Below are positions 1 through 64,000 of a stretch of 64,000 nt of DNA, one piece after another. This stretch comes from Minisyncoccota bacterium (GTDB lineage Bacteria; Patescibacteriota; Minisyncoccia; Phycocordibacterales; SBAW01). The translations under genes were made by a program, and so were the position numbers. Within the stretch, counting starts at the first letter, position 1. Each line of letters opens with the position of its first letter. The notes under the pieces are model-generated. The model was given only the letters and a program-made list of their open reading frames with translations. It had not been told where the DNA came from and ran no database searches. The stretch spans positions 662-64,661 of the forward strand of contig DATKGU010000003.1 of the NCBI GenBank assembly GCA_035510635.1. The letters are read 5' to 3'.

Positions 1-3
1 AAA

Positions 4-38
4 CCTGCAACCTTTTCCCGTAGGGGTTGCAGGTCAAA
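4..38 (-). terminator. Intrinsic terminator hairpin. On the minus strand: CCTGCAACC-loop-GGTTGCAGG followed by TTT at the window edge.
   Basis: 9-bp perfect stem at 6-38; minus-strand reading is followed by a T-run; lies downstream of minus-strand genes ending at 183. Confidence 0.35.
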
Positions 39-182
39 TTATGTCTCCGATCTGGATTTTCCTTACAAGTGGAGCAAAATCATATAAAACCCTTATATTG
101 CAACGTAAAACAGTTAAAAACCCATCGATTACCACCGTAAGCAACTTGTATTTACGCGCGCGTAGGGAGCGTGACGGCATGG

Positions 183-374
183 TCAGTCAAACAGACTAGG
201 CTGCTTTGTTGCACGACGCGGCCTGCGCTGCCGCTCTGCTCCCCAGATCAACTGGGCGAGCCGTAGGAGATAGTGCAGGGCGTCGCAACCCTCGCGGAAC
301 GAAAGGTCTCGGCCGGTCGTTTCTTTGATGATGCGCCGCAGCTCCGTGACGTCTTGCCTTGAGAAAATAGACAT
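183..374 (-). CDS. Hypothetical small protein (63 aa), basic C-terminus.
   Basis: ORF downstream of the HEPN-like gene on the same strand; no recognisable motif. Confidence 0.25.
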   Translation of the reverse strand: MSIFSRQDVTELRRIIKETTGRDLSFREGCDALHYLLRLAQLIWGAERQRRPRRATKQPSLFD

Positions 375-449
375 TCGTCCATTCCAACTCTGGCGACCGT
401 AAATGCAAGTCGCATTAGACGCGCGAGGTGCCCATGTAATTCTATTTCG

Positions 450-1394
450 TTAAAACCCTTCTGGCGGTTTAGTGTGTATAAAGCTATTCACACTAATTAC
501 CTTACCTTGCTCTTTTTCTAGAAAATACGTGAGCACTTCTTTGAGATCAGGCATCTTAGAGTGATCGATGGTTTTGATGAAGTTGGTAAACCCCGCTTTG
601 TTTTCGAAGAAGTTTCTCTGCGGTTGTACTACGTCATGGTCGATGAGTTCGCTCTTCAGAATTTCGTTATTAAAATATGAGACGACCGCCTTGTGTATTT
701 CACTCACGAAATCCCTCTCGTTTCTGGGTGCAGAATAATACTCGCCATGGGATAACTGATTACGAAGCCCTGCCGTGTTCTCAAAAATGTCACTAGCCAA
801 TTTGTCGCCGAGAATACTTTTATACAAATCTATAGCGTCGGGAAATGCCGTTTTATTCCTTTTGCGCCCAAGCGCTTCGATGGCTGCAAACATAAGGAGT
901 AATTTTGACGAATACCCAGTTGTGTTGGTAGCGTCGTTCCAGTAGAGATAAAAATCATTCGGTATCGTCGCCTCTGCATACAGCGTCCCAATGGCCTGCC
1001 CGTGCCTCTGAAGTAAAAGCAAACCCTGAGCATCTCGATCTCTGGTAAAGCGGAACAGTCCAGTGCTAGGGAATGAATCGGATCTAGTGATTAAAAAAGG
1101 CTCAAGGACGAATCGAACATAGCCTTGGCTCACCAGAGAAATTCTGGAAGTTATCTTCTCCAGTTTGTCGATGAAATGTGCGTAGGCCTTCTCCCAGTCC
1201 GCTGCGTTGATCTTCGCGCTTGCGAACCAAAAATCTCCGGTCGGGCCGGTCTGGATAGTGAAGTGCTCCTGTCGAAAAATAATTCCGTCCACGACAAAGC
1301 TCGGATCAGTTCCGTCTCCCATCGCGAGATGACTGATTGATCGGATTCGATGCTCGATGAAGTATTCGTTCATGATCCTAATACTCTGTTGCAC
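450..1394 (-). CDS. HEPN-domain (Rx4H) Abi-like protein, possibly Apea/Abi family. Likely true start MNEYF at 1373.
   Basis: C-terminal motif TAGLRNQLSHGEYY (R-x4-H followed by G) typical of HEPN RNase-like abortive-infection proteins. Paralogous motif context to ORF 4687-5799. Confidence 0.5.
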   Translation of the reverse strand: MQQSIRIMNEYFIEHRIRSISHLAMGDGTDPSFVVDGIIFRQEHFTIQTGPTGDFWFASAKINAADWEKAYAHFIDKLEKITSRISLVSQGYVRFVLEPFLITRSDSFPSTGLFRFTRDRDAQGLLLLQRHGQAIGTLYAEATIPNDFYLYWNDATNTTGYSSKLLLMFAAIEALGRKRNKTAFPDAIDLYKSILGDKLASDIFENTAGLRNQLSHGEYYSAPRNERDFVSEIHKAVVSYFNNEILKSELIDHDVVQPQRNFFENKAGFTNFIKTIDHSKMPDLKEVLTYFLEKEQGKVISVNSFIHTKPPEGF

Positions 1395-2193
1395 TACGCT
1401 GTTCTGCGTCCTTGAGAGCTTTCTCCACTTCTGAGTCGATTATCTTTTCGATTCGCTCAAAGGAATCGAGAGTTCGTAACTTAGCTCGTTCAGCCTTCGG
1501 CATAAAGAACTTAAAGCTCGGGCTCTCCATCTTCCACCACATGTAATAGCCTCGCCAATGTCGCTTTCGCAGACGATCGTTATAAATTTTTATTCGCGTG
1601 AGTGCCTTGATCGGCTCACTCATTTTCTTGTTGGCGTAGGCTTCAATTCCATCGGCGAAGGCTTCGAGATTTTGAGCGTAGGCGAGTCGTTGTGTCGGCG
1701 GGTCTGGGTTCGGGCCACTTTGCATCAAGGCGACAAGGGTTTCGTTCCCCCTGAGCATATCCTCAAAGTCTGGCTTTAGTTGCGAGAGAATACGATTCAT
1801 CTCTTTGATTCGGCTGTCAGAAAAGAGAGATTGATTGTGCAGGTAATAACTCCTAATTTTCAGGGTATGAATGTCGGGATCTCGATACACATCCAAAAAT
1901 GCGGGACAGTTGATACGGTCGAGCGCGAATGCGTTTGGACGCGTCTCCGCCCGTGTTTCTGCTGATAAGGCTCTGATTTTCTTCGCAAAATCTCTCAACT
2001 GAGCTCTGGTGAAATAAATGTCATTGAGTGCTGCGGTCGACCCGACTTCAATGCGTCGCATGGTTTCCCTTATCTCGGCGTTTTTCTCGAGCTTCGATTT
2101 TATGCTAAATCCAATGGCTGAGAGGATGACAGCCAAAAAAGGGCCGAGTCCAGCGCCTATGAGGGTCTGCCATTTGTTTAAAAAATCACCCAT
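1378..2193 (-). CDS. Membrane-anchored hypothetical protein (N-terminal TM helix, helical cytoplasmic domain). Overlaps the start of the HEPN gene by 17 nt, so probably an operon partner.
   Basis: Hydrophobic stretch LIGAGLGPFLAVILSAIGFSI at residues 10-30; 17-nt overlap with the downstream ORF. Confidence 0.5.
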   Translation of the reverse strand: MGDFLNKWQTLIGAGLGPFLAVILSAIGFSIKSKLEKNAEIRETMRRIEVGSTAALNDIYFTRAQLRDFAKKIRALSAETRAETRPNAFALDRINCPAFLDVYRDPDIHTLKIRSYYLHNQSLFSDSRIKEMNRILSQLKPDFEDMLRGNETLVALMQSGPNPDPPTQRLAYAQNLEAFADGIEAYANKKMSEPIKALTRIKIYNDRLRKRHWRGYYMWWKMESPSFKFFMPKAERAKLRTLDSFERIEKIIDSEVEKALKDAEQRSATEY

Positions 2194-2216
2194 GGGCTTA
2201 ATGGTAATATAGATGC

Positions 2217-3917
2217 ATGAGAGTTGACAGTAAAAAAGTACAACTCGCCCAGCCGTTTATCCCGGGTCTTTCTCCGATCCAATCAGCTGTAGATGAACTA
2301 GCTGCGGCGAACATCGATGACCGCGGCGCAATTTTCACCCGTCGGGAAGTGGTCGACTTTATACTCGATCTCGTCGGCTACACACCTGATAAATCGTTGC
2401 AGGACTTTCGACTGCTAGAGCCGTCATTCGGTCATGGCGATTTTCTTATTCCTGCGATTGAGAGGCTGATGATGTCGATCAAGCGGCAGAAATTACTGCC
2501 AACTGCGGATCTTTTGAAGGAGAGTATTCGTGGGGTGGAACTGCATGTAGCTTCATTCGGAAAAACTGTAAGCGAAGTTAGAGAGATTCTCATTAAAAAC
2601 GAACTTCGGGAGCGTGACGCGGACGAGGTACTAGACGCGTGGTTTGTCCGCGGGGACTTTCTCCTCTCGTTCTTCGGTCAGTCTTTTACTCATGTCGTTG
2701 GTAATCCACCGTATATACGACAGGAAATGGTACCGAACGCACTGATGGCCGAATATCGTCGTCGCTTTGATACCATCTACGATCGTGCTGACATTTACGT
2801 GCCGTTCATCGAGTATTCTCTCAGGCTCCTCGACGAAGGCGGTGTTCTCGGATTTATTTGTGCCGATCGTTGGATGAAAAATCGTTATGGCGGTCCGCTT
2901 CGCGACCTTGTGGCGGCAGAATTTCATCTTCGTGCATATGTCGACATGATCAACACGCACGCCTTTCATTCCGAAGTGATCGCGTATCCGGCAATAACTG
3001 TGATTGCGCGCGAGCCTTCCGGCCCGACACGTATCGCCAAACAACCGGAAATAGAAGCAGGGGCGCTTGAACAACTCTCGAAAGCCCTCAGACAAGATGC
3101 GCCGCATAGCAAAATCCTTCAGACGACCGTGCGGGAGGGCGGGCCATGGACGCTCGACGAATCTGATGCTCTCACGTTCATGCGTCGCCTTGAAGTTGAA
3201 TTCCCGACACTTGAGGAAGCTGGTTGCAAGGTAGGCATTGGTGTCGCAACTGGAGCCGATAGTGTCTTCATTGCTCCTTTCGCGGAGCTCGACGTAGAAG
3301 TTGATCGCAAATTGCCGCTCGCAATGACCAAGGACATACAGAGCGGGAAGGTCGAATGGCGCGGGTTTGGCGTGATAAATCCTTTTGGCGAAGACGGTAA
3401 GCTAGTCTCGCTTTCCGAGTATCCGAAACTGCGTGATTATCTGGAACAGCACAGCGAGACGATCAAGAGCCGTCACGTCTCCAAGAAAAACCCGAATGGC
3501 TGGTACCGGACAATCGATCGCATTTATCCTGAATTGGTGGCGAAACCGAAGCTCCTAATCCCTGACATTAAAGGTGACGCGCATATTGTGTACGAAGAGG
3601 GTAAATTCTATCCGCATCACAACCTCTACTACATAACTTCGGACAGCTGGGATCTGCAGGCACTCAGGTCCGTACTATCTTCCGGCATCGCACGTCTTTT
3701 CATCGAGGCATATTCAACGCGGATGCATGGGAACTGCCTTCGTTTCCAAGCTCAGTACTTGCGGCGCATACGCCTTCCGCAATGGTCTGATGTACCGAAA
3801 GACCTCCGTCGTCAGCTGCGTATTGCCGCTGAAAAGGACGATGTTGCTGCACGCGAAGATGCCGTCTCTCGTCTCTACTCCCTATCACCGTCTGAACGTG
3901 CTACGATTTATAGGTAA
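2217..3917 (+). CDS. Type II N6-adenine DNA methyltransferase (gamma-class, Eco57I/PaeR7I-like).
   Basis: Motif [11 protein letters not shown] (xPxxGxGxFL) and motif [10 protein letters not shown] (NPPY); 566 aa; stop TAA overlaps the ATG of the downstream ORF (TAATG). Confidence 0.85.
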
Positions 3918-4651
3918 TGACTGTAAATCTCGCGCAGTATGAAGATGGCGCTAAGCGCGCCGTAAAGCTCTTCTGGGGCAACCGAGCTACTGCTACTCAG
4001 CAGCAACTTGCTTCCGGAGCCGTCGATCATGGCACGCGCGGAGCGGTCACCGCCGGAAAGAACATGGATGGATTTGCTTCGCTCATGGCGGAGCTTGTTA
4101 AGGCTAATGGCCTCACAAATGCAACTGTTATCCACGGCGGCCGTCTCGTCACGCTCCCGGGCTTCTTCCGTCCAACCAAGCAATGGGATTTGCTCGTTCT
4201 CAATAGTGGGCATCTCGTCGCTGCGCTTGAATTCAAGTCACAAGTCGGATCATTCGGTAATAACTTCAACAACCGCACTGAGGAAGCGATCGGAACGGCG
4301 CATGATCTATGGATCGCATACCGTGAGGGGGCATTCGGCGAACAGCCAAAACCTTTCGTTGGATGGTTGATGCTCCTCGAAGATGCGCCGGGCTCTCGCT
4401 CGCCGGTGAATGACAAATCACCCCATTTTCCACTATTTTCTGACTTTAAGAACGCGTCCTATGCAGACCGCTACAACATCCTTTGTAAAAAGCTCGTGCA
4501 AGAAGGTCTCTATACAGCCGCCTCTGTTTTAATCTCGCCGCAAACCGCAAAAGACACCGGCGAATACGCAGACATGAGCGATCTCAGCAGTCTGCAAACC
4601 TTCGTGGCTACCTTTGCTGGGCACATTGCCGCTGAAGCAGCACGAAAGTAG
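3917..4651 (+). CDS. Putative Type II restriction endonuclease, cognate to the upstream methyltransferase. Size and gene order resemble XhoI/PaeR7I-family (CTCGAG) enzymes (hypothesis).
   Basis: 244-aa ORF translationally coupled (TAATG) to the methyltransferase. M-then-R order and sizes match the PaeR7I system (N6A methyltransferase ~530 aa, endonuclease ~246 aa). No direct catalytic motif could be verified by eye. Confidence 0.55.
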
Positions 4652-4686
4652 CCTCCATTTGAATAGGGAGGTATTGTAGTTCTGCC

Positions 4687-5799
4687 ATGGGTGGACATCT
4701 TTCAGTTACATATTTTCCGTTCCTCAACATGGACGGCGCGAAGGAGATCGACTTCGGGTTTCTCAAAATCTGGAACTTCTCAGCGATGAAGGATACCTAC
4801 GTCCCCGACCAAGCCACGCGCGAACACCTCGAAAAGATCTTCGCCATGCACCAGTCGTACGGGAAGCCGATTGAAGGCATCGGGGTCGTCTCGATCGGGG
4901 CGACAGACTTCAGGGCTTTTACGGAGGACGAGTATCGAAAAATCCGCGCCGCGCGGCTGATCCTTTTTCTCTCTTTTATCGACAGAAACAATACGGGGCA
5001 CGACCCAAACGCCGGCCACTCGATGGTAACGTCCGATACCTTCGATCTCTACACGCAGGGCTTCATCGTCGGCGACGATCACCTCTCAGACCGAGCGGGT
5101 GAGATTATTTCTTTCTTGAGAGGCGGCTTCGAGCTCGGCCGCACCGTGTTTGAAAGACCGGGCTTCGTGCCAGCGCATTTTATGTTCGCGCTCAGCAGCG
5201 ACCTGTTCAGTAGCCTGCGGGACATGCAAGCAAAAAGGCCTCGCGTGTTCGAAAAAGTCATTACCGCGACCGAGCTTTTTTTCGAGAGCTACTACAACGG
5301 TCCGCAGCTCAGCAAGAACGCTCGCGTGCTGTTGCAAGCGAGTGCATTCGAGGTATTGCTGGACCTGCCGGAAAGGGATCAACGCAAGCACTTCAAAGAA
5401 GCAATCGGCACGCTAACGAACCTACCGGGCGAGAAGACCTATACGCACTTTTCCGAGAGAACTGGGAGACTCAAAGTCAGGGAGAAAATTACGATCAAGC
5501 AGATCTGGGCGGACTTGTTTTACACTCTCCGGAACCACATCATCCACGGCAATACTCCAAAGAGCAGCGACTTTGTATTCAAGGGTGCACGGCACACGGA
5601 CATCACCGTCCAGTTTTTCGTTCTCTGTGTCCGGAAGCTGATCGAAAAAAAACTCCCGGGGCACCCGTGCGATCACCTCATCGAGTGGGGTTCGTGGGAG
5701 GACGCCTCACAAACACCGCCGACGCGTGTGAACGGATTTGTATATCGCGTTGAAATAATGAAAAAAATTGCGCGCGCCCTAAAAAAGAAGAGCCCTTAA
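4687..5799 (+). CDS. Second HEPN-like (Rx4H) protein, divergent paralog of ORF 450-1394.
   Basis: Motif FYTLRNHIIHGNT (R-x4-H-G) about 60 aa from the C-terminus; upstream helix SAFEVLLDL parallels AAIEALG in the other protein; SD GGGAGG upstream. Confidence 0.5.
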   Translation: MGGHLSVTYFPFLNMDGAKEIDFGFLKIWNFSAMKDTYVPDQATREHLEKIFAMHQSYGKPIEGIGVVSIGATDFRAFTEDEYRKIRAARLILFLSFIDRNNTGHDPNAGHSMVTSDTFDLYTQGFIVGDDHLSDRAGEIISFLRGGFELGRTVFERPGFVPAHFMFALSSDLFSSLRDMQAKRPRVFEKVITATELFFESYYNGPQLSKNARVLLQASAFEVLLDLPERDQRKHFKEAIGTLTNLPGEKTYTHFSERTGRLKVREKITIKQIWADLFYTLRNHIIHGNTPKSSDFVFKGARHTDITVQFFVLCVRKLIEKKLPGHPCDHLIEWGSWEDASQTPPTRVNGFVYRVEIMKKIARALKKKSP

Positions 5800-5803
5800 C
5801 GGC

Positions 5804-7009
5804 TTATTGCGATCCGTATTGCGGAATATCGCCGTACTGCGGGTTGCCCGTCTCTATCGCATCCTCGGCGGTGCGTAAGTCGGAAGGAAGGACGACGCAG
5901 CCTATGTATTCCTTGTTCGGATTGCTCTCCGCCATCGTGCTATCCACTTCGCGCAGGAACGCGCACATGTGTACGTCGTTGCCGATGGCGGAGAGGCCGG
6001 ACCAGTTGATCTGACTGAAGGTGCCGAGATCCATGTCGTACGACATGATCATGCTGGTTTTTGAGTTGCCGTACTGATCGGTCGTCTGCCCGTAGTAGCG
6101 GATGAGCACGTCGGTGAAGTCCGAGTCGACGGGAAACACATGCTGGAAGATAGCCGTGCTCAAGAGGCCGGTGTCGGTGATGATCGAATTATCATCAAGC
6201 TCTTCGCTGAGGTTCAGATCGACGGTCACGTTATCCGTGCCGGGCGGCACGGCTTGGTCGCTGTCGATCTCCACGTCCCCGAGAGTAGCCTGCGAATTGA
6301 GCTGTGCTTGTACTGCCGCTTCCGCTTTCTGCTGCGGAGATAGCGGCGCGGATGACGAAGGGGTCTCCGTGCACTGCGCGTTCGTGTCGGCACCGGTGCC
6401 GTGCGCTGTCTGCAGCGTCTCGCAGAGACTCAGAGGATCGGCTTGAGCGGGATCAGTCCAGTCCGTGCCGGCGTATGTTTTCTGATCTATCGTGTATGCG
6501 ATGAGCGGAGCGTTCTGCGAGGCGGTGGTCGTCGCAAAGTAGGTCACGGTCAACGATGACACGGGATACCCCTGTCCGAAGACGCTAGAAAACAAAGGAA
6601 CGGTATACGGGCCGGTGAGTCCCGCAACGACCGACTCGTCGACGCCGAGAAAGTTCGCCGGCACACCGAGGTTCACGCTGACCGCGCCTGCGTTATTGAT
6701 CGTCGTGCCCTCATACGTGGCAGCGCCTTTGAGCTTGCTTGCGACGACAGATTGCACGGCGCTCTCGATGGCCGATGTCTGCGCCGATGAGAGAACAGGA
6801 GTTGCGGGAACGATTGCTGCGGCTTGAGTTACTGTCGAAGGTGACGAAAGAGATGTGAGACCAAGTATGACAAAAGACGCGCCGGCGATACCACCGAAAA
6901 CATACCTCACGTGCTTACTCGACGACATTCGCACGAAGCGGGGCTTGATACTGCCGACGACGAGGGCGACAAGCGACGCAAGAAATATAACAACGAGGAG
7001 AGTATCCAT
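5804..7009 (-). CDS. Secreted or membrane-anchored Ser/Thr/Ala-rich low-complexity protein (putative surface protein).
   Basis: N-terminal hydrophobic helices (LLVVIFLASLVALVVG; GGIAGASFVILGLTSL); long S/T/A-rich region; Cys-containing C-terminal domain. Confidence 0.55.
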   Translation of the reverse strand: MDTLLVVIFLASLVALVVGSIKPRFVRMSSSKHVRYVFGGIAGASFVILGLTSLSSPSTVTQAAAIVPATPVLSSAQTSAIESAVQSVVASKLKGAATYEGTTINNAGAVSVNLGVPANFLGVDESVVAGLTGPYTVPLFSSVFGQGYPVSSLTVTYFATTTASQNAPLIAYTIDQKTYAGTDWTDPAQADPLSLCETLQTAHGTGADTNAQCTETPSSSAPLSPQQKAEAAVQAQLNSQATLGDVEIDSDQAVPPGTDNVTVDLNLSEELDDNSIITDTGLLSTAIFQHVFPVDSDFTDVLIRYYGQTTDQYGNSKTSMIMSYDMDLGTFSQINWSGLSAIGNDVHMCAFLREVDSTMAESNPNKEYIGCVVLPSDLRTAEDAIETGNPQYGDIPQYGSQ

Positions 7010-7296
7010 GATTTTCCGCGCTTAGTTGATAAGCAACTGGCAGCGGCGATTTTCTAGACACAGAAAACCCGCCACGGGTTCCGGCTTGCGCCGGACGTAC
7101 AGGTTTCCCCATACGGCGGATCACGCAACCCCATGACGGGTTTTCTATGCGTGATCCGACCAGAGGCCATGCCACCGTTGCCGATGGTTTAGGCCCTGCC
7201 CTCTCGGGCTATTCAGTTGTAAGCAAATGTTAGCATCGGCGGCGGCTCCTGACCACCCGCTTTGCTAGCGGCGGCGGTAGAGCCTAGAATGAAGGA

Positions 7297-8019
7297 ATGA
7301 CGGCGGGAGATGAGACGGAAATACAGAGAACCAGATTGATACTGGGTCTATTGAAGCAGCATCTCAATGAAGAAAGTCGTGTCGCATTTTTGTCACTCGA
7401 TACTTTGCGGAAAGTCAAAGACGCGCCCCTCGGTAGTACGACTGCCATAGAGAAAACGCTCGAATGGATTGTCGATGCGTCGAACGGAGAAATAACTTTC
7501 GACGTCGTAGAAACACCGACAATGTGGCAGCGAGAAGTTGATACTGCGCATCCTGATCCTGAGCCGCCTGTTTTCGGACCACTCGTTAAATCCGGCTTCA
7601 GGGTATGGGTATCGAATCCCAAGAAAATAGACGAATACTTCAATGCGATCCTCAAAGAGAAAAATCTATCGGTCAAAAAACCGCGCTCAAAGAAAAAGCC
7701 GTTTTTCAGCGAGATCGTGATCGGCAAGTTACATGCATGCGCTGACGGTCTAATCAGGTTTGGGGGAAATGTCGTCGACATGCGACCTCAGCTCGCGACG
7801 CTCTGTTGGCTTTTTATGGAGCATGAGGGAGCCCTCGTCACGATTGATGATATTAAAGAGCGCATTATCGAGGCGAGCAAACGAGCCGGCACCTCAAATA
7901 CGACGATAGCAAAGTATGTCAGCGAACTTCACCGACCCCTCCAAGATGTGTATGGGGGTGAGGTAATTTTCAACGAGAAGGATATTGGCTGGCGTTTTGA
8001 GCCAGAACGAACAGCCTAA
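7297..8019 (+). CDS. Transcriptional regulator with C-terminal OmpR/PhoB-type winged-helix DNA-binding domain (no receiver domain).
   Basis: C-terminus ...LATLCWLFMEHEGALVTIDDIKERI...YVSELHRPLQDVYGGEVIFNEKDIGWRFE matches the trans_reg_C pattern (L..ELL..L..N.G.VVSR..L...VWG...YV..LR.KL.....I.TVRG.GYRF). Confidence 0.5.
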   Translation: MTAGDETEIQRTRLILGLLKQHLNEESRVAFLSLDTLRKVKDAPLGSTTAIEKTLEWIVDASNGEITFDVVETPTMWQREVDTAHPDPEPPVFGPLVKSGFRVWVSNPKKIDEYFNAILKEKNLSVKKPRSKKKPFFSEIVIGKLHACADGLIRFGGNVVDMRPQLATLCWLFMEHEGALVTIDDIKERIIEASKRAGTSNTTIAKYVSELHRPLQDVYGGEVIFNEKDIGWRFEPERTA

Positions 8020-8045
8020 TTCAATATTGAATAACGAATGAATAA

Positions 8046-8070
8046 GCCCCCGTAGGATGCGGGGGCTTTT
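8046..8070 (+). terminator. Rho-independent terminator (GCCCCCG-TAGGATG-CGGGGGC-TTTT).
   Basis: 7-bp GC stem plus T-run immediately after the stop of ORF 7297-8019. Confidence 0.6.
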
Positions 8071-8280
8071 ATGTTGCACAAGAAAGCCCTGCATGAACTA
8101 AAAGAAATCATGGCACGCGACTACGGCGTGCGGATTTCCGATGACCAAGCCGAGGAGCTCGGTGTCTCTCTGCTACGCCTTACGCGCATAGGACTTGCTG
8201 CTCTCGCCCGAGCGAGCGAACAAAAAACGTTCGTTCAGGCGAGGGATGGAAATTCCCTCGGAGCAAAGACCAGCACGTAA
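8071..8280 (+). CDS. Hypothetical small helical protein (69 aa).
   Basis: ORF starting in the terminator T-tract; no motif; low support. Confidence 0.25.
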   Translation: MLHKKALHELKEIMARDYGVRISDDQAEELGVSLLRLTRIGLAALARASEQKTFVQARDGNSLGAKTST

Positions 8281-8685
8281 GTCGCGTGCCTCTTCAAGCC
8301 CCGGGCGCACCCGTGTGGGGCTTGTAAAAATAAAACAGACACGGGCTGGCTTCGTGATCCCGCGATAAAGGGATGGCCGAGTATCGGCACACGAGCCACC
8401 ACTGGTTGCGGTGTAGCTAACCGTTCCTAACGCAACTACGTACGCCGCCGAATGCGCTTGCGCTACTCGGCCGGACAATTGGAACCAAGTCGCTCTCCGA
8501 GAGAAAACGGATCAAGAGCACGGCGAACCCCCTAAGGCAAATGCCGTGGGGGTAAGGGGGCTCTGGCAACCGGGCCAAGTATCAGCATTTATAAGGCTTT
8601 TCACTTCATCACAAATTATGGACTGGATATAAATCGTGTTCTCGGTAGTGTCTGTATAGCAACATTAGTTACTTAAAAAACAACC

Positions 8686-10437
8686 ATGAAAACAACAGGA
8701 AAATTGAATTACGGAGGATACTCGCGCAAGTCGAGCGAGGCGGAAGATAAGCAAGCGCTCTCGATCGACTCGCAGATTGATGAACTCAAGAAGCTCGCCG
8801 CAAGCAAGAAAATCGTACTACGAGATGAAGACATAATGCAGGAAGCGCATTCAGCAAAAAGTGCCTTCGCCCGCCCCGTATTCGAATTGCTTATCAAGCA
8901 CATCGAGCAACGCAAGGTGCAAGGCTTACTTGTGTGGCATCCAAACCGGCTCTCACGCAACGCCGTCGACGCGGCGCGCCTTATCCAACTGATGGACGAA
9001 GGGAAACTCGTCGAGATAGTTACGCCGAGCCAGACGTTCCATGACACGCCGCAAGACAAGTTCTTCTTCACGCTCATGACCAGCCAAGCAAAAATGGAGA
9101 ACGATGCGAAAGGCATCGATGTAAAGCGCGGACTCCGAAAAAAGAACGAGATGGGGTACCCAGCCGGCGTCGCCAAACTGGGGTACGTCAATGACTACGG
9201 CGAAAAGGGATATCGGAAGCTCGAGGCGGACCCTGAGCGCTTCGAACTCGTAAAACAGCTGCTACTCATGTTTCTTTCGGGAAAGCACTCTGCACGAGCA
9301 CTCCTGAAGCACTCAACCAATGTCATGCGACTGCATACGATCCAGCGCAAAAAAGAAGGCGGCCGACCTATCCAACTCTCTCGTATTTATACGATGCTGC
9401 AAGACCCATTCTATGCAGGCTTCTTCTGGGCCAAAGACGAAAACAGAGAAACCAAGCGATATGAGGTCAACGAGGCTGTGCCGCGAATGATTACGGAAGC
9501 CCAGTACTGGGAGATACAGACCATGCTCGGCCGGAACGGTATCCCGCGCCCGACCCTTAACAAGGATTCGTTTCCGTACGCTGGTAGGACGCGATGCGGA
9601 AACTGTAACGGTACGGTGATTGCGGAACACAAGCACCAATTGATCTGCCCAAACTGCCGGAATAAATTCGCATACAAAAACAAAGAGGTGTGTCCGCGTT
9701 GCGACACCCGAATAGATCGCATGGAAAACGCGACATACCTCCACTACATCTACTACCACTGCAATAAAGGCAAAAACCCGACCTGCGAGGAGCCGAGCAT
9801 CCAGCAGTCGGGTATAGACGAATCCATGGCGAAGCGCATCGAACAGGAGCTCGAAACGTCGAGGGCCCTTAGTGAATGGTGCATCCAGCACCTTGAGATT
9901 ATCGCGGGCGAAGAGCGCAAAAATGAGTACGAGCGCAAAGAAGGCCTAAAGCGCGAGCTGGCGCAAAAAGAAAAAGAGAGCGAAGAACTCATTCGCATGC
10001 GCATGAAAGGCCTTATCGAGGACGATGACGAGTTCCTGCGATACAAGGAAGGGCTGGAGAGCGACAAGCGCCGAATAAAGCAAGTTCTAGACGACATGGG
10101 CGGAACGGACACCGCGAGTCTCGAGGAGGCAAAGAAAGCCTTCGCCGTGATCGTCGGATTGAGCGCAGTGTTCAAAAGCGGCACATTCGAGGAAAAACAG
10201 GAGGCTTTATCGGTGCTCGGTTCGAACCTAACTTTAAAGGAGAAAAACCTCAACGTTATCAACAAGAAAGTGTTCTTATTGATTTCAAAAGGCCTACTTG
10301 AGGCGAGAGCCAAAAACCCTACGTTCGAACCTAGAAATTATGAGGCAGATAAAGACGAAACGGAGGCATTCGCCTCCGTTCGTCCAACCTTGCTCCGCGA
10401 CCAGGACTCGAACCTGGAACCAACTCCTTACACGTAA
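8686..10437 (+). CDS. Large serine recombinase/integrase (resolvase-type catalytic domain, recombinase domain and zinc-ribbon). The annotated 3' end reads through into the tRNA-Asn 3' exon.
   Basis: N-terminus GYSRKSSEAEDKQALSID...VWHPNRLSRN (catalytic Ser, resolvase fold); Cys clusters CGNCNG...CPNC and CPRC...C (zinc ribbon); coiled-coil C-terminus; 583 aa. Confidence 0.85.
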   Translation: MKTTGKLNYGGYSRKSSEAEDKQALSIDSQIDELKKLAASKKIVLRDEDIMQEAHSAKSAFARPVFELLIKHIEQRKVQGLLVWHPNRLSRNAVDAARLIQLMDEGKLVEIVTPSQTFHDTPQDKFFFTLMTSQAKMENDAKGIDVKRGLRKKNEMGYPAGVAKLGYVNDYGEKGYRKLEADPERFELVKQLLLMFLSGKHSARALLKHSTNVMRLHTIQRKKEGGRPIQLSRIYTMLQDPFYAGFFWAKDENRETKRYEVNEAVPRMITEAQYWEIQTMLGRNGIPRPTLNKDSFPYAGRTRCGNCNGTVIAEHKHQLICPNCRNKFAYKNKEVCPRCDTRIDRMENATYLHYIYYHCNKGKNPTCEEPSIQQSGIDESMAKRIEQELETSRALSEWCIQHLEIIAGEERKNEYERKEGLKRELAQKEKESEELIRMRMKGLIEDDDEFLRYKEGLESDKRRIKQVLDDMGGTDTASLEEAKKAFAVIVGLSAVFKSGTFEEKQEALSVLGSNLTLKEKNLNVINKKVFLLISKGLLEARAKNPTFEPRNYEADKDETEAFASVRPTLLRDQDSNLEPTPYT

Positions 10438-10699
10438 TCCCACATTGCTGGGGGCGTGGACTATATCATCATCCCAGTTACTAAACTGTCGGATGCGAGG
10501 CGCTTCGTGCCGCAAAACAACTTTGCGGAACTACTCCCTTGCGGGATAGTCTCTACACCTTTTCCAAAACTTTTGGAACTTGGCTCGGGATTGCCCTTAT
10601 TGCTAAGGGTTTCCCCGAATTCACCTCGTTTTGCAATCCAGATTACGCTGGAAAGCTGCCTTTTGACAGGGAGCTGCTCTACCATTGAGCTATCGCGGA
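10393..10699 (-). tRNA. tRNA-Asn(GUU) interrupted by a group I intron in the anticodon loop (exons 10666-10699 and 10393-10430; mature length 72 nt, CCA not encoded).
   Basis: 5' exon UCCGCGA-UA-GCUC-AAUGGUA-GAGC-A-GCUCC-CUGU. 3' exon UAA-GGAGU-UGGUU-CCAGG-UUCGAGU-CCUGG-UCGCGGA-G. Acceptor stems complementary, U1-A72, G73, loop CUGUUAA identical to E. coli tRNA-Asn. An alternative splice reading would give Thr(UGU). Confidence 0.65.
10431..10665 (-). ncRNA. Group I self-splicing intron, IC3-like (Azoarcus/tRNA-type), 235 nt, no ORF.
   Basis: P1: exon CUGU^C pairs with IGS GGCAG (U.G at the splice site). R-like GGUGUAGAGACUA and S-like GAUAUAGUCC elements form P7 (GACUA/UAGUC). Strong similarity to the Azoarcus intron core (AAUUCGGGGAAACC...CCGAGCCAAGUUCC...AAGGUGUAGAGACUA). 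Terminal G before the 3' exon. Confidence 0.7.
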
Positions 10700-10835
10700 A
10701 TGTCTATCCCCAGTGCGGGAATACTCATGGATAATAGCTCAAAAGGAATCGTTTGGAAAGTTCACCTTATCTTTATAGGGTATACTTACTATTGATTTAA
10801 GAGATGAGTTTTTATCAACTAAAACGGATATTTTT

Positions 10836-11207
10836 ATGATAGCGCACACCTCGATACCGGTCGGCAATTACAAAAAGGCCAAGGAATTTTATCAAAAGGT
10901 GCTCGCGCCTTTGGGCTATACACAAAATATGGAGTATGGCGAAGCGGCCGGCTTTAACGACGGCACAAACACCGACTTTTGGGTTGGCACTAACGAAAAG
11001 GGCATTGTGCCAACACATGTTGCCTTTATGGCCAAGAACAAAGAGGAAGTTGAAGCCTTTTATAAGGCAGCTCTTGATGCCGGCGCCACGGACAACGGCG
11101 CCCCCGGATATCGCAAAGAGTATTGGCCCGGATACTATGCCGCATTTGTGCATGATGCCGACGGCCACAATATAGAGGCGGTGTGGTTTGATTATGATGC
11201 TAAATAG
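10836..11207 (+). CDS. VOC/glyoxalase-bleomycin resistance family protein.
   Basis: 123 aa, N-terminus MIAHTSIPVGNYKKAKEFYQKVLAPLGY typical of glyoxalase-like fold. Confidence 0.65.
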   Translation: MIAHTSIPVGNYKKAKEFYQKVLAPLGYTQNMEYGEAAGFNDGTNTDFWVGTNEKGIVPTHVAFMAKNKEEVEAFYKAALDAGATDNGAPGYRKEYWPGYYAAFVHDADGHNIEAVWFDYDAK

Positions 11208-11215
11208 AGAATGTA

Positions 11216-11581
11216 ATGAATTACAACATTAAGGGCACGGATATTACGGTGACTCCCGAGATACGCGACTATCTCTCAAAAAAGCTAGAGCGCTTCGACA
11301 AGTTTATGCAGGCAAAAGATGCGGCGCGCGCCGATGTTGAGCTTAGCTACCTCGTTGGCGAGGCAAAAATGTATCGCGCCGAAATTATGTTGTTTGAGCA
11401 AAGCTTGCCGTCGCCCTTGCGTGCGGTGGCGGAGGGCGGTGTGTTGTATGAGGCGATAGACAAAGCGGCGGGCGACATTTTTACCGAGCTTACGCGCGGC
11501 AAAAAAAAGCAGCAGCACGTTTTTCGCCGCGGAGCGGCGAGGATTAAAGACTACCTCCGCGGATTTCGCAGCAGGCCATAG
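11216..11581 (+). CDS. hpf: Ribosome hibernation promoting factor / RaiA (short form).
   Basis: MNYNIKGTDITVTPEIRDYLSKKLERFDKF... characteristic HPF/YfiA N-terminus; 121 aa. Confidence 0.85.
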   Translation: MNYNIKGTDITVTPEIRDYLSKKLERFDKFMQAKDAARADVELSYLVGEAKMYRAEIMLFEQSLPSPLRAVAEGGVLYEAIDKAAGDIFTELTRGKKKQQHVFRRGAARIKDYLRGFRSRP

Positions 11582-12411
11582 GGCATTTCCTTTTTACCCT
11601 CGGGGATTACTTTAAGTATGGTGAGTGCGCCATCTTTGAACTCAGCATCAGTGATGATGACTCGCTTTCCTCCTGTATCAATAAAATGCGCGCGCGGATT
11701 TTTGTCGAACGCGCGGATTTTTAAATAATTTTGCCGAGCATCGCCAGAGAGGTCGATGAGGGAGTCGTCATCGGTAAACTTGCGCGTAAATGTTACTTTG
11801 CTCTCATCTTGCGGCTCGGGTGTTATTTTGCCAGCTAGCCACAATGGTAGTGTCTCGGCGAGCACGTTGCCTCCCTCGGTCGCGAGCAGCTCCTCAAACT
11901 GCGAGCCCGGCATCGGCCATGCATCCTCCTCAAGCTCCACGCGTGCTTGTGCAACAATCGGCCCCGCGTCCATAGCCTCGCTCATCTGCATGATTGATAC
12001 GCCGGTAACTCGCTCGTCGGCCAATATTGCCGAGAGGGCAGGCGAGGGGCCGCGGAACTTTGGCAAAAGCGAGGGGTGCACGTTTAGTGCGCCGCGCCGC
12101 GGCATGTCAAGAAACTTTTTTGGTATAAGTTTGGCATAGGCCGCCACCACAAACACGTCCCACTCGGTGTTTTGCAACTCGGCAAAGAGCTCTTCGTTTT
12201 TGAGCGTCGTCGGCGTAAGCACGTCGATGCCGCGCTCCTTGGCCCACGCTTTGGCAGGGGCCTCTTTGAGCTCCATCCCGCGGCCTGCCGGTTTGTCGGG
12301 CGCGGTTATAACTAAAGCTGGCAAGATTCCGTGGCTCTCGAGTGCATTGAGTACTGTGACCGCAAAGTGCGGCGTGCCAAAAAAAGCAAAAAGCGGTTTT
12401 TTAGTACTCAT
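11551..12411 (-). CDS. fmt: Methionyl-tRNA formyltransferase.
   Basis: N-terminus MSTKKPLFAFFGTPHFAVTVLNAL; def-fmt arrangement. Confidence 0.9.
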   Translation of the reverse strand: MSTKKPLFAFFGTPHFAVTVLNALESHGILPALVITAPDKPAGRGMELKEAPAKAWAKERGIDVLTPTTLKNEELFAELQNTEWDVFVVAAYAKLIPKKFLDMPRRGALNVHPSLLPKFRGPSPALSAILADERVTGVSIMQMSEAMDAGPIVAQARVELEEDAWPMPGSQFEELLATEGGNVLAETLPLWLAGKITPEPQDESKVTFTRKFTDDDSLIDLSGDARQNYLKIRAFDKNPRAHFIDTGGKRVIITDAEFKDGALTILKVIPEGKKEMPYGLLRNPRR

Positions 12412-12414
12412 ATA

Positions 12415-12990
12415 TTAGATGTTATGTTTTTGTTTGAGTTTTTCGCGGGCGCTTTTTAAATCTTGGTCCTCTTCAAGTTTGACTGCTTTGTCGGTATACA
12501 AAATGCCGTCGAGATGGTCATACTCGTGTTGAAATATGTGTCCGATGAGTCCCGAACCATGATAGATAAACGCTTTGCCGGTTTCGTCGAACGCTTTAAT
12601 AGTGGCTTTTTCGTGGCGCATCACGGTGCCATATTTGCCGCGCACCGAGAGACAGCCCTCCGACATCTCTTTTTGTTTGCGGGAGAGGCGGGTGAGCTCG
12701 GGGTTGATAAACACCAAGTCGGGCGGCACGTCGCGGTCGGCATGCTCATCTTCCTCAAAAGCTTTTTTATCTTCGTCAGTTAAAAATGCTTTGCCAGCAA
12801 TCACAAATATGCGTAAGGCCTCGCCGATTTGAGGGGCGGCGATAGCCACGCCAAAATCCTCTTTAGATAAGGCCTTTTTCATATGGGCGATAATTTTTTT
12901 GATAGCCGGCGACGTGATGTCTTTTTTGGCGACTGGCTTTGCCTTTTGTCGAAGCACCAAGGCTCCCGCCTGCACGATAGGGTCTTTCAT
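12415..12990 (-). CDS. def: Peptide deformylase.
   Basis: Motifs GCLS, HEYDHLDG (HExxH); immediately upstream of fmt. Confidence 0.9.
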   Translation of the reverse strand: MKDPIVQAGALVLRQKAKPVAKKDITSPAIKKIIAHMKKALSKEDFGVAIAAPQIGEALRIFVIAGKAFLTDEDKKAFEEDEHADRDVPPDLVFINPELTRLSRKQKEMSEGCLSVRGKYGTVMRHEKATIKAFDETGKAFIYHGSGLIGHIFQHEYDHLDGILYTDKAVKLEEDQDLKSAREKLKQKHNI

Positions 12991-13034
12991 ACGAGAATTT
13001 TATTATGCCATGTTTAGAAAAAAAAGAAAGGGGA

Positions 13035-13106
13035 ACCTAAAACAGAAATGAGATTTTGCTCCCCTTGGCAGCTCGCAGCGCTCCCAAAATCTCATTTCTG
13101 TTTTAG
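13035..13106. repeat. Perfect inverted repeat with 23-bp arms (CCTAAAACAGAAATGAGATTTTG / CAAAATCTCATTTCTGTTTTAGG) and a 26-nt spacer.
   Basis: Exact reverse-complement arms read directly from the sequence; sits between divergent def and aminotransferase genes. Confidence 0.9.
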
Positions 13107-13114
13107 GTTTAGAT

Positions 13115-14314
13115 TTGGTATACAATAGACACATGTCACTATTTAAGGGCAAAGAGCATGATGCGCGAGAGGATTTTAAGTATCTCGCACCCAATTCATA
13201 CTATTTTGACTCGGCATGCCAGACTTTGCGGCCCTCGCAAGTGATAGAGGCGCAGCGCGCCTATTTTGAAACATTTAACGCCTGCGGCGGCCGAGTTTCG
13301 TATCCGTGGGGCGAGAAGGTAGACGAAATTACCGAGCATGCGCGCGCCGGCGTGCTCAACCACTTTGGACTCTCTGCCAAAGAGTACGCGGTTTCTTTTA
13401 CACAAAACACGACCTACGGGATCAATCTTTTACTTTCACAATTGCCAGCGGGGAAGTATGCGCGCGTGGTTACGTCAGAAATTGAGCACAACTCGGTTTT
13501 TTTGCCGACCATGACACTGGCCAAGCGTCTCGGCATCCCGCGCGTGGTGCTTTCGCGCGCCGATGACGGCGCGCTCAGCTACGAGCCCGCCGACCTCGAC
13601 CGCGCGGTGGTGGTTGTTAACGCACGCTCCAACTTTGGTGGGCAGGCGCTCACCAATGTGCAGCAATTGGTAAAAGACACGCATGCCAAAGGCGGTATTG
13701 TAATAATTGACGCAGCACAAGCCGCCGCGCATGAGCCGGCGCTCCTGCGAGGATGCGGCGCCGACGCGATTGTTGCTTCGGCGCACAAAATGTACGGCCC
13801 GAGTCTTGGCGTGGTGGCCGCACGCATTGCGCTCCTCAACGAACTGGAGTTGTCGTTTGTGGGCGGCGGGATGGTGCGCGATGTCGAGAAAAATTCTTTT
13901 TTGGCGAGCATCGAGCCGCACGACAAGCTTGAGCCCGGGCTCCAAAACTACAGCGGCATTGTGGGGTTCGACGCAGCCATGCCGCGCCTTGCGGCGTATG
14001 AGAAAAGCGGCAAAGAAAAAGAGCTTTCAGTACAGCTTTCGAAATCGCTTGCTGAGTTGCCGCTCACCTTTGTTACCAAAGAGCAGAGTTCGATTGTAAG
14101 TTTTTATAGCGAAAAGGTAGACTCGCATCGCCTCGCTCTTTTGTTGGCAGGGCAGGGCATCATGGTGCGCAGCGGATATTTTTGCTGTCACTATTATCTC
14201 CAAAAGGTAAAACAGTATCCGACGCTCGTGCGATTTTCGCTCGGGGCGCACAATACCGAGGAGGACATTGTGCACACGGTCTCAACATTAAAAACAATTC
14301 TTAACAATATATAA
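13115..14314 (+). CDS. Class V aminotransferase-fold PLP enzyme (cysteine desulfurase-like, SufS/NifS family).
   Basis: PLP-lysine context SAHKMYGP; ~400 aa; family-typical N-terminal region. Confidence 0.75.
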   Translation: MVYNRHMSLFKGKEHDAREDFKYLAPNSYYFDSACQTLRPSQVIEAQRAYFETFNACGGRVSYPWGEKVDEITEHARAGVLNHFGLSAKEYAVSFTQNTTYGINLLLSQLPAGKYARVVTSEIEHNSVFLPTMTLAKRLGIPRVVLSRADDGALSYEPADLDRAVVVVNARSNFGGQALTNVQQLVKDTHAKGGIVIIDAAQAAAHEPALLRGCGADAIVASAHKMYGPSLGVVAARIALLNELELSFVGGGMVRDVEKNSFLASIEPHDKLEPGLQNYSGIVGFDAAMPRLAAYEKSGKEKELSVQLSKSLAELPLTFVTKEQSSIVSFYSEKVDSHRLALLLAGQGIMVRSGYFCCHYYLQKVKQYPTLVRFSLGAHNTEEDIVHTVSTLKTILNNI

Positions 14315-14317
14315 CCC

Positions 14318-15394
14318 ATGTTTTGTATCGCCGCTTTCATCATTTTGTGCTTTCTCGGCATCTTTTCGGCACGATATCGCCGGTTGGCGGGCAAGGCGTG
14401 GTATTGCGTCTCGCGCAAACTAACCCTCCGCACCTGCGAGATACGTTTTGATGAGGAGCTCAAGGGCAAGCTCTTAGGCAAGCTCATTATCACGCATCCG
14501 CACGTCGCGCGCTGGCTCAGCCGCTGGTTTGATGTGCTCGCGTTTATTTTTGTCGTGCTCAGCATTTGGAGCTTAGTCGTGGTGCTTATCGCAGGGCTCA
14601 ATCTCTTTGTATACGGCACATGCGACCCGCAAAACGCCGAGGCGTGCTCTTTGAGCTCCGAGACATGCTCGATTGCGAGTGCACAGGAAACATTTGTGCA
14701 ATCGGTACTCGACAATCACGAGCTTACCTGGGCGGCTAATCAAGTTACCGACCTGGGCGAAGCTATACAGCGCATACCGGATAGGCTTAAAAACTGGAAC
14801 GTCGCTGATTACATCACCACCGACAACACCTACTACGCGCCGTACGATGCCGCAAAGCAAACCGCACTCGAGATCATCGACCCGGGTTGTATTTATTGCG
14901 CAAAATTATTTGCCAACATCGAGACGGCCGATTTTGAACATACCCACAATCTCACCTACATTGCGTATCCAATCCCTAACCCTGACAAACCGGGAGTATA
15001 TAAGTTTAAAAACTCGTATTTAATCGCCGAGTATCTTGAGGCGGCCAAGCGCATTGCACCGGCAACAGCGAGCACGACACCTCCCGACTGGCAGGTGCTC
15101 AAAGCAGTGTTTACGGGGAAGGATGCAAACGGTGCGCAGTTGCAAGACCTCTTTGACGGCTACTACACAACCGAGCAAGCCACGGCAGAGCTCCACGCGC
15201 TCCTCATTGCGGCGGGGTACTCGCAAAGCCAATTGCCGGCGCTCGATAAAGAGGCCGCCTCGGCCGAGGTTGCGAGCGCACTCGCGGCACAAAAGGCGGT
15301 AGTTGAGCAACAAATCCACACGGTTAAAATCCCCACCATAATCTTTGGCGGACAGCGTTATAGCCAAGTACTCTCGCCAGCGCAACTCAAGTAA
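14318..15394 (+). CDS. Membrane-anchored DsbA-like thiol:disulfide oxidoreductase (thioredoxin fold, CxxC).
   Basis: Two N-terminal TM helices; DPGCIYCAKLF (CxxC) motif; additional Cys pairs in the N-terminal region. Confidence 0.5.
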   Translation: MFCIAAFIILCFLGIFSARYRRLAGKAWYCVSRKLTLRTCEIRFDEELKGKLLGKLIITHPHVARWLSRWFDVLAFIFVVLSIWSLVVVLIAGLNLFVYGTCDPQNAEACSLSSETCSIASAQETFVQSVLDNHELTWAANQVTDLGEAIQRIPDRLKNWNVADYITTDNTYYAPYDAAKQTALEIIDPGCIYCAKLFANIETADFEHTHNLTYIAYPIPNPDKPGVYKFKNSYLIAEYLEAAKRIAPATASTTPPDWQVLKAVFTGKDANGAQLQDLFDGYYTTEQATAELHALLIAAGYSQSQLPALDKEAASAEVASALAAQKAVVEQQIHTVKIPTIIFGGQRYSQVLSPAQLK

Positions 15395-15396
15395 CC

Positions 15397-15678
15397 ATGG
15401 ACCACATCAGCGCGCACATACAAAAAGCCGCGTACAAAAAAGACAGGGTCACCGAGCGCGGCGAGCTGATGCAATATTTTATGGAGCGGCTCAATACCGC
15501 GCGTGTGCGCGACGGGTTAGGCAAGCTCACCATGCCGCGCATGGGGCGCTTGCTCCTCGCCATACCCACTAAAGATTTGTACTACCTCAAGAGTGTGTGC
15601 GACAATGCAAAGGACTTTTCCAAAAAGTTTTGGTGGGAAATCAATCCTAAAAATCATCCTGAAAAAAATGCAAAGTAA
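15397..15678 (+). CDS. Hypothetical small protein.
   Basis: ORF between dsbA-like and murA; no motif. Confidence 0.3.
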   Translation: MDHISAHIQKAAYKKDRVTERGELMQYFMERLNTARVRDGLGKLTMPRMGRLLLAIPTKDLYYLKSVCDNAKDFSKKFWWEINPKNHPEKNAK

Positions 15679-16942
15679 ATTTATTGTCGAAGGGCTCGCG
15701 GGCAAAAAAACCTTAGAGGGGGAGATTGTCGTGGGCGGCGCCAAAAACGCGGCCACCAAAGCGCTTGCCGCATCTATTTTGTTTGAAGATGAGCTCACGT
15801 ACGAAAATATGCCCGAGATAGAAGACGTTGCGCGCATGCGCGAGCTCCTCGCTATTGCCAAGCAGGGCAATGTACTCAACCCAGTGATGGATAAAACAAT
15901 ATCCGAGCGCATGCGCTCCTCTATTGTGATGACGGGTCCTTTGCTTGCGCGAGCGGGCACCGTGACCTTCCCGTTCCCCGGCGGATGTGTGCTTGGCGAG
16001 CGGCCGATTGATTTGTTTTTGGAAGGATTTAAAGCGATGGGTGCCTCGGTGGAGGAGCGCGATGATTTATTTATTGTCACGGCGGGCCCCTCGACAGAGC
16101 TCGGGGTAAACAAACTTAAAGGCACGCACATTACATTCCCATTTGTGTCGGTCACAGCCACCGAGACACTCATGCTCGCGGCTGTGCTCGCCGAGGGCAC
16201 CACGATTTTGGAAAATGCTGCGATGGAGCCCGAGATCCCGCACTTGGCCGAGTTTTTAAACTCGTGCGGCGCACACATCGAAGGTGTAGGCTCGAGCCTT
16301 ATAAAAATTATCGGCGGCGGTTTGCTCAAGGCCGAGGGAAGGGTGTTTGTAACACCTCCCGATAGGATTGAGGCAGGAAGTTTTGTCATACTCGCCGCAC
16401 TTGCAGGCAAAGAGGTAACGATACAAAAATGCGAGCCAAAACACATGGGTGCACTCATCACGTTGCTCAAGCGTGCGGGCGTGCCGCTTGAGGTTGGCAG
16501 CGACTATATAAAGGTATCGGCAGGCGAGGTGCCAAACAGCGCGTTTAAGTTGGTCTCCGTGCGCACACACGAGTATCCGGGATTCCCCACTGACCTCCAA
16601 GCGCCGATGGCGGTATTGCTCTCGCAAGCAACCGGCGAGGGTACGATACTCGAAACAATTTTTGACGGGCGTTTTAGATACGCCGACGACCTCGTGCGCA
16701 TGGGCGCCGACATCACGGTAATGAATCCGCACAAAATTTTAATTAAAGGGCCGCGAAGCCTCAGCCGCAAAGAGCTCGAGAGCCCCGACCTGCGCGGCGG
16801 CCTCGCATACATAATTGCCGCCAGCGTAGCAGCAGGCACCTCAACCATAAGCAACGCCTACGTGATAGACCGCGGCTATGAGCATATAGAGGAGCGTCTC
16901 CAAAAACTCGGCCTCAATATAAAGAGGGAAACAGCCTCATAA
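15668..16942 (+). CDS. murA: UDP-N-acetylglucosamine 1-carboxyvinyltransferase (start at MQSKFIVEG).
   Basis: Full-length MurA similarity including active-site Cys in PFPGGCVLGERPID. Confidence 0.9.
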   Translation: MQSKFIVEGLAGKKTLEGEIVVGGAKNAATKALAASILFEDELTYENMPEIEDVARMRELLAIAKQGNVLNPVMDKTISERMRSSIVMTGPLLARAGTVTFPFPGGCVLGERPIDLFLEGFKAMGASVEERDDLFIVTAGPSTELGVNKLKGTHITFPFVSVTATETLMLAAVLAEGTTILENAAMEPEIPHLAEFLNSCGAHIEGVGSSLIKIIGGGLLKAEGRVFVTPPDRIEAGSFVILAALAGKEVTIQKCEPKHMGALITLLKRAGVPLEVGSDYIKVSAGEVPNSAFKLVSVRTHEYPGFPTDLQAPMAVLLSQATGEGTILETIFDGRFRYADDLVRMGADITVMNPHKILIKGPRSLSRKELESPDLRGGLAYIIAASVAAGTSTISNAYVIDRGYEHIEERLQKLGLNIKRETAS

Positions 16943-16981
16943 TTTGTTTAAGTAGGCTGGCTCTTGTATCATGGGCTGGCA

Positions 16982-17995
16982 ATGGCTTTTTTTACTCCAA
17001 AACTCGGCATCGACCTCGGCACTGCCAACACGCTGGTGTTTGTACCCGGCAAAGGGGTTATCCTCAACGAGCCTTCGGTGGTGGCAATCTCGGAGATAGA
17101 CAAGCGCATTTTGGCGGTTGGTTTTGCCGCTAAAGAGATGATCGGCCGCACACCGGGCGAGATTGTGGCGTACCGGCCGCTCCGCGACGGCGTGATTGCC
17201 GACTACCGCGTGACGCAAGCAATGCTGCGCTATTTTATACAAAAGGCGCTCGGGCGTTTCCAACTTTTTAAACCAGAGGTGATGATTAGCGTGCCAACCG
17301 GCGTCACTTCTACCGAACGGCGCGCGGTTGTGGAGGCCGCGATACGCGCGGGCGCTAAAAGCGCATATGTGGTTAAGGAGTCGGTGCTCGCGGCCATTGG
17401 CGCGGGCATCCCGATACAAGAGGCGCGTGGCAACATGGTGGTAGACCTCGGCGGCGGCACGTGCGATGTGGCGGTGATTAGCCTCGGCGGTATTGTCGCT
17501 TCGACAAGTGTTAAATGCGCGGGCGACAAGCTCGACCACGCGATTGCCGATTATATTAAAAAAACGTACAACCTCGGCATCGGCGAGAAGACCGCCGAGG
17601 ATGTAAAAATCGCCATCGGCTCGGCGGTGCCGATGGAGGAGGAGCTCGTGGTGATGGTACGCGGCCGCGATTTTATATCGGGCCTGCCGCGCACGGTGGA
17701 GATAAAAACCAACGACATCGTCAAAGCAATCGGCAAAGAACTCCGCGAAATTATCAAAGCAATACGCGATGTGTTGCAAGAGACGCCGCCGGAGCTCGCA
17801 TCCGACATTATCGATAGAGGCATCATCATGACCGGAGGCACTTCGATGTTGCGCAATTTTCCCGAGCTGGTACTGCGCCGCACGGGCGTTAAAGCCGAGG
17901 TTGCCAACGACCCGCTCTATTGCGTGGCGCGCGGCACAGGCATTGCACTCAACCATCTCGACACCTACAAAAAAGCAATCATCACAAAGAGGTAA
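16982..17995 (+). CDS. mreB: Rod shape-determining protein MreB (paralog 1, standalone).
   Basis: Actin-fold motifs GIDLGTANT, DLGGGTCDVAV, IMTGGTS. Confidence 0.9.
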   Translation: MAFFTPKLGIDLGTANTLVFVPGKGVILNEPSVVAISEIDKRILAVGFAAKEMIGRTPGEIVAYRPLRDGVIADYRVTQAMLRYFIQKALGRFQLFKPEVMISVPTGVTSTERRAVVEAAIRAGAKSAYVVKESVLAAIGAGIPIQEARGNMVVDLGGGTCDVAVISLGGIVASTSVKCAGDKLDHAIADYIKKTYNLGIGEKTAEDVKIAIGSAVPMEEELVVMVRGRDFISGLPRTVEIKTNDIVKAIGKELREIIKAIRDVLQETPPELASDIIDRGIIMTGGTSMLRNFPELVLRRTGVKAEVANDPLYCVARGTGIALNHLDTYKKAIITKR

Positions 17996-18004
17996 TATAT
18001 ACGC

Positions 18005-18691
18005 ATGGAGCATCATGCCTATTTTTTAGAAGGCGAGACAAACCTCTTACGGGAGGTGAGCAGCGATGTGCGCGCACGCGAGCATGTCAAAGCCAACGAC
18101 CCCGATTTTTTAGAGCGTGCATACGAAAAATTTGGTGTTGAGGAGGCGGCCGAGCTCAAAACGCTCGCGTCTTTTAGGTCGGCGGGAGAAAAGAGTTTTT
18201 TTATCATCGCAATTGCTTCTATTACTATCGAAGCACAACAGGCGTTGCTTAAACTCCTCGAGGAGCCTAGGTTGGGATTGACGCTTGTGCTCGTGGTGCC
18301 GCATGGCACACTCCTGCCAACGCTCCGCTCGCGCATGCTTGAGTATCCACATAAGTTGAAATTTGCTGAGCAAAATAGTCTGGTTGAGACGAAGTCGACC
18401 CGAGGACTTTTTGAGCAGAAAATTTCAACTTTCCTAAAAGCGCCCAACAAAGCGCGCAGTGCCACTATTACCGAACTACTCAAAGACGACGAGGGTACGC
18501 GCGAGCGCGTGCGTGCATTTTTAAATGCGCTCGAAGTTGAGCTTCATTCAAAACTATTAGAGTCACACGGCAAAAAAGAGTTTCGCGAAGCGCTCGAAGA
18601 TGTTGCACGCGTGCGCTCCTATGCGGGCGACCGCTCACCGTCGTTTAAAATGTTGCTCGAGCATTTGGCGTTGGCTTTGCCAAAGATATGA
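18005..18691 (+). CDS. holB: DNA polymerase III delta' subunit-like (short HolB).
   Basis: ALLKLLEEP and TLLPTLRSR motifs; 228 aa. Confidence 0.65.
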   Translation: MEHHAYFLEGETNLLREVSSDVRAREHVKANDPDFLERAYEKFGVEEAAELKTLASFRSAGEKSFFIIAIASITIEAQQALLKLLEEPRLGLTLVLVVPHGTLLPTLRSRMLEYPHKLKFAEQNSLVETKSTRGLFEQKISTFLKAPNKARSATITELLKDDEGTRERVRAFLNALEVELHSKLLESHGKKEFREALEDVARVRSYAGDRSPSFKMLLEHLALALPKI

Positions 18692-19365
18692 CGCCAAAAA
18701 AATTAGAGGAGCGGAAACTGCGCATACAAAAGCTGAACAAAGCGCTTTCCAAGCTGTATCCTCATGCAAAAATTGAGCTCAATTACAAAACCCCGTGGGA
18801 GCTTTTGGTGGCGGTGCAACTCTCGGCACAGTCGACCGACAAGCAGGTCAACAAGATTACCGAAAAGCTGTTTAAAAAATATAAAAAGTTAGAGGATTAC
18901 GTAAGGGCAGGCAAGAGCGAGAAGGGGAGGCGCGAGTTTGAAAAAGATATTTTTGCGTCGGGGTTTTATCGCAACAAAGCTAAAAGTATCTTGGCCTTGG
19001 CCAAGATCATAAAGGAAGACTTGCATGGGCGGATTCCTAAAGATATTACTATCTTAGTTACTCTACCCGGAATAGGCCGCAAAACCGCCAATGTCGTGCT
19101 CGCCGAGGCGTTTGGCGTACTTGCGGGCGTCACGGTGGACACGCATGTCATACGGTTTGTAAAAAGGTTTGACCTCTCAAGCGAAAAAACGCCCGAAAAA
19201 ATAGAAAAAGACTTGATGCAACTCCTGCCCAAACGCGAGTGGCGCACGTTTACGCACCGGGTTATATGGTATGGCCGGCGCATGGCGCCCGCGCGTATAT
19301 ATGACACCAGCAAAGACCCGTTGGTTAAAATCTACCCGCCGGCAGCCAAACTATTTAGAGTTTGA
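18688..19365 (+). CDS. nth: Endonuclease III-like HhH-GPD DNA glycosylase, completely cysteine-free (no 4Fe-4S cluster motif).
   Basis: WELLVAVQLSAQSTDKQVNK, LPGIGRKTANVV (catalytic Lys), VDTHV (Asp). Zero Cys in 225 aa. Confidence 0.8.
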   Translation: MTPKKLEERKLRIQKLNKALSKLYPHAKIELNYKTPWELLVAVQLSAQSTDKQVNKITEKLFKKYKKLEDYVRAGKSEKGRREFEKDIFASGFYRNKAKSILALAKIIKEDLHGRIPKDITILVTLPGIGRKTANVVLAEAFGVLAGVTVDTHVIRFVKRFDLSSEKTPEKIEKDLMQLLPKREWRTFTHRVIWYGRRMAPARIYDTSKDPLVKIYPPAAKLFRV

Positions 19366-19377
19366 TATAATGAGCTT

Positions 19378-19929
19378 ATGGCATACGATTTTAAAGTTTT
19401 TGATAAGCGGATTGCAGAGATTACTGAGCGGCTCAGTAAGGAGTTGGCAGGCGTGCGCACGGGGCGCGCGGGGCCGGCAATACTCGACGGTGTGTTGGTC
19501 GAGAGCTACGGCACGCGCGTGCCGATAACTCAGGTAGCTAATATATCGATAGAAGACGCGCGCACGTTGCGCATTGTGCCGTGGGACAAAAGCCTCGCTA
19601 AAGAAATTGAAAAGTCAATAACGAGTGCAAACCTCGGCCTCTCGGTTGGCATGGACGAGAAGGGCATCCGCGTATTTTTCCCTGAGCTCACCTCGGAGCG
19701 CCGCGTGTCATTAGTAAAACTCGCCAAAGAAAAAGTTGAAGAACTGCGCACTGCCTTGCGCGCCGCGCGCGACGATGTGTGGAGTGATATCCAAAAATTG
19801 GAGCGCGAGGGCAAGATGCCCGAGGACGACAAGTTTAAAGCAAAAGAGGACATGCAAAAGCGCGTTGATGCAGCGAATGCCGCGTTTGACACCGCGCTCG
19901 CGCGCAAAGAGAAGGAGATAGCGGGTTAA
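19378..19929 (+). CDS. frr: Ribosome recycling factor.
   Basis: Full-length RRF similarity (LDGVLVESYGTRVPITQVANISIEDARTL). Confidence 0.9.
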   Translation: MAYDFKVFDKRIAEITERLSKELAGVRTGRAGPAILDGVLVESYGTRVPITQVANISIEDARTLRIVPWDKSLAKEIEKSITSANLGLSVGMDEKGIRVFFPELTSERRVSLVKLAKEKVEELRTALRAARDDVWSDIQKLEREGKMPEDDKFKAKEDMQKRVDAANAAFDTALARKEKEIAG

Positions 19930-19947
19930 ATGCTATCATAAGTTGGC

Positions 19948-21096
19948 ATGACCTTCGTCTACTTTATTCTTATTTTGGTGGTGCTCGTTATTATCCACGA
20001 GTTTGGGCATTTTATTGTTGCCAAATTATCCGGCATATGCGTCGATGAGTTTGGCATATTTTTCCCGCCGCGCATTGCGGCAATAAAAAGAGGGGAGACC
20101 GAGTACTCTATCAACTGGCTGCCATTTGGCGGATTTGTAAAAATCTTTGGAGAGAATGGAGAAACAAACGAACGCAGCCCCGACGCTTTGGTCGGGGTTC
20201 CGACCTCCGAGGCGGAGCGTCGGAATTTCGTCAACAAGCCGCGCTACGTGCAGGCGGCCGTAATTGTTGCAGGCATCGTGTTTAATCTCATCTTTGCGTG
20301 GCTCGTGCTCTCGGCCGGCTACATGGCAGGCATCCCCACCTCGCCCGGCACCAACACTGTGGGCACGGTTACCAACGTGCAGGTGATGGTGACCGATGTG
20401 TTGCCCAGCTCTCCGGCCGAAAAATCTGGCCTCCTCGCCAGCGACCAAATAGAGGATATACAAACTGCCACGGCTGCGCTCGATGTGCGCTCGCTTGCAC
20501 AAACGCAAAACTCCGGCGCAGCTGATGCCGTGACCAATTTTATTTTGGCGCACCAAGACGAGAGCGTAGTCATCACGGTGTTGCGCGATGGACAGCAAAA
20601 AACATTTTTGGCAAAAGCCGCAGAGGGGATTGTTGCCGGGCACAAAGCCATAGGCGTTGAGCTTTCCGATGTTGGCACACTGAAGCTTGGCCTCCCGCAG
20701 GCACTCGTCCAAGGTGCAGTACTCGGCTACGACATCACCGTGAGCACTGCGCAGGGTCTCGCTACATTTTTTAAACAACTCATAACCCTCACCGCCAATT
20801 TTAACGACGTGTCGGGGCCAATAGGCATCACCGTGTTTGGCGCGGCAACGCTCAAGCAAGGCTGGGTAGCGGCAGCACTTTTAACCGCGCTTATCTCAAT
20901 TAATCTCGCCATCATAAATATCATCCCAATCCCCGGACTCGATGGCGGCCGCTTGCTTATCATTGGTATAGAAGCAGTAATCCGCCGCCCGGTAAACCCA
21001 AGTATTGTGATGAAAGCCACGATGGTGGGCTTTGCACTCCTCATCCTGCTTATGGTAGTCGTGTCCTATCACGACATAGTCCGCCTTGTGGGGTAA
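19948..21096 (+). CDS. rseP: RIP zinc metalloprotease RseP (site-2 protease).
   Basis: HEFGHFIVAK (HExxH) in the first TM helix; PDZ-like middle; multiple TM helices. Confidence 0.85.
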   Translation: MTFVYFILILVVLVIIHEFGHFIVAKLSGICVDEFGIFFPPRIAAIKRGETEYSINWLPFGGFVKIFGENGETNERSPDALVGVPTSEAERRNFVNKPRYVQAAVIVAGIVFNLIFAWLVLSAGYMAGIPTSPGTNTVGTVTNVQVMVTDVLPSSPAEKSGLLASDQIEDIQTATAALDVRSLAQTQNSGAADAVTNFILAHQDESVVITVLRDGQQKTFLAKAAEGIVAGHKAIGVELSDVGTLKLGLPQALVQGAVLGYDITVSTAQGLATFFKQLITLTANFNDVSGPIGITVFGAATLKQGWVAAALLTALISINLAIINIIPIPGLDGGRLLIIGIEAVIRRPVNPSIVMKATMVGFALLILLMVVVSYHDIVRLVG

Positions 21097-21184
21097 ATAA
21101 AAAAGCCCCGCACACTGTTCTGGGCAACAGATGTGCGGGACCAAGTTTGAAACAAAGAACTTTTCTTATTTTGTGCCGACGCGC

Positions 21185-22378
21185 TTACGCGGCGGCTTCG
21201 TCGAGCGGTTCCTCGCCTTCCTCGCGGAAGTAATAGAGGACGCTGCAGTCAGCCAGCGGGTTCCACTGCTTTCCGCTGTTATCCATATCCACGAGTTTGT
21301 GGATGAGAAGAATATCGCCCGGCCGCAGGAGCTTGAGCCCTTGTCGGTCGATGCGACCGGTGTCGGTCGTCTGATGGCGTAGTTGCACCTTCGTGATCTC
21401 GCGACCTTTGAAGGTGATGGGTTGCCGCAGTGTGGCGTAGCCCATCGCCGAACCGCCGGTGCCGTAGACAAACCAGTCCAACACGGCCTGTTTGTCCGAA
21501 GTTAAGGCGACCTTTGGTTCCGGCCTGATCCAGAAGTCTTCGTCGTCGTCCCATTTCTCGAGCGTGGCGCTGCGCACCAGCTCGCGGAACTTGGGCAAGA
21601 GCAGCATCTGCAGCCACTGCTCGATCGAAGGATGGCCGACATCCGGCACGAAGACGAATCCGTTGAGGATCTTTCGAACCTCGTCGCTACCGAACGCGGC
21701 AGCGACGCGTTTGTCTTCGCTTTTCAGCGTGTAGGGCGTCTTCGCAGTACGCTTGTACACGTACCCGCGCCAGCCGATGTCCTGCACCAGACGGAACTCG
21801 CCGTCCAGGTATATGATGAGAACGCGGTCGAGCGTGACCCTCCCGGTCTTGCTCACCGCTATGATGTCGGCGCGATTCGATCCGCACCGACTTTGCATTT
21901 GGGTGTCGACCCAGAGGACAACCCGCGGGATATTTTGTTCCGCCATCTCCTTGTTGTCGGAGACGATGCGGGAACGCACTTCGCATGGCGGCTCGCTGTG
22001 GACCACCAGGTCCCCATACGGGGCGACGTTCGCGGCAAGACGATACCTGTCGCCGTTTTCGCGTTGGGCGATAATTACCCGGTCATTGTCCTTGTGATGG
22101 GCGATTTCCAGCGCAAAGTTGGTGACCAACCTGTCCCGCAGATTGTTGCGGGCAAACGACGCCTTGTCGGTGTTCTCGATCTTGGCGACCTCTTTCCACC
22201 CATTCGCGAAATCCGGCAAACTGATGACGCCGGTCCGCTGGTCGATGGTAGGAACCACCTCCGTCTGCATGTTTTTGCCCGTGAAGGCCGTCACGAAGGC
22301 GATGACACCCGCGTGACTGAAATTGCGAGAGTTGGCTAGTGTTCTCGACATGACAAAACTCCGTGTCTTGCGGGGCAT
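21185..22378 (-). CDS. Hypothetical protein (397 aa), possible nucleic-acid-binding or nuclease-related; last gene of a 3-gene operon.
   Basis: No confident motif; C-terminal beta-rich segment ...ITFKGREITKVQLRHQ...LRPGDILLIHKL. Confidence 0.5.
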   Translation of the reverse strand: MPRKTRSFVMSRTLANSRNFSHAGVIAFVTAFTGKNMQTEVVPTIDQRTGVISLPDFANGWKEVAKIENTDKASFARNNLRDRLVTNFALEIAHHKDNDRVIIAQRENGDRYRLAANVAPYGDLVVHSEPPCEVRSRIVSDNKEMAEQNIPRVVLWVDTQMQSRCGSNRADIIAVSKTGRVTLDRVLIIYLDGEFRLVQDIGWRGYVYKRTAKTPYTLKSEDKRVAAAFGSDEVRKILNGFVFVPDVGHPSIEQWLQMLLLPKFRELVRSATLEKWDDDEDFWIRPEPKVALTSDKQAVLDWFVYGTGGSAMGYATLRQPITFKGREITKVQLRHQTTDTGRIDRQGLKLLRPGDILLIHKLVDMDNSGKQWNPLADCSVLYYFREEGEEPLDEAAA

Positions 22379-22467
22379 GAGCGCCCCACGATGTATTCTT
22401 TTTTCAGTGAACGATTCGTGTTGCCGAGTTCGACTCCCAGAGTCAAACCCAACATGCGAACCATTAC

Positions 22468-23496
22468 TTATTTGATGTTCAGCGCTTCGAGTCCTGCTCT
22501 GACTATTTTTTTAAACTCCTCCCACTCGATGCTCGAGGGCGTCACTTTATCGCTGTGCGAGCCGCCGTTAAGCAGCGAGTTGGTTGCCGGATCATAATAC
22601 CAGTATTCAACTTCTTTAATGCGGCCGGTTTGGCCAAGATATACTGGGTCATTACCAAGATCTATGCCGGCATTTTCTCCCTCGCGCAAACGGATAAGTG
22701 CTGCAACAATCGAGAGGTCGATTTTATGCTCCTGTTTTGTAAGGACGCATAAGTGATTGGTCTTTTCAGATTTTTGTATAACCACATCAGCATGCGGGCC
22801 GCTCATCGAGCGCAGGTACGTGGGCATAGCCGGCTTATCCGAAACTATGCACGACACGAGCAACTTTTTGTTTCCGTAGGTAACGGTAAACTCTTCATAT
22901 GCGCCTTCGGCGCGCTTGCGCTCAACCTCGGCAGGCAACTCAACATGGTGCTCTTGGGCTGATTGCCAGTGAGCTTCGAGGAGGGGGAGTATTGAGTCGA
23001 CCACATGTTGCGGATTTTTAGGATTTGCTTTGTTGAGCGATGCAATAAGTCCCGAGAGTCCAAACGCACGATCAAGCGGATCGCGTGATACCGTTCCTTT
23101 CCCTTGTTTATCATCACGATTGGTGTATGCAAGCAACTGTTGCAATGAACGATCGTTATACACGCCAAGATATCGTGCAACCAGTTCGGTCGTGGAGTAG
23201 TCGGAGCCATGATGGTCAAGCGGTCCGCCGCCCAAATCAATTGCCAATATATTTTGCTTCAGTAAACTTTCAAAGGTCTCATTGTTCTCCAATTGCGCGC
23301 GTACTTCAACGGTAGCATTTTCAATATCAGGGAATTTTTTTGCCCCAAATTTTTTGAGCAAGAAGATTGCCACGATAGTATCGGGCTGAGGACGGGTTGG
23401 CAACAGCATTTTCCACTGCTTTTCCACGGAAACAATTGTAGCATACATACTATAAAAAGTAAAGACCCCGGGCAGGATAGCTTGACATTGAGCCAA
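22468..23496 (-). CDS. Hypothetical protein with DLGGGPLDHHG motif (DHH-like phosphoesterase-like?). True start possibly M30.
   Basis: Motif AIDLGGGPLDHHGSDY; otherwise unrecognised. Confidence 0.45.
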   Translation of the reverse strand: MAQCQAILPGVFTFYSMYATIVSVEKQWKMLLPTRPQPDTIVAIFLLKKFGAKKFPDIENATVEVRAQLENNETFESLLKQNILAIDLGGGPLDHHGSDYSTTELVARYLGVYNDRSLQQLLAYTNRDDKQGKGTVSRDPLDRAFGLSGLIASLNKANPKNPQHVVDSILPLLEAHWQSAQEHHVELPAEVERKRAEGAYEEFTVTYGNKKLLVSCIVSDKPAMPTYLRSMSGPHADVVIQKSEKTNHLCVLTKQEHKIDLSIVAALIRLREGENAGIDLGNDPVYLGQTGRIKEVEYWYYDPATNSLLNGGSHSDKVTPSSIEWEEFKKIVRAGLEALNIK

Positions 23497-23529
23497 AGTA
23501 TCCTGTCCGGGGTAGTTTTTGTGCCCTTG

Positions 23530-24399
23530 TTAGGCCTTTTTCGCGTACTTCTCGGCGAGTTTGCCGAGCAGAGTCGGCATCACGTTGCCGAATACCTGGA
23601 GCCGAGCAATAAAGCGCTCAGAAAGTTTGCTCTTCTCCATGAGAAGAATTTCGTCCGCCGACCAGTCGTATCGGACGAACTCGCGACCCGACCCCCGTTG
23701 AATGGGGTTGGCGCCGGTCGTGTCGAACAACCGATCCATCTGCACCGGCTTCAATAGGCGTGCTTGAGGCATAAAGTGCAACCCCAGCCAAACCGCCTCG
23801 AACACGTCGTAGTTCGTCCGAGCCTCCAAGCGATCCACGAGTTCGCCCGGCATCCGGGCGAAGAGTTTCTTCATGTGCTCGAGATATACTTGATTTTCCG
23901 GCCCCACCGGGACGGTGAACTCGACGCCATCTGAACCCATTCTCTCTACATTGCCGTCCTTTCTCCGCCAAGAGGCGGGAGTGATGAGTGGGCGCGGAGT
24001 AAATTTGAGAGCCTCCGGTCTGTCTTTCAATGACCGGAATAATGGAATGGCCGGCTTAAGTTCGGCCAATTTCCCTCCGCGCACATATATATTGCGTGCG
24101 CGTGCTGCGCGGAAGAGCGCGAGGGCGGCCTCAGGATCGGGGTGTTCTTCCTTGGATAGTTGTTCGATTTGAGCCTGGAGATGGCACATCTTGGCGAAGG
24201 GGTCAACGACAATTGCCCCCCGCGCCTGTCTCAGTTCCTCCAAAGCTTCGCGCGCCTCTTCGCTGATGAGTGCGGCCTGTTCCAGAGCATGCATTTCTTC
24301 GGGTGAGATTTGCGCACCTTCGATAGCCTTTGCAGCTTGTGACTTTCCTGCTTCTTTGGCTTCGAGTGCTTGCTTTGCGAGTTCACGAAGTGATGACAT
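23530..24399 (-). CDS. Hypothetical protein with N-terminal coiled-coil.
   Basis: Helical EA-rich N-terminus; 33-nt gap to the next gene on the same strand. Confidence 0.5.
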   Translation of the reverse strand: MSSLRELAKQALEAKEAGKSQAAKAIEGAQISPEEMHALEQAALISEEAREALEELRQARGAIVVDPFAKMCHLQAQIEQLSKEEHPDPEAALALFRAARARNIYVRGGKLAELKPAIPLFRSLKDRPEALKFTPRPLITPASWRRKDGNVERMGSDGVEFTVPVGPENQVYLEHMKKLFARMPGELVDRLEARTNYDVFEAVWLGLHFMPQARLLKPVQMDRLFDTTGANPIQRGSGREFVRYDWSADEILLMEKSKLSERFIARLQVFGNVMPTLLGKLAEKYAKKA

Positions 24400-24629
24400 T
24401 GTTTTGTCTCTCTCTTAGTACCCGAGCCATTGTAAGAATGGACTGCGGTCGGTGGGTGGAGCCTCGTCGAGTGACGGGCCGGTACGCTTTTACAAGGAGC
24501 AAGGTTTGGGCGTGTTTGCCCGAACCAAGTCCAAAAAAAGCTTACTATATTTTACAGGAAAGTCAAGTTTCTTCCTGTTATATAAAGCTTTTTTGCCACC
24601 AATCGTTTTTGGCTCTACAATGAGTCCCT

Positions 24630-25883
24630 ATGCGGCAATCACAACTTTTTACAAAAACGCGGAGGGAGGCTCCTAAAGACGAGGTCGCTAAAAATGCACA
24701 GCTTTTACTGCGCGCGGGATACATCCACAAAGAGATGGCCGGCGTGTACGCGTATTTGCCATTGGGTCTCCGTGTGGTTGAAAAAATAAAAACAATCGTG
24801 CGCGAGGAGATGGACAAGATTGGCTGTCAGGAAATTATTATGACGAGCCTCCAGCGCAAAGAGCTGTGGGAAAAGACTTCGCGTTGGAGCGACGAGGTGG
24901 TTGATGTGTGGTTTAAATCGGCACTCAAAGCGGGCGGCGAGGTTGGCTTTGGCTGGTCGCACGAGGAGCCCATCGCCGAAATGATGAAAAACTACATCGC
25001 GAGTTACAAAGACTTGCCGATAGTGGTGTATCAGTTCCAAACCAAACTCCGCAACGAGTTGCGCGCCAAAAGCGGCATCATGCGCGGCAAAGAGTTTGTC
25101 ATGAAGGATGCGTACTCTTTTTCTCTAGGCGAGGCCGACCACACCAAGTTTTACAACGAGTCTATAGATGCCTACTTGCGCGTATTTGAGCGCGTGGGCA
25201 TTGGCGAAGACACCTTTGTAACGTTTGCCTCGGGCGGCGCGTTTACACAGTTTAGCCACGAGTTTCAAACTGTTGTCGACACCGGCGAGGACACTATTTA
25301 TATAAATAGAGAAAAAAAGATTGCCATTAACGAAGAGGTGCTCAACGATGAGACACTCAAATCTCTTAACGTGACGCGTGCAGAGTTGACCGAGGTAAAA
25401 ACCGCCGAGGTCGGCAATATTTTTAACTTTGGCACGCAAAAGTCGGAGGACCTCGGCCTCTATTACAAAAACGAAAAAGGCGAGGAGGTGCCGGTATGGA
25501 TGGGTTCCTACGGCATTGGTATCACGCGCCTCATGGGTTTGCTGGTGGAGAAGTTTGCCGACGAAAAGGGTATCGTGTGGCCCGAAAGTGTTGCACCGTT
25601 TCGTGTGCATCTTGTGGAGCTCAGCCAAGACAACGAAGATGTCGCCAACGAAGCTAAAGAGTTGTATCAAGAGCTTACCTCGGCGGGTGTTGAGGTGTTG
25701 TGGGATGATCGCGACGCGCGTGCAGGCGAGAAGTTTGCCGACAGCGATCTGCTTGGGTTGCCGCTGCGCGTTGTCGTGTCCGAAAAAACCTTGGCCGCCG
25801 GCAAGTTTGAGTGTGTTGATCGCAAGAGCGGCCATGTGTCGCATAAGAGTTTGCAGGAGCTGATAGGACATCTGACCGCGTAG
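24630..25883 (+). CDS. proS: Prolyl-tRNA synthetase (short form without editing insertion).
   Basis: Class II aaRS motifs; anticodon-binding C-terminus; 417 aa. Confidence 0.9.
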   Translation: MRQSQLFTKTRREAPKDEVAKNAQLLLRAGYIHKEMAGVYAYLPLGLRVVEKIKTIVREEMDKIGCQEIIMTSLQRKELWEKTSRWSDEVVDVWFKSALKAGGEVGFGWSHEEPIAEMMKNYIASYKDLPIVVYQFQTKLRNELRAKSGIMRGKEFVMKDAYSFSLGEADHTKFYNESIDAYLRVFERVGIGEDTFVTFASGGAFTQFSHEFQTVVDTGEDTIYINREKKIAINEEVLNDETLKSLNVTRAELTEVKTAEVGNIFNFGTQKSEDLGLYYKNEKGEEVPVWMGSYGIGITRLMGLLVEKFADEKGIVWPESVAPFRVHLVELSQDNEDVANEAKELYQELTSAGVEVLWDDRDARAGEKFADSDLLGLPLRVVVSEKTLAAGKFECVDRKSGHVSHKSLQELIGHLTA

Positions 25884-25907
25884 CCGAAGTACCGCCCGAA
25901 TATTTCG

Positions 25908-26963
25908 ATGTTTAAAAATTTTCAAAACAGATTTTTGCCGCTTATATCCAACGATGTAGGCATCGACCTTGGCACGGCCAACACGCTGGTATATCTGCGC
26001 GGCAAAGGCATTGTCGTAACCGAGCCGTCGGTGGTGGCGGTCAATCAAAAAACCGGCCAGGTGGTAGCGGTGGGCGCCGAGGCAAAGGCGATGCTCGGCC
26101 GCACGCCAGGGCACTTAGTGGCGGTGCGTCCGCTTATCGACGGCGTTGTGTCCGACTTTGAAGCAACCGAGGAGATGCTCGCCTATCTCATTAACCGCGC
26201 ACAAGGCGTGTCGCGCAAAATGCTGGGCCCTCGTGCGGTCATTGGCGTACCGTCCGGCATTACCAACGTGGAGATACGCGCCGTTAAAGATGCGGCGCAA
26301 AACGCGGGCGCGCGCGAGGTACATATAGTAGAGGAGCCGATGGCCGCGGCGCTCGGCATACGCTTGCCGGTGCGCGAAGCGATGGGCAGCATGATTGTCG
26401 ACATCGGCGGCGGCACGGTTGATATTGCGGTCATCAGTTTGGGAGGTATTGTCCGCTCTAAAAATTTGCGCGTCGCAGGCGACAAGCTCAATCAAGACAT
26501 CATTTCTTATGTACGCTCTGAGTTTAAAATTTTAATAGGGGAGAAGACTGCCGAAAACGTAAAGATGGCGATAGGCACCGCCATCGAGGGCGGCGAGCAC
26601 ATGGAGGCCATCATACGCGGCCGCGACCTCATCACAGGCTTGCCGCGCGAGATTATCATTACCGACTCGGACATTCGCGAGGCAATCTCGCAATCGATAG
26701 ATACGCTGGTTGAGTCGGTGCGCGAGGTGCTTGAGACAACGCCGCCCGAGATTCTCTCCGATATCATGCACTCAGGCATTGTGCTCGTGGGCGGCGGCGC
26801 ATTGCTCAAAGGGCTCGACAGCTTGCTCGCGCAATGGCTCAAAGTGCCCGTATTGGTAGCCGACGACCCGCTCACGGCCGTGGCGCGCGGCACCGGAGTT
26901 ATTTTGGAAAATTTAGAGGCGCATCGCGACGTATTTCTCGAACATGACGACGATATCTCCTAA
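25908..26963 (+). CDS. mreB: Rod shape-determining protein MreB (paralog 2, in the mreBCD-mrdA operon).
   Basis: GIDLGTANT, DIGGGTVDIAV, VLVGGGA motifs; followed by mreC. Confidence 0.9.
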   Translation: MFKNFQNRFLPLISNDVGIDLGTANTLVYLRGKGIVVTEPSVVAVNQKTGQVVAVGAEAKAMLGRTPGHLVAVRPLIDGVVSDFEATEEMLAYLINRAQGVSRKMLGPRAVIGVPSGITNVEIRAVKDAAQNAGAREVHIVEEPMAAALGIRLPVREAMGSMIVDIGGGTVDIAVISLGGIVRSKNLRVAGDKLNQDIISYVRSEFKILIGEKTAENVKMAIGTAIEGGEHMEAIIRGRDLITGLPREIIITDSDIREAISQSIDTLVESVREVLETTPPEILSDIMHSGIVLVGGGALLKGLDSLLAQWLKVPVLVADDPLTAVARGTGVILENLEAHRDVFLEHDDDIS

Positions 26964-27672
26964 ACATCGGAGCCGTTTTTGGATTGTTCTTTTTTTTGCT
27001 GCGTGCGTCGTGGTGCTTGCAGTGCTGCTGCGTAACAACATGAGCAATTTTTTTTGGAACGCCGCCTCTCCGGTAATGGCGTTTCGTAATTCGCTTGATA
27101 CAAACGAGGTAAGCACTTTGCGCGCCGAGCTTGCGTCTACCACGGCGGCTCTTGCCGATCGCAACGCACTGTATGCAGAAAATATCAATCTTAAACAACT
27201 GCTCGGTCGCACGGTCTCCAATCACAGCGTGCTCGCCGCCGTGCTTCAAAAACCGCCGAGCATACCGTATGACACGCTTATTATAGACATTGGCAGGCAA
27301 GACAATGTAGCGCCGGGCGATTTGGTGTTTGCAGGTGGAACATTGGCAATAGGCACCGTGAGCGAAGTGTATGACACCACCTCGCGTGTGACGCTTCTCT
27401 CGAGCCCCGGCGAAACATATGACGCGCTCCTCAACGGCAGCGTGCCCGTATCTCTCACCGGGCAGGGTGACGGCTCGATGTCTGGCGAAGTGCCGGCCGG
27501 CACGCCAGTTAAAGCAGGAGACTCAATTGTGTTGCCCGGCATCGGCTCGTCGTTTGTTGGATCCGTGTCTCATGTCAGCGAGGAAGCGGGGTCATCGTTT
27601 ATAACATTGTATGTGCAGCTTCCCGTCAATTTATTTTCGTTGCAATATATAGAGGTACAAACCAATCCATGA
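26944..27672 (+). CDS. mreC: Rod shape-determining protein MreC.
   Basis: N-terminal TM, coiled-coil, beta-rich C-terminus; operon position. Confidence 0.75.
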   Translation: MTTISPKHRSRFWIVLFFAACVVVLAVLLRNNMSNFFWNAASPVMAFRNSLDTNEVSTLRAELASTTAALADRNALYAENINLKQLLGRTVSNHSVLAAVLQKPPSIPYDTLIIDIGRQDNVAPGDLVFAGGTLAIGTVSEVYDTTSRVTLLSSPGETYDALLNGSVPVSLTGQGDGSMSGEVPAGTPVKAGDSIVLPGIGSSFVGSVSHVSEEAGSSFITLYVQLPVNLFSLQYIEVQTNP

Positions 27673-27959
27673 ACAACGAAGTAAGGTGGTGGATATCGGC
27701 AGGATCTTTTGCGCTTGCGGCGGCCGGTTTTTTGCTTCCGTTTTGGCCGCTCTCGGTGCTCGGCATCGCACTCGCGGCATTTACCGGCCGATGGATGTTG
27801 GCAATTGTATTTGGACTCCTTCTCGATATCGCCTACGGCGCGCCGGTGGGCCGTTGGCAGGTGTTGTATATTCCTTTTACGCTCACCGCCCTCGTGTGTG
27901 TGTTAGGGCGCGCTATCGCTTCACGCTACATGCGTAAAAAATATCAAGACACCCTATAG
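27669..27959 (+). CDS. mreD: Putative MreD (short, 96 aa, polytopic membrane).
   Basis: Position between mreC and mrdA; hydrophobic; overlapping start. Confidence 0.45.
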   Translation: MNNEVRWWISAGSFALAAAGFLLPFWPLSVLGIALAAFTGRWMLAIVFGLLLDIAYGAPVGRWQVLYIPFTLTALVCVLGRAIASRYMRKKYQDTL

Positions 27960-27983
27960 GGGTGTTTTTGTTATACTGCGCGT

Positions 27984-29666
27984 ATGTTTCCTAGCCGATT
28001 TCGGAGGCGTAAAAAAATAACAACGCAGATAGAGCCGGATGAAATTCTCATCGACTCGCAAAATGTGGCCCACTTTGACCGCGACCAATTTGAAGGGCGC
28101 ATTGAGCAGCCGCTCGGCCAGCGTTCTTTTTGGCTTATCGGAGCAATTGTCGGGATATCTTTTATCTGGCTCATGGTGCGCGCCGGCGACCTAGAGCTCA
28201 TGCACGGAGTAGCGTATGCAAAACAGGCCGAGGACAACCAATTGAGCCAGCAAACAATTGTTGCCGACCGCGGTGTCATTGTCGATCGAAACGGCGTGCC
28301 GCTTGCGTACAATGTGCGCGAGTCGGTTACCGATGAGTTTGCCAAGCGCGTGTACTCGTCACTGCGCGGGGTGTCGCTTGTGGTGGGGTACGTAAAGCCA
28401 CCGGCTAAGGACTCAAGCGGCACCTATTATCGCGACGTATTTCTGGGCATGGACGGTGTCGAAGCGGCGTACAATGTAGAGCTTGCCGGTACTAACGGCA
28501 GCAAGTTGTCTGAAACCGATGCACACGGCAACGTCGTGTCGGAAAGTATACAAAATGAGCCGGTGCCGGGTCAAAAAATAACCCTCTCGCTTGATGCAAA
28601 TGTTACGCAAGGCCTCTACGACACGCTTGCCAAGACAGCTGAGCAGTCGGGCTTCCAGGGCGGCGCAGGTGTCATTATGGATGTACAAACCGGTGAGCTC
28701 TTGGCCATGACCAGCTATCCGGAGTACTCCTCGCAGGCGCTTACCGATGGCGACACAGCCGCCATCGATGCGTTTAATAACGATCCAAAATTGCCGTTTT
28801 TGAACCGTGCGGTAGACGGTCTCTATTCGCCGGGTTCGATTGTTAAACCCATCATGGCGATGGCGGGGTTAACTGAGGGCGTCATAACTCCAACTACACA
28901 AATTCTCTCGACCGGCTCAATCAGCGTTCCCAATCCTTACGACAAAGCGCACCCAAGCATATTTAAAGATTGGCGCGTGAATGGCCTTATGACCGTGCGT
29001 GATGCGCTGGCTGTTTCTTCCGATGTATTTTTTTACGAAGTGGGCGGCGGATATCAAAACCAGCCGGGCATCGGCATCAATAACATAGATAAATATTTAA
29101 GCATGTTTGGTTTTGGGGCTCCGGCAGGATTGGCGGGATTTACTGAACCATCCGGCACTATTTCGAGCATTGCGTGGAAGGCGGCAAACTTTCCGGGCGA
29201 CCCCTGGCGTCTTGGCGACACGTACCACACGGCGATCGGACAATACGGCACGCAAATTACGCCGCTCCAAGCAGTGCGCGAGGCGGCGGCGATTGCCAAT
29301 AGCGGCAAGTTGCTTACACCAACACTCATTGCAAGTTCGAGCCCTCAGTTTACGCAACTTAGTTTGCCGGAACAAAACTTTGAGGTGGTACGCGAGGGCA
29401 TGCGAGAGGGTGTGGTGAGCGGCATTTCGGGAGCGGTCAAGTTTGACTTTGTCCATGTGGCCGCAAAAACCGGCACCGCGCAAGTGGGCCTTCAAAACCA
29501 GTATCAAAATTCGTGGATGATAGGTTTTTGGCCGTACGAAAATCCTAAGTATGCATTTGCCATGGTGATGGAGAAGGGCCCTGCAGGCACGGAAATAGAA
29601 TCGCCTTCGGCCATGGGTATTTTCTTGCAATGGATGGAAGTTAATGACCCGCAATATTTGCAGTAG
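27984..29666 (+). CDS. mrdA: Penicillin-binding protein 2 (elongation transpeptidase).
   Basis: SxxK (SIVKP), KTGT (AAKTGTAQ) motifs; N-terminal TM. Confidence 0.85.
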   Translation: MFPSRFRRRKKITTQIEPDEILIDSQNVAHFDRDQFEGRIEQPLGQRSFWLIGAIVGISFIWLMVRAGDLELMHGVAYAKQAEDNQLSQQTIVADRGVIVDRNGVPLAYNVRESVTDEFAKRVYSSLRGVSLVVGYVKPPAKDSSGTYYRDVFLGMDGVEAAYNVELAGTNGSKLSETDAHGNVVSESIQNEPVPGQKITLSLDANVTQGLYDTLAKTAEQSGFQGGAGVIMDVQTGELLAMTSYPEYSSQALTDGDTAAIDAFNNDPKLPFLNRAVDGLYSPGSIVKPIMAMAGLTEGVITPTTQILSTGSISVPNPYDKAHPSIFKDWRVNGLMTVRDALAVSSDVFFYEVGGGYQNQPGIGINNIDKYLSMFGFGAPAGLAGFTEPSGTISSIAWKAANFPGDPWRLGDTYHTAIGQYGTQITPLQAVREAAAIANSGKLLTPTLIASSSPQFTQLSLPEQNFEVVREGMREGVVSGISGAVKFDFVHVAAKTGTAQVGLQNQYQNSWMIGFWPYENPKYAFAMVMEKGPAGTEIESPSAMGIFLQWMEVNDPQYLQ

Positions 29667-29710
29667 ATTTTCCGCTTATCTTGACTTTAGCGTATTTTTG
29701 TATACACTGA

Positions 29711-30184
29711 TTGTTCACTATGCCAAAAGAAGAATTCATTTCGCAGGAAAAATTTGAAGAACTAACAAAGGAGCTCGACCTGCTACGCACCACCCGTCGG
29801 AAGGAGGTGGCGGAGCAGCTTGAGTATGCCCGCTCGCTTGGTGATCTCTCGGAAAACGCCGAGTACCAAGAGGCGCGCGAGATGCAAGCGGCTGTCGAGG
29901 AGCGCGTGCAAAAGCTCGAGTCAATATTAAAAAACGCTAAAATCGTGCGCGCTGGTAAAAGCGACATTGTGGGCATGGGCACAAGCGTGCAGGTTACCAA
30001 AATAGGCTCAACCGACAAGCATAGCTACACAATCGTAGGCGCCGAAGAGGCCAATATTATCGAAGGCAAGGTCTCATACCATTCGCCGCTTGGGAGCGCC
30101 TTGATGGGCAAGAAAAAAGGGGACGAGTTTTCCTTTCACACGCCGCAGGGCACCCTCAAATATAAAATCCTCAAAGTAGAGTAG
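29711..30184 (+). CDS. greA: Transcription elongation factor GreA.
   Basis: Full-length GreA similarity, 157 aa. Confidence 0.9.
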   Translation: MFTMPKEEFISQEKFEELTKELDLLRTTRRKEVAEQLEYARSLGDLSENAEYQEAREMQAAVEERVQKLESILKNAKIVRAGKSDIVGMGTSVQVTKIGSTDKHSYTIVGAEEANIIEGKVSYHSPLGSALMGKKKGDEFSFHTPQGTLKYKILKVE

Positions 30185-30230
30185 TACAAAAGCCCCTCGC
30201 AAAAGGGGCTTTTTACGTTACAATAGGCAC

Positions 30231-31694
30231 ATGGCTAATGATGAAGTCCGCACAGAGCGATTAAAAAAACTCGCGCGTTTAACAGCCGCTGGTCTGTCAG
30301 CCTATCCTGCCACCTCAAAACGCAGTATTTCTATTGCCGAATATCTAAAAGATTTTGATGGATATATAGAGAACAGTAAAAAAGAAACACTTGTCGGCCG
30401 CATACTTTCCATCCGCGGGCAGGGAGGTATTACATTTATGGATGTGTTTGACGGCACTGCCAGGATGCAATTTGTTTTAGAAAAAAATGAAATAGGTGAA
30501 GAACAATTTAACTTGTTTCAAGAAGTTATCGACCAGGGAGATTTTATTGAAGCGGAAGGCGGCGCGTATCTTACCAAAAGGGGAGAGAAGTCGCTCAAGA
30601 TTACGTCATGGAGAATGCTCTCAAAATCGCTCACGACATTGCCAGACGAATGGTATGGATTGCAAGACCCAGAGCTCAAACTTCGCCAACGTTATATTGA
30701 CCTTTTGCTTGATGAAGAATTACGCGCAGTATTTATCCGTCGTGCAAATTTTTGGCATGCCATACGCAGTTTTTTGCTCAAGCAGGGATTTTTAGAGGTA
30801 GAAACTCCTGTACTCGAAAACTCTCCCGGCGGTGCCGATGCACGGCCGTTTGTGACGCACCATAATGCACTTGATATCGATGTATATCTTCGCATCTCGG
30901 CCGGCGAACTTTGGCAGAAGCGTCTTTTAATTGCGGGGTTCCCTAAAGTATTTGAAATTGGACGCATTTTCCGCAACGAGGGGCAGTCGCGCGAACATCT
31001 GCAAGATTATACGCAGTTGGAAACCTACGAAGCATATAGCGACATGCACAAAGGCATGGAGTTTATTAAAGACCTTTATAGGCATATTGCTAAAGAGGTA
31101 TATGGTAAATCAACATTCTCTATCAACGGTCAGAACATCGATTTGGCAGCTGAGTGGGACAAGATAGATTTTTGTAACATAATAGAAGAACGGTTTGGTA
31201 TTAATCCAATCACTTGCAGTGAAGAAGAGGCAATAGCGGCGGTACACAACAATGACATCAAAGTAGGGGAAACACTTAATAAAGCTCGAGCCGTCGATCA
31301 TCTCTGGAAGGCAGTGCGCAAAACCATCTCAGGGCCCGCTTTTCTTATCAATGTGCCCGCTTACCTTGAGCCTCTTGCCAAACGCAGTGCCGACAATCCC
31401 CACGTTGTAGAACGTTTTCAGGTAATTTTGGCAGGTTCTGAAATAGGTAAGGGTTTTAGCGAGCTTAATGATCCACAAGACCAGCGTGCTCGTTTTGAGG
31501 AGCAGCAAAAACTCCGTGAGCAGGGTGATGACGAAGCCCAACGTCTTGATGAGGAGTATGTAGAGGCTATGGAGTATGGCATGCCTCCGGCATTTGGTTT
31601 TGGTCTTTCGGAGCGCCTATTTGCCTTTTTAGAAGATCGTGCTGCCCGTGAGACTCAACTATTCCCACTGCTTAGGCCTAAGAATAAAGAATAA
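30231..31694 (+). CDS. lysS: Lysyl-tRNA synthetase, class II.
   Basis: OB-fold N-terminus plus class II catalytic core; 487 aa. Confidence 0.9.
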   Translation: MANDEVRTERLKKLARLTAAGLSAYPATSKRSISIAEYLKDFDGYIENSKKETLVGRILSIRGQGGITFMDVFDGTARMQFVLEKNEIGEEQFNLFQEVIDQGDFIEAEGGAYLTKRGEKSLKITSWRMLSKSLTTLPDEWYGLQDPELKLRQRYIDLLLDEELRAVFIRRANFWHAIRSFLLKQGFLEVETPVLENSPGGADARPFVTHHNALDIDVYLRISAGELWQKRLLIAGFPKVFEIGRIFRNEGQSREHLQDYTQLETYEAYSDMHKGMEFIKDLYRHIAKEVYGKSTFSINGQNIDLAAEWDKIDFCNIIEERFGINPITCSEEEAIAAVHNNDIKVGETLNKARAVDHLWKAVRKTISGPAFLINVPAYLEPLAKRSADNPHVVERFQVILAGSEIGKGFSELNDPQDQRARFEEQQKLREQGDDEAQRLDEEYVEAMEYGMPPAFGFGLSERLFAFLEDRAARETQLFPLLRPKNKE

Positions 31695-31718
31695 AAATGT
31701 TTATATAAAAAAGAATTA

Positions 31719-31745
31719 GGCCGGCGCTGGGTAAGCGCCGGCCTT
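31719..31745. terminator. Bidirectional hairpin (AGGCCGGCGC-TGGGTAA-GCGCCGGCCT). The minus-strand reading is followed by TTCTTTTTT.
   Basis: 10-bp perfect GC-rich stem between lysS (+) and a small minus-strand ORF. Confidence 0.5.
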
Positions 31746-31752
31746 GATTGCG

Positions 31753-31935
31753 TTACGTCGGGCAAGCTATGGGCCCGAAACGTTCGATGAGCATATAGAG
31801 GACAGCAGCGACGGAGATAAATGCCAGCGCAATGTTTCGCGCTTCTTTGACAATGTCCCGTTTCGGGGACAAGGGGGTTTCTCTCATTCCCTCGTAGGCT
31901 GCAGTTCCTTTATTCCCGCTGAAGAACGATAACAC
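31753..31935 (-). CDS. Hypothetical small membrane protein (up to 60 aa).
   Basis: Hydrophobic IALAFISVAAVLYMLI segment; stop immediately followed (on minus strand) by hairpin plus T-run. Confidence 0.3.
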   Translation of the reverse strand: MLSFFSGNKGTAAYEGMRETPLSPKRDIVKEARNIALAFISVAAVLYMLIERFGPIACPT

Positions 31936-32072
31936 GGTGGCCTCTTTTGTTAGAGATGGCCATTCCTCGTGTCCTATTCGTCGAACTCTTCCCGCTTCAA
32001 ATAGTAATCTACAACAGCGTTTTTGTCAAGTGGCTATACGGGCAACTACAAATAGCTTTAAGCAACAGCAAA

Positions 32073-32136
32073 GTGGGGTAATCCACAGTTTTGTGGGGCA
32101 AAGTGCTATGCAGTGGGAGCTAAGTGGGATAGAGTG
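32073..32136 (+). promoter_or_regulatory. Array of GTGGG direct repeats (putative MraZ operator) overlapping the mraZ 5' end.
   Basis: GTGGG at 32073, 32093, 32113, 32124 and GTGG at 32133, at 10-20 nt spacing, directly upstream of the mraZ ATG (32143). Confidence 0.45.
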
Positions 32137-32142
32137 GTAAGT

Positions 32143-32577
32143 ATGCTGATTGGTGAATATCTCCACACACTCGATAGCAAAAAACGCCTCTCACTGCCGG
32201 CAAAGTTTCGCAAAGAGGTGGGTCGTAAAGTAGTAATCACACGAGGCCTCGACTCATGCCTTTTTATGTTTCCGCTCGCGGCATGGAAGGAGATTGTCGC
32301 CAAACTGCATAACCTTCCGATGGGAGGTGCGGACACGCGCGGCATGAGCCGCTTTATTCTTGCAGGAGCAGTCGAGACCGATGTCGATGCGGCGGGGCGC
32401 ATCTTGATGCCCGACTTTTTAAAAGAGTTTGCCGACCTACGCTCGCGCGTGGTACTTGCAGGAGTCTCCGACCGCATCGAAATCTGGAACGAAAAGACCT
32501 GGGAGGAGTACAAGCGCCGGATTGAAAAAGGCGCCGACCAGATGGCGCAGACGTTGGGCGATTTAGGCATTTTGTAA
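32143..32577 (+). CDS. mraZ: Transcriptional regulator MraZ.
   Basis: MLIGEYLHTLDSKKRLSLPAKFR... double MraZ/SpoVT-AbrB fold. Confidence 0.85.
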   Translation: MLIGEYLHTLDSKKRLSLPAKFRKEVGRKVVITRGLDSCLFMFPLAAWKEIVAKLHNLPMGGADTRGMSRFILAGAVETDVDAAGRILMPDFLKEFADLRSRVVLAGVSDRIEIWNEKTWEEYKRRIEKGADQMAQTLGDLGIL

Positions 32578-32578
32578 C

Positions 32579-33619
32579 ATGAAAAGCACACCGACATTAG
32601 CTACTGTTCGTGCCGAGCACCGTCTCTCTCGAGAGGAGGATGGTCATCCGCGCGAGCAGCAGCAAGTGCCGGAACAATCAAGCAGAAGGGCACCTTCTGC
32701 ATCAGATGCAGAAGGTGCCCTTCTGCCGCGCAAGCATGTGAGTGTGATGCTCAAGGAAGTGCTTGAGCAATTAGACATACACAAAGGCGAGTTGGTAGTT
32801 GATGCCACCGCAGGGAGCGGCGGCCACAGCGAGGCAGCGCTCAAGGCCGGTGCGCGTCTCCTGGCGCTTGATGCCGACCTCTCGGCAGTGGAGCGTACGC
32901 GCGAGCGTCTCGCGCCTTATGGCGCACGCGCCGAGGTCGTGGAGGCCAATTTTAAAGATTTAAGAAAGGTGCTCAAACACGCGGGCCTCGATACGCTTGA
33001 TAAAGCTATATTTGATTTGGGATGGAACCGCGAGCAGCTCGCGGCAGGCAAAGGATTTTCATTTTTAGTTGATGAGCCGCTCAACATGAGCTATGGCGCA
33101 AAACCGGCCTCGGGTTTTACCGCATCCGAGATAGTAAATGAGTGGAAGGAGGAGGTTATTGCCGATGTGCTTTACGGCTATGGAGAGGAAACCTATGCGC
33201 GCAGGATTGCAAAAGCGATAGTTGAGCGCCGCGAAATACGCCCTATCGAAACAACTGTTGAGCTTTCCGAAATAATAAAAGATGCGGTGCCTGCCGCGTA
33301 TCGCCATGGGCGGTTGCATCCGGCTACGCGCTCCTTTCAAGCTCTGCGCATGGCGGTCAACGCAGAGATTGCGTGCATTGAGTCGGGAGTAGCCGCTGCA
33401 TGGGAGCACTTGAGAGAGGGCGGCCGCATTGCGGTCATTACCTTCCACAGCATCGAGGACCGCGCAGTTAAAAGACTTTTTTTGTCGTACGCAAAAAACG
33501 GCGGTCGATTAGTAGTGAAGAAGCCACTTACGCCGAGCCGAGAGGAAATTACCCAAAATCCTTCCGCGCGAAGCGCAAAACTCCGGGTTATAGAAAAATC
33601 GTATGAAAAGGATAACTAA
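32579..33619 (+). CDS. rsmH: 16S rRNA (cytosine1402-N4)-methyltransferase RsmH/MraW. The conserved domain begins ~32747 (MLKEVLEQL); the upstream 56 codons may be non-coding.
   Basis: SAM-binding GGHS motif region, full-length MraW similarity from residue ~57 onward. Confidence 0.8.
   Translation: MKSTPTLATVRAEHRLSREEDGHPREQQQVPEQSSRRAPSASDAEGALLPRKHVSVMLKEVLEQLDIHKGELVVDATAGSGGHSEAALKAGARLLALDADLSAVERTRERLAPYGARAEVVEANFKDLRKVLKHAGLDTLDKAIFDLGWNREQLAAGKGFSFLVDEPLNMSYGAKPASGFTASEIVNEWKEEVIADVLYGYGEETYARRIAKAIVERREIRPIETTVELSEIIKDAVPAAYRHGRLHPATRSFQALRMAVNAEIACIESGVAAAWEHLREGGRIAVITFHSIEDRAVKRLFLSYAKNGGRLVVKKPLTPSREEITQNPSARSAKLRVIEKSYEKDN
32682..32726. repeat. Perfect palindrome: two 22-nt arms (GCAGAAGGGCACCTTCTGCATC / GATGCAGAAGGTGCCCTTCTGC) around a single A.
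   Basis: Exact reverse-complement arms; located in the mraZ-rsmH spacer or annotated N-terminal extension of rsmH. Confidence 0.9.
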
Positions 33620-33956
33620 CCAATTAGAACGAGGAGTTGAGCAAGTAGCGGTCGTGTACCAGCCGTATCTCAACCGTGCGCTCATATTTTTAGTCGTGGT
33701 ACTTACCGTCTCCGTATTTTTATACTGTGCGTTTTTGCTTGAGGCGGTTGCCAATGCTGCCGCCAAAACTACCGCCGAGCGCAATACCGAAGCGCTTACC
33801 GAGCAATTGAGTTCTCTCGAAAACCAATATTTGGCGCTGACACAGTCGCTCACACCCGAGCGCGCTAAAGCGCTTGGATTAGTTACTCCCACAGAAGTGG
33901 CAAGCGTGTATGCGCACGGAGAAAGCGGCTCGCTTTCCTTTGGGCAAATAAAATAG
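33603..33956 (+). CDS. ftsL: Cell division protein FtsL-like (single TM plus coiled coil).
   Basis: 117 aa, TM LIFLVVVLTVSVFLYCAFLL, position between rsmH and ftsI. Confidence 0.5.
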   Translation: MKRITNQLERGVEQVAVVYQPYLNRALIFLVVVLTVSVFLYCAFLLEAVANAAAKTTAERNTEALTEQLSSLENQYLALTQSLTPERAKALGLVTPTEVASVYAHGESGSLSFGQIK

Positions 33957-33972
33957 AGGTTAGAATAGAATA

Positions 33973-35685
33973 ATGAATGCGCGTTTTATCGGCCGAGTGC
34001 GTGTCCTCACGGCATGCATAGTGCTTGGCGGCCTCATCATTGTGGGGAGACTGTACTTCCTTCAAATTGTGCAAGGCAAGGTATATACCGCCCGTGCCGA
34101 CGCGCAGTTTATGGAGCCGGCGAGTCCTTTACCCGACCGCGACTCAATTTATTTTACTGACAAAGACGGCAACCATATTATTGCCGCGACGCTTAAAAGC
34201 GGTTTTACGCTCGCGGTTAATCCCACAAAAGTTACCGATGCGCAGACGCTCTACGCCTCTCTCAATAACTTGATGCCGCTCGACGAAAATGACTTTTTAG
34301 CTAAGGCAACAAAGGCGGGCACGCAATACAGTGTTATTGCCGACCATCTCGACACAGCGCTGGGGGTGGAGCTTGAGCAAAAACAATTGCCCGGCGTTAT
34401 TTTGGCCGAAGACCGCTGGCGCTATTATCCGGGCGGTTCGCTTGCGGCGCAGGAAATAGGTTTTGTGGCGTACAACGGCGACGAGCAAGAGGGCCGCTAT
34501 GGGCTTGAAAAGCAATATCAAGATACACTCAATAAAACCGACGACGATTTGTACGCCAACTTTTTTGTACAGCTTTTTAGCACGGCAAAAGGAGTAATAA
34601 GCGGAGCGCCGCAGAGCGGCGATGTTATCACTACTATCGAGCCATCGGTGCAAGCCGAGCTTGAGCGCGAGCTCGTGGCGTATGACAACACCTGGCACCC
34701 GGCGAGCTCCGGCGGCATCATTATGGATCCGCAAACGGGCGCGATATATGCGATGGCTGTGTCTCCCACGTTTGATTTAAATAATTTTGGCGCACAGACC
34801 GACCCGCTTATCTTTGCAAACCCGCTGGTGCAAAACGTATATGAGATGGGCTCTATCATGAAGCCGCTCACCATGGCGGCCGGCATCGACTCCGGTGTGA
34901 TTACGGCAACCACCACCTATGATGACACCGGCTGCATCACCGTTGATACCAAAAGAATTTGCAATTACGACTATGTTGCGCGAGGCGTGATACCCATGCA
35001 GCAAATACTGAGCCAATCGCTCAATGTGGGTGCCTCGTTTATTGCAACACGCATGGGTCCTTCCATCATGAAAGATTACTTTTTAAATCATTACGACTTA
35101 GGGCAGGCAACCGGCATCGACATGCCGGAGGAGCAGGCGGGGCTGGTAAGCAATTTAAATCACAATCGCCAAGTCGACTACGACACGGCTTCGTTTGGTC
35201 AAGGCATCGCTATTACGCCTGTCGAGACGATACGAGGTCTTGCGACGCTCGCCAACGGCGGTAAGCTGGTGACGCCTCATCTTGTAAGTGCGATACAATA
35301 TGACACGGGTGTAACCAAGACGCTCAATTGGGGCACTGGCACGCAAGTGTTGAAGCCAAGCACTACCGCGGCGGTAACCAGCATGCTCACCACGGTGGTC
35401 GACACCGTGCTTGATAACGGGGCGGTTAAAATGGCCCATTACAGCATCGCAGCTAAAACAGGCACCGCGCAAATAGTTGATCCCGCAACCCAAGCGTATT
35501 ATCCGGACACCTATTTGCACAGCTATTTTGGCTATCTGCCGGCCGGGAGCAACGCGCGGTTTATTATCTTTTTGTTTGCGCTCAAGCCGGTTGGCGCACC
35601 ATACGCCTCCGAGACATGGTCGGATCCGTTTATCGACATCACACACTTTTTAGTCAATTATTATAATATTCCTCCCGACCGATAA
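33973..35685 (+). CDS. ftsI: Peptidoglycan D,D-transpeptidase FtsI (PBP3).
   Basis: SxxK (SIMKP), KTGT (AAKTGTAQ); N-terminal TM; dcw position. Confidence 0.85.
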   Translation: MNARFIGRVRVLTACIVLGGLIIVGRLYFLQIVQGKVYTARADAQFMEPASPLPDRDSIYFTDKDGNHIIAATLKSGFTLAVNPTKVTDAQTLYASLNNLMPLDENDFLAKATKAGTQYSVIADHLDTALGVELEQKQLPGVILAEDRWRYYPGGSLAAQEIGFVAYNGDEQEGRYGLEKQYQDTLNKTDDDLYANFFVQLFSTAKGVISGAPQSGDVITTIEPSVQAELERELVAYDNTWHPASSGGIIMDPQTGAIYAMAVSPTFDLNNFGAQTDPLIFANPLVQNVYEMGSIMKPLTMAAGIDSGVITATTTYDDTGCITVDTKRICNYDYVARGVIPMQQILSQSLNVGASFIATRMGPSIMKDYFLNHYDLGQATGIDMPEEQAGLVSNLNHNRQVDYDTASFGQGIAITPVETIRGLATLANGGKLVTPHLVSAIQYDTGVTKTLNWGTGTQVLKPSTTAAVTSMLTTVVDTVLDNGAVKMAHYSIAAKTGTAQIVDPATQAYYPDTYLHSYFGYLPAGSNARFIIFLFALKPVGAPYASETWSDPFIDITHFLVNYYNIPPDR

Positions 35686-35690
35686 TCCTC

Positions 35691-37034
35691 ATGCGCACTG
35701 CGTTTAAAAAAATAGTACTTTTACTCCTCACTCTTGAGGCACGCTTGGCGGTGGCGCGCTACAAGCCGCATATTATTGCCGTAACCGGCAGCGTGGGCAA
35801 AACCTCCACCAAAGATGCCATCTATGAGGTGGTGGCCGAGGGCGCCTATGTGCGCAAATCGCAAAAAAGTTTTAACAGCGAGATAGGTCTGCCGCTCACT
35901 ATCTTGGGGCGTCCTAATGCGTGGAATAATCCTTTTAAATGGATGCTTAATCTGCTCGATGGGCTTTTGCTTATAGTCCTCCGCTCGCGCTATCCGGAGT
36001 GGCTCGTGCTCGAGGTGGGAGCCGACAGGCCGGGCGATATAAAAAAGGTGGCCGCGTGGCTGCCGGTTACCATTGCGGTTATTACACGCCTCCCCGAGGT
36101 GCCGGTGCATGTGGAGTTTTTTGAATCAGCAGAGCAAGTGGTTGAAGAAAAGGCCGCGCTTATTGATGCGCTGCTGCCCGACGGCACGCTCGTGCTCTAT
36201 GCCGATGATGCGCGCGCCGAAGAGTTTAAAAAACGCGCCGCTGACAAAAAAATAATCACGTTTGGTTTTGCGCCGGGAGCCGATGTGCGCGCCGAGGATA
36301 CTGCCATTTTATTTGAGAGTGGTACCGAGCACTGGCCGATAGGGATGAGTACGCGTCTTACGATAGACGGCGTCTCGGTGCCTATTGAAGTTGAGGGAGC
36401 CATCGGCACGCATACGCTTTTGCCTGCGCTCGCGGCGGCGGCGGTTGGTGTTGCGCTCGGGAAGGCGCCGAGCGATATAGCACACGCACTTAAAAACTAC
36501 GAGCCGCCGCAAGGACGCATGCACTTAGTGCGCGGCGTTAAAGACACACTCATCATTGATGACACCTACAACTCTTCGCCGGCGGCGGTTGTTGCCGCAC
36601 TTGATGCTTTAAAGATGATTGGGCGCGCCGGCCAAAGCGCCGGCATCCCTCCAGGCCGGCGAATCGCCGTTCTGGGGGACATGCTTGAGCTTGGCCGCCA
36701 GTCGGTTGAGGAACACCGTAAAATTGGTGCCGAAGTGGCAACTCGCGCGAGCGACGGCGGCACTGTCGATATGCTTATCACCGTTGGATTTCGCGCGCGC
36801 GACATAGCCGAGGCCGCGCTCGATGGTGGCCTTGCTGAGAATGTAATTTTGCAATATGAGGATTCACAAAAAGCGGGGGAGGAGCTTGCCGCGTTGCTCC
36901 AAAGTGGCGACTGCGTGTTGGTTAAAGGCTCGCAGAGCATGCGCATGGAGCGCGCAGTTAAAGAGATGATGGCCGAGCCGGAGCTCGCAGGAGAACTGTT
37001 GGTGCGCCAAGACGAGGAGTGGATAAAAAGATAA
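35691..37034 (+). CDS. murF: Mur ligase, most likely UDP-MurNAc-tripeptide--D-Ala-D-Ala ligase MurF.
   Basis: ATP-binding VTGSVGKTSTKD; 447 aa (MurF-sized). Confidence 0.7.
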   Translation: MRTAFKKIVLLLLTLEARLAVARYKPHIIAVTGSVGKTSTKDAIYEVVAEGAYVRKSQKSFNSEIGLPLTILGRPNAWNNPFKWMLNLLDGLLLIVLRSRYPEWLVLEVGADRPGDIKKVAAWLPVTIAVITRLPEVPVHVEFFESAEQVVEEKAALIDALLPDGTLVLYADDARAEEFKKRAADKKIITFGFAPGADVRAEDTAILFESGTEHWPIGMSTRLTIDGVSVPIEVEGAIGTHTLLPALAAAAVGVALGKAPSDIAHALKNYEPPQGRMHLVRGVKDTLIIDDTYNSSPAAVVAALDALKMIGRAGQSAGIPPGRRIAVLGDMLELGRQSVEEHRKIGAEVATRASDGGTVDMLITVGFRARDIAEAALDGGLAENVILQYEDSQKAGEELAALLQSGDCVLVKGSQSMRMERAVKEMMAEPELAGELLVRQDEEWIKR

Positions 37035-37104
37035 TTTTGACAATCGACCTAATTTTACGTACAATCTAAGTTGGTACAGGGTTCTTCCTTTAAATTGCAT
37101 TCAC

Positions 37105-37428
37105 ATGTGGGGAGTGGTTGGTATGACTTTTAGTTTGCGCAGCACGCCTTGTCTCGATCAGGCCCGTATGGAAAGGGCGGAGAGAGCACGTCTGGCCGTT
37201 CTAAAGAGACAAGGTGAGCGGACGGTGGTCGCGCTGAAAGAAATAAAACAAACCGCCGCAGAGCGGTTAGAAAAGGCAAAACAATTTCCACCTGGCACGC
37301 CCGTGAGGCTAGGGAAGTGGACAGGCAAAGTTATGTCTGTCGACCGCAACACTGGTGCACTCAGTGTGCACATTCCGGGTTTCCGGGTGCAGAAACAATG
37401 TATGCCCGACTTTGTCGAGCTGGCATAA
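37105..37428 (+). CDS. Hypothetical protein (107 aa).
   Basis: ORF followed by terminator GCGAGG-CAAGT-CCTCGC-GTTCTTTCTTTT at ~37447-37480. Confidence 0.4.
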   Translation: MWGVVGMTFSLRSTPCLDQARMERAERARLAVLKRQGERTVVALKEIKQTAAERLEKAKQFPPGTPVRLGKWTGKVMSVDRNTGALSVHIPGFRVQKQCMPDFVELA

Positions 37429-37523
37429 CAAAGCTTTTAGCGCGAGGCAAGTCCTCGCGTTCTTTCTTTTATGAGCATTTTACGGTATTGTATTTTGGTG
37501 TTTAAGTATTTGTGCGACTGCAA

Positions 37524-37595
37524 GGCCCTATCGTCTAATGGCTAGGACAGTTCCCTCTCACGGAACAAATCGGGGTTCGAATCCCCGTAGGGTCA
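37524..37595 (+). tRNA. tRNA-Glu(CTC).
   Basis: Cloverleaf: acceptor GGCCCTA/TAGGGTC, D-arm GTCT-AATGGCTA-GGAC, anticodon arm GTTCC-CTCTCAC-GGAAC, T-arm CGGGG-TTCGAAT-CCCCG. Confidence 0.85.
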
Positions 37596-37599
37596 CAAC

Positions 37600-38253
37600 G
37601 TGGAATCTTCTCTCAAGATTTTAAAAAAGGACAAGCGGTTTGCGGCTTTGATTGCTCGGCATGGGGTGCCAGATTTAAAGCGCGGCAACAATCTCTTTCA
37701 AGCGCTTGCGCGCGCCATTGTGTACCAACAGCTCTCGGGCAAAGCAGCCAGCACTATTTACGCGCGGTTTGTCGCGCTTTTTAATGATGCAAAACTCTCT
37801 GTGAGCAAACATAAATTTCCCAAACCCGAAGAGGTGTTAAAAATACCGGTTGATAAACTCCGCAGTGCAGGCCTCTCGGGCCAAAAGGTTGGTTATCTCA
37901 AAGACTTGGCGCTCAAGTTTACCGACGGCACTATCAAGCACAAAAGTTTGCATGGTATGAGCACCGAGAAGGTCACTGCACATTTAACACAGATAAAGGG
38001 AGTAGGCGTATGGACCGTGCATATGTTGCAGATTTTTACACTCGGGCGCCCTGATGTGTTGCCGGTGGGCGACCTTGGCATACAAAAAGGGTTCCAGATA
38101 CTCTACAAACTCAAATCATTGCCGACGCCAAAAGATATGGAAAGGCTGGCAAAGCCATGGCGCGAGCATGCGTCGGTGGCGTCGTGGTATCTGTGGCGCG
38201 TAGCCGATGAAGCAAAAATAAAAGTAATTAAAAAGGGAAGTAATAAAAAATAA
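37600..38253 (+). CDS. HhH-GPD DNA glycosylase (DNA-3-methyladenine glycosylase II / AlkA-like).
   Basis: LTQIKGVGVWTVHMLQIFTLGRPDVLPVGDLGIQKGF helix-hairpin-helix with catalytic Asp. Confidence 0.75.
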   Translation: MESSLKILKKDKRFAALIARHGVPDLKRGNNLFQALARAIVYQQLSGKAASTIYARFVALFNDAKLSVSKHKFPKPEEVLKIPVDKLRSAGLSGQKVGYLKDLALKFTDGTIKHKSLHGMSTEKVTAHLTQIKGVGVWTVHMLQIFTLGRPDVLPVGDLGIQKGFQILYKLKSLPTPKDMERLAKPWREHASVASWYLWRVADEAKIKVIKKGSNKK

Positions 38254-38278
38254 AAGGGCAGGAACAAATGTCCTGCCC

Positions 38279-38581
38279 CTACCCAAACAACTCTAACTGG
38301 CATTCTGCGGCGCGCTTTTTTTCTTCTGCTTTGCGCCGCTTTTTGCGGGTCTGCGCGGCTTTCAATGCCATCCGCGAACGGACGATGTGCGCGACGGCTT
38401 CGATTCGGATGACGAGCTCCTCGTGCGGTATCCACACGAGCGTATGCAAGTGTTGAGTGACAAACTCGGTAATATACTGCGATTGTTTTTCAGGTATGAA
38501 TTTAAATCGCCGAGTTTGTCGCCACCCGCGACTCCGGAGTATGGAGTCAGCAATATCCTCGTCGGTCGGTCGGGGCATCAC
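38279..38581 (-). CDS. Hypothetical basic protein (100 aa).
   Basis: ATGA overlap with the upstream small ORF; minus-strand terminator GGGGCAGGA-CATTTGT-TCCTGCCC plus T-run at 38255-38278. Confidence 0.45.
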   Translation of the reverse strand: MMPRPTDEDIADSILRSRGWRQTRRFKFIPEKQSQYITEFVTQHLHTLVWIPHEELVIRIEAVAHIVRSRMALKAAQTRKKRRKAEEKKRAAECQLELFG

Positions 38582-38814
38582 GCCCTCCGTTGTAAGGCGC
38601 GCTGCTCGTCAAACTTGTTGCGAGCATATTGAGTCCCGACCTCGGACATAAGACGCTTAACATTACCTTTATCGGTAATGCCGACGCCTCGGATTGCCTT
38701 TGAAATAGCGTCAACCTCGGTGAGGGCCTCGCCCTTTTCGAGTTTCCGTTTTGCGCTCGCCGCAAGCGCTTTAACGATTGCTGTCATTTGTTTTGCGCCT
38801 CCGGCGCTTGGCAA
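38578..38814 (-). CDS. Hypothetical small protein (78 aa).
   Basis: First gene of a two-gene minus-strand operon. Confidence 0.45.
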   Translation of the reverse strand: MPSAGGAKQMTAIVKALAASAKRKLEKGEALTEVDAISKAIRGVGITDKGNVKRLMSEVGTQYARNKFDEQRALQRRA

Positions 38815-38954
38815 GAGGAATACGCAACACTATCCGACATTAATTATGCCTATTAAAATAATGAAAGTCAAGTGAAGCTGTGGATACCTGTTTTTATATA
38901 AAAAGGGCGGCTATCTTGCGATACCGCCCCTGAGTCTCTCTCGATCATTCTGAC

Positions 38955-39383
38955 TTATGTGAACGCGGCAATGAGTTTGTTGTCTGCCTCGTTCAGTAGT
39001 TGGCGGAGCGTGCGGAGCGGTACTCGTCGGACGTGGTGGCCGTCTGGGCTCGTGCTCGGCAAGTTGTTCAGTCCTCCTGCGGGCAACGCAACCCGATAGC
39101 AGTAGACGATTTGCTGCGCCACGTTAGTCTCTCTCGGCACACTCTTCACCAACTTCAGCCTGTTGGCGGGGATGTTCAGCCCTGTTTCCGATAGGAGTAT
39201 GCGGCTCATCGCTGTGAGTGGCGCAACGCCATCTTCAACCCTGCTGCCGGGCAGTTGCCAGTCGCGCCGCAATCCTTCGATATTTTTGACCAGGACAGTT
39301 TCGCCCTCGCATTCAATGAGAGCAACCACAACTTCTCGCCGCGGCTTGCGGGAGTCTTGATAGTCGTGCAGATTTCGCATCAC
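38955..39383 (-). CDS. NUDIX-fold protein with degenerate Nudix box.
   Basis: GSRVEDGVAPLTAMSRILLSETGL aligns to GX5EX7REUXEEXGU but lacks several catalytic Glu; terminator hairpin downstream at ~38905-38935. Confidence 0.5.
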   Translation of the reverse strand: MMRNLHDYQDSRKPRREVVVALIECEGETVLVKNIEGLRRDWQLPGSRVEDGVAPLTAMSRILLSETGLNIPANRLKLVKSVPRETNVAQQIVYCYRVALPAGGLNNLPSTSPDGHHVRRVPLRTLRQLLNEADNKLIAAFT

Positions 39384-39466
39384 ACGTCCCCAAGTTAGAG
39401 GGTAGTTCTATTCCGCGAATGATATTACACGAAAATATAGTTTTGTCAAAAATGACTCGATATACA

Positions 39467-39919
39467 TTACGCAAACAGGTCGTCTACCACCTCTTTGACC
39501 ATCGTACCATCGGCTTTGCCTTTTAAATCCTTCATAAGCGCGCCCATGAGCTGATTGGCGCCTGTTTTGTCGGCAATACCCATCTCGGCGGCTTTGACCT
39601 TGGCGGCAGCCTCAACGTCTGTTTTGCTCATCTGAGCGGGGAGGAGGGTTGCAAGCACGTCTAGCTCGGCCTTTTCGCTCTCTGCGAGCTCGGGGCGGCC
39701 ACCTGCCTCAAACTGCTCTATGGAGTCTTTGCGCTGTTTGCTGGCGCGCACAATAACCGAGAGCACCTCGTCCTCGGTGAGTACGCCGTCTGGGCCGCGG
39801 CCCTTAGAAACCAACTCGTTGGTGCACGCGGCAATAAGCCCGCGCATAACCGCGAGCTTAACCGGCTCCTTTGCCTTCATCGCGGCAATCATGGCCGCTT
39901 TTATATCTTGCTGTGTCAT
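39467..39919 (-). CDS. GatB/YqeY domain protein.
   Basis: Full-length YqeY similarity, 150 aa. Confidence 0.85.
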   Translation of the reverse strand: MTQQDIKAAMIAAMKAKEPVKLAVMRGLIAACTNELVSKGRGPDGVLTEDEVLSVIVRASKQRKDSIEQFEAGGRPELAESEKAELDVLATLLPAQMSKTDVEAAAKVKAAEMGIADKTGANQLMGALMKDLKGKADGTMVKEVVDDLFA

Positions 39920-39958
39920 ATGGCATCTACTATAGCAAAAAAATGCTAAAATGCTTGC

Positions 39959-40969
39959 ATGGATTTACTCACAGGTTTAATTATCGTATTAATACTCGTC
40001 ATACTGGGATTGGTAGCTATGGTGTACCGTGTGTGGAACACTTTGCAACAACCGCCGCTCCCGCCTCCTCCGCCCGATACCTCGAGCTTTTTACTTCTGC
40101 AAAATCAAATGAAAAATCTGCAGGACGCAGTTAAGTTTGACCTGCTCGAGGTGGTTAAGGGCGTGACGCAAACACAGGAGTCGACCAAGCAAGTGTTTGT
40201 CATTGCCGAGCAGTTGAGCAACTTGGAGAAGGTGTTAAAAAATCAAAAACAGCGCGGTAACTTGGGTGAAGCGTCGCTTGAACTCGTGATGAGCAACATT
40301 TTGCCGCCGGGCGCCTACGCGATGCAGTATGAGTTCCCTGGCGGAGAGACCGTCGACGCGATTATCCGCACCAAAGAAGGCTTTATCCCGGTTGATGCAA
40401 AGTTCCCGTTGGAAAATTACACGCGCATCCATGACGAGCGTGATGACGAGCGCCGCGCGGGGTTTGAGGAAGCGTTTAAGCGCGACTTAAAAAAGCGCAT
40501 CGACGAGACAAGCAAGTATGTGCGACCCAAAGATGGCACGCTGCCGTTTGCGTTTATGTACATCCCGGCGGAGGGCATCTACTACGACCTCCTCAACGAC
40601 GGCATTGGCGCGGTTAATACGCGCAGCCTCCTCGACTACGCACAAAACGAAAAGAAGGTGATTATTGTCTCTCCTACAACCTTTGCGGCTTATCTACAGT
40701 CGGTGCTTTATGGTTTTAAGGCGTTTAAAATTGAGGAGCAGGCAAAGGATATTGCCAAAAATGTTGAGGCTTTAGGGCGGCATATCAACGCTTATCAGGA
40801 TTACTACAAAAAGCTGGGGGCTTCGCTTTCGACTACGGTTAATCATTTTAATGCCGGCTCCAAGGAGCTTGGCAAGATAGAAAAGGATGTGCTCAAAATC
40901 GACACCTCGGCAGAAATTGCCATTGATGTGCCGGCCATCGACAGGCCTCTCCTCGAGGGCAAGGAGTAG
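39959..40969 (+). CDS. rmuC: DNA recombination protein RmuC.
   Basis: N-terminal TM plus coiled-coil plus RmuC nuclease-like C-terminus. Confidence 0.85.
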   Translation: MDLLTGLIIVLILVILGLVAMVYRVWNTLQQPPLPPPPPDTSSFLLLQNQMKNLQDAVKFDLLEVVKGVTQTQESTKQVFVIAEQLSNLEKVLKNQKQRGNLGEASLELVMSNILPPGAYAMQYEFPGGETVDAIIRTKEGFIPVDAKFPLENYTRIHDERDDERRAGFEEAFKRDLKKRIDETSKYVRPKDGTLPFAFMYIPAEGIYYDLLNDGIGAVNTRSLLDYAQNEKKVIIVSPTTFAAYLQSVLYGFKAFKIEEQAKDIAKNVEALGRHINAYQDYYKKLGASLSTTVNHFNAGSKELGKIEKDVLKIDTSAEIAIDVPAIDRPLLEGKE

Positions 40970-41009
40970 TTGCAAAAATAGGGCTTTTAGGCTAGTATAT
41001 GCGGGCACT

Positions 41010-41354
41010 ATGAAAGATTTCGCAATAATCCAGACCGGCGGCAAACAATACCTCGTGGAGGAGGGTGCCGTTCTCAAAGTAGAAAAGATAAAAGGCCCGC
41101 ATAGCGAAAGCGGCTACGGTGTGTACAACGTGGGCGATAAGGTTGTTTTTGACGAGGTGCTCCTTGCCGACGACGGCAAAGCCACGACGCTCGGTGGGCC
41201 GTTTATTAAAGGCTCTAAAGTAGAGGCCGAGGTCACCAAAATCTCCCGCGCCAAAAAGGTGACGGTCATCAAATACAAAGCAAAGAGCAACTATTTTAAA
41301 AAGCGCGGCCATCGCCAGCCGTATTTTGAAGTCAAAATCACAAAACTCGCGTAA
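41010..41354 (+). CDS. rplU: 50S ribosomal protein L21.
   Basis: MKDFAIIQTGGKQYLVEEG... (internal ATG of the longer ORF); no rpmA downstream. Confidence 0.9.
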   Translation: MKDFAIIQTGGKQYLVEEGAVLKVEKIKGPHSESGYGVYNVGDKVVFDEVLLADDGKATTLGGPFIKGSKVEAEVTKISRAKKVTVIKYKAKSNYFKKRGHRQPYFEVKITKLA

Positions 41355-41356
41355 AC

Positions 41357-41381
41357 AAAAAAGCCCTTCGGGGCTTTTTTG
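41357..41381. terminator. Bidirectional rho-independent terminator (AAAAAAGCCC-TTCG-GGGCTTTTTT) between convergent rplU and recR.
   Basis: GC stem with tetraloop flanked by A-run and T-run. Confidence 0.8.
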
Positions 41382-41999
41382 TTAACCTCTTGAATTAAGT
41401 GCTGAAGCAATTGTGTCTGGGTCGGCGTATTCGAGCTCACTGCCGGTGGAGAGGCCGCGGCCGAGCGAGGAGAGTTTGAAGCCGAGCCCTTCGGAAAGTG
41501 GCAGGAGTTTTTCTTGCAAGATAAGGCGGGTGTGGTCGCCCTCGGTGGTGGCCGAAAGGCCAAGGATAATCTCTTTAAGTTTGCCCGCGGCCGCGTCCTC
41601 CTCAACGCGCTTCAAGAGCTCATGCACGCGTATGTACTTTTGCGGCTCTTCGGCGGCAAGCGGTATCGTGCCGCCAAGCACAAAGTAGAGGCCGCCAAAG
41701 TTGCTGCGCTCGACATTGTCCATGTCGGCGTCCTTTTCGACTATAAAGAGGAGACCTTCGTCGCGACGCGAGCTTGCACATATGCTGCACAGATTGCTTT
41801 TGTGCTCTTCTTTAACAAACCAACGGAAGCATTTTTTGCACTGCGTGGTGTGTGCGCCGAGTTGTTGTATCGTTTCGGATAGCTCGCCGCGCACGGCAGG
41901 AGATGCAGCTAGGAGATATTGCACAAAGCGCCGCGCCTGGCGCGGCCCGATGCCGGGGAAGTGTTCAAAAGCTTCGGTTAGTTTTTCAATCGGGTTCAT
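41382..41999 (-). CDS. recR: Recombination protein RecR.
   Basis: HhH N-terminus, C4 zinc finger (CKKC...CSIC), Toprim domain. Confidence 0.9.
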   Translation of the reverse strand: MNPIEKLTEAFEHFPGIGPRQARRFVQYLLAASPAVRGELSETIQQLGAHTTQCKKCFRWFVKEEHKSNLCSICASSRRDEGLLFIVEKDADMDNVERSNFGGLYFVLGGTIPLAAEEPQKYIRVHELLKRVEEDAAAGKLKEIILGLSATTEGDHTRLILQEKLLPLSEGLGFKLSSLGRGLSTGSELEYADPDTIASALNSRG

Positions 42000-42123
42000 T
42001 GCTTTGGAAAAAAGGTAAAATAGGTTGTAAGGGCAATAAGTCGAGGCTGACTGAGCCGAGACATACTAATTTTTTAGCAAAAAAATTAGGGTGACCTGAC
42101 AACCTATTTTACCTTTTTTCTTT

Positions 42124-43503
42124 CTAAAAATCCTGATTTGCGTTTTCAAACGCGCCGAAGTCGGTCTTTTCCAAGCTTTGGAAGGTGGTGCGCTTTTCGT
42201 CAAAGTAGAGCTCGATTTTGCCCACCGGGCCGTTGCGGTGCTTCTCTATCATAATCTCGGCAATGTTGGGGCGCTCGCTTTCTTTATTTTGCTTGTCATC
42301 GCGATGGATAAACATAACCACATCGGCATCTTGCTCGATGGAGCCCGAGTCGCGCAGGTCGGAGAGGCGCGGTTTGCCGCCGCGCTGCTCCACGGCGCGC
42401 GAGAGTTGCGAGAGCGCAAGCACCGGCACATCAAGCTCGCGCGCCAAATTTTTAAGCGAGCGGGAAATCTCGGTCACTTGCTGGACCATGCTGTCGCTCG
42501 CACGCGCGCCAGTGGGCACCATAAGCTGGAGATAGTCGACAATCAGGAGCCCAAGACCGTGCTCCTTTTTGAGCCTTCGCGCGGTGGCGCGCATTTTTAA
42601 AATATTGTTGCCCGGCTCATCGCTGATAAAAATGGGCGCCGCGCCGAGCTTGTCATACGCCTCGCGTATCCTGTCCCAATCTTCTTGGCTGTTGATGTGG
42701 CCCGTGCGCAAGTTCCACGAGTTGACTCCTGCCTCGGCCGCAACCATGCGGTCGATAAGCTGTTGTGCGGCCATCTCGAGCGAAAATACACCGACCACGG
42801 TGCCGTGCTGCACCGCCGATTGTCGCGCGATGTCGAGTGCGAGCGATGTTTTACCAACCGAGGGCCGTGCCGCCAAAATGATAAGGTCGGACTTTTGCAG
42901 GCCCGCGAGCATATTGTCCAAATCTTTAAAGCCGGTGCGCACGCCGCGCAACTCGTCTTTGTGCTCATGCAAATGTTCGAGGCGCGTCCACGCATCTTTA
43001 AGCGAGTCGCCGAGCGACGTAAATTTGGACATCGTAGGAGCTGATGTCACTTCAAAAATCTTTTTCTCGGCCTTCTCGAGTGTTTCGTCGACATCGCTTG
43101 CCTCATCATAGCCGAGCTCGGCGACAAACTCGCCCGCGTCGATAAGGCTCCGGAGCATATATTTTTTTTGCACTTGCGCCGCATAGTGTCGCGCGCTCGA
43201 TGCCGCAGGCACGTTGCTCACAAGCTCGGCCAAGTAGCCGATGCCACCGATTTGCTCGAGCACGCTCTCGTCGCTCAATTTTGCGCGCACGCTCTCAATG
43301 TCAACAGGTTCGCTCTTGGTGTAGAGCGCGAGCATCGCTCTATATATAATGCGGTGCTTCTCGCTGTAAAAAGCATCGGGCGATATAAGATCGCTCGACT
43401 CGGTCATGCCATCGGGGCGTATCATCAGAGCGCCGAGCAAAGCCTTTTCGCTCTCGAGTGTTTGCGGCGGGACGCGCAGCGGGTCGTTATGCTTTTTTGC
43501 CAT
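42124..43503 (-). CDS. dnaB: Replicative DNA helicase DnaB.
   Basis: Walker A PSVGKTSLALD; full-length DnaB similarity; no intein. Confidence 0.9.
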   Translation of the reverse strand: MAKKHNDPLRVPPQTLESEKALLGALMIRPDGMTESSDLISPDAFYSEKHRIIYRAMLALYTKSEPVDIESVRAKLSDESVLEQIGGIGYLAELVSNVPAASSARHYAAQVQKKYMLRSLIDAGEFVAELGYDEASDVDETLEKAEKKIFEVTSAPTMSKFTSLGDSLKDAWTRLEHLHEHKDELRGVRTGFKDLDNMLAGLQKSDLIILAARPSVGKTSLALDIARQSAVQHGTVVGVFSLEMAAQQLIDRMVAAEAGVNSWNLRTGHINSQEDWDRIREAYDKLGAAPIFISDEPGNNILKMRATARRLKKEHGLGLLIVDYLQLMVPTGARASDSMVQQVTEISRSLKNLARELDVPVLALSQLSRAVEQRGGKPRLSDLRDSGSIEQDADVVMFIHRDDKQNKESERPNIAEIMIEKHRNGPVGKIELYFDEKRTTFQSLEKTDFGAFENANQDF

Positions 43504-43680
43504 CCACTATAGAGTACTCTTTTTATGCAAGGGAGGGTATGTTGACGGAAGGTGGACAGATAGGGGATAACCTTTCATTTTTATTGGACCATTACGGCAC
43601 TATTGACTTTTATTGTTTTTGGGTGTTTAATTTATCTTAAACAGTTAGCCTCATTCCGAGGCTTTGAAAGGGAGGATGTA

Positions 43681-43938
43681 ATGCGGTATCACACGGAAGA
43701 ACTGGCTTTTCCAAACGGTTGGGAGGTGAAGGCTGTTCCCGGTTCGGCTGAGGGGGCGGAAAAATTCTACGTCCAAGCCAAAGTTGTGACCAACTTTGGC
43801 GAAGGCCAAGAGACAGATTGCTACCTCCTCGACGACGGCGTGTGGCATATGGAAGCGGGCGATGGATATGGACACCACTTCAGTTCCAAGGCAGAAGCTG
43901 AAGCGGCCCTCGCTTTCGAGTTCAAGGAAAGGGATTGA
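43681..43938 (+). CDS. Hypothetical small protein (start at MRYHTEE with SD GGGAGG).
   Basis: ORF plus good RBS; followed by nested hairpins and T-run ~43950-44030. Confidence 0.4.
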   Translation: MRYHTEELAFPNGWEVKAVPGSAEGAEKFYVQAKVVTNFGEGQETDCYLLDDGVWHMEAGDGYGHHFSSKAEAEAALAFEFKERD

Positions 43939-44050
43939 AAGCTGCCGAATGTAAGCCGCCCGCTGCAGAGACCGCCCCCATTGGTCTCTCGGTGAGGCGG
44001 TTTTCTGTTTTTAAAGTAAGGTGTTTTAATATCAAGGAGGGTCCTCGCTT

Positions 44051-45490
44051 TTATTTTTTGCTTAGTTTTTGGCCCTCGGGGGTGTCTTTTATATCGTAAC
44101 CCAGCACTTCTATCTGCCCGCGCAGCTCGTCGGCTTTGGTAAAGTCTTTGCTCTCGCGGGCGGTTTCGCGCTCTTTCATAAGTGTTTGGACCTCCTCTGG
44201 CAAGTCGGTTTGTGCAACTACCGCAAGCTTTTGAGGTTGTCGCATGTTGGCAAGTTCCAAGCCCAATATTTTATCTGCTTCAACAAGAGTGGCTTGATTG
44301 AGATTTTTTATATGCTCCCACACAAGCGCAAGCGCTTTGGGCGTGTCGAGGTCGTTGGCGACTGCTTTATAAAATTCTTCCAAAAATTTACTATCCGGCT
44401 CGCCGTCTTTTGACATTTCAAGATAGGCGCGCGCGAGCCGCTTGAGCGCCGTGTCGGCACCTTCGATTGCTTCCCACGTAAAGTTCATTGGGCTCCTATA
44501 GTGGCCGGTGAGATACCAATAGCGTAATGCGAGCGGTGAGAAGCCACGCTCAATGATTTGATGCAGATAAATAGTATTGCCTTGCGACTTAGAGAGCCGT
44601 TTGCCCTCAATGGTGATAAACGCGTTGTGCATCCAATAGCGCACAAATTGTTTACCGGTTGCCGCCTCGGCCTGCGCTATCTCGTTGTTGTGATGTATCG
44701 GCACGAGGTCGATGCCGCCCAAGTGTATATCGATTTGTTTGCCGAGGAGCGTAAAGATCATCGCCGTGCACTCGATGTGCCAACCGGGGAAGCCGGTGCC
44801 CCAAGGGCTTTGCCACTCTTGCTGGCGTACTCCGCCTTTGGGCGAGAACTTCCACAACGCAAAGTCATGCGCATTTTTCTTCTGCATGTTTTCCTCAACA
44901 CGGGCGCCGTCTTTTTGGCCACCCAAGTTGATGTGCCCCAGCTTGCCGTACGCCGCAAATTTTGACGTATCAAAATACACGCCATCGTCAATGATATAGG
45001 CGTAGCCTTTTTCTTCCAATGTTTTAACCAATGCAATTTGCTCTGCTATATATGCCGTTGCGCGGGGGAACTCTATTTTTGAACGGTCGATGCCAAGCTG
45101 GTCTAGGTCATTAAAATAAAGTTGTGTGATTGTCTCGGCAATTTCTTGCGCGCTAAGCCCGCGTTTTTTTGCGCTCGCTTCCATCCTATCCTCGCCAATG
45201 TCGGCGTCGCCCGCGTTGTCGCCGGTGAGGTGGCCGACATCGGTAATGTTGCTCACATGCTTAACGGGGTAACCCCACACCTTGAGCGTTTTACGGAGCG
45301 TGTTGGCAAGCAGCGGCCCGCGCAAATTGCCGATGTGTTGCTGCTCGTACACGGTGGGGCCGCAGTTGTACATTTTGACTATGCCGTTTAAGGGTTCAAA
45401 AACTTCAACCTCGCCCGAGAGCGTGTTGTGGAGCTTCAATGCGGGGAAGCCGCTTTGTTTTTTGGAGGTAAAGAGTGAGAGGATGCCCAT
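44051..45490 (-). CDS. cysS: Cysteinyl-tRNA synthetase.
   Basis: HIGN (HIGH-like) and KMSKS-like RLSKSQGN; 479 aa. Confidence 0.9.
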   Translation of the reverse strand: MGILSLFTSKKQSGFPALKLHNTLSGEVEVFEPLNGIVKMYNCGPTVYEQQHIGNLRGPLLANTLRKTLKVWGYPVKHVSNITDVGHLTGDNAGDADIGEDRMEASAKKRGLSAQEIAETITQLYFNDLDQLGIDRSKIEFPRATAYIAEQIALVKTLEEKGYAYIIDDGVYFDTSKFAAYGKLGHINLGGQKDGARVEENMQKKNAHDFALWKFSPKGGVRQQEWQSPWGTGFPGWHIECTAMIFTLLGKQIDIHLGGIDLVPIHHNNEIAQAEAATGKQFVRYWMHNAFITIEGKRLSKSQGNTIYLHQIIERGFSPLALRYWYLTGHYRSPMNFTWEAIEGADTALKRLARAYLEMSKDGEPDSKFLEEFYKAVANDLDTPKALALVWEHIKNLNQATLVEADKILGLELANMRQPQKLAVVAQTDLPEEVQTLMKERETARESKDFTKADELRGQIEVLGYDIKDTPEGQKLSKK

Positions 45491-45511
45491 GTGTGGTTTA
45501 AGAGCGGCTGT

Positions 45512-46420
45512 TTAAAGCCAACCCTTGCGCTTGAAATATACAAAAAATACGGCCGCAAGCAAAACCATGAAGCCGGTAATGATCCAAAAGTCGCCTGGCG
45601 TGCCGAGGATTGGCGTGTAATGCGTGTTCATTTGGAAGAGGCTTGCCACGAAGGAAAGCGGCAAAAAGAGAAACGCAATGACAGTAAACATCTTCATGAC
45701 CTCGTTTTGCTTGGTCGAGAGGAGCGAGTTGTTGGTCTCACGCAGCTCCACGAGCGACTCACGCAAGTGCTCCACCGCGTGGCTCACGCGCTCATACTCG
45801 CCCTCAACATTATGCACATAATACAAAAACTCCTGGCCAAACATCTGCGTCCCGGCCGACTCAAGCGAGCGGAGCATCTCGCGGTGCGGCAGCAAAATCT
45901 GCCTAAAGTCGTAGATGACACGGCCGGTTTTGCTTATCTGCAAGACCATCGTGCGTTCTTTGCCGTCAAAAATGCGGTCTTCAATATCGGTTAAATGCTT
46001 TTCGATAATGTCGCACTCGTTGACAAGCGCCCGATAGAGGCTCGTGACCATCGCCACAAACACATGGCCTCCATGTATGGCGCTTGGCTGTCCGAGCACG
46101 CTATTGACCTCAAATACTTTTGCAAACGAGTGCAAGTGGTCGGTGGCTGCGTAGCGTGCGGTAATTAAAAAGTTCTTCCCGACGATAAAGTCTATCTCTT
46201 GCGTCGGGCGCTCGTTGAGGCCGCGCAAAATAGGGAAGTGGAGTATCACATACAACTGCTCGCCGTGGCGCTCCACCTTGGGTTTGTAGGAAGGCATGAG
46301 CAATTCCTCGGCAATGAGCGGGTCGATTGCAAACTCCTGCATGATTTGGCGCACCTCGGCCGGGGTGGGAGAGACAAGGTCTATCCACGTTAAGTTGCGC
46401 TGCGCATATCGCGTGAGCAT
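45512..46420 (-). CDS. corA: CorA-family divalent cation transporter with QMN in place of the canonical GMN motif (start at MLTRYAQ).
   Basis: Two C-terminal TM helices, motif LFQMNTHYTPILG at the first TM end; N-terminal cytoplasmic domain. Confidence 0.75.
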   Translation of the reverse strand: MLTRYAQRNLTWIDLVSPTPAEVRQIMQEFAIDPLIAEELLMPSYKPKVERHGEQLYVILHFPILRGLNERPTQEIDFIVGKNFLITARYAATDHLHSFAKVFEVNSVLGQPSAIHGGHVFVAMVTSLYRALVNECDIIEKHLTDIEDRIFDGKERTMVLQISKTGRVIYDFRQILLPHREMLRSLESAGTQMFGQEFLYYVHNVEGEYERVSHAVEHLRESLVELRETNNSLLSTKQNEVMKMFTVIAFLFLPLSFVASLFQMNTHYTPILGTPGDFWIITGFMVLLAAVFFVYFKRKGWL

Positions 46421-46463
46421 ATTGCCAAGTATAACACCCCCTATGCTATACTTAGTGTTAATT

Positions 46464-47729
46464 ATGAACACACCGCGCATGAAGGTTGCCGTTCTTTTTT
46501 TGGTAGTTGCAATAGCGTTTGGAGCAGGAGTGTTTGCGGGCGTCGGTGAGCGTGTGGGTAATGTTGTATTTGCACAACAAACAGCGTCGAGCACGGCACC
46601 ATCGCTCGACATCTCGGTTTTTAATGCGGCATCACAGCCTAAAGATGTGGACATGTCGCAGTTTTGGGAGGCATACAGTTTGCTCCAGCAAAACTTTGTC
46701 GAGACGCATGCTTCGGGCACCATCCCCACCACGCAAGAAAAACTATATGGCGCGATATCGGGCCTCGCCGCAAGCTACGGCGACCCGTACACCGTGTTTT
46801 TCCCGCCGCAACAAGCCTCTATCTTTGAGTCGCAGGTAAGCGGCAGCTTTGCGGGCGTTGGTATGGAGATGAATCAGGATGACAGTGGCAATATTGTCGT
46901 CACCGCGCCACTCAAAGGTTCTCCAGCCGAGAAGGCGGGTATGCAGAGCGGCGATGTCGTTACGAGTATCGACGCCACCTCCACGGCAGGCATGAGCATC
47001 GACGAGGCCGTCGCACTCATCCGCGGGCCGATTGGCACCACGGTTACACTCACCGTCGCGCGCCAAGGCGTCACGGCACCTATCGTGATACCTATCGTGC
47101 GCGACACCATTAATATCCCCGAAATAAATTCTTATCAACGCCCCGACGGCATCTATGTCATCCAGCTTTACACCTTTACCGCCAACTCGGCCGACCTCTT
47201 CCGCGATGCTTTGCGGCAATATATGCAAACCGGCGACACGAGGCTCATCTTTGACTTGCGCGGCAATCCGGGCGGTTACCTTGAGGCGGCAGTGGAGATG
47301 GCAAGCTACTTCCTCCCCGCGGGCGACGTGGTGGTCACGGAGGACTTTAAAGGCACGCAGCCAAATATCATCAACCGCTCGCTCGGCTACAATGTGTTTG
47401 CCGGCAAAAAACTTTCGATGGCAATATTGGTTGACCAAAACTCGGCCTCCGCTTCCGAAATCTTCTCGGGTGCCTTGCAACAGCATGGCGTGGCAAAACT
47501 CGTGGGCACGCGCACCTTTGGCAAAGGCTCGGTGCAACAGGTGATGGACTTGGGCGGCGGCGCGGAGCTTAAAGTCACCATTGCGCGCTGGCTCACGCCA
47601 AACGGCACCTCTATCAGCGACGGCGGTCTGCAGCCCGACATTGCCGCATCCTCAACCACTGCCGATGACCTCAAAGCAGGCAAAGACCCAACCATGGACG
47701 CCGCAGCGTCGTGGCTCATGACGCAGTAG
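46464..47729 (+). CDS. ctpA: Carboxyl-terminal processing protease (S41 family, CtpA/Prc-like) with PDZ domain.
   Basis: Signal/TM N-terminus, PDZ (GDVVTSID), GGYLEAAVEMASYF..., catalytic Ser region NSASASE, RTFGKGSVQ. Confidence 0.85.
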   Translation: MNTPRMKVAVLFLVVAIAFGAGVFAGVGERVGNVVFAQQTASSTAPSLDISVFNAASQPKDVDMSQFWEAYSLLQQNFVETHASGTIPTTQEKLYGAISGLAASYGDPYTVFFPPQQASIFESQVSGSFAGVGMEMNQDDSGNIVVTAPLKGSPAEKAGMQSGDVVTSIDATSTAGMSIDEAVALIRGPIGTTVTLTVARQGVTAPIVIPIVRDTINIPEINSYQRPDGIYVIQLYTFTANSADLFRDALRQYMQTGDTRLIFDLRGNPGGYLEAAVEMASYFLPAGDVVVTEDFKGTQPNIINRSLGYNVFAGKKLSMAILVDQNSASASEIFSGALQQHGVAKLVGTRTFGKGSVQQVMDLGGGAELKVTIARWLTPNGTSISDGGLQPDIAASSTTADDLKAGKDPTMDAAASWLMTQ

Positions 47730-47755
47730 CACAAGTTTGGTAAGCTACATTCACT

Positions 47756-48202
47756 ATGAAAGTAATATTCCTCAAGGATGTGCGCAGGGTGGGCCAGCAT
47801 GGCGAAATTAAAAACGTTGCCGACGGCTACGCAGCCAACTTTCTTTTCCCCAACAAATTGGCCGAGCCGGCCACCGAGGCAAAAATAGCGCAGTTTGAGA
47901 AGCAAAAGCAGGCGCACGCGGCCGAGCTCGCACAAGCAGAGGAGCAGCAAGACAAAAAAGTGGCGAGCCTACGCGGCAAAAAAGTTACCATAAGCGCGCG
48001 TGCCACAGAGAAAGGCGGCCTCTTTAAAGCAATCACCGCCAAAGATGTTGCCAAAGCAATTTTGGGCGAGCATAGCCTCGAGATAAGTGAGGACATGCTG
48101 CACGTGAGCGACCCCATAAAAACCGTAGGCGAGCACAAAGTCGTCGTTCAATCAAAAAACCAAAAAGCCGAGCTTGTAGTCCTCATCACCGCCGGTATTT
48201 AA
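47756..48202 (+). CDS. rplI: 50S ribosomal protein L9.
   Basis: [32 protein letters not shown]... Confidence 0.9.
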
Positions 48203-48226
48203 TTTGTGTGCTATCATGGCTGCCAT

Positions 48227-48385
48227 ATGGATACATTAACTATCATTAGTTTGTTGTCACCTATAGTGTTGGGATGTTTTGTCATTTTTCATGGGTTTAA
48301 AAATATTAAAAAACCTTCAGATAAAAAGTGGTGGATATTGGCTGGGCTTATTATGATAATTGGAAGTATTTTGTTTAATAGGTAA
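48227..48385 (+). CDS. Hypothetical 52-aa two-helix hydrophobic peptide in an AT-rich insert.
   Basis: Hand-translated MDTLTIISLLSPIVLGCFVIFHGFKNIKKPSDKKWWILAGLIMIIGSILFNR. Local GC far below flanks; not in the ORF track (<60 aa). Confidence 0.3.
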   Translation: MDTLTIISLLSPIVLGCFVIFHGFKNIKKPSDKKWWILAGLIMIIGSILFNR

Positions 48386-48500
48386 GTGTGCTTCTAAATA
48401 TATAGGTCGGACCTATGGGTGGCTTGCTAAATAGCTAGATTTCAGGTATATTATAGATAACGGAGCGGGTTCGCCCGCCTTTTTCGTTACAGAGGGGAGT

Positions 48501-50330
48501 TTGGAGAATAAAAATCAAAGTATGGAAATACGCAACATTGCTATTATCGCGCACGTGGACCATGGGAAGACAACGCTCACGGATGCTTTGATGCGCCAAA
48601 CTGGCGTTGCCGAGGAGGGTGTCTCGATGGACTCCAACGCGCTCGAGCTTGAGCGCGGCATCACCATCTACTCCAAAAACGCCGCCATTTTTTATCCGCC
48701 GGCCAACTCCGGCCGCGAGGTCACCAAAATAAATCTTGTGGACACCCCAGGCCATGCCGACTTTGGCTCCGAGGTTGAGCGCGTGTTGCGCTCTATCGAC
48801 TCGGTGCTTTTGGTAGTTGATGCGCAAGAGGGCCCGATGCCGCAAACGCGCTTTGTGCTCAAAAAGTCGCTTGAGCTCGGCCTCAAGCCCATGGTCGTGA
48901 TTAACAAAATCGACAAGCCAGCCGCCGACCCGGCGCGCGCCGAGGAGCAAGTGCTCGAGCTCTTTTTGGAGCTCGGCGCCTCCGAAGAGCAAGCCAACTT
49001 CCCGGTGGTGTACTCTATTGGCCGCCAAGGCATTGCAAAAAAACATCTTGATGATGACTCTAAAGACCTCACGCCTTTGCTTGAGATGATTTTGGCGCAT
49101 GTGCCGCCGGCCGGGAAAGGTATGGAAACATTACCGCTCCGCGCCCAGCCGTTTAACTTGGGGTACGACAACTTTTTGGGCCGCTTGGCGGTGGTGCGTG
49201 TCTACGAAGGCAGTTTAACAACTGGCCAAGCCGTGTTTGAACGCACACCAGATGGCGAGACGCGCGCGGGCAAGGTTATTAAAATATTTACATTTAAAGG
49301 ACTCCAAAAAGAGGAGGCCGAGAGCGTTGGCGCGGGCGACATTGCGCTTGTGGCAGGCCTTCCAAAGATTTTTATCGGCGAAACAATTGCCGACTCCGCC
49401 GAGGCGGAACCTTTGCCAGCGATTGCCATCGACGAGCCCACCATCACGCTCAACTTTTTGGTCAACAACTCGCCGTTTGCGGGCCGCGAGGGCAAGTATG
49501 TGACCTCGCGCCAAATCCGCGCGCGCCTCGAGAAGGAGCTTGAAATAAACGTCGGGCTCCGCATCGACTTTAGCGACGACTCGGCCTACAAAGTCTCCGG
49601 CCGCGGCGAGCTCCACATTGCCATCTTGCTCGAAAACATGCGTCGCGAGGGTTACGAGATGCAAGTGTCTCAGCCGCAAGTTATCTTCCAAGAAATCAAC
49701 GGCACCAAGTGCGAGCCGTTTGAGGAGGTTATCATCGACACGCCAAGCGAGTTCCAGGGCGCCATCATTGAGCGCCTCGGTATGCGCAAGTTTGTTATGA
49801 AGGACATGCAGCTCCACGCGGGCACCGTGCGCATCCTTTTTGAGGGCCCAACACGCGGACTCCTCGGCTATCGCAACCAATTTGTGCTCGACACCAAAGG
49901 CATGGGCATCCTCTCCTCGCGTTTTGTCGAGTTCCGCCCCTACGCCGGCGAGATAGTAAAACGCGTGGCAGGTTCGATGACTTCGATGATTGCCGGCAAG
50001 ACGCTCGGCTTCTCGCTAGCGAACCTCCAAGACCGCGGCGTGCTCTACATCAAACCCGCCGAGGAGGTGTATGAGGGCCAAGTGATAGGCAACACCTCCA
50101 AGGGCGATGAGATGTCGGTAAACCCCACCAAAGGCAAACAGCTCACCAACATGCGCGCATCGGGCACCGACGAGGCGCTCAACCTTATACCGCCGTTTAC
50201 ACTCACCATCGAGCGCGGGCTCGAAATCATGGCCGACGATGAATATTTGGAAATCACCCCCAAGAGTGTGCGTCTACGCAAAAAGTTTTTGACCGAGTCC
50301 GCTCGCGTTAAATCTAAAAATAAAGCGTAA
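48501..50330 (+). CDS. typA: Translational GTPase TypA/BipA (likely start MEIRNIAII at 48522).
   Basis: G-domain [22 protein letters not shown]; full-length BipA similarity. Confidence 0.9.
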
Positions 50331-50335
50331 AAAAA

Positions 50336-50617
50336 TTACCGGGCGTCGACGACGTCTACGGCTGAGCGCACCTTTGTTTTGCCCGTAAAGTCGGTTTTGC
50401 GTACATCGCGAAAGGCTACAAAGCCCGGCTTGAGTGCGAAGATAGTGTGGTCTTTGCCAAGGCCGACGTTTTTGCCCGGGAGCATGGCAGTACCGCGCTG
50501 GCGGACAATAATGTCGCCAATTTTGGCTGCCTCACCGGCAAAGAGCTTAACGCCAAGATATTTTGGCTGTGAGGTATTGAGGTTTTTAGTTGATCCGCCC
50601 GCTTTTTTATGTGCCAT
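50336..50617 (-). CDS. rpmA: 50S ribosomal protein L27.
   Basis: [12 protein letters not shown]... canonical L27 N-terminus. Confidence 0.9.
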
Positions 50618-50651
50618 ATAGAGGTGCTCGCATGATACCAAATAGAGGCTT

Positions 50652-51287
50652 TTGTGGCAAGTAGGGCCTATTGGCGCTATACTATGGGCATCTATGTTAG
50701 TTGTTGATGTGGAGGCAAGCGGGATTGATTATGAAAAATGCTCGATTATAAGCGTCGGAGCAATCGACCTAGATAATCCCCAAAAGCAGCTTTATGAAGA
50801 ATGTCGTATCTGGGACGGCGCCCATATAGAGGAGGGCGCCTCGGCGGTGCACGGGCTTTCTGATGCAGAACTCACCGACCCCAAAAAGCAGACCGAGGCC
50901 GACCTGACCCATAAGTTCAAAGCATTTGCCGAGACGGTAAATGATCGGACGCTGGCGGGCCAAAACGTGTCTTTTGACCGCGACTTTTTGAAGGCTGCTG
51001 CTAAGCGTGCCGGCCACACTGACTGGCCGTTTGCCCATCGCACCATCGACACACACACGCTGTGCTACATGCATATGGTTAAAAGGGGAGTTAAGCCGCC
51101 GTTTGATGAGGAGAACCACCGTTCGGCCTTAAATTTGGACGCAGTCTTAAACTACTGCGGTATCCCCGAGGAGCCTAAGCCTCACAACGCGCTCACGGGT
51201 GCTAAAAGCCACGCCGAGGTTATATCGCGCCTGCTATACGATAAAAAGCTCCTTCCGGAGTTTGAGCAGTTTGCGATACCTTGGTAG
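50652..51287 (+). CDS. DEDDh 3'-5' exonuclease (DnaQ/RNase T-like).
   Basis: Exo I VVDVEASG, Exo II SFDRDFL, Exo III H...D region. Confidence 0.7.
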
Positions 51288-51309
51288 CATAGGAAAATCA
51301 GTTAAAAAA

Positions 51310-51380
51310 CGGGCCGTAGTATACCGGCAGTACACATGCATGGGGTGCATGTAGACCGGGTTCAATTCCCGGCGGCCCGA
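51310..51380 (+). tRNA. tRNA-Pro(GGG).
   Basis: Acceptor CGGGCCG/CGGCCCG, D-arm GTAT-ACCGGCA-GTAC, anticodon arm CATGC-ATGGGGT-GCATG, T-arm CCGGG-TTCAATT-CCCGG, discriminator A. Confidence 0.8.
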
Positions 51381-51584
51381 CATGATACAGAGTTGCCATA
51401 TAGTCAAAATACGTTGCAACACAAGCCTTTTAGCGTCAAATTGAACCCCCCTCTTTTTTGTCAAGCTCGGCGCTTGACCTATTGACCGATTTTGGATATC
51501 GTTATGTTGTCTTAGGCGTAGCCCCGCAGGGGGCTTTTTTGTTGCCAAGGCTTACTCATAACCACGAGCAGCTTAATTTAACTC

Positions 51585-52049
51585 ATGAATCTTACTGCCG
51601 GTCTCGTCATTGCGCTTAGCGCCGTGCTTGGAGGTACCACTCCGGCATCGGCCTCCGCGGTCATACCGCCAGTCCCTCAGCCTCAGACGGTTGAGCAATA
51701 TGTAGAATCGTACTTTGCCGATGAGCCTATCATGGTGGCTGTGGCCGAGTGCGAGTCGCACTTTACCCAATATGATGCCGACGGCTCGGTGTATCGCGGC
51801 AAGGTCAACAATCTCGACGTGGGTGTGATGCAAATCAACGAGCACTACCACAGCACCACCGCCGCTAAGCTCGGCCTCGACCTCTATACCATCCAGGGCA
51901 ATACTGCCTACGCACAATATTTGTATCAAAAAGAAGGCACTGCGCCGTGGAGCTCATCGCGCGCATGCTGGAGCAAAAGCGCCGCTGCTAAACAGCTCGA
52001 TGCCGAGGCTAGCGCCTCGAGCACCACGCTCGCGTTGGCCAATAAATAA
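51585..52049 (+). CDS. Secreted lytic transglycosylase (SLT-domain) protein.
   Basis: Signal peptide; catalytic ES in AECESHFTQ; LDVGVMQIN motif. Confidence 0.7.
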   Translation: MNLTAGLVIALSAVLGGTTPASASAVIPPVPQPQTVEQYVESYFADEPIMVAVAECESHFTQYDADGSVYRGKVNNLDVGVMQINEHYHSTTAAKLGLDLYTIQGNTAYAQYLYQKEGTAPWSSSRACWSKSAAAKQLDAEASASSTTLALANK

Positions 52050-52481
52050 TTACCTTTTGTAGTGCCAGTCGGTGGCCCAAGAGCCTGCGCCGTAGGCTGA
52101 TATATAAAGCAAGCCGCCGACTATCGCCATGTCTTGGAGAAACAGCGCCTGGGCGGAGTTGCTGCCAAGCCCAGTGTAAAAAAACGCCACCGCAATAACA
52201 TAGAGTGCCAGCACAAGCGCCGCTTGGCTGGTTTTAAAACCCACGACAATGGCGATGCCGCAGAGCACCTCGATGAGTATCGCCACAATGGCAAAGGTGG
52301 TTGGCATGGGCGCGCCCACGTTGGCCATCGAGGCAATAGTGGTGGGAAAGTTGAGTGTCGCCTCAACGCCGCTCCAGACAAAAAATCCGCCCATGAGTAT
52401 CCGGCCAATAAGGGGAGCAAAAATATCTCCGTAGTTGTGCATGTGTATATTATAGCAGGGAACTGGCTCCCCTTTGCGCAC
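52050..52481 (-). CDS. DoxX family membrane protein.
   Basis: Four hydrophobic helices, LIGRILMGGFFVWSG N-terminus typical of DoxX. Confidence 0.7.
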   Translation of the reverse strand: MRKGEPVPCYNIHMHNYGDIFAPLIGRILMGGFFVWSGVEATLNFPTTIASMANVGAPMPTTFAIVAILIEVLCGIAIVVGFKTSQAALVLALYVIAVAFFYTGLGSNSAQALFLQDMAIVGGLLYISAYGAGSWATDWHYKR

Positions 52482-52504
52482 TATTTTAATTACTGCTAAG
52501 CTGG

Positions 52505-52679
52505 ATTAGAACTTCTTTTTAGAGCTAGGGGGAGGAGCATGGACGGGCAAGCGTCGCTAACTTGTCCGCCTCGTGAGGTAACTCCGAGGAAAGTAGGGCC
52601 TCTTGGTTCCTACCCCCTTATGACCTTGGGCCAAGAGGCCCATCAGTTTCAAGCACCGAGCAATCGGTGCTATTTTTTT
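52505..52679 (+). ncRNA. Candidate small structured RNA with its own intrinsic terminator (GCACCGA-GCAA-TCGGTGC-TATTTTTTT at 52653-52679).
   Basis: No ORF; 11-bp perfect internal helix GGGCCUCUUGG/CCAAGAGGCCC plus further stems; terminator on the plus strand although both flanking genes are on the minus strand. Confidence 0.3.
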
Positions 52680-52684
52680 AATAT

Positions 52685-53032
52685 TTATTTATGTGTTGAG
52701 GAGGTCGATTGAGCTTGGAGTGTATCTATCTTATCCAAAAGAGTATTGGCCGTACTCTGCCAATTTGAAAGTACCATTATTTCCAAAGTGCCAACCATTA
52801 CTATCAAGACTACAACAGCCGCGACAATTATAACTTTGGTATCCTTGATATCATCCTTGGCAGACCTTACTTGTTGTAGTATTTCACCCGCTTCTTTTTC
52901 TTGTTCATTAGTTTTATCGTATAGATATTGTATGTGTTCCTCTGTTGTTCTTTGTTTCCCCCCTCCGGTTAGTTGAGACTGAGCGGGGGAATTCTCCTCG
53001 GTACCTCCTCCTGGCCTCAAAGAGTTTGGCAT
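52685..53032 (-). CDS. Hypothetical membrane protein (115 aa) in an AT-rich islet.
   Basis: TM VIIVAAVVVLIVMVGTLEIMVL; low GC relative to surroundings. Confidence 0.5.
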   Translation of the reverse strand: MPNSLRPGGGTEENSPAQSQLTGGGKQRTTEEHIQYLYDKTNEQEKEAGEILQQVRSAKDDIKDTKVIIVAAVVVLIVMVGTLEIMVLSNWQSTANTLLDKIDTLQAQSTSSTHK

Positions 53033-53035
53033 ATT

Positions 53036-53470
53036 TTAATCTACTCGCACTACATTAATAAAATATCGATTTCCATCATCAAGTTTTTTCCCGTTCAACC
53101 AAACTCTTAGGTAATACTTTCCTTCCTCACTTACTTCCACTGGGCCAAATATGTTTGTAATGTCGACACCTCCAGTGATGGTTGGACCGGTCGCTGTCGT
53201 TGTTGCAATAATGTCCCCCTTTGGATTTTCAATTCGTGTTTCCACCTTAGTATCTAGTGATGCGGGTACACCTAAAAGCCTAATTAACGCGACAAAAAAT
53301 TGACTTGAGGATTTTATATCCTTTTTTAGAGTAAAAGAATCAAACACATCAATCAAACTTGTCTTTTTTGAGTCGGCATCTTTAATTGAACGCGCTGCCG
53401 TTACTATGTATGCAATGGTAGGTTCCATGTAGCTATTATAGTGAATATTAGCAGTTATTAGAAGAAGCAA
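53036..53470 (-). CDS. Hypothetical protein (144 aa) in an AT-rich islet.
   Basis: Tandem with the previous gene (3-nt gap); low GC. Confidence 0.5.
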   Translation of the reverse strand: MLLLITANIHYNSYMEPTIAYIVTAARSIKDADSKKTSLIDVFDSFTLKKDIKSSSQFFVALIRLLGVPASLDTKVETRIENPKGDIIATTTATGPTITGGVDITNIFGPVEVSEEGKYYLRVWLNGKKLDDGNRYFINVVRVD

Positions 53471-53723
53471 TAAAGCTCCCCCTCTCCTAGCCGAGATTTT
53501 TAGTGGGGAAGGGGCTATTTATCAATGCAGGCTTCGCGGCCTTAGATTTGGCTCTATTTTGGACCGGCACGGTTTGGGGGAGGAATATACTCAGGATACT
53601 TATCACAAAGATATCCCGCGGGCCTTTATGGAGGGGAATAAGAGGGGTAAATAGCTCAAGGCTCGGTGTCGTCTTTTTATATTCTTTTGCTCCCATCCTC
53701 ACGAATGGGTCGCAAAAGGTATA

Positions 53724-54446
53724 TTGTGCGACGCATATACTATCACGCAGGCTGGGTACGCATGCCATAATGATTGTATGAGATATCGTGCTCAACTTGA
53801 CCCCCTGCTCTCCCCCGCGGAGCGGCGGCTACTTTTACAGCTCTCAACGCCAAACAAGATACAAGACTTTTTAGACTCCTTCCCTGTTAATTTTTCGGCA
53901 ATAGGGGAGCCGGTGCAATCGCCGCGGCAAGTTATCAAAAATAAACGGGCACATTGCATCGAGGCGGCAATAGTGGCTGCCGCTTCCCTCGCCTATCATG
54001 GCAGGGAGGCCTTGTTGCTCGACTTGCAGGCAAACGATGAGGACGAGGACCACGTGGTGGCACTTTTTAAAGAACATAATTTATGGGGCGCGATAAGCAA
54101 GACCAATCATCCGCAACTGCGCTGGCGCGACCCGGTGTACAAAAGTGTGCGCGAGCTCGCGATGTCATACTTCCACGAATATTTTTTGTGGGACACCTCG
54201 CACAATAAAAAAAAGGTGAGCGTCGCGCGCAAAGGCGTTAAAACCCTGCGCGCCTACTCGGCGCCGTTTAACGTGATGCGGTATAAACCCGCCAAGTGGT
54301 GGACAGCGGGCGATTTAGACTGGCTCGCCGAAGAGCTCGACAGTTCGCGTCACTTCCCTGTTGCACCAAAATTGGCGATTAAAAAATTGCGTAAAGTGAG
54401 CAACGTTGAGATTAAAGCCGCTGCGCTTACCGAGTGGCCGCACTAA
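53724..54446 (+). CDS. Transglutaminase-like cysteine peptidase superfamily protein.
   Basis: RAHCIEAAIVAAASLAYHGREALL (Cys ... GIPAR-like) and downstream DHVVALF (His) resemble the transglutaminase core. Confidence 0.45.
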   Translation: MCDAYTITQAGYACHNDCMRYRAQLDPLLSPAERRLLLQLSTPNKIQDFLDSFPVNFSAIGEPVQSPRQVIKNKRAHCIEAAIVAAASLAYHGREALLLDLQANDEDEDHVVALFKEHNLWGAISKTNHPQLRWRDPVYKSVRELAMSYFHEYFLWDTSHNKKKVSVARKGVKTLRAYSAPFNVMRYKPAKWWTAGDLDWLAEELDSSRHFPVAPKLAIKKLRKVSNVEIKAAALTEWPH

Positions 54447-54458
54447 AAATTTGTTTAA

Positions 54459-55232
54459 CTAATTTTTGTAGCCAAACCCTTTTTTAAATATCCACGTAAG
54501 GATGGCGACAAAAACCGCCATACAGCCAAAGAGTACCGCAAAGCAGATGCCGATATTGATGTCTGACACGCCCAAAAAGCCGTATCGAAAGGCGTTGACC
54601 ATGTAGAGTATGGGGTTAAAGAGCGACACGGTTTGCCAAAAAGGGCTAAATTGCTGTATTGAGTAAAAGATGCCGCCAAGGTAGGTGAGCGGCGTGAGTA
54701 CAAAGGTGGGCACGATGGAGATGCCGTCAAAACCTTTGGCAAACACGCCGTTGATAAGCCCTCCCAAACTAAACACCACCGAGGTGAGGATAACCGCGAG
54801 CAGTAGCACGGCAACATTGTAGATGGCAAAGTGCGTGAAAAAGAGCGAGACAAGGAGCACCAATACGCCAACGATGAGCCCGCGCATCACTCCCCCGCTC
54901 ATGTAGCCAAGTATTACTACCCAGCTTGGCATCGGTGATACGGACATTTCGTCGAGCGTTTTTGTCCATTTTGCAAAGTAAAAGGTGGAGACGGTGTTCA
55001 TGTAGCTCGAGGTAATGACCGACATCATGATGAGGCCCGGCACGATAAACTGGATGTACTCGAAGCCGTGTATAGGCGCCAGCTGCGAGCCGATAAATTT
55101 GCCAAAGACGACAAAATAGAGCGACGTGGTGACCACCGGCGGCAGGAGCGTTTGCGACCATATGCGCACAATGCGCACAAACTCGTTGCGTATCATCGTG
55201 TAGTAAGCTATTGAGATTTTTTGTGGTGTCAT
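54459..55232 (-). CDS. ABC-2 type transporter permease.
   Basis: Six TM helices; start at MTPQKISIAYY 4 nt after the ATPase stop. Confidence 0.75.
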   Translation of the reverse strand: MTPQKISIAYYTMIRNEFVRIVRIWSQTLLPPVVTTSLYFVVFGKFIGSQLAPIHGFEYIQFIVPGLIMMSVITSSYMNTVSTFYFAKWTKTLDEMSVSPMPSWVVILGYMSGGVMRGLIVGVLVLLVSLFFTHFAIYNVAVLLLAVILTSVVFSLGGLINGVFAKGFDGISIVPTFVLTPLTYLGGIFYSIQQFSPFWQTVSLFNPILYMVNAFRYGFLGVSDINIGICFAVLFGCMAVFVAILTWIFKKGFGYKN

Positions 55233-55236
55233 AAGG

Positions 55237-55974
55237 TTATGCAGCTTCGCCTTTGATAAGGTCGAGATATATCTGCTCGAGCGACGCCTGGCCGCGGCTC
55301 TTAAGCAGGTTTTGCATCGAGTCGTTGACGATAATGGCGCCTTTGTTGATGATGGCAATGTTGCGGCACAACTCCTCGGCCTCTTCGAGATAGTGGGTGG
55401 TGAGGATAATGGTGGTGCCGCCTTTGTTTAACGTGCGCAAAAAGTCCCACATGCCGAGGCGCATCTCAACATCAACGCCTGCCGTGGGCTCGTCGAGGAT
55501 AAGCAGTTTTGGATTATGGATGAGCCCGCGGGCAATCATGAGGCGGCGCTTCATGCCGCCGCTAAGCTCCCGCGAGGGTGTATTGCGCTTGTCCCACAGC
55601 CCCAAGTCTTTAAGCAGCTGCTCGGCGCGCGGCATGACCTCTGTGCGCGACATGCCGTAGTAGCCGGCCTGTGTCAGTACAATATTGATGACCTTTTCGA
55701 AAATATTAAAATTAAACTCTTGCGGCACGACGCCTATGTATGTTTTGGCGCGCGAAGGTTCGGCATCAATAGAGGCGTCAAAGATAAGTGCGTCGCCCGA
55801 TGTTTTGTTGACGAGACTGGTGACAATGCCGATGAGTGTTGTCTTCCCTGCCCCGTTGGGGCCGAGCAACGCAAAAAAGTCGCCTTCCTCGACGGTGAGG
55901 TTTACGCCTTTGAGCGCTTCGACGCCGTTTTGGTATGTCTTGCGCAAGCCGGTGATGCGTAGTGCGTCTTTCAT
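55237..55974 (-). CDS. ABC transporter ATP-binding protein.
   Basis: Walker A GPNGAGKTT, signature LSGGMKRRL, Walker B LILDEP. Confidence 0.9.
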   Translation of the reverse strand: MKDALRITGLRKTYQNGVEALKGVNLTVEEGDFFALLGPNGAGKTTLIGIVTSLVNKTSGDALIFDASIDAEPSRAKTYIGVVPQEFNFNIFEKVINIVLTQAGYYGMSRTEVMPRAEQLLKDLGLWDKRNTPSRELSGGMKRRLMIARGLIHNPKLLILDEPTAGVDVEMRLGMWDFLRTLNKGGTTIILTTHYLEEAEELCRNIAIINKGAIIVNDSMQNLLKSRGQASLEQIYLDLIKGEAA

Positions 55975-56032
55975 GTGGACAAAAAATAGAGCGTCAATCG
56001 CTCATACACACAGTGTACCATATACGCAAAAA

Positions 56033-56260
56033 CTACATTGATGCGGAGCACTCTTTGCAGCTTTTTTTGTGAGTGACGAGGAGCCAAACCGCCGAGATGC
56101 CCACAAGGACATACACGGTCCACAAGACCTGCGGCCAGGATCCAAGCAACATGCCAAGCACGTCCCAATTGCTACCGACAAAACCTCCGAGGCCGATAAG
56201 ACCCCAATCAAGGCCGCCGATAATAAGCAGGATAAACGCTATCATGTGGAGTATTTTCAT
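56033..56260 (-). CDS. DUF378-family small membrane protein.
   Basis: MKILHMIAFILLIIGGLDWGLIGLGGF matches the DUF378 GLNWGLVG signature. Confidence 0.6.
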   Translation of the reverse strand: MKILHMIAFILLIIGGLDWGLIGLGGFVGSNWDVLGMLLGSWPQVLWTVYVLVGISAVWLLVTHKKSCKECSASM

Positions 56261-56367
56261 ATTGTGTTCAGATTAGAAAAATGATGGCAGGCGGCTCGAC
56301 CTATCCGCGCTACTTTAAGTATGGGCTCTCTGCAATTTTTTAACAGCCCACCATGGGGATAGCGTCT

Positions 56368-57744
56368 TTATTGCGACTGGACGCCCGGCAAATATGACAA
56401 GGGGTTTAAATAAGCGGAGAGGTCTGCTACCGGCATGGTGTAGGTTTTGCCGGGGCATCCCGAGCTTGCAAATGAAGCGATTTCTGACCCTGCCGAGGCA
56501 TACACGCCAAAGTGGAGATGCGGGCCGGTGGCGTAGCCGGTGGTGTCGGAGTAGCCTATCACTTCTCCGGTGGTCACTGTGTCACCTTTGGCAACGGCAA
56601 AGCTTGCGAGGTGGCCGTAGAGGGTTGAGAGACCGTTGTCGTGCTTGATAAATATCCATTTGCCAAACGAGGCGCCGGGGCATGTGAGGTCGGTATTGCC
56701 GGTGCCGAGCACCACGCCTTCGCGTGCGGCAAGGACCGGCGTGCCGGGGCTTGCGGCAAGGTCAACACCGCTGTGGCCATGGCCGCTGTATATTTGCGGG
56801 TTGGCCGTGGCAAAGGGCGTGTTGCCAAAGTATTGGGTAATACAGGATATGTATCCTTGGCCTGCCGGCGCAGGGCAAGCGCCGCCATACACACCTGCAA
56901 GCGGCCATTGCAAGGCGCCCTGCCCCGTCGAGGGCAAGCTCGTTGCGTTAAACGAGAGATTGAGTTTGCTCTGGAAGCTTAACAAATCGCTTTCAAACCC
57001 CGCCTCTTCTTTTTGCTTTTCGGCAATTTGCGATTGGTAAAGACTTTCCTGATTTTTTGTTTGGGTAAGAAGTTTTGTTTGGCTGTCTTTGGAGATAGAA
57101 AGGCCTTGCTGCTGCTCGGCGAGCGTTTGTTGATAGGCAGCGAGCTGTGCTTTTTGCGCTTCGGCAGCAGTTTCGTTTGTTTTGAGTGTCGTCTTAAGCG
57201 AATTTAAATCGTCTATTTTGTTTTCGAGGTCGGTGCGGACCGAAGCGAGCGTGGTCTCTTCATCAAAAAACGACGATATCGTCCCGCCGCTTAAGAGCAC
57301 TGCAAGCAACGACTCGTTGTCCAAGCTATCCAGCTGGCGGAGTGAATCGCCTATTTCGTTTTGCATTTCGCCTATTTGCGTCGTGGTGGTTGAGATGGTG
57401 GTGTTTATCTGGTTTATTTGCGAATCTTTTTGTTTGATTTGTGCTTGTGCCAGCGTAATGCTTTTTTGGAGTTTTTGAATATTAAGATTGAGCGCCGCAA
57501 CCGCGTTTTGGAGCGTCAATTTTTGAGCACTCGTAGTTGTTAATTGGCTCTGTAACTTGGTGATATCGTCTTGGAGCTGTTTAATTTGCGCGTTGGTTTG
57601 GTCGATTTGCGCTTGGAGTGTCGAGGTTGAGGTTGTACTCTGCGCTTGCGAGTGCGGTGCTTGTGCAAACAAGAGCACCATTGAAGCGCCTAGCATCATA
57701 GACAGAAAAAAAACACCTGCACGCGTCGGGAGTTGGCGTCGCAT
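56368..57744 (-). CDS. M23 family peptidoglycan metalloendopeptidase with long N-terminal coiled-coil (EnvC-like architecture).
   Basis: Signal peptide, Q/L-rich coiled coil, C-terminal HxxxD...GPHLHFGVY M23 motifs. Confidence 0.8.
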   Translation of the reverse strand: MRRQLPTRAGVFFLSMMLGASMVLLFAQAPHSQAQSTTSTSTLQAQIDQTNAQIKQLQDDITKLQSQLTTTSAQKLTLQNAVAALNLNIQKLQKSITLAQAQIKQKDSQINQINTTISTTTTQIGEMQNEIGDSLRQLDSLDNESLLAVLLSGGTISSFFDEETTLASVRTDLENKIDDLNSLKTTLKTNETAAEAQKAQLAAYQQTLAEQQQGLSISKDSQTKLLTQTKNQESLYQSQIAEKQKEEAGFESDLLSFQSKLNLSFNATSLPSTGQGALQWPLAGVYGGACPAPAGQGYISCITQYFGNTPFATANPQIYSGHGHSGVDLAASPGTPVLAAREGVVLGTGNTDLTCPGASFGKWIFIKHDNGLSTLYGHLASFAVAKGDTVTTGEVIGYSDTTGYATGPHLHFGVYASAGSEIASFASSGCPGKTYTMPVADLSAYLNPLSYLPGVQSQ

Positions 57745-57753
57745 CTATCTATT

Positions 57754-59088
57754 TTAAAGCATTTCGGCCGCTTTCTCAATGCGCAGAAGCGTTTTTTGCT
57801 TCCCTATAAGACTTGCGAGCACAAAAGGGTCGGGCGATTTTTCCTTGCCCGAAAGGGCTACGCGCATAGGCCACAGCACCGCTGCCCTACCCACCTCGGT
57901 AGCATAAGGGAATATTGTGTCTTTTACTTTTTCAGCGGTGAAATCTTTGTCACTCACCTGTTGGAGTAGTTCACCAACTTTTTGGAGGTTGGTTTTAACG
58001 ACGCCCGTTTCGGCTTTTGCACCTTGGAGGAGGAGTAGAGGGTCGACAGTGATGCTGGCCTCCATAAATGCAAACTCGCCCGTCCGCAAAAGCTCAGCAG
58101 CTTCGCCTAAGGTTTGAGCACGAGCCTGGAGCTCAGGAGCAATATCAATAAGATACTCGGGAGCCTTTTCTTTATGCTCTTCTAAAAATTCGCGCAACCG
58201 CATCTCGTACTCCGCATTACTTAAACGTTTTATGTGCTGGGCATTTATCCAATTTAATTTTACGATATCAAAGACGGCTCCGCTTTTTTGTACATTATCG
58301 AAACTAAATGCCCCCACCAGTTCATTAAGGGTAAAAAGTTCCTGCTCGGTGCCGGGGTTCCATCCCAAGAGAGCAAGGTAGTTTATAAGTGCCTCCGGCA
58401 AGTATCCAAGTGCGCGGTACTCATTGACCGACACGGCGCCGTGGCGCTTCGAGAGCTTTGTTTTATCGGGTGCCAAAATAAGAGGCATATGGGCATAGAC
58501 AGGGCGCGGGAAACCAAGCGCTTCAATAAGCACTATCTGGCGTGGGGTGTTTGATATGTGATCTTCTCCGCGTATGACGTGCGTTACACCCATTTCAAAA
58601 TCATCTATAACCACCGCCAAGTGATAGAGGGGTTCGTTCATACTGCGTGCAATAACAAAGTCGCCCAGTTCGGTAGTATCAAAAGTAACTTCGCCGCGAA
58701 TCAGGTCGCTAAAGGTGATTACTTTGTTGGGGTTTTTAAAGCGCACGACATGAGTGCCCGGATTGTTTTCGGACTCCTCTGCTTCGTAGGCTAAACCTTT
58801 TTCCACCAGCTGAGTAAAATATTTTTTATACACCTCTGCGCGCTCTGACTGCCGCACTATGTTCGGTGTTTGATACGGTAGGCCAAGCCACCGTAGCCCC
58901 TCGTAAATATCATCCTCAAACTCTTTTTTACTGCGCTCTTTGTCGGTGTCCTCAAAGCGCAAAAACATAGTGCCGCCGTGATGCGCAGCGAAAAGATAGT
59001 TAAACAAAGCGGTACGCACGCCGCCAATATGCAAAAAGCCGGTTGGGCTTGGAGGAAACCTGGTAACGACGGTGTTGTTATTGTTCAT
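57754..59088 (-). CDS. gltX: Glutamyl-tRNA synthetase.
   Basis: HIGH-like PTGFLHIGG, KLSKR; 444 aa. Confidence 0.9.
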   Translation of the reverse strand: MNNNNTVVTRFPPSPTGFLHIGGVRTALFNYLFAAHHGGTMFLRFEDTDKERSKKEFEDDIYEGLRWLGLPYQTPNIVRQSERAEVYKKYFTQLVEKGLAYEAEESENNPGTHVVRFKNPNKVITFSDLIRGEVTFDTTELGDFVIARSMNEPLYHLAVVIDDFEMGVTHVIRGEDHISNTPRQIVLIEALGFPRPVYAHMPLILAPDKTKLSKRHGAVSVNEYRALGYLPEALINYLALLGWNPGTEQELFTLNELVGAFSFDNVQKSGAVFDIVKLNWINAQHIKRLSNAEYEMRLREFLEEHKEKAPEYLIDIAPELQARAQTLGEAAELLRTGEFAFMEASITVDPLLLLQGAKAETGVVKTNLQKVGELLQQVSDKDFTAEKVKDTIFPYATEVGRAAVLWPMRVALSGKEKSPDPFVLASLIGKQKTLLRIEKAAEML

Positions 59089-60208
59089 GGGAGACAGCTA
59101 TATCGAGCAATACGTTGGCTATGGTTTTGGCGGCATCGGGGCGGGCAAAGTTTTTGGCCGCGTTTTGCATCGTGCGCAAGGTGTCGGGGTGGGCCACGAT
59201 GCGCTCGATTTCGGATACTAACACACCCGAGGTGAGATTGCGCTGCTCAATCACTACTCCCCCGCCATGGCGCGCGTAGGTAAAGGCATTGATGGTTTGG
59301 TCGTGTGAAGTGGGCTCGGGTATCGGGATGAGTATCGAGGGTATGCCCCACATGGCTGCCTCAAATATATTGCCCGCTCCTGCGCGCGAGATAATGAGCG
59401 CGGCGGCGCCGGCCGCCATGTGCGTTGCAACATCGTTGAGATACTCAAACGGTTTGTAACGCTCGGCTATGAGCGAGTCGGTAAGCACCACGCGCGCGCG
59501 GCCCTCTACCTCTTTAATATTGGCGCGGCCGGTTTGATGTATCAGCTGGTATTTGTTGATTAATTGCGGCAATGCGTCGAGGATGGCGTCGTTGATTGTT
59601 TGAGAGCCTTGGCTCCCGCCGGTCACGACGATAATCGGCAGGTCATGGCGGAGTTTAAGAAACTCATAGGCACCTTCGCGCGCCGGTATCATTACCTCTT
59701 TGCGTATGGGGTAGCCCGTGTGCGCCACTTTTTCTTTAGGAAAAAACTCCGCGCCTTCGGCAAATGAGACGGCTATTTTTTTTGCAAATTTTGCCGCCCA
59801 TTTGTTAACGCGGCCCGGGTCGACATCGCACTGGAGTATCACCACCGGGATGCGAAAGAGTCGCGCCGCAAGCAGTGTTGGAAACGCCATATAGCCGCCG
59901 GTCGAAAATACGACATCCGGGTAAAGGAAAAATATGCGCAACACGGAGCGGAACACTCCCCACCCCGTTTTAAAATAATCAAAAAAATTGAGGATCGAAA
60001 AATAGTTGCGGATTTTGCCCGCTGCCACCGGGACAAACGTGAGGTTGTTGGCCACGAGGAGCTCGCGGTCGTATGGGTCGGATGCGGCATAAAAAAGCTG
60101 CGGCTCGAGCAGTTTGCGCTCGCGCACCTCCTCGTTGAGCGCCTCGGCTACCGCAATGATGGGGTAAAAATGGCCTCCTGTTTTCCCGCCGGTAAAAAGT
60201 ATTTTCAT
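59078..60208 (-). CDS. murG: UDP-GlcNAc--MurNAc-pentapeptide-undecaprenol GlcNAc transferase MurG.
   Basis: MKILFTGGKTGGHFYPIIAV N-terminus (G-loop), full-length MurG. Confidence 0.9.
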   Translation of the reverse strand: MKILFTGGKTGGHFYPIIAVAEALNEEVRERKLLEPQLFYAASDPYDRELLVANNLTFVPVAAGKIRNYFSILNFFDYFKTGWGVFRSVLRIFFLYPDVVFSTGGYMAFPTLLAARLFRIPVVILQCDVDPGRVNKWAAKFAKKIAVSFAEGAEFFPKEKVAHTGYPIRKEVMIPAREGAYEFLKLRHDLPIIVVTGGSQGSQTINDAILDALPQLINKYQLIHQTGRANIKEVEGRARVVLTDSLIAERYKPFEYLNDVATHMAAGAAALIISRAGAGNIFEAAMWGIPSILIPIPEPTSHDQTINAFTYARHGGGVVIEQRNLTSGVLVSEIERIVAHPDTLRTMQNAAKNFARPDAAKTIANVLLDIAVSHEQ

Positions 60209-60224
60209 AAAAGTAGTAGTAACG

Positions 60225-61328
60225 CTATGCCTGCTTCATCCGCCTAGAGACGCTGAGTATCATGCCCACTTCGCAAAGCGATATGGCAAGCGCCGTGCCG
60301 CCATGAGAGACAAAGATGAGCGGGACGCCGATAAGCGGCACCAGCCCCAACGCCGAGGCGATATTGAAAAACGATTGCCCGATAATGAGTATAACAAGGC
60401 CGGTGGCTATGAGTCCACCAAACGGATCGGCGGCCCGAGCCGCGATGCGCAAGCCCAAGAGGCCAAATGCCAGATATAAAAGGACGAGCGCTGTGGCTCC
60501 TATAAAGCCAAACTCTTCGCCGGCGACCGCAAAAATAGAGTCGCCGCTCGGTTCCGGCAGGTACGAAAACTTTTCAATGCCTTGGCCAAAGCCGCGGCCG
60601 GTGAGACCTCCGGAGCCGACCGCAATGAGCGACTGTTGTATTTGCCAGCCGGCGCCCTGCGGGTCGCTCGTTTGATGCAAGAAGGTTTCGATGCGTTGTG
60701 CAATGTACGGCCGCTCGTAGGCCGCACCTGCCACTGCAATGATTCCGATGAGTGCAAGCAGTAAGAGATGCGACATGCGGCCGCCTGCGGCAAAAAGTAT
60801 TGCAACCGAAGCTGCGCCGATGATTATGACGCCGGCCGTGTCGGGTTGTATGATTAAAATAAGAGCCGCGCTCCCGGCAACGAGTGCCAACGGCACGATG
60901 CCGCCAAGCAGCGTGCTCGTTTTTTTAAGTCGGGTTGAGTAAATGGCGGCGAGGAACATGACCGTGGCAAACTTGAGCACCTCCTCGGGTTGGAAGGACA
61001 CCGGCCCGACCACTATCCAGCGCGCGGCGCCCTTAAGCGAGAGGCCGATGTGCGGCACAAAAGTAAGGAGCGACAAAAAAAGTGCGAACACAAAAAAATA
61101 AATGGTGTATGGGCGCCACACGCGATAGTCGATGCGCGCAAAAAAGATAAGCCCAATGCCACCCATCACGAGGCCAAGTAAGAGCTGGCTTACCGCCGCC
61201 GAGGTAAATGAGGCGCCGCCGTCTTCGGCCAAGAGCGAGAGCGAAGCCGAGGTAAAAATAAGAAGACCTGAAACAAGGAGCGCACACAACACGAGAAGAA
61301 ACGGAGCATCTATTGATTTTTTACTCAT
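60225..61328 (-). CDS. ftsW: SEDS-family peptidoglycan glycosyltransferase FtsW.
   Basis: 10 TM helices, SEDS motifs, between mraY and murG. Confidence 0.85.
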   Translation of the reverse strand: MSKKSIDAPFLLVLCALLVSGLLIFTSASLSLLAEDGGASFTSAAVSQLLLGLVMGGIGLIFFARIDYRVWRPYTIYFFVFALFLSLLTFVPHIGLSLKGAARWIVVGPVSFQPEEVLKFATVMFLAAIYSTRLKKTSTLLGGIVPLALVAGSAALILIIQPDTAGVIIIGAASVAILFAAGGRMSHLLLLALIGIIAVAGAAYERPYIAQRIETFLHQTSDPQGAGWQIQQSLIAVGSGGLTGRGFGQGIEKFSYLPEPSGDSIFAVAGEEFGFIGATALVLLYLAFGLLGLRIAARAADPFGGLIATGLVILIIGQSFFNIASALGLVPLIGVPLIFVSHGGTALAISLCEVGMILSVSRRMKQA

Positions 61329-61341
61329 GGCGGTCCTTTTG

Positions 61342-62397
61342 CTACAAAAGCGCGATACTCATGCCAATAATAGCCGCGACCACACCCACTATCCAATAGC
61401 GCATCACTACTTTGTACGGAGGCCACCCGATTGCCTCAAAGTGATGGTGTAGCGGCGCAATGCGGAATATTTTTTTGTGCAGTATTTTTTTGCCGAGGAT
61501 TTGGATGATGTTTGAACACACGGTTGCCACGAGAGGCAGCGCAATAATGGGGAGCACGGTGACTCCCCTGCCGCCACCCAACGTGTCGGTCAAAAAGGCG
61601 ATGACGGTAAGCACGAGGGTCAGCCCCATAGTGCCCGTCTCGGAGAGATAAAAGCGCGCGGGAGGTATGTTAAACCATAAAAAGGCCAACAACCCTCCGG
61701 CAATTGCCGCCGAGAGTGCGGCAATGTCCATTTGGTCTTGAAAAAATGCGATACCCGCATACGCGGCAAATATGGTGGAAAAAATCCCGCCCGCCAGGCC
61801 ATCGATGCCGTCGATAACACCGCCTGCATATATAAAGAGTGCCACCAAGACAAAAAACGGTATAAACCACAGGCCAAGCTGGAGTGGTCCGCCTATAAAA
61901 GGAAAAGAAATTGAACTTACGCCAAGTTTGTCATAAAACCACCATGCGCACAAAAGCGCCACCACAGCGATAATCGAGAGGCGCGCGCGCAGCGGTATCC
62001 CGTGTTGACCGCGCACTTCATAAAGGTCGTCGAGGAATCCGACGAGTGATCCCACCATAAGCGCGGCAAGCGGCACCCATGTTTGATTGCGGCTGATAAA
62101 GGCGAGCGCCTCAAACGCATTGGGAAAGAGCACCCACAACAATTGCAAAAGGCCAGCCGTAAGCAGCACGCTCCCCCATACGATGACGCCGCCAAAAAAC
62201 GGCGTGCCCGTGTCTCTGCCTTCGTGTAGCTGGTTGCGCACCGTTGCGGGAGTGCCGTCGAGCGCCATCTTGCCCGCTTTGGGCTTCCACATTTTATGTT
62301 TATAAAGAAACGGCGTGATAAATGGCGTGATGCCGATGCCAAATAAAAAGGACATCGTTGCAGGAATAAAAATGAGCATGACGTTGTGGGTAATCAT
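61342..62397 (-). CDS. mraY: Phospho-N-acetylmuramoyl-pentapeptide transferase MraY.
   Basis: Polytopic GT4-like membrane protein; DTGTPFFGG region; dcw context. Confidence 0.8.
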   Translation of the reverse strand: MITHNVMLIFIPATMSFLFGIGITPFITPFLYKHKMWKPKAGKMALDGTPATVRNQLHEGRDTGTPFFGGVIVWGSVLLTAGLLQLLWVLFPNAFEALAFISRNQTWVPLAALMVGSLVGFLDDLYEVRGQHGIPLRARLSIIAVVALLCAWWFYDKLGVSSISFPFIGGPLQLGLWFIPFFVLVALFIYAGGVIDGIDGLAGGIFSTIFAAYAGIAFFQDQMDIAALSAAIAGGLLAFLWFNIPPARFYLSETGTMGLTLVLTVIAFLTDTLGGGRGVTVLPIIALPLVATVCSNIIQILGKKILHKKIFRIAPLHHHFEAIGWPPYKVVMRYWIVGVVAAIIGMSIALL

Positions 62398-63362
62398 TGT
62401 TGTGCAAGTTCTGCCTGTCGGCTCGCGTTTACCAAGGTGCGTATGTCATCGAAACGGCCCTCTTCGGTCGAACCAAGGACGACAGCGACAAGCGGATGGT
62501 TTATATCAATATCATACGCCATAACTAAGTTGCCGCCCGCCAAGTCAGTGTATCCTGTTTTTGCGGCAATAAAACCCGGGATATCTTGGAGCGGGAGGGC
62601 TGTGGCTGCTGCGGTTACCGGGTGTCCGCTTGCGTCTACGGTAACCGATGGATTTGAAGAAATCTCAAAATATTGCGGATAGTTTTTTAAAAAATCGCTT
62701 GCGAGCAATGCCACATCGTAGGCTGAGCCGTACGCGCCCGACGTATTTTTGTCGATATCAAGGCCGGTTGGATTGAGGAAGTACGTGTGCGTCAGGCCGA
62801 GCTTGCTCGCGCCCTCGTTCATATCGGTAAGAGAGTTGTTGCCCAAAGAGCCTGCGGCCGCGGCCATTGCGTAGTTTGAGGACGCCGCAAGGCCAATGCG
62901 CACGAGATCGCTCACCTTAAGCACATCGCCCACTTTAAGGACCAAGTCTGCCGCATCATTGTCGGTTGAGATATCTTTTTCCGAGATAGTGACAAGCGTT
63001 GTGGTTGGCACCGAAGAGAGCACTGTTTGCGCGGTCATGAGCTTAGTGAGCGACGCAAGCGGGAGCGTGAGCTCTGCATTTTTTTGATACAAGATTTGTT
63101 TTGTGGTCGGGTCGTACACCACGGCCGCTTTGGCGCTTAAGGAGCCGAGCGGCAGCTCAAAGGCCAGAGAAGTCATTTTTTTTGGCTGCACATGAGCTGA
63201 AAACACGGCCGTTTTGTATGCATACAGCAAAAAAATAATGCCCGCACAGGCACAGAGCCCTGCACCGAGAAGTAAGACAGGCATCGGCACCGATTTTGAT
63301 AATTTTGATAAGCGCGCAAATGTCATGTTAGGAAGTGTGCGGCGCTTCATCCTCTTTGGCAC
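62394..63362 (-). CDS. D-alanyl-D-alanine carboxypeptidase (S11, PBP5/DacC-like).
   Basis: SxxK (ASLTK), SxN (SSN), KTG (AKTGYT); N-terminal TM/signal. Confidence 0.8.
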   Translation of the reverse strand: MPKRMKRRTLPNMTFARLSKLSKSVPMPVLLLGAGLCACAGIIFLLYAYKTAVFSAHVQPKKMTSLAFELPLGSLSAKAAVVYDPTTKQILYQKNAELTLPLASLTKLMTAQTVLSSVPTTTLVTISEKDISTDNDAADLVLKVGDVLKVSDLVRIGLAASSNYAMAAAAGSLGNNSLTDMNEGASKLGLTHTYFLNPTGLDIDKNTSGAYGSAYDVALLASDFLKNYPQYFEISSNPSVTVDASGHPVTAAATALPLQDIPGFIAAKTGYTDLAGGNLVMAYDIDINHPLVAVVLGSTEEGRFDDIRTLVNASRQAELAQQ

Positions 63363-63933
63363 GATACGCGGCTTCGAGCTGCTCTAATTTGGCGCGCGTT
63401 GCGGCATAGTCCGGGAGCTCCGTTTTGCTGTGTATGCCAAGCTCGGCAAACGCTTCGGTGGTGGGCTCGTATAAAAATGAGCGCTCGTCTTTGGGGTTGG
63501 GTATTTTACGCACGAGGCCGCGCATCGTGAGTGTGCGCAGCGTTTGCGTGGAGTTGACGCCGCGGATAAAGTCGACCTCCGCGCGCGTAAGCGGGCCGCG
63601 ATAGAGTATGGCGGCAAGCGCCTCGAGCCCTGCTTTGCCAATGTCGCGCGCGTACTCTTCTTTTTGGATTTGCTCGACTAACTCGGCCGTCTCAGCCCCT
63701 GTGCGCAACTCGAGCGTGGTGCCATCGTCTATCAGGGTAATGCCTCCCGTGTCACGGGCGGCAAATATAAGAAGCGCCGCCCGTATTTCTTCTTCTGAGA
63801 TTTGTAGTTTTTTAGCAATTTTCTGCTTTGAAACAGGCCGACCGAGCGCAAACAAAAGCGCTTCTATATGTGCGGCTATTTTTAGTGGCGTGTGTTCATT
63901 CATACGATGGAGTAGACACGCTGTCGGACTCAA
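63328..63933 (-). CDS. scpB: Segregation and condensation protein B.
   Basis: Tandem winged-helix ScpB similarity (IEALLFALGRPVS...). Confidence 0.8.
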   Translation of the reverse strand: MSPTACLLHRMNEHTPLKIAAHIEALLFALGRPVSKQKIAKKLQISEEEIRAALLIFAARDTGGITLIDDGTTLELRTGAETAELVEQIQKEEYARDIGKAGLEALAAILYRGPLTRAEVDFIRGVNSTQTLRTLTMRGLVRKIPNPKDERSFLYEPTTEAFAELGIHSKTELPDYAATRAKLEQLEAAYRAKEDEAPHTS

Positions 63934-64000
63934 GCGTTATATCGCCATGCTCGCCCTCTTGCGTTGCTCTGATTATACCTTGTTTAACGAGCTCTAATAA

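Follow-up and report, generated by a model that had tools for sequence, protein, structure and literature searches.

Positions 1–10389 of the window (the whole stretch of 64,000 nucleotides that was analysed) form the right ~95% of a block of ~10.9 kb (window −517 to 10389). This block is very probably an integrated genomic island, neither conjugative nor phage in nature, of a Candidatus Paceibacterota (CPR) bacterium, with a large serine recombinase (LSR) that targets the 3′ end of tRNA-Asn(GUU). An earlier note on this DNA had proposed an integrated accessory element at this tRNA end. The proposal is borne out by the recombinase at the boundary, a direct repeat at the distal end, homology of the left end to that of a related island (L005) and replacement polymorphism at the site.

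The recombinase and its tRNA target

The LSR gene (8686–10437, plus strand) encodes a protein of 583 residues with Resolvase and Recombinase domains and a probable zinc ribbon. The catalytic domain matches Resolvase (PF00239; 7.2e-22, 78.5 bits against a cutoff of 23.3) and is followed by the Recombinase domain (PF07508, residues 184–283; 4e-05, 24.2 bits against a cutoff of 21.1). The putative zinc ribbon of the window protein gives only sub-threshold matches (DZR_2, 21.5 bits against 27), and the LSR of the related locus L006 matches Zn_ribbon_recom at 1.1e-9. Tyr12, Arg14, Ser16 (the serine nucleophile) and Gln23 are invariant in 17 diverse members, and six cysteines (C304, C307, C321, C324, C336 and C339) are nearly invariant. 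A homology search returned 924 relatives at E ≤ 1e-10, and those named by their sources are all from CPR/Patescibacteria metagenome-assembled genomes (MAGs). The LSR is at most ~25% identical to any characterised enzyme, the closest being the SPbeta and TP901-1 integrases.

The target gene, tRNA-Asn(GUU), lies on the minus strand at 10393–10699, with the 5′ exon at 10699–10666, the 3′ exon at 10430–10393 and, in the anticodon loop, a group I intron of 235 nt (10665–10431; Rfam Intron_gpI, 71.7 bits against a cutoff of 50). ARAGORN makes no tRNA call at this locus on the unspliced sequence; with the exons joined it calls a canonical tRNA-Asn(GUU), collinear with the intron-less genes of L004 and L005. 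The intron-containing tRNA-Asn of the earlier note is thus confirmed by both the Rfam match and the spliced product, and L081 and L083 have introns at this position as well (79–85 bits). The note also had the 3′ end of the recombinase gene abutting that of the tRNA. The two do adjoin, but by overlap rather than abutment: the reading frame runs through the right-hand repeat and the whole tRNA 3′ exon to a stop 7 nt into the intron, and its last ~16 codons are made up of att-core sequence and of the strand antisense to the 3′ exon.

A terminator scan located a hairpin for the tRNA at 10358–10381 (minus strand), inside the recombinase coding sequence. It is 96.9% paired in eight islands, with four of eight pairs compensatory, a value equalled by none of 500 shuffles, and it covaries although it lies within coding DNA. 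The integrated element supplies tRNA-Asn with this predicted terminator. On the other side of the tRNA, the abrupt switch to conserved genes described previously holds: synteny of Glyoxalase, HPF, fmt, def and the following genes extends over six genomes, which differ in all that lies to the left of the tRNA. GC content fails to separate island from flanks and was discarded as an island marker.

Element ends and proposed recombination scheme

The left boundary, which was correctly said to fall outside the window, is seen in L001, a public Logan contig of 10,969 nt that is identical throughout (0 mismatches) to window −549 to 10419. It lies 518–526 nt upstream of the window start, and the left flank of L001 beyond it comprises 23–24 nt of this genome. 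The core, TTGCTCCGC, occurs exactly twice in L001 (at 24 and 10940), one copy per end, as a 9-nt direct repeat forming the attL core (window −526 to −518, L001 24–32) and the attR core (10390–10398). The latter comprises 5 nt of the acceptor stem together with the discriminator base and extends 3 nt past the end of the tRNA. A match of at least 9 nt in the first 100 nt arose in 49 of 5000 shuffles. The repeat of the tRNA end that the earlier note suggested looking for is therefore present at the far end, but it measures 9 nt and not 20–50 nt, and a search for the longer repeat would miss this element because of that length. Such a short repeat is what one expects of a serine integrase.

The independent contig also bears on whether the block might be an artefact of assembly or binning in which unrelated DNA was joined at a conserved tRNA. 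The breaks between Logan contigs do fall exactly within the tRNA (end of L001 at window 10419, start of L002 at 10674), but the window itself crosses the junction, its left 10.4 kb agree with the independent assembly without a mismatch and the LSR–tRNA–Glyox junction recurs in independent MAGs and metagenomes (L004, L006, L007 and L028), so that we attach a negligible probability to such an artefact. The contig ends were also considered as a sign of an empty-site variant in the sample. This reading was downgraded, since an assembly also breaks where different organisms have a tRNA sequence in common, and such sharing within the sample could account in part for the contig breaks at both cores.

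The non-coding left end measures ~970 nt from window −517, its right part being window 1–449. It includes an ORF of 63 residues (183–374, minus strand) and an iteron-like AACCTGC/GCAGGTT cluster, with AACCTGC present five times, all within L001 133–558 (1.2 expected over 11 kb). Homology to L005 (window −525 to −463, L005 2279–2341) begins exactly at the core, and the flanks leftward of it are unrelated. The core repeat has a counterpart of 7 nt in L005, and cores measure 7–9 nt across islands. The junction signature GCTCC[GA]-N6-16-[GA]TT[ACT]GAAC gave 16 matches, all in the element orientation, compared with 0.9 in shuffles. The spacing from GCTCCR to GAAC is N17 in nine of ten attL-type sites (P′ arms) and N12 in the tRNA (B′ arm), an offset of 5 bp seen in the right-hand half-sites only. 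This fits the shift described for serine integrases, whose ZD motif lies closer to the centre of attB than to that of attP, by 5 bp (Rutherford et al., 2013; PMC3783163). The dyad symmetry of the reconstructed attP is weak (12/24), as is that from a scan of attB, and a search of the left half-sites for the mirrored motif gave none that was convincing.

In the mechanism that we propose, the circular form would carry attP, with the last recombinase codons, including the terminator hairpin, as its left arm and the conserved left-end sequence GCTCCGC-ATGGTACGCGACGTTAGAAC as its right arm. The recombinase would pair attP with the tRNA end (attB) and exchange strands inside TTGCTCCGC, at a crossover point that is probably close to the TC of GCTCCG. 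The tRNA T-arm (GACTCGAAC) may act as the binding motif of the zinc-ribbon domain and thus as the B′ half-site; it would lie 5 bp closer to the crossover than CGTTAGAAC does in attP, as in serine integrases of the Listeria-phage type. Integration would keep the tRNA intact and give it an element-encoded terminator. The tRNA-Asn site is a hot spot. Newcomers would enter on the tRNA side of the resident element, so that recognition would depend mainly on the tRNA half-site, and repeated insertion would yield tandem arrays and recombinase-less mini-elements. That the LSR recombines attP with attB we infer from the arrangement of these sequences.

Polymorphism of the site among relatives

All ten distinct LSR islands sampled, including that of the window, overlap the 3′ end of tRNA-Asn on the opposite strand, although their LSRs range from 34 to 100% identity to the window enzyme. 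Comparison with related genomes, as proposed in the earlier note, revealed either a different LSR and cargo or no LSR at the same tRNA-Asn end. The window, L006 and L007 have Glyox, HPF, fmt and def proteins that are 89–93% identical, whereas their LSRs are only 34–45% identical. The cargo of L006 and L007 also differs from that of the window, and in L006 it includes an NYN domain within an inferred island of 3.85 kb; an SPFH gene is found further left in L006, outside these inferred limits. Three loci (L012, L026 and L060) retain the tRNA-Asn/Glyox/HPF/fmt/def synteny without any LSR. They were rejected as plain empty sites, as L012 and L026 contain attL-type relics and L060 a displaced tRNA fragment, and no conspecific empty site was found among the genomes compared. 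L085 contains two LSR elements in tandem, and the first LSR has the junction signature at its 3′ end. The block is thus far from constant among relatives and carries a 9-nt repeat, which are the opposite of the findings that the earlier note had said would refute it, and the LSR did not turn out to be the resolvase of an unrelated plasmid or transposon.

One might instead suppose that the site is a fixed variable or defence hot spot and that the recombinase is a domesticated or regulatory enzyme (an invertase, a resolvase or an XisF-like developmental excisase) that merely sits beside tRNA-Asn. Its best NCBIfam match is indeed XisF (6e-25, 88 bits), though far under the cutoff of 375, and the adjacency of LSR and tRNA is kept over deep divergence. 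A resident enzyme is, however, difficult to reconcile with the syntenic loci that have no LSR, with the substitution of LSRs of 34–45% identity in hosts that are ~90% identical, with conserved end signatures on the far side of variable cargo or with the tandem of two LSR elements in L085; moreover, the island interrupts no gene that excision could restore. We consider a domesticated enzyme very unlikely and retain the integrated island as the preferred reading. One observation counts against the details of our scheme: the stretches to the left of the relic core and to the left of the tRNA are identical in L012 (over 60 nt) and in L063 (over at least 22 nt), which a simple attB × attP exchange does not predict.

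Cargo genes

The cargo is defensive, consisting of a XhoI-type restriction-modification pair and one or two HEPN proteins. The former was noted earlier as an M-R restriction system and is confirmed by Pfam and PADLOC as a type II N6-adenine DNA methyltransferase (2217–3917, plus strand; Eco57I 1e-20, TaqI_C; PADLOC MTase_II 5.7e-232) followed by a XhoI-family type II restriction endonuclease (3917–4651, plus strand; XhoI 2.4e-87; PADLOC REase_II 8.2e-103), with counterparts in the L005 island that are 84 and 89% identical, respectively. Restriction-modification makes up most of the cargo across the sampled islands. The systems are of type I in L081, of type I/IIG in L083 and type III-like in L087, and L005 has the XhoI pair of the window. 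With anti-phage systems dominating its assigned cargo (restriction-modification, a HEPN-fold protein and restriction-modification in relatives), the block is a defence island.

The two HEPN-type proteins proposed earlier fared differently, and we regard the HEPN assignments in the island as moderate to weak. The 314-residue protein (450–1394, minus strand) has, in its C-terminal HEPN-like domain, the four-helix fold and Rx4–6H motif of the HEPN superfamily (Rx4H, Arg211 to His216) and is predicted to be an RNase-type toxin or abortive-infection effector. The 370-residue protein (4687–5799, plus strand) is possibly an Apea-like HEPN protein, with an LRNHIIHG motif and a weak match to HEPN_Apea (E 0.0019, 19.1 bits) under the cutoff of 24.4. 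The two show no significant similarity to each other by BLASTP. A Foldseek search of the PDB with a good structure model gave no match, nor did a profile search of PDB sequences. The gene for a 271-residue protein (1378–2193, minus strand) overlaps that of the 314-residue protein by 17 nt, and from this overlap the product is likely to be its partner; the previously suggested membrane partner stands as regards the N-terminal transmembrane segment, and the protein matches no family. Similarly, the supposed Ser/Thr-rich surface protein (5804–7009, minus strand) is a Ser/Thr/Ala-rich protein of 401 residues with an N-terminal hydrophobic segment, a likely membrane anchor, and no family match. It is variable cargo downstream of the LOOT RNA (see below), and the ORFs after LOOT in other islands show no homology to it.

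Serine integrases are typical of temperate phages, IMG/VR viral contigs contain distant relatives of the LSR and the closest characterised enzymes are those of SPbeta and TP901-1, all of which would suit a degraded prophage or phage satellite with a phage-type integrase. The IMG/VR scan, however, returned no close relatives and distant ones of 38% identity or less, and matches in cultured phages are 25% identical or less. Capsid, terminase, tail, lysis and replication genes are absent from the window island and from L005, L006, L081, L083 and L087, and the islands are of 3.9–11 kb and filled with restriction-modification or defence genes. A phage origin therefore appears very improbable, and a non-phage island remains the reading that we adopt. 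No transfer or replication genes are recognisable in the element; its mobility today and its route from cell to cell are presumed.

Backbone module

A small RNA, LOOT (Rfam RF03000), is located at 7060–7195 (minus strand; 84.5 bits against a cutoff of 46.4). Full-length matches across islands score 79–91 bits against this gathering score, and all copies have a terminator hairpin and U-run. Conservation within the island backbone is highest in LOOT, with 87.5% DNA identity to L005 compared with ~77% for the rest of the island. A covariance-model scan was positive at 13 LSR loci and at none of ~70 LSR-free loci. The Rfam entry describes LOOT as an sRNA only, the main text of the 2017 discovery paper contains no information on it and we found no published description of its linkage to a serine-recombinase clade; the link is the first genomic context for this orphan RNA.

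Divergent from LOOT is the gene of a 240-residue protein (7297–8019, plus strand), the receiver-less winged-helix regulator of the earlier note. The C-terminal winged-helix (OmpR/PhoB-type) DNA-binding domain and the lack of a receiver domain hold, with a Trans_reg_C match that is sub-threshold (E 8e-4); L005 has a homologue of 29% identity at the same position. Next is a 69-residue protein (ORF69; 8071–8280, plus strand) with tblastn homologues always just upstream of the LSR (L005, 75%; L004, 68%; L083, 50%; L081, 48%; L085, 46% identity), which is a candidate recombination directionality factor or regulator. The GC-rich conserved non-coding region that follows (8281–8610, plus strand) has no Rfam match and is possibly a structured leader or RNA, judging from 17 compensatory pairs among 100 predicted in three sequences and an MFE z of −2.41. 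LOOT, the winged-helix protein, the 69-residue protein and the recombinase form a conserved module that travels with the element.

It is conceivable, if doubtful, that these elements represent a large, undescribed CPR/Patescibacteria LSR clade specialised on tRNA 3′ ends (Asn and, in distant members, Trp, Gly and Gln) with the T-arm as zinc-ribbon half-site, that LOOT and the 69-residue protein control LSR expression or directionality and that the mini-elements are mobilised too. If so, LOOT and the 69-residue protein would be part of the integration module of an RNA-linked serine-integrase system.

Implications and comparison with known systems

Integration at tRNA genes has so far been regarded as a hallmark of tyrosine integrases, whereas here a whole LSR clade appears to be dedicated to tRNA-Asn, offering a test case for a serine integrase that reads a tRNA gene. 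The island also offers a view of the movement of defence genes in CPR bacteria, a group with tiny genomes in which few mobile elements have been described. Being compact and <25% identical to known enzymes, the integrases, together with their short, well-defined att sites, might serve as orthogonal tools for genome engineering.

The earlier note called the arrangement classic, a label that holds for tyrosine integrases only and not for serine ones (PMC7192596); serine-integrase elements at t(m)RNA genes numbered 14 of 297 (about 4.9%) in the survey of Mageeney et al. (2020; PMC7192596), who described this rare usage as not reported before and as unproven. The tRNA-gene islands and integrative mobilizable elements of tyrosine integrases (P4/lambda-type) resemble the present element in the edge integrase by the tRNA 3′ end, the intact tRNA, the distal repeat, the accessory or defence cargo and tandem accretion at one tRNA. 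They differ in that the enzyme here is a serine recombinase, the repeat is 7–9 nt instead of ~20–50 nt, the half-sites are offset by 5 bp and the recombinase ORF crosses the att core. Prochlorococcus tycheposons, compared as a functional analogue only, are likewise small cargo elements that insert site-specifically at tRNA genes in streamlined genomes and form tandem arrays and variable islands. Replication modules are frequent among them and tyrosine recombinases overwhelmingly predominant, with a large serine recombinase in 27 of 937 (Hackl et al., bioRxiv 10.1101/2020.12.28.424599), in contrast to the present all-LSR, tRNA-Asn-specific family of Patescibacteria with LOOT.

Characterised serine integrases (Listeria A118/LI, SPbeta SprA/YokA, TP901-1, phiC31, Bxb1 and CcrAB of SCCmec) share the three-domain architecture, as far as the probable zinc ribbon here allows, a short core and a motif whose distance from the centre is 5 bp greater in attP than in attB (PMC3783163). 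The present system differs from them in its CPR host, in being a small cargo island and not a phage, and in the link between LOOT and the recombinase. As with SCCmec at rlmH, the insertion point is the 3′ end of a conserved gene, which is not inactivated.

Organization and boundaries of the island

The layout of window positions 1–10.7 kb, assembled from an ORF listing and profile searches (Pfam, PADLOC and Rfam), confirms the accessory block at tRNA-Asn described in the earlier note. The first two proteins, of 314 residues (450–1394, minus strand) and 271 residues (1378–2193, minus; with an N-terminal transmembrane segment), match no family. They are followed by a Type II methyltransferase (2217–3917, plus; PADLOC MTase_II, 5.7e-232) and an XhoI-family endonuclease (3917–4651, plus; Pfam, 2.4e-87), a 370-residue protein (4687–5799, plus) with a sub-threshold HEPN_Apea match (19.1 versus 24.4 bits), a membrane-anchored Ser/Thr-rich protein of 401 residues with no family match (5804–7009, minus), the small RNA LOOT (RF03000; 7060–7195, minus; Rfam, 84.5 bits), a 240-residue protein with a weak winged-helix match (7297–8019, plus), a 69-residue protein kept in relatives (ORF69; 8071–8280, plus) and a 583-residue large serine recombinase (LSR; 8686–10437, plus) with Resolvase, Recombinase and zinc-ribbon matches. 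No transfer mechanism is evident for the island.

The left boundary lies beyond the window, as had been proposed. The Logan contig L001 (SRR8676595_33093; 10,969 nt) corresponds to window positions −549 to 10419 with 0 mismatches and ends 30 nt into the tRNA. It contains exactly two copies, one per end (positions 24 and 10940), of a 9-nt core, TTGCTCCGC, which comprises 3 nt beyond the tRNA, the discriminator base and five acceptor-stem nucleotides; a comparable match near the left end occurs in ∼1% of shuffles. The direct repeat of the tRNA 3′ end expected to the left is therefore present, but as a 9-mer and not as ∼20–50 nt. Because core copies are located at both ends of L001, the element extends from window position −517 to 10389 (∼10.9 kb). 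The known left flank of this genome is 23–24 nt, and the predicted junctions are ACGCAAATCAAAATAATTTTTGGTTGCTCCGCGACCAGGACTCGAACCTGG for the empty site (attB) and CGCCTCCGTTCGTCCAACCTTGCTCCGCATGGTACGCGACGTTAGAACATGC for the circle (attP).

The non-coding left end of the island contains an iteron-like cluster of AACCTGC/GCAGGTT (L001 109–594; window −441 to 44), with five exact copies in 430 nt compared with 1.2 expected in 11 kb, looser copies recognized by eye and an inverted pair, ACCTGCAACC/GGTTGCAGGT, at window 3–34. The cluster may serve to bind a regulator or as an origin of replication. A 63-residue ORF (183–374, minus) and ORF69 (8071–8280, plus) display by eye a similar pattern, EL..I.....G...S.......LLRL, and may be paralogous small DNA-binding proteins, one per element end.

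The tRNA-Asn target

ARAGORN calls no tRNA at 10.4–10.7 kb, where Rfam places a group I intron. Exons 10699–10666 and 10430–10393 (minus strand), when joined, form a canonical tRNA-Asn(GUU) that is base-for-base collinear with the intron-less tRNA-Asn genes of relatives, which bears out the intron-containing tRNA-Asn assigned beside the block. The 235-nt intron (10665–10431) is inserted between anticodon nucleotides 35 and 36. Group I introns occupy the same position of tRNA-Asn(GUU) in loci of two other Patescibacteria lineages, L081 (11748–12043) and L083 (11759–11990), and all three share the junctions CUGU | ...GUG | UAAG; the exons of the window and L081 are identical. In relatives, ten further tRNA-Asn genes lack the intron, and its distribution is patchy.

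The recombinase gene is indeed located at the tRNA 3′ end, but it does more than abut it: the ORF, on the opposite strand, spans the entire 3′ exon and has its stop codon within the intron (TAA, 10435–10437). Across the att core (window 10390–10437), the C-terminal tail of the integrated ORF derives from host tRNA antisense DNA (...RPTLLR-DQDSNLEPTPYT); once circularized, the element is predicted to supply this tail from its own DNA (...RPTLLR-MVRDVRTCAYESMLPPRGSSAASA). Where relatives have a GTAGG T-stem, a TAG within the tRNA ends the LSR ORF; that stop is not present in the CCAGG T-stem of the window. The terminator hairpin for tRNA-Asn (10381–10358, minus strand) lies within the LSR coding region. 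Over eight islands it is 96.9% paired, with compensatory changes in four of eight pairs, a level reached in 0 of 500 shuffles. On sequence grounds, the tRNA-Asn terminator is supplied by the element.

Comparison with relatives

LSRs 81–83% identical to that of the window are present in two MAG loci, L004 and L005, in which the 3′ end of the gene overlaps an intron-less tRNA-Asn. L005 resembles the window in its XhoI restriction–modification (R-M) pair and in the regions of the LSR and of LOOT, the latter at 87.5% DNA identity. The two also share a left-end block of 63 nt, in which homology starts exactly at the core; the DNA further left is unrelated. Metagenomes searched for the flanking glyoxalase gene yielded 75 loci. 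The synteny tRNA-Asn/Glyox/HPF/fmt/def is kept on the right in six genomes, with everything left of the tRNA different. The block is replaced in L006 and L007, whose housekeeping proteins are 89–93% identical to those of the window and whose LSRs are 34% and 45% identical, respectively; the cargo of L006 is unlike that of the window and includes an NYN-domain gene. The LSR is missing from L012, L026 and L060, and the left flank of L012 contains ordinary genes. No conspecific empty site was found. The proposed comparison thus revealed neither an invariant block lacking an att repeat nor a resolvase of an unrelated plasmid or transposon, and the interpretation as an integrated element is supported.

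L060 (9127–9146; a different allele, with T-stem CCAGG and not GTAGG) and L005 (139–154, 248–256 and 293–302) hold, to the left of their resident tRNA, displaced fragments of the tRNA-Asn 3′ end. The L005 fragments flank a DUF262-like gene block (assigned by eye), an arrangement that suggests an older island.

Junctions and recombination model

Left junctions aligned on the core share the form core, spacer and (AC)GTTAGAAC(C). The pattern GCTCC[GA]-N6-16-[GA]TT[ACT]GAAC, searched on both strands of 2.4 Mb, gave 16 matches (0.9 in shuffles), all in element orientation. Four are the tRNA T-arm itself and the rest are left junctions: L001:26 (window), L005:2280, L006:5867 (which bounds a 3.85-kb island), L012:8799 and 9296, L026:6271, 8136 and 8866, L063:1407 and L085/L086:3073. 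The GCTCCR-to-GAAC spacing is 17 nt in nine of ten left junctions compared with 12 nt in the tRNA. This 5-bp difference agrees with the shift of the ZD motif between attP and attB described by Rutherford et al. (PMC3783163). In their numbering, crossover would take place near the TC of GCTCCG, within the identical stretch common to both junction pairs. The left half-sites yielded no convincing motif.

The signature at L085:3073 coincides with the 3′ end of the first of two LSR genes, so that L085 holds two different LSR elements in tandem at one tRNA-Asn (1502–3139 and 10001–11722). Tandem units without a recombinase, one to three per locus and 465–1865 nt each, are found in L012 (8799–9788), L026 (6271–9331) and L063 (1407–1888), and each begins with an attL-type signature, core-N17-GAAC. 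The two ∼495-nt units of L012 differ and have only their ends in common (78% and 95%). Such units resemble non-autonomous mini-elements or islands in decay. The L085 tandem, the L012 units and the lack of relatedness, from one locus to the next, among sequences left of the core suggest that the site is recognized mainly via the tRNA half-site, with newcomers entering at the tRNA-proximal edge of the element already in place.

The sequence left of the relic core equals that left of the tRNA in L012 (9244–9303 versus 9737–9796; 60 nt identical) and L063 (1385–1412 versus 1866–1893; at least 22 nt plus the core). The upstream copy in L063 borders chromosomal DNA and is therefore not simply the right arm of another unit. 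These identical left arms are not predicted by a plain attB × attP scheme.

Integration module and family-wide specificity

ORF69 is directly upstream of the LSR and is kept down to 45% LSR identity. Five LOOT copies were inspected (window, L005 8246–8381, L081 7678–7813, L083 7329–7470 and L085 8181–8319), and each has an upstream TTACAAC...TGAATA box and its own terminator hairpin. When trained on these five, a covariance model identified eight further LOOT RNAs, all eight in distant-LSR loci (L088, L099, L104 5642–5780, L107 1996–2132, L112, L119 2054–2195, L122 1825–1969 and L124 2406–2543). In the viral-contig loci L104, L107, L119, L122 and L124, LOOT is divergent from the LSR gene and 160–230 nt upstream of it. 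The model found no LOOT in ∼70 LSR-free loci, compared with 13 LSR-clade loci that carry it, and no homology was found among the ORFs downstream of the five inspected copies; on these two results, LOOT is tied to the recombinase and not to the cargo. Between ORF69 and the recombinase is a conserved GC-rich non-coding stretch (8281–8610, plus) that matches no Rfam family, with compensatory changes in 17 of 100 predicted pairs (three sequences) and an MFE z of −2.4; the stretch could encode a second RNA or serve as a structured leader.

Homologues of the LSR number 924 at E ≤ 1e-10, and those with a named source are from CPR/Patescibacteria MAGs. Another four members, from long contigs and with identities of 68, 54, 45 and 39%, each overlap the 3′ end of a tRNA-Asn gene. 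Their loci, L081, L083, L085 and L087, have accessory genes on one side of the site and housekeeping genes on the other, the cargo being a Type I R-M system in L081, Type I/IIG methyltransferases with a specificity subunit in L083, the second LSR with a 1265-residue protein in L085, and a Type III-like R-M system with AAA_25 in L087. Distant relatives from IMG/VR (38% identity or less) display the same geometry at other tRNAs. Since LSRs from a set in the 22–31% identity range overlap the 3′ ends of tRNA-Trp (L093 4723–4796), tRNA-Gly (L133 7551–7626; L134 7545–7620) and tRNA-Gln (L138 7480–7553), tRNA targeting may, as this overlap suggests, be a trait of the wider recombinase clade.

Comparison with known systems

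Among characterized enzymes, the LSR is closest to the integrases of SPbeta (∼23% identical) and TP901-1. The arrangement had been called classic for an integrated element at a tRNA; the layout does resemble that of tyrosine-integrase tRNA islands, but the enzyme here is a serine integrase. Use of t(m)RNA genes by S-Int elements, at 14 of 297, was unreported before Mageeney et al. (2020; PMC7192596), who considered experimental proof to be needed. In a literature search of incomplete coverage, no description was found of LSR islands at CPR tRNA-Asn or of any recombinase linked to LOOT. Judged by sequence, the island belongs to a serine-integrase, tRNA-Asn-specific family of defence islands in CPR bacteria. 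Its functional analogues are the tycheposons, cargo elements that target tRNAs and form tandem arrays, 27 of 937 of which carry an LSR (bioRxiv 10.1101/2020.12.28.424599).

Follow-up and report, generated by a model that had tools for sequence, protein, structure and literature searches.

Genes A and B, two adjacent minus-strand genes of a tiny uncultured bacterium (Candidatus Paceibacterota), are best read, with moderate confidence, as two autonomous single-gene conflict cassettes that lie side by side in a serine-recombinase-borne defence island, with A encoding a self-regulated HEPN RNase. Because A and B are almost always found apart elsewhere, their proximity in the window (the whole stretch of DNA analysed, 64,000 nucleotides) would represent an ordinary juxtaposition of defence genes and no fixed two-gene system. 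The pair and its surroundings are as follows:

450–1373, minus strand: gene A (NCBI VMR46_00520), 307 aa, of an unannotated and very probable HEPN family; open reading frame (ORF), with the start taken from the 57-homologue alignment and the 307-aa NCBI call
1378–2193, minus strand: gene B (NCBI VMR46_00525), 271 aa, membrane-anchored helical bundle; ORF, 105 homologues
2217–4651, plus strand: XhoI-type type II restriction-modification (R-M) system, methyltransferase 2217–3917 and endonuclease 3917–4651 (PF07669, 1e-20; PDLC03313, 6e-232; PF04555, 2e-87)
4687–5799, plus strand: second HEPN gene of the island, 370 aa, motif LRNHIIHG, weakly Apea-like (PF18739, E 0.0019, under the family cut-off)
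8686–10437, plus strand: large serine recombinase (PF00239, 7e-22, and PF07508)
11551–12990: housekeeping genes fmt and def, beyond the recombinase

The location of the pair in a defence island, as proposed by the first-pass annotation, is corroborated by its neighbours, namely an m6A methyltransferase, an XhoI endonuclease, an Apea-like HEPN protein and a serine recombinase. The R-M system is divergent from gene B, with the start codons 23 nt apart, and combines an Eco57I/TaqI-type m6A methyltransferase with an XhoI endonuclease (PF04555, E 2e-87). In the family of the second HEPN protein, R282, N283, H284, H287 and G288 are each at least 90% conserved, and a precomputed PF18739 match exists for 3 of 63 homologues. 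The serine recombinase marks the island as mobile, and its homologues adjoin A or B in the nearest relatives. Since a recombinase accompanies A at no more than 5 of 60 loci and B at 6 of 84, it is a trait of the lineages nearest the window, and an obligate partnership with A or B was rejected. Direct repeats of an att site bounding the island were sought within the window and none was convincing, and no tRNA was found near the island. A phage origin of A and B was set aside because neither family has a match in IMG/VR viral contigs.

Two minus-strand ORFs are present (450–1394 and 1378–2193), with B upstream and A downstream. The 17-nt overlap originally assigned to them is an artefact of choosing the longest ORF, which begins at GTG 1394. 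All 57 aligned homologues start at the equivalent of MNEYF (“MxYxIE”) and the NCBI protein call is 307 aa long, which places the start of A at ATG 1371–1373. B ends at TAG 1378–1380, and the genes are thus tightly packed without overlap, separated by a 4-nt spacer (GATC). A spacing of this kind would permit translational coupling. Two transcription signals were predicted around the pair:

2206–2234, minus strand: sigma-70-like promoter match TTTACT-17-TATATT upstream of B (consensus match only)
410–426, minus strand: terminator-like hairpin and T-run, 24 nt past the stop codon of A (9 such sites in the region versus 2.8 expected)

The promoter-like site is weak evidence, since the consensus scan found 1 match versus 2.8 expected by chance. 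The terminator-like hairpin and the 4-nt spacer together suggest a single B–A transcript, and A and B are probably co-transcribed in the window.

Gene B encodes two recognisable parts:

2101–2166, minus strand: single N-terminal transmembrane (TM) helix, residues ~10–31, TLIGAGLGPFLAVILSAIGFSI (sequence and alignment)
1384–2100, minus strand: cytoplasmic four-helix-bundle domain with the invariant polar residues R46, Y117, H119, N120 (SYYLHN), N133, Q168 and E223

An N-terminal TM helix followed by a helical domain had been noticed at the outset, and both the sequence and the AF2 model (mean pLDDT 87.4) agree with it; the model shows a continuous helix from residue 2 to 82 and an all-helical remainder. 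The TM helix and the preceding W8-Q9 are the best-conserved part of the protein. W8, Q9, G13 and G17 are invariant, and L11, L16, P18, F19, L20 and A21 are conserved in at least 90%, suggesting a specific oligomer or a membrane partner. According to the positive-inside rule, KSKLEKNAEIRETMRR after the helix points to an N-out/C-in topology. Family B is centred on Patescibacteria, with a mean column identity of 54% in a 70-sequence alignment. It remained unannotated when B was searched against Pfam, PADLOC, NCBIfam and PHROGs and the aligned members against Pfam and PADLOC, and a PDB profile search with B returned two chance matches only (E above 1). The curated-library searches across members of both families returned only noise, biased towards coiled coils and TM segments (e.g., DUF2273, SlyX, LeoBC).

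The bulk of B's neighbours are R-M genes. Among 65 immediate neighbours scanned with Pfam, N6_N4 methyltransferases (seven), D12 methyltransferases (five), ResIII (four) and HSDR_N (three) recur, next to DUF4238, MutH-like and EcoRI methylase genes. Other contexts of B include Rhs/Ntox28 with CdiI_3, GmrSD, AbiEii, Tsp45I-like and patatin genes.

The distribution of the two families speaks for their independence. B was not found at any of the 60 A loci examined, 46 of which extend at least 1 kb to both sides. These loci comprise 58 genome loci, in which no B was found within up to 6 kb of A, and the two closest A relatives. The nearest relatives of A are devoid of B, and the nearest relative of B (82% identity) has neither A nor any other HEPN neighbour. 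Of the 58 loci, at most 8 share any one cluster of neighbouring genes, and no conserved partner of A was found in them. The recurring neighbours resemble HsdS, HsdR, HsdM or type IIG enzymes, as read from sequence; A itself is embedded in a type I R-M operon at about 8 of the 58 loci, and in the window it lies beside a type II R-M system. From the perspective of B, A-type genes among the 84 loci are confined to a duplicate of the window (L141), to three loci with a divergent, distant homologue, A' (L114, L139 and L140), and to L146, where the A-type neighbour has decayed to a 79-aa stump and B is intact. In L148, the 299-aa gene that converges on B is not of the A type. B occurs without A in about 80 loci, and at approximately 85–90% of B loci no HEPN gene can be recognised next to B. 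A conserved order or co-occurrence of A and B was not found across genomes. The two-gene module or toxin system that had been proposed from the window is not supported, given the A loci, the R-M neighbours of B and the stump in L146.

Nevertheless, a facultative partnership is possible, although we consider it unlikely. Here, B would be a modular membrane accessory that teams with varied HEPN RNases (A, A', AbiU2), and other nucleases may be partners as well; A would act alone in most genomes and benefit from B in a few. B may be an effector or amplifier triggered by the active RNase, as Csx28 is for Cas13b, or a membrane-located sensor that detects phage entry and then switches on the RNase. 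Wherever A-type or AbiU2-type genes were found in B loci, they sit directly beside B, in four independent contexts: in tandem in the window (A), head-to-head in L139/L140/L114/L146 (A'), and directly upstream of B with a 7–16 nt gap in L103/L127 and in L074 (AbiU2; PF18734, E 3.5e-15 to 1.6e-8). Four of five independent HEPN occurrences in B loci are adjacent to B versus ~23% expected, as the immediate neighbours of B make up 70 of the 298 genes that are at least 150 aa long. The binomial estimate (P ~0.01) is biased by the route through which the AbiU2 matches were obtained, by the restriction of the Pfam scan to adjacent genes and by the many short contigs. Family A is rare, and two independent adjacencies to one B subclade would hence be unlikely if placement were random. 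Furthermore, A and A' are only 24% identical while the B proteins they flank are 72% identical, and the orientations differ, which suggests repeated recruitment.

The 4-nt spacing of B and A with promoter-like and terminator-like sites on either side also argues for the partnership, as does the conservation of the TM helix, which is expected for a membrane-acting protein. There is a precedent for an HEPN RNase working with a membrane pore (10.1101/2021.11.02.466367), and L010, L011 and L008 contain an analogous, non-homologous string of a TM protein, an RNQLAHSG protein and A. The first two members of this string, c18 (TM protein) and c9 (RNQLAHSG) upstream of A in L010/L011, were rejected as homologues of B and A (hhalign E 0.04 and 0.39, short stretches), and Pfam detected nothing in either. 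The partnership is difficult to reconcile with the absence of B from all A loci, with the large majority of B loci that have no HEPN neighbour, and with an orientation that varies between tandem downstream, tandem upstream and divergent. In addition, B persists beside the decayed A' in L146, the positional statistic is biased, and HEPN genes rank among the most frequent genes of R-M-linked islands anyway (PMC3710099).

A broader proposal, which we regard as rather doubtful, is that family B is a Patescibacteria-wide membrane module plugging into type I/III R-M systems and at least three HEPN families (A, A', AbiU2). Such a module would link these nuclease-based defences to the membrane; it could sense the entry of a phage genome there and turn on the neighbouring nuclease, or act as a Csx28-like membrane effector downstream of the RNase. 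The earlier remark that a TM protein is not a described standard partner proved inaccurate, as the type VI-B2 CRISPR system Cas13b–Csx28 also places an HEPN RNase gene beside a small membrane-protein gene. Csx28 is an optional accessory membrane pore that enhances Cas13b defence (bioRxiv 10.1101/2021.11.02.466367). In contrast to Csx28, B lies mostly beside non-HEPN genes and has no CRISPR context, and the two proteins show no homology. A Csx28-like pore role of B is hinted at only indirectly, by a TM helix with invariant W8, Q9, G13 and G17.

The AF2 model of A is confident (pLDDT 89.7), and the protein divides into the following parts:

1029–1373, minus strand: N-terminal alpha/beta domain, residues 1–115, antiparallel sheet and long helix
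657–1010, minus strand: helical HEPN-like domain, residues 122–239
744–764, minus strand: putative catalytic motif R204-N-Q-L-S-H209-G210 (R-x4-H-G), from sequence and alignment
471–599, minus strand: C-terminal beta/alpha segment, residues 259–301, from AF2 secondary structure and alignment

The N-terminal domain is a candidate sensor or regulatory domain. Invariant positions of the helical domain include YWNDAxN (144–150), K157 and A164 in helix 1, and N235, and an invariant linker, P251-Q-R253, precedes the C-terminal segment. The motif stretch is TAGLRNQLSHGEYY, with R encoded at 762–764, H at 747–749 and G at 744–746 on the minus strand. Family A comprises 366 cluster representatives (E<=1e-3) among 1.84 billion and is found in Patescibacteria (CPR), Nitrospirota, Nocardia (Actinomycetota), Proteobacteria, Binatia, Omnitrophota and Woesearchaeota (DPANN archaea). 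In an alignment of 57 sequences with 31–48% identity to gene A, R204, L207, H209, G210 and Y212 are invariant throughout; R204, H209 and G210 are three of 18 invariant columns in all. The pattern R-x(4-6)-H matched many unrelated neighbouring ORFs. A lone R-x4-H in a 300-aa protein is unremarkable, and it is the conservation that exceeds chance. All 57 sequences conform to the HEPN motif R-x(4-6)-H (R204 and H209 in A), in which a polar residue usually follows R (N in A), and the domain was scored as an all-alpha up-down bundle superposable on solved HEPN domains. The motif is also retained, as RIRHKLAHG, in A', which hhalign identifies as a true distant homologue (98%, E 1.7e-13). A is thus very probably an HEPN-domain protein, which upholds the Rx4H signature recognised in the first-pass annotation.

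A match to HEPN models, the check suggested for that signature, was not obtained in Pfam and PADLOC searches of A, and NCBIfam and PHROGs likewise returned none. Pfam and PADLOC searches of every aligned family A member gave only noise; HEPN_MAE_28990 was hit by one of 57 members (E 0.057), and no HEPN-clan model matched consistently. PF18739 and the PADLOC ApeA models match neither A nor any member of its family, and PF18734 (AbiU2) does not match A, while the same model detects the B neighbours in L074, L103 and L127. A PDB sequence-profile search with A gave 0 matches, and Foldseek of the A model against PDB gave nothing below E 0.28. One A homologue carries the JGI label YutE/DUF86. Profile comparison (hhalign) of A with the Apea-like family of the 4687–5799 protein gave E 0.0064 (probability 6%) over the whole protein and, when restricted to the HEPN domain, E 5.9e-4 (29%); the similarity is co-linear from helix 1 through R-x4-H-G. 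This similarity is suggestive, short of membership. In a control, the Apea-like and AbiU2-like profiles also missed each other.

These searches leave room for the improbable alternative that A is no nuclease but a generic helical bundle, whose conserved R and H bind a ligand or have a non-catalytic, regulatory function, as is the case in inactive HEPN domains. The position in the island alone would then imply no RNA cleavage. The lack of HEPN HMM matches in every library searched, the empty Foldseek search and the low hhalign probabilities (6–29%) are all in line with such a protein. However, inactive HEPN domains typically lose the R/H/G signature, whereas A has the invariant R, the H five residues on and the following G that define the catalytic signature, and the distant A' retains them. 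Moreover, the R-M and defence context fits active HEPN families (PMC3710099).

Among the known systems closest to A is ApeA (PF18739), a single-gene anti-phage abortive-infection (Abi) tRNase. Both combine non-catalytic domains and a C-terminal R-x4-H HEPN domain in one polypeptide that needs no antitoxin, both reside in defence islands and R-M operons, and the best, though weak, profile similarity of the A HEPN domain is to the Apea-like family 3 kb away. By analogy, they likely share a logic in which a sensor domain gates the HEPN dimer (10.64898/2026.01.26.701840). ApeA has three mostly helical domains (N, Mid and split HEPN) and forms decameric or dodecameric rings (10.64898/2026.01.26.701840). 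In contrast, A has no PF18739 or PADLOC ApeA match and, with 307 aa compared to ~580 aa, consists of a ~115-aa alpha/beta domain, the HEPN-like domain and a ~45-aa C-terminal segment. The architecture of 500–600 aa with a ~300-aa N-terminal region before a split HEPN domain (cf. 10.64898/2026.01.26.701840, PMC3710099) was not found in A. As a stand-alone HEPN gene in or beside R-M operons, A also resembles R-M-embedded HEPN Abi genes (AbiU2, AbiD/F, AbiJ; PrrC/RloC paradigm; PMC3710099), but it falls into none of their sequence models, has its own N-terminal domain and motifs (YWNDAxN, PQR), and lacks the ABC-ATPase of PrrC and RloC. Stand-alone HEPN genes embedded in R-M operons are presumed to form a second line of defence, and the A loci follow this pattern (PMC3710099).

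A toxin-antitoxin pair, with A as HEPN toxin and B as the membrane-anchored antitoxin or immunity protein (or with the roles exchanged), is highly improbable and was dismissed on co-occurrence grounds. The two genes share a strand, are tightly packed and are probably co-transcribed, and an upstream antitoxin is the classical partner of an HEPN toxin; but A stands without B or any conserved partner at 60 of 60 loci, B without A at most of its own, and the survival of B after the loss of A' in L146 indicates that B is no toxin neutralised by A-type proteins. B is, furthermore, an all-helical bundle without a Pfam match and not an MNT nucleotidyltransferase, and A, with its extra domains, is unlike the minimal HepT toxins of 130–150 aa. 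The pair thereby differs from HepT–MntA (HEPN–MNT, type II/VII toxin-antitoxin), in which the place of the unrelated membrane protein B is taken by the nucleotidyltransferase, in that the A–B pairing is not conserved and A is twice the size of HepT.

We return to A and B as autonomous cassettes. The lack of any consistent partner means that A cannot depend on an antitoxin. Its most likely role is that of an Abi-type HEPN RNase that regulates itself and backs up the neighbouring XhoI-type R-M system. It would dimerise via the HEPN domain, bringing two R204-x4-H209 motifs together into a single composite, metal-independent RNase site, and the N- and C-terminal alpha/beta domain would hold the protein inactive until a cue of infection is sensed. 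Activated A might then cleave tRNA, rRNA or mRNA and arrest the cell, serving as a second line behind the R-M system. B would be a protein of Patescibacteria that is independent of A, widely mobile and active at the membrane; its cytoplasmic four-helix bundle has a conserved polar site, and it accompanies many different nuclease-based defence genes.

These findings establish no new principle, as R-M-linked stand-alone HEPN effectors are already an established category and the two-gene unit is not conserved. They do add two gene families that none of the curated libraries searched recognises: one of compact HEPN proteins that possess an alpha/beta domain of their own and typically lie within R-M loci, and a very conserved one of membrane-anchored four-helix bundles, which follows R-M and toxin loci in CPR. 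Patescibacteria are largely devoid of CRISPR-Cas (PMC4742961), so that their immunity must rest on R-M systems and poorly catalogued Abi-like genes. Cataloguing A and B among defence genes would improve the annotation of CPR defence islands. If the RNase activity of A is confirmed, its small size would make it a suitable model for the gating of an HEPN dimer by a sensor domain. If B does act as a module, the pair in the window would be one case of a “membrane adaptor + interchangeable nuclease” defence in bacteria that mostly lack CRISPR.

The two minus-strand open reading frames at 450-1394 and 1378-2193, which the first-pass annotation read as overlapping by 17 nt, are both present. TAGLRNQLSHGEYY lies within the C-terminal half of ORF 450-1394, and the product of the other frame (gene B, VMR46_00525, 271 aa) begins with a hydrophobic stretch of 22 residues. 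The overlap, by contrast with the frames, is not real: all 57 aligned homologues of the first protein (gene A, VMR46_00520) begin at the MNEYF position and its NCBI record, from a Candidatus Paceibacterota MAG, has 307 aa. Hence, gene A starts at the ATG at 1371-1373, and the B stop codon (TAG, 1378-1380) is separated from it by a 4-nt spacer, GATC. Together with this spacing, two matches make a single B-A transcript plausible:

2234-2206, minus strand: promoter-like match 5' of B, weak consensus match
426-410, minus strand: hairpin and T-run 24 nt past A, weak consensus match

Downstream of A on the same strand, a 63-aa ORF (183-374) has no family match, and a perfect 9-bp inverted repeat (cctgcaacc ... 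ggttgcagg, 5-37) lies at the extreme start of the window.

A word-indexed search with A returned 68 homologues. Family A is small: when 1.84 billion cluster representatives were searched exhaustively with its profile, 366 matched at E<=1e-3, including 172 at E<=1e-30. The best 150 of the 366 are mostly ~300 aa long and align over the full profile; shorter entries among them cover part of it and are fragment-like. The alignment of 57 sequences has 18 invariant columns, three of which are R204, H209 and G210; further invariant positions include YWNDAxN (144-150), N235, P251/R253 and, in the helix preceding R-x4-H, K157 and A164. A lone R-x4-H string per protein is uninformative, as it is present in many unrelated ORFs, and judging from the alignment the true signal is its invariance over sequences 31-48% identical to the A query. 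The AF2 model of A (mean pLDDT 89.7) predicts three parts:

Residues 1-115: N-terminal alpha/beta domain
Residues 122-239: helical domain
After the helical domain: small C-terminal beta/alpha segment

The first-pass annotation had proposed a search for HEPN-family models, and neither Pfam nor PADLOC (2023 release) recognises the A query or any of the 57 aligned members. NCBIfam and PHROGs do not recognise the query either, nor did a profile search of PDB sequences with A. Either family, A or B, may already have an entry in another catalogue. Profiles of the Apea-like and AbiU2-like families, compared as a control, show no mutual detection, and missing HMM matches are therefore weak evidence against HEPN. 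Profile-profile comparison of A with A3, the alignment of the family of the island's second HEPN gene (4687-5799), gave E 0.0064 over the full length and E 5.9e-4 for the domain only, at low probabilities of 6-29%. The aligned span runs from helix 1 (YWNDA..LLLMFSAIEAL in A, SYYN..LLQASAFEiLL in A3) through the catalytic LRHRLVHG/LRNHIIHG. A very probably represents a new family of the HEPN superfamily, to which Apea-like HEPNs appear closest by profile. A does not belong to ApeA itself, since size and domain architecture differ (10.64898/2026.01.26.701840).

The search with B returned 105 homologues, and the alignment of 70 sequences has an unusually high mean column identity of 54%. Most of the homologues are unnamed metagenome sequences, and those from named organisms belong to Patescibacteria, with the single exception of P0131, assigned to Nanoarchaeota. 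Since family A has a member in a Woesearchaeota MAG (L052), both families are represented in archaeal bins of DPANN, a hint of CPR-DPANN (episymbiotic) cross-domain transfer or of binning errors. No library recognises any of the 70 aligned B members. By the positive-inside rule, the four-helix bundle of B is probably cytoplasmic. No part of the protein is better conserved than the TM region (residues 8-21 in A2, the alignment of these 70 sequences), which exceeds most of the soluble domain: W8 and Q9, which precede the helix, are invariant, as are G13 and G17, and conservation reaches at least 90% at L11, L16, P18, F19, L20 and A21. Such conservation is unusual for a simple membrane anchor and speaks against a passive role, in favour of a specific assembly or partner in the membrane. 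Moreover, the invariant polar residues R46, Y117, H119, N120, N133, Q168 and E223 may mark a site within the bundle for binding or catalysis.

The proposed defence-island setting is borne out by the genes nearby:

2217-4651, plus strand: Eco57I/TaqI-type methyltransferase and XhoI endonuclease, a complete XhoI-type type II R-M system
4687-5799, plus strand: second HEPN gene, weakly Apea-like, 370 aa, LRNHIIHG
5804-7009, minus strand: 401-aa protein, TM or signal segment at the N-terminus, region rich in Ser/Thr/Ala, weak match to a PHROG of unknown function
7297-8019, plus strand: 240-aa protein with a weak C-terminal Trans_reg_C-like winged helix
8686-10437, plus strand: large serine recombinase (Resolvase, Recombinase and zinc ribbon), followed by the housekeeping genes fmt and def

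The methyltransferase stop and the endonuclease start overlap at base 3917. The methyltransferase and B start 23 nt apart on opposite strands, so that the promoters of both must overlap coding sequence. In the family of the second HEPN gene, R282, N283, H284, H287 and G288 are at least 90% conserved (53 homologues). Its match to PF18739 (HEPN_Apea) is weak and below cut-off (E 0.0019), a precomputed PF18739 match exists for 3 of 63 homologues, and PADLOC finds nothing; its sequence suggests a CPR family of diverged ApeA-like proteins. The 401-aa and 240-aa genes separate the HEPN genes from the recombinase. In the nearest relatives, large serine recombinases are found directly beside A-type genes or within 1-3 kb of B:

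L135: 568-1953
L136: 5060-6385
L139: 2791-4041
L138: 1-1606

This suggests that, in Paceibacterota, cassettes with A-type genes or B travel on small recombinase-borne elements. A search of the window for att repeats found none.

The 58 genome loci of A cover CPR lineages, Nitrospirota, Nocardia, Gamma- and Alphaproteobacteria, Binatia, Omnitrophota, Elusimicrobia and one Woesearchaeote, and at none of them do flanks of up to 6 kb hold a B homologue. In total B is found at 0 of 60 A loci, 46 of which extend at least 1 kb on both sides. The two closest relatives of A (52% and 48% identity) likewise lack B and adjoin serine recombinases. The most widespread neighbour family of A is common to at most 8 of the 58 loci, and recurring neighbours look HsdS-, HsdR-, HsdM- and type IIG-like, judged from their sequences. 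Hence, an overlapping TM-plus-HEPN abortive-infection/toxin system, as first proposed, finds no support as a conserved entity. The accompanying remark that a TM partner is not a described standard pairing also fails, as HEPN with a membrane protein has precedent. Another string of TM protein and R-x4-H protein occurs in Gammaproteobacteria and Saccharibacteria MAGs (L010 152-2747, L011, L008), where a 231-aa two-TM protein and a 312-aa VLRNQLAHSGK protein lie directly 5' of A inside a type I R-M locus; neither has a Pfam match or detectable homology to B or A.

At the B loci (76 metagenome loci and 13 recovered by exact-protein look-up), a variable gene is tightly packed on either side of B. 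Among the 65 genes of 120 aa or more that directly adjoin B are N6_N4 methyltransferase (7), D12 methyltransferase (5), ResIII (4), HSDR_N (3) and HEPN_AbiU2 (3), besides EcoRI methylase, C5 methylase, DUF4238, MutH-like nuclease, SPFH and trypsin-like protease. Three related operons of type I R-M (hsdM-hsdS-...-hsdR) all have B in the hsdS-hsdR slot:

L104, 2172-9881: B alone in the slot
L103, 5280-9927: AbiU2 HEPN precedes B, likewise in L127
L079, 1-5239: DUF4238 protein precedes B

Other contexts include Rhs/Ntox28 with CdiI_3, AbiEii and GmrSD fragments, a Tsp45I-like enzyme and patatin. In L142 (1-6807), a B homologue (45% identity) lies directly 3' of an Rhs/YD-repeat polymorphic toxin (Ntox28 tip) and a CdiI_3 immunity gene, an inter-bacterial conflict locus and not an R-M locus. 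Searches of IMG/VR viral contigs detected neither family. Because B is missing from A loci and its own neighbours vary, A and B are each autonomous residents of defence/conflict islands.

A residual adjacency of B to HEPN genes has to be weighed. The B subclade nearest the window (67-82% identity) occurs in six distinct contexts:

Window: B then A, in tandem
L139 4075-4965, L140 1513-2403 and L114 1737-2636, minus strand: A' (296-299 aa), head-to-head with B
L146 2793-3032, minus strand: 79-aa stump of A' at the same position, B intact
L137/138, L147 and L148/149: no A-type gene

A' carries a CxxC-containing insertion before RIRHKLAHG and is a genuine distant homologue of A: hhalign gives 98% probability, E 1.7e-13 and 24% identity over 193 columns, which span the N-terminal domain through RIRHKLAHG. 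The AbiU2 genes in L103/L127 and L074 lie directly 5' of B on the same strand with gaps of 7-16 nt, and all A-type or AbiU2-type genes seen in B loci are immediate neighbours. Four of five independent HEPN occurrences adjoin B, the fifth being the window's Apea-like gene at position -3, against a baseline of 70 immediate neighbours among 298 genes of at least 150 aa; the binomial P of ~0.01 carries an ascertainment inflation, since adjacent matches supplied the AbiU2 profile and many contigs are short. Given the rarity of family A, two independent A-B adjacencies would be surprising under random placement. The adjacency fits two explanations: related Paceibacterota islands may share a hotspot or the history of an element, or the genes may be functionally linked in a facultative way.

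On balance, we favour A as a self-contained Abi-type HEPN RNase and B as a separate membrane-acting cassette. By dimerising, the HEPN domains of A would create a composite R/H site, whose activity the alpha/beta domain would gate on an infection cue; RNA cleavage would arrest the infected cell. A would thereby back up the adjacent R-M system, as in the paradigm of HEPN as back-up to R-M (PMC3710099). The same logic of a gated HEPN nuclease applies to ApeA, a ligand-gated tRNA anticodon nuclease (10.64898/2026.01.26.701840). A facultative B-HEPN partnership on the Cas13b-Csx28 model, which the adjacency would also fit, is possible but clearly less likely; the intact B beside a decayed A' in L146 shows that B needs no A-type partner. 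Somewhat more doubtful still is a reading in which interchangeable nucleases use B as their modular membrane adaptor, and it seems improbable that A, with its invariant R and H, is non-catalytic. An A-B toxin-antitoxin pair, suggested by the tandem arrangement, is effectively excluded because no partner of A is conserved, B is no MNT, and B persists where A' has decayed.

A is a new family among a well-known kind, the R-M-associated stand-alone HEPN effectors, and B is an unannotated family. The finding is unlikely to surprise a specialist, but it helps the annotation of CPR defence islands and makes a reasonable experimental target.

Follow-up and report, generated by a model that had tools for sequence, protein, structure and literature searches.

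ORF 4687-5799 very probably encodes an RNase of the HEPN type, from a mobile, uncharacterised family. The explanation that we favour, and consider fairly probable as a whole, is that its product is a stand-alone two-domain HEPN ribonuclease, with Apea-like proteins as its nearest relatives, that is activated by infection. The gene follows an XhoI-type restriction-modification (R-M) pair in the window, the whole 64-kb stretch of DNA analysed here, and an R-M pair followed by a HEPN gene is a familiar layout in phage defence. The features discussed below are listed in Table 1, and the two HEPN genes are referred to as ORF 4687 and ORF 450.

Table 1. Features of the island and of the ORF 4687 protein (positions in the window)
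Feature	Position	Strand	Basis or detail
Second HEPN protein, different family (ORF 450)	450..1394	-	314 aa as ORF; Rx4H R211-N-Q-L-S-H216-G217 at 744-764
271-aa protein with N-terminal hydrophobic segment	1378..2193	-	directly upstream of ORF 450, same strand
Type II N6-adenine DNA methyltransferase (Eco57I/TaqI_C type)	2217..3917	+	Pfam Eco57I E 1e-20; PADLOC MTase_II E 5.7e-232
XhoI-family type II restriction endonuclease	3917..4651	+	Pfam XhoI E 2.4e-87; PADLOC REase_II E 8e-103
ORF 4687, 370-aa two-domain protein	4687..5799	+	ORF, ATG start
N-terminal domain (~aa 1-170), mixed β/α	4687..5196	+	AlphaFold secondary structure
Predicted HEPN core (aa 171-322)	5197..5652	+	H0 171-183, H1 185-201, H2 210-224, H3 270-286, H4 303-322
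Helix-2 motif NARVLLQASAFEVLL with conserved acidic E222	5314..5358; E222 codon 5350-5352	+	
Predicted catalytic motif R282-N-H-I-I-H287-G288	5530..5550	+	Rx4H with polar residue after R
C-terminal extension past H4	5653..5799	+	β-hairpin 330-355, terminal helix 357-368 (AlphaFold)
Large serine recombinase (phage-type integrase)	8686..10437	+	Pfam Resolvase + Recombinase; PHROG 95 integrase E 2e-58
tRNA gene split by group I intron	10393..10699	-	Rfam RF00028 at 10438-10679, 71.7 bits

A conserved family with a patchy distribution

ORF 4687 is a real, conserved gene. Its product is identical over its full length (100% identity) to 'hypothetical protein VMR46_00540' of Candidatus Paceibacterota in NCBI, and an NCBI homolog search with the protein returned 63 homolog clusters. 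The family comprises 885 representatives at E<=1e-3, and at least 885 clusters at 50% identity. Many of these clusters come from Patescibacteria, and the family is scattered through this group and several further phyla; in a pattern scan of ~185,000 species representatives, it was found patchily, in 22 species belonging to at least seven lineages. The protein had no match in PADLOC, NCBIfam or PHROGs. A third homolog search, with the broad family profile (A4), retrieved nothing outside the family and recovered neither ORF 450 relatives nor canonical ApeA.

Predicted structure and catalytic motif

The AlphaFold model of the ORF 4687 protein (pLDDT 93.1, pTM 0.92) is composed of an N-terminal domain, a HEPN core and a C-terminal extension, the last of which is less well conserved in the alignments of its relatives. 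Between H2 and H3, the predicted core accommodates an insert consisting of a helix (232-244) and a β-hairpin (251-269). The N-terminal domain contains the conserved positions P11, W29, N30, G66, F94, N108, N118, G138 (invariant), G147 and P158, and matched nothing in Pfam, NCBIfam, PADLOC or PHROGs; by analogy with ApeA, we propose that it serves as a sensor or regulatory domain. When the model was compared with the whole PDB by Foldseek, no match was significant and none fell below E 0.5, and the family profiles A1 and A4 matched no PDB sequence at E<=10.

The protein carries LFYTLRNHIIHGNT (R282..H287, G288), located at the end of the 270-286 helix and the start of the next loop, while the string QASAFEVLLDL, with E222, was confirmed in the helix spanning 210-224. 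Among 103 diverse relatives, down to 20% identity, R282 and H287 account for two of the three invariant columns, and conservation reaches 90% or more at E222, R213, N204 and G288. Among 49 homologs, E222 does not vary, and conservation of N283 is again at least 90%. In agreement with the HEPN assignment made in the initial annotation, the predicted structure contains the HEPN helices H1-H4, with the motif and the acidic residue placed as in the published HEPN definition (PMC3710099). The helix-2 acidic residue of HEPN domains, often part of Ex3[KR], is present as E222; the x3[KR] part is absent from ORF 4687 (E222-V-L-L-D226) and present in ORF 450 (E173-A-L-G-R177).

The bare Rx4H pattern is common: the window's six-frame ORFs with a length of at least 100 aa, together 33,604 aa, contain 93 matches, so that about one is expected in any 370 aa. 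A fuller form, R[NHD]xxxHG, is found at just two places in the window, one in ORF 4687 and one in ORF 450; the Rx4H-G strings first noted in these two ORFs are both present and, within the window, unique to them in this form. A fold and a candidate catalytic site (R282/H287, E222) are now proposed for a family annotated solely as 'hypothetical protein'.

Judged by profile scores, HEPN_Apea (PF18739) appears to be the nearest Pfam family, with the membership of ORF 4687 itself below threshold (19.1 bits, E 0.0019; gathering threshold 24.4 bits). PF18739 corresponds to the 'ApeA/BMEI1217' family described by Anantharaman et al. in 2013. No other Pfam family is matched by the relatives; of 49, 14 have a match at E<0.1, the best reaching 7.8e-7, and in the set of 103, three score roughly at the gathering threshold. 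The PADLOC ApeA model did not match ORF 4687 (E<=1), and the PADLOC 'Cas13-ApeA' model matched one of the 49 relatives at E 0.016. We regard the sub-threshold signal in ORF 4687 as probably real at the fold level. An HMM search had been suggested from the outset as a check; it yielded this signal for ORF 4687, but no significant Pfam HEPN match for ORF 450.

The integrative island

The R-M pair, ORF 4687 and ORF 450 all lie on an integrative island of ~11 kb. The methyltransferase is the first gene of a same-strand cluster that also comprises the restriction endonuclease and ORF 4687, and the serine recombinase lies at the island's right-hand edge. The right border is formed by the intron-containing tRNA gene, in which ARAGORN finds the tRNA after in-silico removal of the intron; the tRNA halves can also be read directly. 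The 3' end of the tRNA is not repeated elsewhere in the window, and L036 revealed no convincing direct or inverted repeats at the island ends.

The start of the restriction endonuclease gene overlaps the methylase stop, and only 35 nt, containing GGAGG, separate the endonuclease stop from the start of ORF 4687. This gap harbours no terminator-like or promoter-like site by a scan whose consensus is that of sigma-70-type organisms and says little in a CPR bacterium. On this spacing, ORF 4687 is probably co-transcribed with the XhoI-type R-M pair.

Genomic neighbourhoods of the family

Among ~28 loci, R-M genes lie near the family gene in about five (the window, L001, L002 and ~2 more), and their types differ: XhoI type II in the window, a C5-methylase with Vsr in L001, and a type I/IIG-like methylase with Mrr in L002. 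The closest homolog, at 78% identity, has no R-M neighbour, and the same holds for most homologs. The commonest neighbours are serine recombinases, found in the window, in L004 and L005, and as six neighbour ORFs in 19 further loci. Other neighbours include Shedu SduA_C (L003), DUF7380/EMARD_N and AbiEii (L004), as well as KAP NTPase, ResIII helicase, Fic and AAA_21 proteins. The homolog in L009 resides among housekeeping genes (ArgRS, gyrase A), with no defence gene within ~3.5 kb. No conserved partner gene was found, as the neighbours differ in every locus read, and this variability indicates that the gene is single-gene cargo of defence islands. The family is mobile, and its genes occur in the company of mobile-element and defence genes.

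A second HEPN protein of a different family

The NCBI start of ORF 450 is Met8 (ATG at 1373, 307 aa), rather than the GTG at 1394. The protein carries GLRNQLSHG (R211..H216, G217) and FAAIEALG (E173); R211, H216 and G217 are invariant among 55 relatives, and the family possesses an additional invariant WND and PQR motif set. The protein matched nothing in PADLOC, NCBIfam or PHROGs, and its family showed neither a significant match to any Pfam HEPN model nor a HEPN_Apea signal. Like ORF 4687, the family is single-gene cargo, with recombinases or defence genes as neighbours, such as a Gabija-like AAA_15/UvrD pair. The 271-aa protein encoded by ORF 1378-2193 had no match in any library searched (Pfam, PADLOC, NCBIfam, PHROGs), and was rejected as a conserved partner of ORF 450, as phmmer found no homolog of it beside the ORF 450 relatives in L010-L013.

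In profile-profile comparisons with hhalign, the HEPN halves of the two families alone aligned at 94.8% (E 5.4e-8, score 53.6; column shuffles <=15.8), and the full-length broad profiles at 91.7% (E 7.7e-7, score 55.0), well above their reversed-profile (15.8) and shuffled controls (20 column shuffles, <=22.2). This HEPN-region signal appeared solely with trimmed or broader profiles. The alignment pairs the helix-2 pattern xSAxEaL with its counterpart, bringing E222 onto the SSKLLLMFSAIEAL helix of the ORF 450 family, and likewise pairs LR[NH]xxxHG with the same motif. Both resemblances pointed out in the initial annotation, the shared preceding helix pattern and the same relative position of the motif, are borne out, the latter in structural terms: in both AlphaFold models, the second core helix bears a conserved Glu and the motif ends the third. 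The hhalign probabilities obtained here fall within the 75-98% of HHpred that served to unite HEPN families (PMC3710099).

The resemblance is confined to the HEPN domains. The N-terminal domains scored 14.1 against each other, inside the null range of 8.9-14.7, and a 27% match in the N-terminal region, obtained when the first alignments were compared over their full length with hhalign at default settings, was dismissed as noise by this domain-split test. Pairwise BLASTP gave no significant match (E 0.19). The two models arrange their secondary-structure elements in a different order, and the helix 2-3 insert is shorter in ORF 450. Moreover, an HMM of the ORF 450 family found no member in 26 other loci of the ORF 4687 family, and the reverse search found none in four ORF 450-family loci (L010-L013).

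By these profiles, ORF 4687 and ORF 450 have detectably homologous HEPN domains, related at the HEPN-superfamily level. Because their N-terminal domains are dissimilar and they do not co-occur in the 26 other loci, we assign them to two separate HEPN families, ORF 450 having been acquired independently of ORF 4687. The original proposal of distant paralogs within one HEPN/Abi family therefore holds for the homology of the HEPN domains, but not for a single family, which we reject given the unrelated N-terminal domains, the null BLASTP result, the different Pfam signals and the absence of co-location elsewhere.

Proposed function and rival explanations

Following the logic of ApeA and of HEPN-type Abi proteins, we propose a mode of action in which RNA cleavage is gated. 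The ORF 4687 protein would dimerise via its HEPN core to create a composite, metal-independent RNase site, which the family-specific N-terminal domain (~170 aa) would keep inactive. Sensing of a phage infection signal by this domain would switch the enzyme on, and the activated protein may then cut tRNA or other RNA, stopping phage growth. By co-location, the island seems to stack one DNA-level and two RNA-level defences, with no obligate functional unit. The layering of restriction and abortive infection envisaged in the initial annotation is reasonable in view of this co-location and the probable shared transcript, but the coupling is not conserved, since the closest homolog lacks R-M genes. 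We consider rather unlikely a bolder version, in which the protein is a compact unclassified ApeA relative whose novel ~170-aa N-terminal domain senses a new infection signal, and which is possibly wired to the R-M system as a PrrC-style back-up through the shared transcript. With its family concentrated in Patescibacteria (CPR), the protein would then rank among the first candidate abortive-infection RNases of these reduced-genome episymbionts.

The position of ORF 4687 on the endonuclease strand, 35 nt downstream and with no terminator-like site between, would also fit a PrrC-like guard, in which the XhoI-type R-M enzymes bind and silence the protein until phage inhibition of restriction frees an anticodon nuclease. 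The homologs in L001 and L002 too directly follow R-M-region genes, a distant relative (P0276) bears an HsdR-C-terminal-like Pfam domain, and the same logic has been proposed for HEPN genes of R-M operons (PMC3710099). However, R-M linkage is confined to the minority of loci counted above and is missing from the 78%-identical homolog, and the linked systems belong to unrelated types, which speaks against any specific protein-protein interface. Given, in addition, that the protein has no PrrC/RloC-style ABC-ATPase domain and no GxxxxGK[ST], we judge such a guard to be unlikely. The association with serine-recombinase elements could instead reflect an addiction (toxin-antitoxin-like) toxin that stabilises the island rather than acting against phage; many HEPN proteins are toxins of this kind, and the best structural matches include HepT. 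Yet none of the contexts read contains a conserved small gene next to the family gene or an antitoxin of the MNT type, and a large N-terminal domain of its own is a hallmark of self-regulated Abi-type HEPN proteins, not of two-gene toxins, which makes this role distinctly unlikely.

A HEPN protein, catalytically active or inactive, with a housekeeping role in RNA processing or nucleotide binding would account for homologs situated between housekeeping genes, as in L009. We hold this to be quite improbable: the distribution is patchy over distant phyla (the 22 species of the pattern scan), recombinase and defence-gene neighbours are frequent, and the invariance of the catalytic R and H argues for an active nuclease. 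Finally, since HEPN domains function as dimers and those of ORF 4687 and ORF 450 are homologous and encoded on the same island, the two proteins might act together in a single system, such as a heterodimer formed by paralogs encoded on either side of the R-M pair. The lack of co-occurrence, in the 26 loci of the one family and the four of the other, largely refutes this idea, the genes lie on opposite strands with three genes between them, and their N-terminal domains are unrelated; we regard it as extremely improbable.

The antiviral repertoire of Patescibacteria is poorly known, and the family has many clusters there. The locus adds to the natural cases in which a predicted HEPN RNase gene immediately follows a type II R-M pair on a mobile island. 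It introduces no new principle: the occurrence of HEPN genes beside R-M systems has been on record since 2013, and ApeA-type single-protein defence is already understood mechanistically.

Comparison with known HEPN systems

HepT-type minimal HEPN toxins are stand-alone domains of ~130 aa whose genes are paired with that of an MNT antitoxin. The HepT, DUF86 and HEPN-T minimal toxins (PDB 7ae2, 5yep, 1ylm, 2hsb) share 7-12% sequence identity with ORF 4687, which differs from them in its ~170-aa N-terminal domain, and no MNT or NTP_transf-type neighbour was found in the window or the homolog loci. As compared to AbiA-CTD, AbiD/F, AbiJ, AbiU2 and AbiV, the protein lacks a reverse transcriptase or AbiJ-type N-terminal domain, and neither it nor its relatives matched any Abi family model in Pfam. 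[quoted passage not shown] ORF 4687 resembles them in being a predicted HEPN RNase gene in or next to an R-M operon, with its 'restriction plus RNA-level back-up' logic (PMC3710099). It differs in having no ABC-ATPase domain (no ATPase family match in Pfam or NCBIfam, and no Walker A GxxxxGK[ST] in the sequence), in its type II XhoI-like neighbours, and in an R-M linkage that is not conserved.

The closest parallel is ApeA, reportedly described as a defence system by Gao in 2020. ApeA is a single-protein HEPN anticodon nuclease that cuts the tRNA anticodon loop; its monomer of ~580 aa comprises N-terminal, Mid and split HEPN_ApeA domains, and, in cryo-EM structures of 2026, HEPN dimers form a ring oligomer, with activation through a ligand pocket formed by the N-terminal and HEPN domains (bioRxiv 10.64898/2026.01.26.701840). 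The Apea family has also been recorded within R-M operons (PMC3710099). ORF 4687 shares with ApeA a C-terminal HEPN domain, an Rx4H motif with a polar residue after R, and extra insertions in the HEPN core, and, again like ApeA, it acts as a one-protein unit in its predicted design, combining the HEPN domain with an N-terminal domain of its own and lacking a conserved partner. By contrast, it has two domains in 370 aa, as against three in ~580 aa in the published domain map of ApeA, and its mixed α/β N-terminal domain matches nothing. By analogy, the mechanism of ApeA offers the best available working model for ORF 4687, which, as a short ApeA-like variant, would be of practical value for comparing how N-terminal sensor domains gate HEPN nucleases.

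Gene organization around the target ORF

The target gene encodes a 370-aa protein with 100% full-length identity to NCBI 'hypothetical protein VMR46_00540', from a Candidatus Paceibacterota MAG. Upstream, the methylase and restriction endonuclease (REase) genes of the restriction-modification (R-M) pair overlap by one base, and 35 nt separate the REase stop from the target start. This gap contains GGAGG, and scanning revealed no terminator-like or promoter-like site in it, such scans being weak evidence in a CPR (Patescibacteria) organism. Given these features of the gap, the target is likely to be co-transcribed with the methylase and the REase. On the minus strand, 4 nt separate the end of the 271-aa gene from the likely start codon (ATG, 1373) of ORF 450, the second HEPN gene. 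Searches of Pfam, NCBIfam, PADLOC and PHROGs gave no match to the 271-aa protein, and the ORF 450 relatives elsewhere have no homolog of it beside them.

Features of the target region and predicted segments of the target protein
Feature	Position	Strand	Basis
ORF 450, the other HEPN candidate of the initial annotation	450-1394	-	ORF
271-aa protein, hydrophobic N-terminal segment	1378-2193	-	ORF
Eco57I/TaqI_C-type N6-adenine methyltransferase	2217-3917	+	Library matches
XhoI-family restriction endonuclease	3917-4651	+	Pfam E 2e-87
Target, ATG start	4687..5799	+	ORF
Membrane-anchored Ser/Thr/Ala-rich protein, 401 aa, convergent to target	5804-7009	-	ORF
240-aa protein, weak winged-helix signal	7297-8019	+	Weak library match
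Large serine recombinase	8686-10437	+	Library matches
tRNA gene split by group I intron	10393-10699 (about)	-	Rfam RF00028, ARAGORN
Target N-terminal mixed beta/alpha domain	aa 1 to about 170		AlphaFold
Target helical bundle (H0 171-183, H1 185-201, H2 210-224, H3 270-286, H4 303-322)	aa 171-322		AlphaFold
Target insert between H2 and H3	helix 232-244, beta-hairpin 251-269		AlphaFold
Target C-terminal part	beta-hairpin 330-355, then terminal helix		AlphaFold

Predicted fold and catalytic motif

AlphaFold predicts the structure of the target with confidence (mean pLDDT 93.1, pTM 0.92). In the model, R282 and N283 close helix 3, H287 opens the next loop, and E222 lies within helix 2. This predicted layout exactly matches that of the HEPN superfamily, in which the motif ends helix 3, a polar residue follows the R, helix 2 bears an acidic residue, and an insert lies between helices 2 and 3 (Anantharaman et al. 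2013, PMC3710099). Neither a Foldseek search of the model against the whole PDB nor sequence-profile searches of PDB chains with the target family gave a significant match, and the whole protein therefore has no close solved relative.

The initial annotation had pointed to a shared Rx4H motif (R, four residues, H), and all of the sequence strings it quoted are present in the target and ORF 450. The bare motif is uninformative: the six-frame ORFs of the window that reach 100 aa, together 33,604 residues, contain 93 copies of it. The fuller pattern R[NHD]xxxHG has just two copies in this ORF set, one each in the target and ORF 450. Across 103 target relatives, down to 20% identity, G138, R282 and H287 are the only invariant columns, and E222, R213, N204, W274, A275 and G288 are at least 90% conserved. 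Similarly, R211, H216 and G217 do not vary among 55 ORF 450 relatives. This conservation argues more strongly than the rarity of the pattern against a chance motif. Because the fuller pattern is restricted to the two ORFs and its residues are conserved, the motif observation stands. The HEPN call is likewise right for both ORFs.

Family assignment and relationship to ORF 450

The sole Pfam family touched by the target family is HEPN_Apea (PF18739). The target itself scored 19.1 bits (E 0.0019), below the 24.4-bit cut-off, over residues 191-292, from H1 to the Rx4H motif. The model was matched at E<0.1 by 14 of 49 relatives (best 7.8e-7) and at roughly threshold level by 3 of 103; three relatives carry a precomputed PF18739 call. 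The PADLOC ApeA model did not match the target and matched one of the 49 relatives (E 0.016). Canonical ApeA, of about 580 aa, has N-terminal, Mid and split HEPN_ApeA domains and assembles rings from HEPN dimers (10.64898/2026.01.26.701840), whereas the target has 370 aa and two domains. Owing to the sub-threshold HEPN_Apea score, the PADLOC miss and the shorter, two-domain protein, the target is Apea-like and is not filed as ApeA. None of the Pfam HEPN models matched the ORF 450 family meaningfully.

The two proteins had been proposed to be distant paralogs of one family. BLASTP between them was uninformative (E 0.19), and default hhalign of the first alignments gave just a 27% match, in the N-terminal part; hhalign of the C-terminal sub-alignments gave 82.7%. 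When a broader target profile built from 146 sequences (Neff 6.1) was aligned with that of 58 ORF 450 relatives, hhalign reached 91.7% probability (E 7.7e-7, score 55.0); reversed profiles scored 15.8, and 20 column shuffles no more than 22.2. This alignment pairs NARxLLQxSAFExLL with SSKLLLMFSAIEAL, and TLRNHIIHG with GLRHRLVHGE. Comparison of the HEPN halves gave 94.8% (E 5.4e-8, score 53.6; nulls at most 15.8), while the N-domains scored 14.1, within the null range of 8.9-14.7. Since the signal lies in the HEPN halves and the N-domain score inside the nulls, the two proteins have a homologous HEPN domain in common and nothing else detectable. Distinct HEPN families were united in 2013 at HHpred probabilities of 75-98% (PMC3710099), and the similarity seen here is of that level; it does not point to a single family or to a recently duplicated gene. 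Moreover, the ORF 450-family HMM found no member in 26 distinct target-family loci, and the target-family HMM found none in four ORF 450-family loci. Profile-profile similarity thus exists, confined to the HEPN domain: the proposed homology holds at the superfamily level, but membership of one family does not, given the unlike N-domains and the lack of co-occurrence.

A probable integrative island beside a tRNA gene

An independent short-read (Logan) assembly yielded a 10,969-bp contig, L036, with exactly the island gene set: two HEPN genes, the 271-aa gene, the methylase, the REase, the 401-aa and 240-aa genes, and the recombinase. The contig begins some 550 bp outside the window on the left, and its right end, at window position 10419, falls within the 3' exon of the minus-strand tRNA gene. 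The intron (RF00028, 10438-10679) scored 71.7 bits (gathering score 50); exon 1 starts at 10699 (TCCGCGATAGCTCAATGGTAGAGCAGCTCC...) and exon 2 ends near 10393 (...GGTTCGAGTCCTGGTCGCGGAG). ARAGORN missed the tRNA in the genomic sequence and called it after in silico intron removal; the anticodon reads GUU (Asn) or UGU (Thr) according to where exactly the intron is spliced out. The serine recombinase ORF extends with its final codons into the tRNA 3' exon. We infer that an integrative island, about 11 kb long, adjoins the tRNA gene. Because L036 holds exactly the island genes and ends in the tRNA 3' exon, it suggests a discrete, possibly strain-variable element of this size, whose left end would lie about 550 bp outside the window. 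No att repeats were found at the island ends in the window or L036.

Several copies of an ACCTGCA / TGCAGGT-like motif, recognized by eye, cluster in non-coding DNA at the left end of the contig (L036 130-590, mostly outside the window; window 1-40) and could be putative recombinase or regulator binding sites. The island also contains a strong, full-length match to LOOT RNA (RF03000, 7080-7195, minus strand; 84.5 bits, gathering score 46.4), directly upstream of the 401-aa protein gene.

Distribution and genomic contexts

The target family has 885 representatives (50% identity) at E<=1e-3 and 462 at E<=1e-10. Its distribution is patchy: of the 22 GTDB species with a match, most belong to Patescibacteria (Paceibacterota, Gottesman-, Roizman-, Saccharibacteria, WWE3) and the rest to Gemmatimonadales, Planctomycetales, Nitrospirota, Deltaproteobacteria, Syntrophales and Dehalococcoidia.

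Among the homolog-bearing loci, in L001 the homolog directly follows genes for a C5-methylase, Vsr and a probable REase, and L002 has methylase-S fusion, Mrr and PIN genes upstream. L003, with a 78%-identical homolog, contains a Shedu-type SduA_C gene and no R-M system. In L004, DUF7380/EMARD_N lies upstream, with AbiEii and a serine recombinase nearby, and in L005 a serine recombinase overlaps the stop of the homolog; L006 has small ORFs with no assigned family, and L009 housekeeping genes. Tightly linked or nearby genes in 19 further loci encode, among others, a KAP NTPase, a ResIII/SNF2 helicase and a Fic protein; Resolvase is the commonest neighbour family (6 ORFs), with HTH_3 (3 ORFs), N6_N4 methylases (2) and AAA_21 ATPases (2). 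As the neighbours vary from locus to locus, the target gene is a mobile single-gene module of serine-recombinase elements and defence islands. R-M genes adjoin it in a minority of loci (about 5/28), yet repeatedly, and these R-M systems are of unrelated types. Layered restriction plus abortive infection, as initially suggested, is thus a fair description of this island but not of a conserved system.

In L020, a 230-aa ORF (5546-6238, plus strand) starts 2 nt after the target-family gene and weakly matches the family HMM (E 7e-4), possibly as a fragment or as a second copy that has degenerated. P0276, a distant target relative of 406 aa, has a precomputed match to PF11867, an HsdR C-terminal-like domain; part of a type I restriction subunit may be fused to it, or two genes may have been merged in gene calling. 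In L010 (6567-9655) and L011 (5076-8164), the ORF 450 relative P0074, preceded by an overlapping 59-aa ORF, adjoins a Gabija-like pair of an AAA_15/AAA_21 ATPase and a UvrD-like helicase, so that the second HEPN family too occurs in a defence-island setting.

Proposed function and comparison with known systems

The target combines a HEPN fold, with invariant R and H and a conserved Glu, and a family-specific N-terminal domain; it has no conserved partner and occurs in mobile or defence contexts. By analogy with established HEPN biochemistry (PMC3710099) and with ApeA (10.64898/2026.01.26.701840; 10.64898/2026.03.20.713152), it would dimerise through the HEPN core and cut RNA independently of metal, producing 2',3'-cyclic phosphate ends. 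The N-terminal domain would gate the nuclease and sense an infection-derived signal, with growth arrest or direct destruction of phage RNA as the outcome. In this island, the target would form an RNA-level layer behind the XhoI-type restriction system.

A PrrC-style arrangement, in which the R-M enzymes themselves silence the HEPN protein, is possible but disfavoured by the variable contexts and by the target having no ATPase domain. A toxin-antitoxin role would call for an antitoxin, and none was found in the loci read, while a heteromeric system of the target and ORF 450 is contradicted by their absent co-occurrence in the 26 and four loci.

HEPN genes beside R-M systems were described in 2013, and single-protein HEPN defence is mechanistically understood, so this kind of biology is already known. 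The novelty lies in the family itself: uncharacterised, Apea-like but short, enriched in CPR, and with an N-terminal domain matching nothing known.
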